A stretch of DNA of 14,452 nt from a virus (lineage: Duplodnaviria; Heunggongvirae; Uroviricota; Caudoviricetes). Location of the stretch: the IMG/VR virus record IMGVR_UViG_2724679538_000001; one strand, given 5' to 3'. A program made the position numbers and the translations under genes. The first letter of the stretch is position 1, and each line of letters opens with the position of its first letter. Of the stretch, positions 1 to 14,452 are shown piece after piece. The notes beneath the pieces were generated by a model. It saw only the letters and a program-made list of their open reading frames with translations. It had not been told where the DNA came from and did no database searches.

Positions 1-440
1 CTTACCGCGCTCAGTTCGCTGCACTGCTCAATGCGCCAGCGGCTGATCACCTCCTGCTCCGGATCGGCGTCGCTGTTTCCGTTGACGAAGTTCACCGCAT
101 CCAGAAAACGGGCGTAAACCTTACGCCGGACCACCGTTCCGCCGACCAGACTCTGCAAATCCTCCGCCATACCGGTGACCATGCCGTACAGGTTAGAAAC
201 CGTCAGCGTGGGGCGCGTACTGGTGCCTTTGCCATTCAGTTCAAAACCACTCCCCTGAATGGGATACGCCTGATACTGCCGCCCCTGCCAGGTGACCGGC
301 TCACCTTTTTCGTTCTGCTCATTACAGAAAAAATAACGTTCTCCACCGACCTCTGTCAGGTCGATTTCCCAGAGCACCACGCTGGCCGACTGCTCCGCAC
401 GGGTGCATTCATTCAGTGTTTCCTGCCGGATATCCTGCAT
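1..440 (-). CDS. L: Minor tail protein L, N-terminal 146 codons only; the 3' end lies beyond the window start
   Basis: Reverse-strand translation from the ATG at 440..438 reads MQDIRQETLNECTRAEQSASVVLWEIDLTEVGGERYFFCNEQNEKGEPVTWQGRQYQ..., which matches lambda gpL as recalled. The start overlaps the M stop (TGATG), as in lambda. Confidence 0.9.
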   Translation of the reverse strand, partial: MQDIRQETLNECTRAEQSASVVLWEIDLTEVGGERYFFCNEQNEKGEPVTWQGRQYQAYPIQGSGFELNGKGTSTRPTLTVSNLYGMVTGMAEDLQSLVGGTVVRRKVYARFLDAVNFVNGNSDADPEQEVISRWRIEQCSELSAV

Positions 441-769
441 CAGTTCACCACCTGTTCAAACTCTGCGCTGAACTCAACACGCAGCATACTGACCCGCGAC
501 GACCATTTTGCGCAGGTCACCTTTATCTGCCGCCACTCATAAGGCGGCGTCCACAGAAAGGATTTCCAGCCACCGTGCTCAGCCAGAAACGACTCCAGCG
601 CCGTGGCCTCCCAACGGGGAACAGAAAGCGTCACGCTGTACGTTTTCAGGTCGGCATTCAGCCCGGCAGGCGCTCGCTGGGAATAGCCATCACCAAAGCG
701 CACCTTTCTTACGGAAGGGGCCGAAGCCACATCCATACCGGGTTTCACTTTCCAGCGGAAGGTTTTCAT
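440..769 (-). CDS. M: Minor tail protein M (109 aa)
   Basis: ORF track 440..769 (-), 109 aa, the same length as lambda gpM. Its ATG overlaps the H stop (ATGA at 766..769). It sits between H and L as in lambda. Confidence 0.9.
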   Translation of the reverse strand: MKTFRWKVKPGMDVASAPSVRKVRFGDGYSQRAPAGLNADLKTYSVTLSVPRWEATALESFLAEHGGWKSFLWTPPYEWRQIKVTCAKWSSRVSMLRVEFSAEFEQVVN

Positions 770-3327
770 CGTCCACCTCCGGAGAACAGACCACCATCGC
801 GCATCTGTGCCTGGATTTCATCACGGGCACCCTTGCGGGCCATGTCATACACCGCCTTCATCATCTGTGGACCTGGCAGACCATTCGTACCGTCGTTCTG
901 AATCACCACGTTGTTGTTCTGCTCAAATCTGATACCCTCTGAACGCCGCATTTGCGCCGGACTTCCGGTGCCACCGACATAACCGCCGGTGGCATAGCCG
1001 CGCATCAGCCGGTAGAGATTCCCCACGCCAATCCGGCTGGTTGCCTCCTTAGTGAAGACAAATTCACCACGGTGAACAATCCCCGCTGGCTCATATTTGC
1101 CGCCGGTTCCCGTAAATCCTCCGGTCGCAAAATGGAATTTCGCCGCAGCTGCCTGAATGGCTGTACCGCCTGACGCTGATGCGCCGCCACCAACAGCCCC
1201 GCCAATGGCGCTGCCGATACTCCCGACAATCCCCACCATTGCCTGCTTAAGCAGAATTTCTGTCATCATGGACAGCACGGAGCGGGTGAAGCTGCGCCAG
1301 TTCTGTTCACTGCCGGTCAGCATCGCCGCCATATTCTGCGCAATACCATCAAAGGTCTGCGTGGCTGCACTTTTAACCTGCGACATACTGTCCGTGGCGC
1401 TCTCTTCCCACTCACTCCAGCCGGACTTGAGGCCTGCCATCCAGCTCCCGCGAAGCTGGTCTTCAGCCGCCCAGGTCTTTTTCTGCTCTGACATGACGTT
1501 ATTCAGCGCCAGCGAATTATCGCCATACTGTTCCTTCAGGCGCTGTTCTGTGGCTTCCCGCGCTGCCTGCCGGTCAGTAAGCCCCCGGTTTTTCGCCTCA
1601 ATGGCTGCCCGTTTTGCCCGTTGCTGCTGTGCGAATTTATCCGCCTGCTGCGCCAGCGCATTCAGGTGCTCCTGATACGTAACCTTGTCGCCCAGTGCAG
1701 CCAGCTGACGTTTGTACTCCAGCGTCTCGTCTTTATGCGCCAGCAGGGATTTCTCCTGTGCGGACAGCTGGCGACGTTGTGCCGCCGCCTCCAGTACCGC
1801 AAACTGACTTTCCGCCTTCCACAAATCCCGGCGCTGCTGGCTGATTTTCTCATTCGCTCCGGTATGCTTTTCCAGTGTCCGGAGTTCTGCCTGAAGCGCC
1901 AGCAGGGCAGCATGAGCACCATCTTCCTGACGATCGCCCGCAGACACCTTCACGCCGGACTGTTTCGGCTTTTTCAGCGTCGCTTCATAGTCCTTTTTCG
2001 CTGCCGCCATCAGCGTGTTGTAATCTGCCTGCAGGATTTTTCCGTCCTTCAGTGCCTTGTTCAGTTCTTCCTGACGGGCGGTATATTTCTCCAGCGGCGT
2101 CTGCAGCCGTTCGTAAGCTTTCTGCGCCTCTTCGGTATATTTCAGCCGTGACGCTTCGGTATCGCTCTGCTGCTGCGCATTTTTGTCCTGTTGAGTCTGC
2201 TGTTCAGCCTTCTTTCTGGCGGCTTCAAGCGCAAGACGGGCCTTTTCACGATCATCCCAGTAACGCGCCCGCGCTTCATCGTTAACAAAATAATCATCCT
2301 TGCGCAGACTCCAGATGTCGTCCGCTTTCTTAAACGCAGCCTCTGCCTTAATTAGCATCTCCTGAGCGGTATCAGGACGACCAATATCCAGCACCGAATC
2401 CCACATGGATTTGAATGCCCGTGCTGTCCTGTCTGCCCAGGTCTCCAGCGTGCCCATGTTCTCTTTCAGGCGGCGGGTCTGGTCATCAAACCCTTTCGTT
2501 GCGGCCTCGTTCGCCGCCTGCAATGCCCCGGCTTCATCTCCGGAACGCTGCAACTGAGCAACATACGCAATCTGCTCCGCCGTCACGTTATGGAACTGAC
2601 GTGCCATCGCTGTCAGTCCCGACGTCGGGTCTGTGGTCAGCTTCCCGAAGGCTTCAGCGACCTTGTCCACCTCCACGCCGGATGCAGAGGAGAAACGCGC
2701 CACACTCTGGCTGATCGCCTCAAACTGCTCACCACCACGCACACCGGCATTCACCAGCGCCGTCAGTGACTCGCTGGTCTGGTTAAACGTCAGCCCTGCC
2801 GCCTGCCCGGCTCTGGACAGGGCCAGAATACGATCTGCCGTCAGTCCCGCCTGATTGCCGGAAAGGACCAGCGTTTTGTTGAAATCGGACAGGGTTGAGT
2901 TGCCCTGATACCAGGCATACGCCAGCGCACCGGTCGCCACCGCCAGCGAGGTGGCCCCTACCATCGGCAGGGTGATCGCACCGGCAAGCCCCCTGAACAT
3001 GGGGATCATCCCGCCGAAGGAGTCCTTAACCTGACCACCCTGTTGCAGCAGGATCAGCCACGGACTTTGCCCGCCTGCAAGCTGCGTGGCCACGTCGGTG
3101 AACTGTGCAGGCAGCATACGCATGGCGGCTTTATACTGCCCGACGGAAATCCCCGCTTTCTGTGCAGCCAGCGCCTGTCGGCTCAGCGACTGTTCAACGA
3201 TTGTCGCTGTTTTTTTCGCATCACTTTCCGTACCGGAAAAATGACGCCTGACTCTGGCCATCTGCTCGTCAAACCTGGCCGCATCCAGACTTAAATCAAC
3301 GACCAGATCGCCTACCGGTTCAGCCAT
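766..3327 (-). CDS. H: Tail tape measure protein H (853 aa)
   Basis: ORF 766..3327 (-), 853 aa, exactly the lambda gpH length. It has a coiled-coil, Ala/Gln/Lys-rich middle and a Gly-rich C-terminal region. A strong SD (GGAGGAG) precedes the ATG at 3327, and the start overlaps the T-frame stop by 8 nt as in lambda. Confidence 0.95.
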   Translation of the reverse strand: MAEPVGDLVVDLSLDAARFDEQMARVRRHFSGTESDAKKTATIVEQSLSRQALAAQKAGISVGQYKAAMRMLPAQFTDVATQLAGGQSPWLILLQQGGQVKDSFGGMIPMFRGLAGAITLPMVGATSLAVATGALAYAWYQGNSTLSDFNKTLVLSGNQAGLTADRILALSRAGQAAGLTFNQTSESLTALVNAGVRGGEQFEAISQSVARFSSASGVEVDKVAEAFGKLTTDPTSGLTAMARQFHNVTAEQIAYVAQLQRSGDEAGALQAANEAATKGFDDQTRRLKENMGTLETWADRTARAFKSMWDSVLDIGRPDTAQEMLIKAEAAFKKADDIWSLRKDDYFVNDEARARYWDDREKARLALEAARKKAEQQTQQDKNAQQQSDTEASRLKYTEEAQKAYERLQTPLEKYTARQEELNKALKDGKILQADYNTLMAAAKKDYEATLKKPKQSGVKVSAGDRQEDGAHAALLALQAELRTLEKHTGANEKISQQRRDLWKAESQFAVLEAAAQRRQLSAQEKSLLAHKDETLEYKRQLAALGDKVTYQEHLNALAQQADKFAQQQRAKRAAIEAKNRGLTDRQAAREATEQRLKEQYGDNSLALNNVMSEQKKTWAAEDQLRGSWMAGLKSGWSEWEESATDSMSQVKSAATQTFDGIAQNMAAMLTGSEQNWRSFTRSVLSMMTEILLKQAMVGIVGSIGSAIGGAVGGGASASGGTAIQAAAAKFHFATGGFTGTGGKYEPAGIVHRGEFVFTKEATSRIGVGNLYRLMRGYATGGYVGGTGSPAQMRRSEGIRFEQNNNVVIQNDGTNGLPGPQMMKAVYDMARKGARDEIQAQMRDGGLFSGGGR

Positions 3328-4158
3328 ACCGGACTCCTCCTGCGATCCCTTCTGAGACTGTCATCAGCATTACGTCATCCTCTGTCATATCCACCACATC
3401 CGGGGAAACGGTGATAACCTCATTCCCGTCCGGGCCAAAGCGGACGCCTCCGGCAAGCCCTGCCGCTTTCTGCATCAGCACATCATCTTCAGGCTCTTCG
3501 TCAGCCTCGCGCCGGTTCAGCAGACTGAAATCCAGCGGATGCATATCCGGATCGCTGAAAAACAGGCTGAGCACGGTATATGTCAGCCCGGAAAAGTGCA
3601 TATCCAGCAGAACATCATGAAAATAATGGGTACTGTAAAAGCGGTGCCAGTCGGCATACTCCGTGGATGACATCCCGGCAAGCATGGCGCGCCAGTCGGG
3701 TCGCCCCATCTCACGCGCCAGTTTCAGGGCAAAACTCAGCTCACCGTCGAACACTTTCCCGCAGAAACAGGCTCTGCTGGCCCGGCGTCATCTGCCTGTT
3801 CAGGTGCATCATTCACAACAAACTCAGACATACCGGACAGACGCATTACCACATTTTCAGCCTGAGCAATTGCCTCTGTGGGCCAGGTGGTAAGCACTTC
3901 CTGCTCAATTTGTTTAACGGCTTCATTCATGGACGGCATCTTTGTCTTCTGCGGATGGTTATGCCACAGGGACATCGCCACCAGAAAAGCACCGGTTCTG
4001 ACGAGATCTTCCACGCTCACCTGTCGATTGAGACTGGATCCCGCCTGTTCTGCCTGTCGTTTCAGCAGGGCGAGATGCTCAATTCGCTGCAGGGCTGACA
4101 GTTCAGAAAGCGTGACGCTCACACCGTTATATTCAAATGATTCGGTTTTCAGGAACAT
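3320..4158 (-). CDS. G-T: Tail assembly chaperone G-T fusion, made by a programmed -1 ribosomal frameshift at 3754..3760
   Basis: The T reading frame (ORF track 3320..3754) has no independent start context. It becomes continuous with G after a -1 slip at the heptamer GGGAAAG (minus strand), giving ...GKVFDGELSFALK.... This is the canonical lambda G/GT arrangement. Confidence 0.85.
3736..4158 (-). CDS. G: Tail assembly chaperone G (140 aa)
   Basis: ORF 3736..4158 (-), 140 aa (MFLKTESFEYNGV...GKCSTVS), the same length as lambda gpG. SD GGAGAG lies about 7 nt upstream of the ATG at 4158. Confidence 0.92.
   Translation of the reverse strand: MFLKTESFEYNGVSVTLSELSALQRIEHLALLKRQAEQAGSSLNRQVSVEDLVRTGAFLVAMSLWHNHPQKTKMPSMNEAVKQIEQEVLTTWPTEAIAQAENVVMRLSGMSEFVVNDAPEQADDAGPAEPVSAGKCSTVS
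3754..3760 (-). promoter_or_regulatory. Slippery heptanucleotide G GGA AAG for the programmed -1 frameshift (G to G-T)
   Basis: The minus strand reads GCG GGA AAG TGT TCG ACG GTG AGC TGA in the G frame. The X XXY YYZ motif GGGAAAG lies 8 codons before the G stop, and the -1 frame stays open for a further 144 codons. Confidence 0.85.
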
Positions 4159-4173
4159 CGCTGACTCTCCGGA

Positions 4174-4914
4174 TTAACTGTCGGTGACGGTGATTTCTGC
4201 AACCACAGCAAGTTCACCATTACCGGATACAACCGGAATGTTGACCTTGCCTGCAGCAACACCTTTCACGGTGATGGTCATACCACTGACCGACACGGTG
4301 GCTTTTGTTTTATCCGCAGACACCGCACGGAAGCTCTTGTCGGTTGCGCCTTCCGGCTGGAATGCCACGGTCAGCGTGGTGCTCTGCCCTTTCACCACCG
4401 AAGTGCTGGCAGGCGTCACGGTCATGCCGGTTGCCGCTGTTACCGTGCTGCGATCTTCTGCCATCGACGGACGTCCCACGTTGGTGACTTTCACCGTGCG
4501 GGTGATCACTTCCTTCGCCGTCACCGCCTTACCGATACTGCTGACCCAGCCGCGGAACACATCGACCGTGCCGTTCGGGAAGCGGATTTTATAGGCACGG
4601 GTATCCCCTTCATTAAACCACGCCAGCAGCGCCTGCTGCCCCTGCTCTCCGGGCATCCACGCCAGCGTGAAGCTGGTATCTCCGGCAGATTTCTGCCCCT
4701 GCCCGGTCGCAGTCCAGTCCGCATCTTCATCATCGAGATAGCTGTCGTCATAGGACTCAGCGGTCAGTTCGCCGGGCGTCAGGTCTTTAACTTTAGCCAG
4801 ACGCGACCAGTCAACGTCTGAAAGCGGGTTCGCATAAGGGTCACCGTTCCCCTTATAAACCCACAGTGTGGTCCCGGCACCTTTCACCGGCATTGTTGGA
4901 TTTGGTACAGGCAT
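4174..4914 (-). CDS. V: Major tail tube protein V (246 aa) with a C-terminal Ig-like domain
   Basis: The ORF track gives 4174..4944 (256 aa), but the lambda-equivalent start is the internal ATG at 4914 ([22 protein letters not shown]...), preceded by GAGGA. That yields 246 aa, as in lambda gpV. The first ten codons of the track ORF overlap the U 3' end and are treated as an artefactual extension. Confidence 0.9.
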
Positions 4915-4921
4915 AGCGTCC

Positions 4922-5317
4922 TCACATTTCATAGGTAATGACATAAGTCAGATCAGCTGAACTCCACAGGCCCGCATCATCATCGCGCCGGTAGTCATAA
5001 CCGCTGGCCACCATACTGGTAATCAAATCTGACAGTGCCGGGATATCGCTCATCACCGGATAAATCCGGGACTCCATCCACGCATCCAGCTCTGAATCCT
5101 GCACCTGAGCAGGCAGGAAAACTTCAATATGCAGCTCTGCCTGCCAGGTATCGCTGTCCAGCTCTTCGCCCGTGTATTCAGCGCCGGTGAGATAAACGGC
5201 AACTGCCGGAAAATCCGCCTCATCAAAAACAGCGGGGCGACCATCAAAAAGCGTCGCCCCGGTGTCATGCTTCTCCAGTGCATCCAGTACGGCTGCACGG
5301 AGTTCAGTATGTTTCAT
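4922..5317 (-). CDS. U: Tail terminator protein U (131 aa)
   Basis: ORF 4922..5317 (-), 131 aa, the lambda gpU length. Its ATG overlaps the Z stop (ATGA). Confidence 0.9.
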
Positions 5318-5892
5318 CGCTTTATTACCATTCTCAGTTGATGCTGCAGCGCATAGCCCAGCTCTTTCGGAAGACGTTCACGCCGTATCCGCTCAATATT
5401 CTGTTTAAACGCCGTGGTCAGCGGCACCGCCATCGGGATTTTCACCACATCAATGGGGTAACGGTTTTTTCCGGCCACACGCTGCATAACATGCCACCGG
5501 CCATTTTTCAGTTGCTGAATAAACGCGCCGGGAATACGACGATTGCCCACCACAAGCACGCTGCCGCCACCTTTCAGGGATGAACGCTGCCCCTTTTTGC
5601 GTCGCCTGCGTCGGGACAGGACAACCCGCGCATTACCCAGCTTGATTACGGGCAAATCCCCCCGGTTAACTTTGATTCTGGCCTGCGGATTTTTGACCGT
5701 GGCCCTTTTCAGTCTGGCCCTTTCCTTTACCAGTTTCCGGCGTACCTTTGTCTCACGGGCAACCTGTGACGCCGACTGCGATATCGCGGATGAAGCAACG
5801 CGGTTAATGGCCATTGCGGTGGCACCGGGCACCGCCGTTTTGCTGATACGGCTGAGATTTTCAACGGCCTGCTCAAGACCTTTTATGGCCAT
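5314..5892 (-). CDS. Z: Tail completion protein Z (192 aa)
   Basis: ORF 5314..5892 (-), 192 aa, the lambda gpZ length. SD AGGGGGA lies upstream of the ATG at 5892. Confidence 0.9.
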   Translation of the reverse strand: MAIKGLEQAVENLSRISKTAVPGATAMAINRVASSAISQSASQVARETKVRRKLVKERARLKRATVKNPQARIKVNRGDLPVIKLGNARVVLSRRRRRKKGQRSSLKGGGSVLVVGNRRIPGAFIQQLKNGRWHVMQRVAGKNRYPIDVVKIPMAVPLTTAFKQNIERIRRERLPKELGYALQHQLRMVIKR

Positions 5893-5903
5893 ACATCCCC
5901 CTT

Positions 5904-6257
5904 TCAGCGGCGACGGTTAACGGCAGGCGGTACGCCCCGCCCAAGCCAGAGATGACAGCTTCCGCCATCATCCGGCGAAATCCGGTCTATCCAGAAGTTT
6001 TCCTCACCGATGGTCAGCGTGTCGCCGCGCCGCAGCTGCCGCACATCATCAGTCCGGACAAACAGGGACGGGCTGGAGCCTTCAACGCGCACGCCCTGTC
6101 CGGCATAGCTGATATTTTCAGGGTCATCAAAAACACCACGTATCACAGCACCGGACTGCTCACCGGATGTCATGGTGGCTGACGTTCCCATGTACCCGCG
6201 TATCGTTTCATCGGCGCGGGCAATGGCAGCATCGAACAGGTTATCGAAATCAGCCAC
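5904..6257 (-). CDS. FII: Head-tail connector protein FII (117 aa), GTG start
   Basis: ORF 5904..6257 (-), 117 aa (MADFDNLFDAAIARADETIRGY...), matching lambda gpFII in length and sequence. The initiator codon on the minus strand is GTG, preceded by GGGAGG. Confidence 0.9.
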   Translation of the reverse strand: MADFDNLFDAAIARADETIRGYMGTSATMTSGEQSGAVIRGVFDDPENISYAGQGVRVEGSSPSLFVRTDDVRQLRRGDTLTIGEENFWIDRISPDDGGSCHLWLGRGVPPAVNRRR

Positions 6258-6268
6258 AGCGCCTCCCG

Positions 6269-6664
6269 TTATTGCATTCTGGCCAGGCCGCGCTCTGTCA
6301 TTTCAGCTGACACACCGGCAGAGACACGGAACGCCGTTCCCGGCAGCACAAATGCCACAGCCTCATCCCGCGTGGCGTGAAGTGCATCAGTATGCAGCGT
6401 CACCAGTGCCACAACCGTGACCAGATCAGCCGTATCAGTCACGGTATCCGGCTGCGCTGATACAACCTCATTTTCATGCCCGGTCAGCGCATTTTCCGGG
6501 CTGACAGGCGTGTCCTGGCCGGAAGTGTCATCCGAGTCATCAAGCTCCTCTTCCAGCTCTGCCACACGGAGCGCCAGTTCTTCCTTCGTCCCCGTCAGGC
6601 TGACATCACGGTTCAGTTGCTCACCCAGCACCTGAAGACGGGCAATCAGTTCATCTTTCGTCAT
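6269..6664 (-). CDS. FI: DNA packaging and head assembly protein FI (131 aa)
   Basis: The track ORF 6269..6703 (144 aa) is over-extended. The lambda-equivalent start is the ATG at 6664 (MTKDELIARL...) with SD GGAGGAG 6 nt upstream. The product is one codon shorter than lambda gpFI by coordinate arithmetic, with an acidic Ser/Asp/Thr-rich central linker. Confidence 0.85.
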   Translation of the reverse strand: MTKDELIARLQVLGEQLNRDVSLTGTKEELALRVAELEEELDDSDDTSGQDTPVSPENALTGHENEVVSAQPDTVTDTADLVTVVALVTLHTDALHATRDEAVAFVLPGTAFRVSAGVSAEMTERGLARMQ

Positions 6665-6675
6665 GGACTCCTCCA

Positions 6676-6701
6676 CAGAGAGAAAATGGCCCCGAAGGGC
6701 C
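6676..6701 (-). terminator. GC stem with UUCG tetraloop (GGCCC-UUCG-GGGCC) followed by a U-rich tract, between the E stop and the FI start
   Basis: Plus strand 6688..6701 is ggccccgaagggcc; on the minus-strand transcript this is GGCCCUUCGGGGCC followed by AUUUUCUCUC. It lies entirely between the E stop (6706) and the FI start (6664). Its function as a partial terminator or mRNA stabiliser is inferred. Confidence 0.4.
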
Positions 6702-6705
6702 ATGA

Positions 6706-7731
6706 TTACGCCAGTTGTACGGACACGAACGCATCAGGGTCAACCAGCAGCATCAGCGGTGCTGACTGAATCATGGTGAACTCACGCGCCGGATCGCCGG
6801 TGGTCACCCAGTTTTTCGGGTAGCGGGCAGAGGCGTTAATACCTTCGCGCTGTGCGTCCGCATCCTGAATGCAGCCATAGGTGCGCAGACCGCGTGCCTG
6901 AGTGTTCCCCAGCACCATCGTGTTGTCCGGAAGGAAGTTCTTTTTGACGTCGTTTTCCACGTACTGTCCAGAATACACGACGATCGCCGTATCGCCATAC
7001 ATCCCCTTATAGGACACCGCTTCGCCCAGGTCTTTTACCGCTGTCTCCAGCTCGGAATTAGAGCCGCGACGGGTATCCAGCTTCTCCTTGACGGCTTTGA
7101 AGGAACGGAACAGCGCCCAGCCTTTCGGATCAAACACGATGATATTCACCACACCGCTGGCGTTCAGCGCATAGGCTTCGATATCGTCGGTCGGATCATA
7201 CGTGGACTTGTCACGCTTGCTCCACTCCGTGCCGCCAGACTGCGTGATGTTATTCGCCGCACTGCGGCCCATATCCACCTCAACCGGATCGAAGGCTTCA
7301 CCGGTCATGGTGTATTTGCCCTTAAGCACAGCAGAAACTGCCTGCATCTCTTCGACCTGAGCAATGGCCAGCTCTTCGTCACGCATGTTCTGCATGATGA
7401 TGCGACGGCGGCGGTAAGCCGGGTCCGCCAGATTCTGCGGATCTTCATCCGGCAGGCGACGCAGGGTCATCTGCGGATTCACCTCATGCTTCGGCTTGAC
7501 ATACCCCGGCGTAAATTCAGAAGTGGAGCCGCCACGGGAACGGATAACCTCACCGGAAACAATTGGCGAAACGTACAGCGCCATGTTTACCAGTCCAGGA
7601 ATTTGTGAGAGATAGACTTTCTCCGTGGTGAAGGGATAGCTCTCACGGAAAAAGAGACGCAGAAACAGCGGATCAAACTTAAATTTCTTCTCATTTGCCG
7701 CCAGCAGCTGGGCGGTTGTGTACATCGACAT
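6706..7731 (-). CDS. E: Major capsid protein E (341 aa)
   Basis: The track ORF 6706..7758 (350 aa) starts at an upstream in-frame codon. The lambda-equivalent ATG is at 7731 (MSMYTTAQLLAANE...), giving 341 aa as in lambda gpE. The sequence is near-identical to lambda gpE as recalled. Confidence 0.93.
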   Translation of the reverse strand: MSMYTTAQLLAANEKKFKFDPLFLRLFFRESYPFTTEKVYLSQIPGLVNMALYVSPIVSGEVIRSRGGSTSEFTPGYVKPKHEVNPQMTLRRLPDEDPQNLADPAYRRRRIIMQNMRDEELAIAQVEEMQAVSAVLKGKYTMTGEAFDPVEVDMGRSAANNITQSGGTEWSKRDKSTYDPTDDIEAYALNASGVVNIIVFDPKGWALFRSFKAVKEKLDTRRGSNSELETAVKDLGEAVSYKGMYGDTAIVVYSGQYVENDVKKNFLPDNTMVLGNTQARGLRTYGCIQDADAQREGINASARYPKNWVTTGDPAREFTMIQSAPLMLLVDPDAFVSVQLA

Positions 7732-7744
7732 AAAAAAATCCCGT

Positions 7745-7765
7745 AAAAAAAGCCGCACAGGCGGC
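7745..7765 (-). terminator. Intrinsic-terminator-like hairpin (GCCGC-CUGU-GCGGC) followed by U7, in the D-E intergenic region
   Basis: On the minus strand: AAAGGCCGCCUGUGCGGCUUUUUUUACGGGAUUUUUUUAUG. It lies after the D stop (7787) and before the E ATG (7731). The same arrangement is recalled for lambda. Whether it terminates, attenuates or stabilises the upstream message cannot be told from sequence. Confidence 0.45.
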
Positions 7766-7786
7766 CTTTAGTGATGAAGGGTCAGG

Positions 7787-8119
7787 TTAAACGATGCTGA
7801 TTGCCGTTCCGGCAAACGCGGTCCGTTTTTTCGTCTCGTCGCTGGCAGCCTCCGGCCAGAGCACATCCTCATAACGGAACGTGCCGGACTTGTAGAACGT
7901 CAGCGTGGTGCTGGTCTGGTCAGCAGCAACCGCCAGAATGCCAACGGCAGCACCGTCGGTGGTGCCATCCCACGCAACCAGCTTACGGGTGGCGGTGTCC
8001 GACATCAGCGGGGTCATTGCAGGCGCTTTCGCACTCAATCCGCCAGGCGCGGTTGCAGTATGAGCCGGGTCACTGTTGCCCAGCGGCTGGTAATGGGTAA
8101 AGGTTTCTTTGCTCATCAT
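7787..8119 (-). CDS. D: Head decoration protein D (110 aa)
   Basis: The track ORF is 7787..8125 (MFMMSKETF...). The first ATG directly abuts the SD (no spacer), so the third ATG at 8119 is the lambda-equivalent start, 9 nt after the C stop. That gives 110 aa ([27 protein letters not shown]...), matching lambda gpD. Confidence 0.88.
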
Positions 8120-8128
8120 AAACATCCC

Positions 8129-8734
8129 TTACACTGGTGTGTTCAGCAAATCGTTAACGGCATCAGATGCAGGGTTACCTGCAGCCAGCGGTGCCGGTGC
8201 CCCCTGCATCAGACGATCCAGCGCAGTGTCACTGCGCGCCTGTGCACTCTGTGGTGCTGCGGCCAGAATGCGGCGTGCCGTTTCCACGGTCATACCGGGG
8301 GTTTCTGCCAGCACGCGTGCCTGTTCTTCGCGTCCGTGGGCCTCCTCACAATTGAGGATCCCCATGATGCGGCTGTTTTCTGCCGCAACCGCTGCGGTGA
8401 TCTGCGCGTTCACGTCCGGCTGCGCCGCGCTGGCGTTTTCGCCCTCCGTCGCTGACACCACATCAGTAACATCAGCCTGCGAAGCAGTGGCTGAAACAGT
8501 TGTTGATTGAGTCTCTTTGGTCATTCGCCCTCCTGAGAGTCGGGATTTACGTGCATCCAGTGCCTCACGCATAACGGTGATCGCATCGGTGCTGTTAACA
8601 AGTTCATCAGCCAGTCCGGCATCAATGGCCTCCTGACCGCTGTACACTGCAGCCTCGGTATCCAGAACAGCCTGCACGGACAGGCCGGTATATGCCGATA
8701 CCTTCTGCGCAAACATCTGGCGGGTTGCATCCAT
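8129..8734 (-). CDS. Nu3: Scaffolding protein Nu3 (201 aa), an in-frame internal start within the C-terminal third of C
   Basis: An in-frame ATG at 8734..8732 (MDATRQMFAQKVSAY...) lies at the position equivalent to the lambda nu3 start (606 nt to the shared stop). Assignment rests on established lambda annotation and collinearity, not on a strong local RBS. Confidence 0.65.
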   Translation of the reverse strand: MDATRQMFAQKVSAYTGLSVQAVLDTEAAVYSGQEAIDAGLADELVNSTDAITVMREALDARKSRLSGGRMTKETQSTTVSATASQADVTDVVSATEGENASAAQPDVNAQITAAVAAENSRIMGILNCEEAHGREEQARVLAETPGMTVETARRILAAAPQSAQARSDTALDRLMQGAPAPLAAGNPASDAVNDLLNTPV

Positions 8735-9428
8735 CCGGGATTGCAGTGTTTCCCGGACGTCATCCGGAAGATGGCTGTAGGGGTTGCCATCCACCTTATG
8801 GCTGCCGCTGTAAATCAGCGTGATTTCCACGCCCTGTTTCTCCAGCGCAGCACCGTAATTACTGTGAGCCATCATGACGCCGATGGAGCCTGTCCGGGCG
8901 GTCTGTGTGACCAGACGCCGGGAGGCGGCACTGGCAAGCAGCTGACCTGCACTACAGTTCATGTCGTTGGCCAGCGCCCATACCGGTTTTATGTCACGCA
9001 CACGGGCGATGATGTCAGCGCAATCAAATGCCCCCGCCACCATCCCGCCTGGCGTGTCCATATCGAGCAGAATGCCGTCCACCATCGGATCGCTGGCAGC
9101 CTGTTGCAGACGGGCGATAATGCCGTTGTAACCGGTCATCCCCGAATACGGCTGCAGCGCCCGCGTCCGGCTGACCAGCGTGCCGGACACCGGCAGCACG
9201 GCGATGCCATTCATGACCTGATAACTGCGGGCCTGTCGTGGCCCGTCATCATCACCGGATAACGCCAGCGTCGCGGGTGACTCTCCGGCAGTCAGGCTGT
9301 CACCTGACACCGCATCCGTCAGGCGGCTTATCCCAATCTGGCCTGCAAGCGCACAAAAGAAAACCCGCGCATAGGCGGGTTCAAGCATCAGCGGCTCATT
9401 AAAGGCCATGCTGGCAATATGCGGGAGA

Positions 9429-9448
<20 letters not shown>
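8129..9448 (-). CDS. C: Prohead protease and scaffold protein C (439 aa), GTG start overlapping the B 3' end
   Basis: The track ORF 8129..9583 (484 aa) is an artefactual 5' extension. The lambda-equivalent initiator is the GTG at 9448..9446, preceded by AGGAGGAGAA, giving VTAELRNLPHIASMAFNEPLMLEPAYARVFF... of 439 aa. It overlaps the B stop (9429) by 20 nt, as in lambda. Confidence 0.88.
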
Positions 9449-13129
<3,681 letters not shown>

Positions 13130-13155
<26 letters not shown>

Positions 13156-13675
13156 TCAGCAACCCCGGTATCAGTTCATCCAGCGCGGCTGCTTTGTTCA
13201 TGGCTTTGATGATATCCCGTTTCAGGAAATCAACATGTCGGTTTTCCAGTTCCGGAAAACGCCGCTGTACCGAGAGAGGGATCCCGTCAAGAATACTGGC
13301 AATTTCACCTGCGATCCGTGACAGCACGAAAGTACAGAATGCGGTTTCCACCACTTCTGCGGAGTCTCTGGCATTCTTCAGCTCCTGGGCGTCAGCCTGC
13401 GCACGCGTAAGTCGATGGCGTTCGTACTCAATAGTCCCAGGCTGGAGATCTGCCTCGCTGGCAGCCCTGTAATCCTCAACCTCTTTACGGAGTTTTTCAT
13501 TTTCGATATCAGCTTCCCTCTGCGCATACCACTGAATTGCCATGGCGGTATCAAATACAGATTCAACGCCCTTACCACCTCCGGAGACGCAAGGGAGTCC
13601 CTGAGACTGCCAGCGTTCAATCGTTCGCGGATCCACGTTGAAAATTTCGGCAAGTTTCTTTTTATTAACCTTCAT
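13130..13675 (-). CDS. Nu1: Terminase small subunit Nu1 (181 aa); the N-terminal DNA-binding domain diverges from lambda while the C-terminal two-thirds are lambda-like
   Basis: ORF 13130..13675 (-), 181 aa. Residues from about 75 onward ([60 protein letters not shown]...) match lambda Nu1 as recalled. Residues 1 to about 70 ([41 protein letters not shown]...) differ at many positions from lambda (MEVNKKQLADIFGASIRTIQNWQEQGMPVLRGGGKGNEVLY...). Confidence 0.92.
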
Positions 13676-13699
13676 GAAACAGTCTCACAATAAATACAG

Positions 13700-13811
13700 G
13701 GTCCGACATGAAAGTGCCCGAAAATGACTTTTTTAGGCGTTTTCATGTCGGACCTTTACGGATTCGATATTAGAAAAAACAAATAGTTATATTCGAGAAG
13801 TACCGACATGA
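13700..13811 (-). repeat. Three copies of a CCGACATG(A) motif in cosB: a 14-bp perfect inverted-repeat pair (13700..13713 and 13741..13754) plus a third copy at 13803..13811. Candidate small-terminase binding (R) sites
   Basis: ggtccgacatgaaa at 13700..13713 and its exact reverse complement tttcatgtcggacc at 13741..13754, separated by 27 bp. ccgacatga recurs at 13803..13811. All lie between cosN and the Nu1 start, where lambda carries R3-I1-R2-R1. Confidence 0.5.
13777..13789 (-). promoter_or_regulatory. Possible IHF-like site (aaacaaatagtta, one mismatch to WATCAANNNNTTR) after an A-tract, between the first and second R-like repeats
   Basis: AT-rich spacer 13755..13800 with an A6 tract and a near-consensus IHF core. 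Its position is analogous to lambda I1. This is a weak motif match only. Confidence 0.25.
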
Positions 13812-13851
13812 TTTTCCCCGGAAAATTTTCATAAATAGCGAAAACCCGCGA

Positions 13852-13863
13852 GGTCGCCGCCCC
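13852..13863 (-). other. cosN cohesive-end sequence (GGGCGGCGACCT on the minus strand) in joined, uncut form
   Basis: Plus-strand aggtcgccgccc at 13852..13863 is the exact reverse complement of the lambda 12-nt cohesive end. The flanking 30 or so bp on the Nu1 side match the lambda left end, apart from a 1-bp difference. Confidence 0.9.
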
Positions 13864-13884
13864 GTAACCTGTCGGATCGCCGGA
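13864..13884 (-). other. cosQ-like region immediately on the right-end side of cosN
   Basis: The minus strand reads GGCGATCCGACAGGTTACG directly upstream of cosN, one substitution away from the lambda right-end sequence as recalled. The exact extent of cosQ is uncertain. Confidence 0.5.
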
Positions 13885-13898
13885 AAGGACCCACAAAA

Positions 13899-13915
13899 TG
13901 ATAATAATTATCATC
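13899..13915. repeat. Perfect 8-bp-arm palindrome atgataat-a-attatcat
   Basis: Read directly from the sequence; it sits in the AT-rich DNA between cosQ and the small plus-strand ORF. Function unknown; a protein-binding site is possible. Confidence 0.4.
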
Positions 13916-14061
13916 TACATGTCACAACGTGCATCTACGCCATCAAACCACGTCAAATAATCAATTATGACGCAGGTATCGTATTAATTGATCTGCATCA
14001 ACTTAACGTAAAAACAACTTCAGACAATACAAATCAGCGACACTGAATACAGGGCAACCTC

Positions 14062-14295
14062 ATGTCAACGAAGAACAGAACCCGCAGAACAACAACCCGC
14101 AACATCCGCTTTCCTAACCAAATGATTGAACAAATTAACATCGCTCTTGTTCAAAAAGGGTCCGGGAATTTCTCAGCCTGGGTCATTGAAGCCTGCCGCC
14201 GGAGACTGTGCTCAGAAAAAAGAGTTTCTCCTGAAGCAAACAAAGAAAAGAGTGTCATTACTGAATTGCTCAGAAAACAGGTCAGACCAGATTGA
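14062..14295 (+). CDS. Hypothetical small basic protein (77 aa) with an Arc/Mnt-like ribbon-helix-helix signature
   Basis: ATG at 14062 with AGGG 7 nt upstream. It is the only substantial ORF in this AT-rich segment. The stretch NIRFPNQMIEQINIALVQKGSGNFSAWVIEACRRR parallels Arc (NLRWPREVLDLVRKVAEENGRSVNSEIYQRVMESF): a beta-strand with Arg/aromatic/Pro, helix A, a Gly turn, then helix B. The N-terminus is Arg/Thr-rich. Coding status is not proven. Confidence 0.4.
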   Translation: MSTKNRTRRTTTRNIRFPNQMIEQINIALVQKGSGNFSAWVIEACRRRLCSEKRVSPEANKEKSVITELLRKQVRPD

Positions 14296-14339
14296 AGCAA
14301 TTTAGATAATCGTGCAGACTACGCCCTGATGAATCCCCT

Positions 14340-14361
14340 AATGATTTTTATCAAAATCATT
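14340..14361. repeat. Imperfect palindrome aatgatttt-tatc-aaaatcatt downstream of the small ORF
   Basis: 9-bp arms with a 4-bp spacer, read directly from the sequence. It is AT-only, so unlikely to be an intrinsic terminator; an operator-like site is possible. Confidence 0.3.
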
Positions 14362-14452
14362 AAGTTAAGGTAGATACACATCTTGTCATATGATCAAATG
14401 GTTTCGCCAAAAATCAATAATCAGACAACAAAATGTGCGAACTCGATATTTG

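Follow-up and report, generated by a model that had tools for sequence, protein, structure and literature searches.

The window, i.e. the entire stretch of 14,452 nt analysed here, contains the left arm of a lambda-like phage on the minus strand, with window position 13862 corresponding to lambda bp 1. Outside of the divergent block described below, this arm of 13.86 kb is 96.5% identical to lambda (over 13.9 kb), and the genes W through H come after the terminase gene A. The small terminase subunit TerS (Nu1) belongs to the Phage_Nu1 family (PF07471; 302.6 bits at a cut-off of 30, residues 1–164 covered), and in the large subunit TerL (gpA) the gpA ATPase and endonuclease domains were recognized (PF05876 at 173 bits and PF20454 at 251 bits). 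Both reading frames are intact, of full length and with full Pfam coverage, and they overlap by 26 nt. With a small subunit, a large subunit and the cosN sequence GGGCGGCGACCT with an upstream cosQ, the locus encodes a cos terminase of the lambda-like Nu1/A type. The right end of the phage was found beyond cos (13863 to about 14330); the window therefore has cos in its interior, an arrangement seen in prophages and in permuted records. In the right-end region (14210..14452), similarity to lambda stops near 14210 and similarity to phage PhiR42_1 near 14330, which is another mosaic boundary. A 77-aa ORF (14062..14295, plus strand) resembles YlcI/YnfO (DUF3950) proteins, and its positional counterparts in strain 272 and E2348/69 are annotated as such.

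The region was reverse-complemented and aligned to lambda (DE3/J02459) and to phage 21 (M81255), and the feature table of M81255 was mapped onto the window to locate the cosB sites. The following features were assigned:

13886..13892, minus strand: cosQ (GGGTCCT), conserved in lambda, phage 21 and the present phage, from the alignment with M81255 and the lambda right ends
13851..13862, minus strand: 12-nt cohesive-end sequence of cosN, GGGCGGCGACCT, with lambda-type surroundings (13819..13871)
13819..13833, minus strand: position homologous to the IHF site I2, identical to lambda, last conserved segment before the block
13798..13813, minus strand: R3, 21-type TerS box AATCATGTCGGTACTT (phage bp 50–65), 15/16 to R3 of phage 21 and 8/16 to R3 of lambda
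13777..13791, minus strand: I1, IHF site between R3 and R2 (phage bp 72–86), 14/15 to I1 of phage 21
13741..13756, plus strand: R2, 21-type, in opposite orientation to R3 and R1 (phage bp 107–122), 16/16 to R2 of phage 21
13698..13713, minus strand: R1, 21-type box (phage bp 150–165), 14/16 to R1 of phage 21
13675..13130, minus strand: TerS (Nu1), 181 aa, from ORF and Pfam Phage_Nu1
13472..13675, minus strand: TerS codons 1–68, winged-HTH DNA-binding domain of 21 type, 88% aa identity to gp1 of phage 21 and 60% to lambda Nu1
13456..13497, minus strand: junction or linker zone, TerS codons about 60–73, with lambda-type and 21-type sites intermixed
13130..13462, minus strand: TerS residues about 72–181 and stop codon, lambda-type oligomerisation/TerL-binding part, from aa comparison
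11230..13155, minus strand: TerL (gpA, gene A), 641 aa, lambda-type, from ORF and Pfam GpA_ATPase and GpA_nuclease
13093..13134, minus strand: TerL codons 8–21, a second, small divergent patch in which six residues differ from lambda QVNRLRHFVRAGLRS

The alignment and identity scan that had been proposed together with the original prediction showed that identity to lambda is not uniform:

13860..13990, right end of the phage: 92.4% to lambda, 60.3% to phage 21
13817..13871, cosN region: 98.2% to lambda, 92.7% to phage 21
13471..13816, divergent block: 59.2% to lambda (205/346), 87.3% to phage 21
13130..13470, rest of Nu1: 94.1% to lambda, 57.8% to phage 21
12300..13129, part of A: 96.7% to lambda, 69.9% to phage 21

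The divergent block extends from 13818 to about 13463–13484. Starting 5 bp ahead of R3 and ending at TerS codons 65–71, it consists of R3-I1-R2-R1 of cosB and the winged-HTH domain of TerS. When the whole 13.86-kb arm was scanned in steps covering 100 bp, it was the sole long stretch with 52–62% identity to lambda. At a background of 3.5%, the binomial tail for at least 141 mismatches in 346 bp is about 1e-108 to 2e-108. Short patches of lower identity exist at 819..1018, 2669..2818 (gene H), 3969..4118 (gene G) and 6419..6515 (gene FI) in the arm that is otherwise at ~96%; within the 3′ part of H, identity falls to 64% over 100 bp. In a megablast search, phage 21 (M81255) gave a single continuous match that spans cosN and the region up to and including the 5′ part of gene 1. 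A still closer relative of the block, at 94–96% identity, is a prophage of E. coli M19, whose remaining terminase is of the 21 type. In bins of 40 bp, the window is M19-like at 35–40 of 40 positions from 13892 to 13493, while in the bins outside of the block it is lambda- and PhiR42-like at 35–40 of 40 positions.

The original prediction had placed ~370 bp strongly unlike lambda at 13450..13819, flanked by lambda-like DNA. These coordinates were right within ~10–20 bp, and the flanks are 94–98% identical to lambda near the block and somewhat less (92.4%) at the right end. It had further equated the block with the R-site-bearing part of cosB plus the DNA-binding domain of Nu1, in agreement with the position of R3 5 bp inside the block and with its end at codons 65–71. 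The return to lambda-like sequence in Nu1 had been expected from about codon 75, again within ~10–20 bp of the true switch. The left end of the phage is lambda-like as predicted, but the length of ~30 bp given for this stretch was too short, as the conserved sequence reaches lambda bp 45. The relation of the block to phage 21 is an addition made here; before, it had been characterized only as differing from lambda.

No other part of this region varies as much across lambda-like phages as cosB and the TerS N-terminus do, as would suit rapid evolution in situ from a lambda-type ancestor without any exchange. Such divergence would, however, not converge on another phage at synonymous and non-coding positions, and the block matches phage 21 (87%) and the M19 prophage (94–96%) over its full length while reaching only 59% to lambda. 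Moreover, the affiliation changes abruptly, within 2 nt at the left edge when phage 21 is the reference and within ~20 nt at the right edge. For these reasons in-situ divergence was rejected, and its probability appears negligible to us.

The cosB segment shows the complex organization of the 21 class, with three R boxes, an inverted R2 and an IHF site between R3 and R2. The R boxes are located at exactly the coordinates known from phage 21, with the same orientation and spacing. The core CATGTCGG is present in R2 on the strand opposite to R3 and also in R1; cosB has three copies of it, while chance would give about 0.5 over the entire window. One more copy of this core was noticed at 13234..13241 (plus strand, phage bp 622–629), in the inverted orientation and within the lambda-type part of the TerS gene. 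It was rejected as an R site because lambda has the identical sequence there and one extra copy is compatible with chance. The I1 site has one mismatch to the IHF consensus WATCAANNNNTTR (bottom strand, phage bp 74–86). At bp 56 and 59 of R3 the window has G and G, as in phage 21, where lambda has T and C. Differences from phage 21 were found at one position of R3 (bp 54, A instead of G) and at two positions of R1, and cosB outside of the boxes is ~82% identical to phage 21.

Lambda and phage 21 share cosQ and cosN, yet each packages its own DNA >1000-fold better (Feiss and co-workers; PMC4669245). This discrimination has been attributed to residues 20 and 24 of TerS together with bp 56 and 59 of R3; for example, Glu24 of lambda clashes with the G:C pair at bp 56 of R3-21 (PMC4669245). 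In the window, TerS has E20 and S24 as in phage 21 (lambda: Q20 and E24), and all four published determinants are of the 21 type. TerS residues 9–29, including the recognition helix, are identical to phage 21. Two structures could be aligned to the N-terminal domain: PDB 1J9I, the DNA-binding domain of lambda gpNu1, to residues 1–68, and PDB 7LWR, a 54-residue chain identical to residues 1–54 of 21 gp1, to residues 1–54; a literature search on the code 7LWR gave unrelated papers only. Judged by its R boxes, I1, the recognition helix and the positions of the published determinants, the block is assigned to the phage-21 specificity family.

The remainder of the terminase has a different affiliation. 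TerS residues 69–181 are 96.5% identical to lambda at the aa level and 50% to phage 21, and in the last 41 residues, the TerL-binding end, 40 are the same as in lambda. A 21-type C-terminal domain accompanied by a 21-type TerL is absent, with TerL DNA at ~70% identity to phage 21. By these comparisons cosQ, cosN, TerS residues ~72–181 and TerL are classified as lambda-type, in line with the original prediction, according to which the C-terminal part of Nu1 and A had remained lambda-like (96.7% for A at the DNA level).

The cassette is not an exact copy of that in phage 21. Eight of the 68 residues differ, including K32G and S34G in the wing loop (SGGGKG versus SKGSKG in 21) and A30V beside the wing. 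The wing of lambda TerS contacts the minor groove near R3 (PMC9026076). Together with the changes in R3 and R1, these substitutions would be in accord with a 21-related cassette that has drifted to a specificity of its own, apart from both lambda and 21, and the M19 prophage possesses the same wing variant, pointing to a stable sub-lineage. On the other hand, phage 21 is matched throughout residues 9–29, which include the recognition helix, and at the four published determinants (residues 20 and 24; bp 56 and 59), R2 is identical at 16/16 positions, the core CATGTCGG and the spacing of the boxes are unchanged, and K35 of the wing is conserved. We therefore regard a separate specificity as improbable, and the same specificity as that of phage 21 as likely in spite of the differences between the cassettes. 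The possibility that the GGGKG wing is a lambda-derived patch inside the block was rejected as well, because the M19 prophage has the same wing without having lambda-type terminase parts.

With phage 21 as the reference, the left switch appears to be placed very precisely, with lambda-type positions at 13821 and 13819 and 21-type positions at 13817 and 13816. However, a crossover at 13819/13817 was rejected, as this precision is an artefact of the chosen reference. The M19 prophage differs from lambda in the segment cosQ-cosN-I2 (13892..13819) solely at window position 13846. Because cosQ-cosN-I2 is conserved in all types and uninformative with M19, the left crossover is placed only within ~75 bp, between 13892 and 13819. 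On the right side, mixed lambda and 21 sites occur at 13484..13463 (codons 65–71), followed by unbroken lambda-type sequence from 13462 on. The linker (13456..13497) fits neither lambda nor 21/M19 cleanly but is a micro-mosaic with a unique Tyr69, nearest to the TerS gene of the E2348/69 prophage with about 5 mismatches in 44. All chimeric loci that were compared (IdasGreatGrand, strain 272 and Sakai Sp11) have one and the same junction sequence. This common junction fits a single ancestral event followed by spread, while the mosaic nature of the linker may indicate a history with more than one event or with unsampled parents.

The chimera is widespread. The full chimeric segment of 742 bp was covered to at least 80% in 540 of the 5,426 complete E. 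coli genomes, with the top matches being 99–99.9% identical, and the 121-bp junction was found at ≥95% identity in about 547 records, including prophage Sp11 of O157:H7 Sakai (ECs_2180). In the same set of complete E. coli genomes, a pure lambda-type cosB-Nu1 segment exists in 3,910 genomes, mostly as the nohD/nohA remnants of DLP12/Qin, which provide lambda-type cos sites in ~72% of complete E. coli genomes. Pure 21-type cosB-Nu1 was found in 634 genomes, so the chimera (~540) is about equally common. Beyond prophages, the module is present at 99.6% identity in phage IdasGreatGrand (PP925829), deposited as an environmental isolate from swamp mud with E. coli as host; its similarity to the window (98.3% identity) extends from position 13895 down to 10100 or beyond. 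The near-identical module in a deposited phage and the intact reading frames in hundreds of prophages are indirect indications that the chimera may support phage growth. In the searchable literature we found no paper describing a natural lambda/21 specificity chimera or its frequency, nor a description of IdasGreatGrand and Sakai Sp11 as such chimeras.

These distribution data bear on whether the mosaic might be a lambda-21 hybrid from the laboratory, a product of misassembly or the relic of a prophage whose cos and terminase no longer cooperate. Its architecture is the same as that of the engineered hybrid hy51, and many lambda-like prophages of E. coli are defective (PMC2669165). Yet the flanks differ by 3–8% from laboratory lambda and the block by 13% from phage 21, the identical junction occurs in about 540 independent complete genomes and in the swamp-mud phage record, and TerS and TerL are intact, of full length and with full Pfam coverage. 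Laboratory hybrid and assembly artefact were rejected on the grounds of the divergence from both parents and of the junction shared by hundreds of genomes, and taken together we consider explanations of this kind highly unlikely.

The mosaic structure, the identity of its parts and its spread are direct observations, whereas packaging specificity, IHF dependence and the route of recombination are inferred. We consider it highly probable that the locus is a natural recombinant, in which a 21-family cassette consisting of cosB and TerS codons 1 to ~64–71 was combined with an otherwise lambda-type cos and terminase, with a 21-like packaging specificity predicted for the product.

Related prophages illustrate the modular behaviour of this cassette. 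The M19 prophage matches the window at 94% in cosB and at 96% in the part coding for the DNA-binding domain, but has the 21-type TerS C-terminus and TerL. The presence of the same cassette on a 21-type tail shows its exchange as one unit, and thereby supports the original prediction of a swap of recognition specificity following the lambda-versus-21 pattern. Like the M19 prophage, that of CFIA combines the 21-type cassette with a 21-type tail. In the CFIAFB20180511 prophage (locus L005, about 1100..1365), 21-type R boxes and DNA-binding domain are present without GGGCGGCGACCT, and the sequence at the position of cosN is different; therefore cosB cassettes also pair with different types of cosN.

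A third type of cassette, joined to the 21-type TerS C-terminus and TerL, was found in prophages of E2348/69 (locus L010, upstream of the CDS 1061..1609) and STEC316 (locus L008, upstream of the CDS 1063..1611). Its R boxes read CAGATCC(G/T)TTCT and the recognition helix of its TerS DVRTIT(A/G)WQSQG, and this class of cosB and DNA-binding domain may confer yet another, so far uncharacterised, packaging specificity. With the junction query, matches at 80–90% identity were obtained in about 214 E. coli records, with E2348/69 among the sampled ones. In every combination of cassettes seen, the sequences of box and recognition helix change together, and across the cassette types the TerS aa sequence is shared again from the linker that follows the DNA-binding domain. 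Three or more types of cassette were observed (lambda, 21 and the E2348/69 type with CAGATCC boxes), and the conserved ENEKLR linker may have served to join them to two or more TerL-binding tails.

TerL contains a further deviation from lambda. Apart from codons 8–21, the gene has no 100-bp stretch with <88% identity to lambda, whereas in this patch (13093..13134) 13 of ~48 nt are unlike lambda. Every chimeric locus examined has the patch; of the phage records, the chimeric IdasGreatGrand alone contains it, while the lambda version is found in about 77 lambda-type phages. The patch lies in the N-terminal part of gpA, through which gpA of lambda binds Nu1; it may accompany the chimera through linkage or be a compensatory adaptation to the hybrid TerS.

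In the mechanism proposed by analogy with lambda and 21 (PMC4669245, PMC9026076), the recognition helices of a chimeric TerS dimer, being of 21 type, would bind to R3 and R2, two boxes of the same type that IHF would draw together by bending the DNA at I1. The lambda-type tail of TerS would then recruit the lambda-type TerL, which would nick the adjacent lambda-type cosN and start packaging and translocation, while cosQ would serve termination. Phage 21 needs IHF for growth, and packaging of the chimera would depend on IHF, too. The cassette was probably moved by homologous recombination in its conserved flanks, which are cosQ-cosN-I2 on one side and the ENEKLR linker on the other, and cutting at cos could aid such recombination. 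In crosses of lambda with DLP12, recombination was frequent near cos, and half of the mapped junctions adjoin cos (PMC3945230).

The lambda/21 combination may have been favoured by avoiding wasteful packaging starts at the cos sites of nohD/nohA in DLP12/Qin. A joint reading, in which a cassette of cosB and the TerS DNA-binding domain is shuffled repeatedly, the combination of lambda backbone and 21 cassette is favoured and the TerL patch is compensatory, is in our view doubtful.

The two-domain logic of TerS, with an N-terminal part for DNA recognition at cosB and a C-terminal part for TerL, was derived from laboratory lambda-21 hybrids. Natural recombination uses the same logic, with a junction almost exactly at the domain boundary. 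One consequence is that packaging specificity cannot be read from a lambda-like set of head and terminase genes alone. This matters when cross-packaging between prophages of the same host, as in the prophage pool of O157, or interactions between helpers and satellites (PICI) are predicted, and when a cosmid or helper system is chosen. The understanding of the packaging mechanism itself is left unchanged by the chimera. The mosaicism of lambdoid phages and the two-domain logic of TerS were known before, the laboratory hybrid is decades old, and the chimera sequence has been public since the Sakai genome.

Among the closest known systems are prophage Sp11 of Sakai (ECs_2180/ECs_2179) and IdasGreatGrand. 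They contain the same chimera with the same junction and are 98–100% identical to the window across cosB, TerS and the start of TerL, but both differ from it to the right of cosQ, with IdasGreatGrand diverging beyond 13895. Compared to lambda (Nu1-A of J02459), the window differs in the box core (CATGTCGG versus CGTTTCC), in the DNA-binding domain (60% identity) and in the six residues of TerL 8–21. With phage 21 (M81255) it shares the R3-I1-R2-R1 architecture, the boxes and their spacing, the recognition helix and the determinant residues and base pairs; it is unlike phage 21 in TerS residues 69–181 (50%), in its lambda-type TerL, in the lambda-type positions 13821 and 13819 and in the wing, which is GGGKG and not KGSKG.

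A precedent for function is lambda-21 hy51, which has a lambda background with the phage 21 versions of cosB and of the 5′ part of the TerS gene and is viable and 21-specific (PMC4669245, PMC9026076). A hybrid of this type is viable and 21-specific because each protein-DNA and protein-protein interface is internally matched, and the TerS of hy51 works with TerL and the head genes of lambda. The window resembles hy51 in having a 21-type cosB and an N-terminal HTH domain fused in frame to a lambda-type TerS C-terminus, together with a lambda TerL. By analogy with hy51, the phage is predicted to package cosB-21 DNA and to discriminate against cosB-lambda. There are also clear differences. In hy51, which resulted from a laboratory cross of lambda with 21 (Feiss laboratory), ~600 bp of the left end were replaced, compared to ~340–355 bp here. 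Unlike in hy51, the cassette in the window is a diverged variant of the 21 family (87%), the backbone is a wild relative of lambda (~96%), and the junction sequence is common to hundreds of natural prophages.

Follow-up and report, generated by a model that had tools for sequence, protein, structure and literature searches.

The question raised by this locus is what the short repeats between the cohesive-end site and the terminase genes are recognized by, and whether they make up a new set of sites. The DNA analysed, referred to as the window, is the whole stretch of 14,452 nucleotides, and an initial annotation had described the repeats at 13700-13811 as a new set resembling the terminase-binding sites of lambda cosB. 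We conclude, with a probability of about 0.93, that they belong to the cosB subsite of a lambda-like cos with the packaging specificity of phage 21. On sequence comparison the repeat set is already known, a phage 21 type cosB in a common natural lambda/21 mosaic.

The window derives from a lambda-like phage or prophage with the head and tail genes on the minus strand, and lambda and its close relatives can be aligned over approximately 97% of the window, with about 96.5% identity. The landmarks around cos were as follows, with phage coordinates counted from window position 13862 (phage bp 1).

11230-13155, minus strand: large-terminase gene (lambda-type gpA)
13130-13675, minus strand: small-terminase gene (Nu1/gp1 homologue), start codon at phage bp 188
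13851-13862, minus strand: cosN, 12-base cohesive-end sequence GGGCGGCGACCT
13882-13893, minus strand: cosQ region, homologous to the phage 21 'R4' box, aligning to M81255 positions 136-147

Positions 136-147 of M81255 are annotated 'R4 ... recognition for terminal cos cleavage', and the cosQ region of the window holds GGGTCCT on the minus strand (13886-13892), which we take to be the 7-bp cosQ known from lambda. The putative cosB lies directly to the right of cosN. Here ggtccgacatgaaa was found at 13700-13713 with its exact reverse complement at 13741-13754, forming a perfect 14-bp inverted repeat, and CCGACATGA was read directly at 13803-13811. A pattern search for the octamer CCGACATG returned 13703(+), 13744(-) and 13803(+), plus a further match at 13234-13241(-). 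Direct reading and pattern search therefore agreed with the coordinates first given for the three copies and the inverted repeat, which can be extended to arms of 25 nt with 84% complementarity. The features of the region are listed below.

13798-13813, minus strand: R3, the cosN-proximal predicted small-terminase site (phage bp 50-65); core CATGTCGG at 13803-13810 (bp 53-60)
13777-13789, plus strand: I1, predicted IHF bending site between R3 and R2, AAACAAATAGTTA (phage bp 74-86)
13741-13756, plus strand: R2, predicted small-terminase site running opposite to R3 and R1 (phage bp 107-122); core CATGTCGG on the plus strand at 13744-13751 (bp 112-119)
13711-13743, no strand assigned: spacer of 33 bp separating the R2 and R1 cores, quasi-palindromic and inverted compared to phage 21
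13697-13713, minus strand: R1, predicted small-terminase site nearest the Nu1 start (phage bp 150-166); core CATGTCGG at 13703-13710 (bp 153-160)
13234-13241, minus strand: fourth CCGACATG copy, within the Nu1 coding sequence and outside cosB

The order from cosN is R3, I1, R2 (inverted), R1 and the small-terminase start codon, and a fixed distance separates R3 from the nick site. The three clustered copies of CCGACATG lie on the plus, minus and plus strands of the window, which corresponds to direct, inverted and direct in phage orientation.

CCGACATG was matched four times in the window compared to 0.67 matches expected from shuffles, and the window-wide chance of three copies inside about 110 bp was approximately 3e-4. 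The clustering first inferred from the number of octamers is thus real and unlikely to have arisen by chance, although that count had missed the fourth copy. We judged the fourth copy to be a chance match, since the octamer is present in lambda (bp 625) even though the lambda terminase does not use the motif. An accessory role like that of the rR2 site of N15 was considered for it and rejected, as the copy sits in lambda-derived coding DNA, occurs in lambda and is absent from phage 21 at this place.

The near-consensus IHF core and the A-tract that had been reported between the cosN-proximal copy and the inverted copy were both present. I1 agrees with eight of the nine specified consensus positions, with one mismatch to WATCAANNNNTTR, and its 5' end is overlapped by a run of six A residues (13774-13779). 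IHF cores with one mismatch occur seven times in the window compared to 7.2 expected, a frequency at chance level when taken alone, and the consensus match was for this reason dropped as independent evidence. Weight is given to I1 due to its position, as phage bp 74-86 is the annotated I1 of phage 21.

A megablast search with 13560-13900 returned the phage 21 records M81255, X02501 and OL657228 at approximately 88% identity, a level that spans cosB and the first ~200 bp of the gene (cosN to Nu1 codon ~70). The phage 21 records carry curated protein-binding features for R3 (bp 50-65), I1 (bp 74-86), R2 (bp 107-122) and R1 (bp 150-166), of which R2 is annotated 'in opposite orientation to R3 and R1'. 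The R3 annotation is found in OL657228 (bp 50-65) and M81255, and that of the cosB I1 in OL657228, with the I1 of M81255 covering the same place. When aligned, the R3, I1, R2 and R1 features coincided exactly with the repeats and the IHF core of the window, in keeping with the lambda-like R3-I1-R2-R1 layout with an inverted R2 that had been proposed. The cores start at bp 53, 112 and 153 in the window and in phage 21 alike, compared to 53, 114 and 155 in lambda. Given annotated phage 21 sites at the aligned positions and identical core coordinates, the repeats of the window correspond to the phage 21 R set. The initial annotation had itself suggested a comparison with the R sites of phage 21, and its description of the set as new does not survive that comparison.

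The window shares with phage 21 the CATGTCGG core, the coordinates of R3, R2 and R1, the position of I1, the G residues at bp 56 and 59, and the small-terminase recognition helix. It differs from phage 21 at R3 bp 54, which is A in the window (giving a perfect CATGTCGG) and G in phage 21, in the bases just 3' of the R1 core and in the orientation of the R2-R1 spacer. In addition, cosN bp 18, 24, 42 and 44 are of lambda type, as are the C-terminus of the small terminase and the large terminase, none of them being of 21 type. The phage 21 R sites themselves were reportedly defined experimentally by Sippy et al. in 2015 and by Becker and Murialdo in 1990.

Lambda and phage 21 have cosQ and cosN in common, yet either phage packages the other's DNA at an efficiency more than 1000-fold below that for its own (PMC4669245). 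The choice between the two specificities is decided by critical contacts and clashes that involve two base pairs of R3 (bp 56 and 59) and two residues of TerS (20 and 24); in one such clash, Glu24 of lambda TerS is opposed to the bp 56 G-C pair of R3-21 (PMC4669245). These specificity determinants for the phage 21 R sites were used here as given in that study (PMC4669245). In the window, bp 56 and bp 59 of R3 are both G, as in R3 of phage 21, and the small terminase has the same recognition helix as phage 21 gp1, Glu20 and Ser24 included. The centre of the helix reads ERWQS, compared to QNWQE in lambda, where the counterpart helix is IRTIQNWQEQG. The repeat likewise differs from the lambda R sequence, as had been stated, with CATGTCGG in place of CGTTTCC, and the marks of lambda specificity (a CGTTTCC core, T-A at bp 56, C-G at bp 59, Gln20 and Glu24) are not those of the window.

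The small terminase as a whole matches the Pfam family Phage_Nu1 (302 bits), and its gene falls into the following parts.

13469-13675, minus strand: small-terminase codons 1-69, winged helix-turn-helix domain of phage 21 type (residues 1-72 compared with gp1 and Nu1)
13460-13481, minus strand: zone within the small-terminase gene that holds the recombination junction (phage bp 382-403, codons 65-72), mixed at bp 382-399
13130-13468, minus strand: central and C-terminal part of the small terminase, lambda type, with 95-100% identity to lambda in each 40-bp window

Over residues 1-72, identity is 88% to phage 21 gp1 and 60% to lambda Nu1. Over residues 1-54 the protein has 49 of 54 positions identical to PDB 7LWR, the sequence of which is that of phage 21 gp1 residues 1-54. 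The differences lie at residues 7, 30, 32, 34 and 37 (K7R, V30A, G32K, G34S and V37I, with the residue of the window given first and that of phage 21 last).

The mosaic was mapped by a walk along the sites that differ between lambda and phage 21, plus sliding identity. Phage bp 1-44 are exactly those of lambda, and the informative sites at bp 18, 24, 42 and 44, where phage 21 differs, are of lambda type; the left junction rests on these four sites only. From bp 46 to approximately bp 399 the informative sites are of 21 type and not of lambda type, and from bp 403 onward they are of lambda type. Sliding identity agreed with the site walk, being 21-like upstream and lambda-like downstream of the junction zone. 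The replacement of cosB relative to lambda that had been suspected is confirmed by these sites, and the junction at codons 65-72 fits the extent of about 70 residues given for the divergent N-terminal domain. A role in binding the large terminase (TerL) has been assigned to the C-terminal half of the small terminase (PMC9026076). By its mosaic structure the locus is a natural lambda/21 chimera, in which a 21-type cassette of cosB and DNA-binding domain is joined to a cosN, a small-terminase C-terminus and a gpA of lambda type. With a 21-type cassette in this lambda-type setting, 21-specific packaging by the lambda machinery would be expected.

To collect relatives, IMG/VR was searched with the N-terminal domain (72 residues), two domains of greater divergence and exact DNA patterns. 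The pooled sets of loci partly repeat the same contigs, and counts are therefore given as distinct sequences. A total of 43 distinct upstream regions belonging to small terminases with the identical recognition helix were compared. R2 was CATGTCGG in 42 of the 43, R1 was CATGTCGG in the same number, and R3 was C(A/G)TGTCGG in 42 of the 43, with CATGTCGG in 20 and CGTGTCGG in 22. Only 6 of 24 columns in the cores were variable, compared to 72 of 125 across the remainder of cosB (Fisher p = 0.004; 43 same-helix regions). Loss of the motif from relatives that kept the Nu1 N-terminal domain, which would have spoken against terminase sites, was not seen, as the R cores were retained across the 43 distinct same-helix relatives. 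Comparison with other helix types gave the following pairs of recognition helix and core.

21-type helix (window): CATGTCGG, three copies
RTIQNWQEQG (lambda): CGTTTCC, three copies
RTITAWQSQG: CAGATCC, three copies
RTIDRWQTQG: CATGTC(A/G)(G/T), three copies

The direct-inverted-direct layout is common to all four helix types, and the core changes with the helix. This covariation of helix and core is the pattern expected of cognate pairs of protein and DNA. Homology to phage 21 cosB, the junction at codons 65-72 and the covariation together support the earlier proposal that the repeats are the cognate sites of the divergent Nu1 N-terminal domain.

The CAGATCC/RTITAWQSQG type of cosB was abundant in IMG/VR (L204-L279) and has the same R3-I1-R2-R1 layout; the domain sequence in PDB 7LXS is similar to the RTITAWQSQG type. 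The 200 bp upstream of the small-terminase start in two further IMG/VR loci (L083 and L087) belong to a third lineage with the same recognition helix as the window. These two loci carry a variant cohesive end, GGGCGGCAGCGG in place of GGGCGGCGACCT, and in L138 and L073 the variant cosN GGGCGGCAGCGG was combined with a cosB of the window type.

In 23 distinct sequences the cassette of the window was followed by a C-terminus of lambda type, and in seven by one of 21 type. Different prophages thus carry it with either C-terminal (TerL-binding) domain, as in L138 compared to L280, and the C-terminal variation is, as read from these sequences, natural modular exchange at about codon 70. Among isolated phages, IdasGreatGrand, which the megablast search with 13560-13900 also returned, has a cosB 99.1% identical to that of the window and a small terminase 100% identical to it; the same arrangement in an isolated phage supports a functional combination. 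At least 80% of the 397-bp segment of cosN, cosB and DNA-binding domain was present in 1195 of 5426 complete E. coli genomes, and the exact 181-residue small terminase was found on at least 1000 contigs.

We infer the binding, bending and packaging specificity of this allele from homology, coordinates, specificity determinants and conservation together with covariation. As in lambda and phage 21, IHF bound at I1 would impose a U-turn on the DNA, bringing R3 and R2 opposite one another. Two winged helix-turn-helix domains of the small terminase would then dock as a dimer across R3 and R2, with their recognition helices in the CATGTCGG major grooves and R1 as a further small-terminase site. The lambda-type C-terminal domain would recruit the lambda-type large terminase, which would nick cosN 12 bp apart and start packaging (PMC4669245, PMC9026076). 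On this scheme cosB and the first ~70 small-terminase codons would travel together as a cassette, and the phage should package 21-specific DNA with machinery that is otherwise that of lambda.

It is possible to accept the same kind of site and still suppose that the allele has a distinct sub-specificity, such that phages of the window type and phage 21 no longer package each other's DNA efficiently. With about 88% identity, the two alleles fall into separate lineages. Of the five substitutions in the DNA-binding domain, four are at residues 30-37, in or beside the wing, and the wing residue Lys35 of lambda has been proposed to contact the minor groove (PMC9026076). R3 bp 54, the R1 flank and the flipped spacer also differ from phage 21. 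However, the allele has the phage 21 recognition helix unchanged and retains Lys35. Its R cores match those of phage 21 save for R3 bp 54, where A and G are about equally frequent among distinct same-helix sequences (20 compared to 22), and every position published as discriminating (bp 56 and 59; residues 20 and 24) is of 21 type. We consider such a split in specificity unlikely. In a related and similarly improbable proposal, recognition would be tuned by the altered wing (residues 30-37), by R3 bp 54 and by the R1 flank, and the flipped spacer would record diversification of the cassette; if this were true, the spacer would point to diversification by recombination or template switching between inverted terminase sites.

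The spacer of the window matched that of phage 21 at 22 of 33 positions when aligned directly and at 29 of 33 as the reverse complement. Given flanks that are 88% identical, the probability of 11 mismatches under direct descent was approximately 9e-4, and the base pairs flanking the cores were swapped in keeping with an inversion of the spacer. Across approximately 190 related loci the orientation of the spacer tracked lineage completely, and a search of these loci for recurrent flipping, as in a switch, gave no sign of ongoing inversion. The spacer has the look of a single ancient inversion between the oppositely oriented R2 and R1 sites that became fixed, rather than of a switch. The polarity of the change was sought in outgroups (the PhiR5_1 type, the L128 type and lambda), but the scores of the two orientations were too close due to the quasi-palindromic nature of the spacer. 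The two arms of the R2-R1 palindrome share one type (GTGC) in the L083 lineage, a pattern suggestive of conversion of one arm to match the other.

The R2/R1 inverted repeat might also be read mainly as a nucleic-acid structure, either an RNA hairpin formed by the late-transcript leader ahead of Nu1, with a part in termination, stability or translation control, or a DNA cruciform. The transcript of 13680-13775(-) folds at -32.2 kcal/mol (z = -4.7) and the 25-nt arms fit such a structure. This stability, however, follows trivially from the presence of two inverted binding sites, and the arm mismatches outside the cores are uncompensated in either lineage. A structure would also leave unexplained both R3, the third copy, which lies 59 bp away at a fixed distance from cosN, and the change of the core together with the recognition helix in other phage types. 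We regard this reading as very unlikely. A search of Rfam gave no match at the R2/R1 palindrome. The hairpin as a terminator was rejected, with no terminator call and no T-run after the stem.

A functionless chance cluster, in favour of which there is only the further copy at 13234 that is itself a chance match, is scarcely credible given a window-wide chance of ~3e-4, homology to an annotated and studied site and conservation in 43 distinct relatives.

The cosB of phage 21 type is best placed beside other known systems. With lambda cosB, the window shares the architecture, the orientation pattern, a near-identical spacing, an IHF site lying between R3 and R2 and an identical cosN, as well as the proposed mechanism of an IHF U-turn and a winged helix-turn-helix dimer across R3 and R2 (PMC4669245, PMC9026076); the two differ in the core and in the helix, as described above. 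The complex cosB types of phi80, Gifsy-1 and Monarch carry three R sequences plus an IHF site, with each R set matched to its own TerS helix (PMC4669245). They resemble the window in these features, and their R cores and helices differ. The simple cosB of N15, unlike that of the window, has a single critical R3 only. A laboratory lambda-21 hybrid with a chimeric TerS combined cosB and the DNA-binding half from phage 21 with the TerL-binding half from lambda (PMC9026076). The lambda-21 hybrids of the Feiss laboratory have the same design as the window, in which the junction lies at codons 65-72. Unlike these laboratory hybrids, the chimera of the window is natural and widespread in E. coli prophages, and a sister allele of phage 21, not phage 21 itself, supplied the 21-type part.

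The discovery value of the locus is small, as the cosB and R sites of phage 21 have been described, annotated in GenBank and genetically dissected, and the allele is present in about a fifth of complete E. coli genomes. The comparison does offer a rule for annotation, by which 21-type packaging specificity, a property that standard pipelines do not annotate, is predicted from a 21-type helix accompanied by three CATGTCGG cores that begin at bp 53, 112 and 153. It also indicates that the swappable cassette of cosB and DNA-binding domain, combined with a TerL-binding domain of lambda or 21 type, is a laboratory finding that occurs in nature as well. Packaging specificity bears in turn on which helper phages mobilise which cos-bearing elements.

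A profile search of genome contigs with the alignment of the N-terminal domain recovered mostly lambda itself in unrelated genomes, with a single useful divergent relative (Providencia) and little diversity of 21 type. Lambda-type small terminases were found on contigs, many of them short, assigned to Kitasatospora, Bradyrhizobium, Paenibacillus, Limosilactobacillus, Shewanella and others (L095-L119). The identity of these sequences to the query was the same as that of lambda's own Nu1, and they most likely represent contamination of the assemblies with lambda DNA.

Beyond cos, the right-end region of the window holds a 77-codon open reading frame at 14062-14295 (+), in DNA which is presumably the lambda right end. 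An IS10-like end (CTGATGAATCCCC...) begins at approximately 14326 (region 14326-14452), and a strong Rfam match to RNA-OUT, the antisense RNA of IS10, was found at 14371-14440(-) (97 bits, E = 8e-21). The combination of the IS10-like end and the RNA-OUT match indicates an insertion sequence in the right-end region of the phage that runs off the window.

Follow-up and report, generated by a model that had tools for sequence, protein, structure and literature searches.

The cos-adjacent gene ynfO of a lambdoid phage encodes a DUF3950 protein with a predicted ribbon-helix-helix-like fold

Beside the cos site of a lambdoid phage, a short plus-strand reading frame points against the late genes. Is it a gene, and could its product be a DNA-binding regulator that had escaped notice? 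The window (the whole 14,452-nucleotide stretch of phage DNA that was analysed) is the left end of a lambdoid genome read in reverse, and its features are collected in Table 1. The original prediction had described a 77-aa plus-strand ORF about 200 bp from cosN in AT-rich DNA, and all three properties were found: given the position of cosN, the ATG lies 200 bp from it, and the GC content around the ORF is 0.41-0.44, as against 0.52-0.63 in the late genes. The 12-mer at cosN is that of the lambda cohesive end. The ORF had also been said to run opposite to the late operon; since the Nu1-like and gpA-like genes indeed lie on the minus strand, it is antisense to late transcription. Homologues of the Nu1-like gene are annotated as 'terminase small subunit' in L001 and as nohA in K-12. 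Between the Nu1 start and cosN lie a 25-nt inverted repeat (GGTCCGACATGAAAGTGCCCGAAAA and its complement, 13700-13754) and a third copy of GTACCGACATGA at about 13801-13826, which are probably this phage's cosB terminase-binding repeats, unlike lambda's.

Table 1. Genes and sequence elements located in the window
Feature	Position	Strand	Basis or remark
gpA-like gene	11230-13155	minus	ORF list
Nu1-like small terminase subunit	13130-13675	minus	ORF list; divergent neighbour across cos
cosN cohesive-end 12-mer, AGGTCGCCGCCC	13851-13862	unstranded	Exact match; reverse complement of GGGCGGCGACCT
Fur box, TGATAAT-A-ATTATCA, perfect 7-1-7	13899-13913	unstranded	1 match vs 0.01 expected; ~36 bp from cosN
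Imperfect palindrome, ATCAATTATGACG-N7-CGTATTAATTGAT	13960-13992	unstranded	13-nt arms, 85% complementary
ynfO ortholog, 77 aa + stop codon, ATG start	14062..14295	plus	DUF3950, YlcI/YnfO family
Conserved core, residues 13-50, predicted RHH protomer	14098..14211	plus	AF2, conservation, Foldseek
Variable C-terminal tail, residues 51-77, low-confidence helix	14212..14292	plus	pLDDT 56-76
PdhR-box-like 17-mer, AACAGGTCAGACCAGAT	14276-14292	unstranded	Exact match; ends directly before ynfO stop
IS10-family (ISVsa5-like) element end	14326..14452	plus	Plasmid matches, collinearity break, Rfam
Second palindrome, AATGATTTT-tatc-AAAATCATT	14340-14361	unstranded	Within IS10-family end
RNA-OUT	14371-14440	minus	Rfam 97.3 bits, gathering score 41
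Transposase start	about 14434		Within IS10-family end

The product of the ORF scored 72.8 bits against Pfam DUF3950 (PF13132; curated cut-off 25, E=2e-20) and 35.3 bits against NCBIfam NF041551, 'YlcI/YnfO family protein' (cut-off 30), passing both curated cut-offs for the YlcI/YnfO family, and it matched PHROG 949, a family without known function, at E=6e-33. It shares 74 of 77 residues (96%) with E. coli K-12 YnfO (b4533, Qin prophage), and this high identity is coupled with a conserved neighbourhood, as expected of orthologs. RefSeq names the gene across E. coli as 'ynfO' or 'ylcI: YlcI/YnfO family protein'. Among 5426 complete E. coli genomes, 3786 contain the ORF's DNA, 2169 of them at full length, with up to 12 copies per genome; 153 phage records have it as well. 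The ORF is the already catalogued gene ynfO, from a family of unknown function, and hence no new gene; the suggestion that it might be an 'unrecognised' regulator falls in that respect. ynfO is counted among the uncharacterised 'y-ome' genes (PMC11551758), and a literature search found no functional study of it.

Lambda itself carries an intact 64-aa YlcI-type ORF (48109..48303, complement), whose product has 95% identity in its first 55 residues. The lambda RefSeq record (NC_001416) has no annotation between 47945 and 48502, in line with the original prediction, which knew of no annotated lambda gene at this position. The DLP12 copy of the lambda version is annotated ylcI (b4589), and ybcW-ylcI is listed as a convergent excludon in RNA-seq, implying transcription of the DLP12 ylcI (PMC12288877). 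In prophages of the lambda and Qin types, ynfO/ylcI is the first gene beyond cos, antisense to the late operon, and is followed, directly or past an opposite-strand gene, by a DUF1398 gene (ydfO, ybcV, lambda p78); in K-12 Qin, ydfO (plus strand) comes after ynfO. The lambda RefSeq labels lambdap78 (47042-47575), which is 79% identical to the DUF1398 protein YdfO, a 'head protein'. A scan of contigs (L051-L083) also revealed lambda DNA in assemblies of unrelated taxa (Streptomyces, Cohnella, Pedobacter, Shewanella and others), as whole-genome contigs of ~48.5 kb and pieces of ~3.5 kb, a pattern that fits sequencing-control DNA; such contamination, with its frameshifted reads, inflates the apparent diversity of DUF3950 'representatives'.

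Annotation of a short ORF beside cos does not by itself make it functional, and the frame might be held open merely by packaging-related conservation of cos-adjacent DNA. From cos to about codon 49 the DNA of lambda, Qin and the window hardly differs, and it then diverges abruptly at a mosaic joint. Near-identity beside cos is what such an explanation would lead one to expect; it also means that close relatives yield no dN/dS signal. A genome-wide profile scan, seeded with an alignment subset, gave divergent homologs of 33-57% identity in Pectobacterium, Serratia, Xenorhabdus, Klebsiella, Proteus, Pantoea, Tatumella and other genera. The ORF is intact at 36 divergent loci, with a conserved ATG and a stop 49-95 codons on, and SD-like motifs precede it in most of them. 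Over these loci dN/dS was 0.24 in the sense frame and above 1.2 in four other frames, and variability by codon position in the sense frame rose from the second to the first and steeply to the third, the order expected of coding DNA. As judged from these codon patterns, the divergent DUF3950 homologs are under purifying selection. That homologs far from any cos site are selected in this way, and that curated Pfam and NCBIfam models exist for the family, makes a non-functional ORF hardly credible.

One antisense frame gave a dN/dS of 0.29, yet it is interrupted by stops in 7 of the 36 loci; the low value is an expected artefact of coinciding third codon positions. Over-extended minus-strand ORFs mask the plus-strand DUF3950 gene in the Pasteurella 'phage' Pmp7 (L091, 4435-5109) and at two other loci (L033, 4634-5608; L015, 4451-5278), the one in Pmp7 being annotated 'transcriptional repressor'. 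Only the C-terminal ~60 residues of the long antisense ORFs of satellites, outside the overlap, match a family (phrog_1743), and the plus-strand product of the same region matches DUF3950 and PHROG 949. An antisense gene as the true coding unit was rejected on these grounds. Taken together, the antisense stops, the order of codon positions and the DUF3950 and PHROG 949 matches identify the plus strand as the coding strand: ynfO is a real, selected and widely annotated gene, in the orientation and position given in Table 1.

What might its product do? Structure prediction, proposed at the outset, was carried out with AlphaFold2 (AF2) on inputs of 19 and of 85 aligned sequences. Both models have residues 14-18 (N-I-R-F-P) extended, a helix at 19-32, a G-S-G-N turn and a second helix at 37-53/54, with core pLDDT values of 71-85; DSSP assigns no strand, as expected of a lone protomer. 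The mosaic joint with lambda-type genes, located by DNA alignment to lambda, falls at about codon 49-50. Near-invariant in the 85 sequences are K13, I15, R16, F17, P18, I25, N36, F37, S38, W40, V41, A44, C45 and L49, and in an RHH reading I15 and F17 would point towards the core and R16 towards DNA, with N-F-S beginning helix 2. The best 50 Foldseek matches in the PDB are almost all ribbon-helix-helix (RHH) proteins, none of them significant; among these matches are StnY/CopG 9kkd (probability 0.80), NikR, the MazE9 N-domain, Arc (1par, 1bdv, 1b28), ParD2, CopA, HicB, MatP, VapB and CdbA.

Searches by sequence profile were less generous. No RHH family in Pfam matched the ORF product at E<=10, and RHH_6 was matched by one of 19 family members, at E=0.092. 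Against PDB sequences, the 19-sequence profile found a sole match, the CopG-family RHH protein 9kkd, in the right register but at E=0.51; with the 85-sequence profile this match was gone and noise alone was returned, as it was for the single protein. HicB-like PHROG matches were weak, and in a second large profile search aimed at RHH families the best 120 matches listed were all DUF3950. Using hhalign, TRNIRFPNQMIEQINIALVQK aligned on Arc's QFNLRWPREVLDLVRKVAEEN (NIRFP on NLRWP) with a probability of 1.8%; the Arc sequence used was checked against 1arq. Neither Pfam, the PDB profiles nor hhalign, then, places the family in the RHH superfamily, and the profile search against RHH, Arc and CopG models that had been proposed gave no significant match.

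YnfO might instead be a small helical protein with no RHH-type DNA binding, such as a protein-protein adaptor, in which case the Foldseek list would reflect a generic helix-turn-helix hairpin. We consider this unlikely: a generic hairpin should not draw so uniform a set of RHH matches; the basic arm, the alternating I15/F17 core and R16, the proline cap and the N-F-S at the start of helix 2 form an RHH pattern; and the genomic positions of the family suggest a regulator. Most likely, as far as the models can indicate, the conserved N-terminal part of about 50 residues folds as an RHH protomer. It is at the level of predicted fold, then, that the idea of an Arc-like RHH protein finds its support, in the AF2 topology and the RHH-dominated Foldseek list; no Foldseek or RHH profile match was significant.

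The palindromes flanking the ORF had been put forward as sites that the protein might bind. Both exist, and both have other owners. The first is a Fur box whose half-sites are invariant in Qin, lambda (at 48452-48466, by offset from cos) and EC21Z-144. The homologous K-12 sites, in Qin and DLP12, are reported as strong Fur sites (nohA -233, 22.3 bits; nohB -133, 25.3 bits); in vivo selection recovered that of nohA, and a gel shift bore it out (Chen et al. 2007, PMC2189734). A promoter-like element on the minus strand (GTGACA-16-TATCAT, 13925->13898) overlaps the Fur box and is aimed across cos at Nu1/A. Together the two raise the question of whether transcription into prophage terminase genes is iron-regulated.

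The second palindrome belongs to an inserted IS10-family end, which starts 31 bp past the ynfO stop with a terminal 23-mer at 14326-14348; the window is collinear with Qin and EC21Z-144 up to about 14326. These last 127 bases match IS copies in 3049 plasmid records, in which the features are annotated 'ISVsa5 family transposase', and the element separates ynfO from the place where relatives carry the DUF1398 gene ydfO. As one palindrome is a Fur site and the other part of an IS, neither is evidence for a YnfO operator. The only native candidate, on sequence grounds, is the imperfect palindrome at 13960-13992, which lies 70-102 bp upstream of the ynfO ATG and does not vary among the window, Qin, lambda and EC21Z-144. 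At the 3' end of the gene, the PdhR-box-like 17-mer is identical to a K-12 sequence, lying between ynfO and ydfO, that is reported to be a site for PdhR in gSELEX (PMC7660256). Strict and relaxed promoter scans found no convincing sigma-70 plus-strand promoter for ynfO.

In the Stx phage BP-4795 the homolog is the only antisense gene, flanked by the lysis genes on one side and an unrelated HNH-TerS-TerL packaging module on the other, and has no DUF1398 gene beside it; a lone antisense DUF3950 gene thus stands just upstream of two unrelated packaging modules, lambda-type and Stx-type. P4-like/PICI-type satellites of Enterobacterales and Pasteurella carry DUF3950 proteins of 33-45% identity that keep the conserved core, and here too the gene is the only one on its strand, antisense to the surrounding operon. 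The satellite genes differ in their location, which is away from cos, with alpA/antA on one side and the primase operon on the other, and in having no DUF1398 neighbour; they are divergent from a small phrog_1743 'repressor'-like gene. A gene alone on its strand, opposite a phrog_1743 regulator and a primase operon, has a regulator-like context. Strong inverted repeats occur ~100 bp upstream of the satellite DUF3950 ATG, a distance similar to that of the 13960-13992 palindrome: TGTTTAAACA-N14-TGTTTAAACA, with ten-bp arms, at about -99 (L024, L029, L031), and GTGTTTAAAT-N16-ATTTAAACAC, also with ten-bp arms, at about -100 in Klebsiella loci L087 and L089. Placed in the divergent intergenic region, these repeats are candidate operators. 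At the same two Klebsiella loci (8565-12204) portal, gpW and GpA terminase genes adjoin the satellite integrase, an arrangement that looks like the helper-embedded PICI configuration (PMC10111431).

These contexts bear on two further explanations. If YnfO were a DNA-binding factor of packaging, acting at or near cos and not on transcription, its constant place in phages beside cos or the packaging module, across two unrelated terminase types, would be accounted for, as would three protein clusters that join DUF3950 to a weak Terminase_2-like segment (a recurrent 129-aa architecture, seen at L086, 4714-5103, and in proteins P0177, P0224 and P0227, with the segment at the C-terminus). Yet ynfO is antisense to the very late transcript that makes terminase, the satellite homologs sit at a replication operon away from packaging genes, and the fusions occupy the usual satellite place, between int/alpA and primase, their Terminase_2 match being marked as weak. 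Lambda packaging is known to be reconstituted without such a factor, and a cos-associated role seems improbable.

The original prediction had also allowed for an antitoxin-like protein. The gene that an RHH antitoxin would be paired with is the downstream DUF1398 gene (ydfO/ybcV) as toxin, and the conserved, adjacent and co-transcribed toxin gene of a type II system was not found across the homologs. Adjacency is confined to Qin-type loci: an opposite-strand gene intervenes in lambda and DLP12, an IS lies between ynfO and the ydfO position in the window, and Stx phages and satellites lack the DUF1398 neighbour. PADLOC matched neither YnfO nor the DUF1398 protein, and overexpression of YdfO is reported, in a passage of PMC4077768 that cites the work, to raise resistance to oxidative stress, not to be toxic. 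A toxin-antitoxin pair, for which neither a conserved partner nor a defence or TA profile match was found, was rejected as very improbable.

The reading that we favour, giving it a little over an even chance, is that YnfO is a small RHH-type DNA-binding regulator, expressed from the prophage and made in the lysogenic or quiescent state. Two YnfO chains would pair their N-terminal strands (R13-N-I-R-F-P18) to place a beta-ribbon in the major groove of DNA, and the N-terminus of helix 2 (N36-F-S38) would anchor the dimer on the phosphate backbone. This small dimer would regulate transcription, probably as a repressor or autoregulator. With an orientation opposed to late transcription, ynfO would be expressed from its own promoter, mainly in the lysogen. 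We infer its dimerisation, DNA binding, regulatory role and timing of expression from genomic placement and predicted fold, which together point to a small DNA-binding regulator made while the surrounding operon is silent. The interpretation first offered for this ORF thus keeps its orientation and an RHH-like predicted fold, and loses novelty, flanking operators and the antitoxin.

A bolder generalisation, quite unlikely to hold, is that DUF3950 proteins are lysogeny-state RHH repressors or transcriptional insulators, encoded in antisense orientation at the head of operons whose silence must be maintained: packaging in prophages, replication in satellites. The lambdoid target would then be the packaging/terminase module, leaky expression of which would let terminase cut chromosomal cos, and the satellite proteins could be the global repressor of Gram-negative PICIs. 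That repressor has been called 'unclear' (PMC6092414).

As a discovery the locus carries little weight, since ynfO/ylcI is an already listed DUF3950 gene, found in the majority of E. coli genomes. What is gained is a testable, model-based prediction, that of an RHH DNA binder, for a 'y-ome' family without assigned function. The recurrence of a lone antisense gene ahead of operons for packaging (phages) or replication (satellites) suggests a regulatory role, and the reference lambda record can be seen to omit a conserved YlcI ortholog and to label its DUF1398 neighbour a 'head protein'.

Among known systems, YnfO resembles P22 Arc and Mnt and the CopG-type RHH repressors in its small size, basic N-terminal arm, two predicted helices and glycine-containing turn, and its N-x-R-aromatic-P strand motif aligns to Arc's NLRWP. 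It differs from them in that neither sequence nor profile comparison gave a significant match; Arc and Mnt recover one another but not the DUF3950 family. The context of P22 immI is likewise different, for nothing like arc-ant surrounds ynfO, whose neighbours in the window are cos/Nu1 and an IS. The lambda ORF is much closer: its upstream DNA is nearly identical to that of the window as far as cos, although the two tails bear no relation from about codon 49 on; lambda-type proteins share only aa 1-55. Closest of all is K-12 ynfO, which differs in three substitutions in the protein (E30V, S57P, D65V) and in retaining the immediate downstream ydfO junction that an IS10-family element replaces in the window. 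K-12 and the window have in common the synteny of the nohA/Nu1 homolog (minus strand), cos and ynfO (plus strand), the Fur box located 156 bp upstream of the gene, and the PdhR box at its 3' end.
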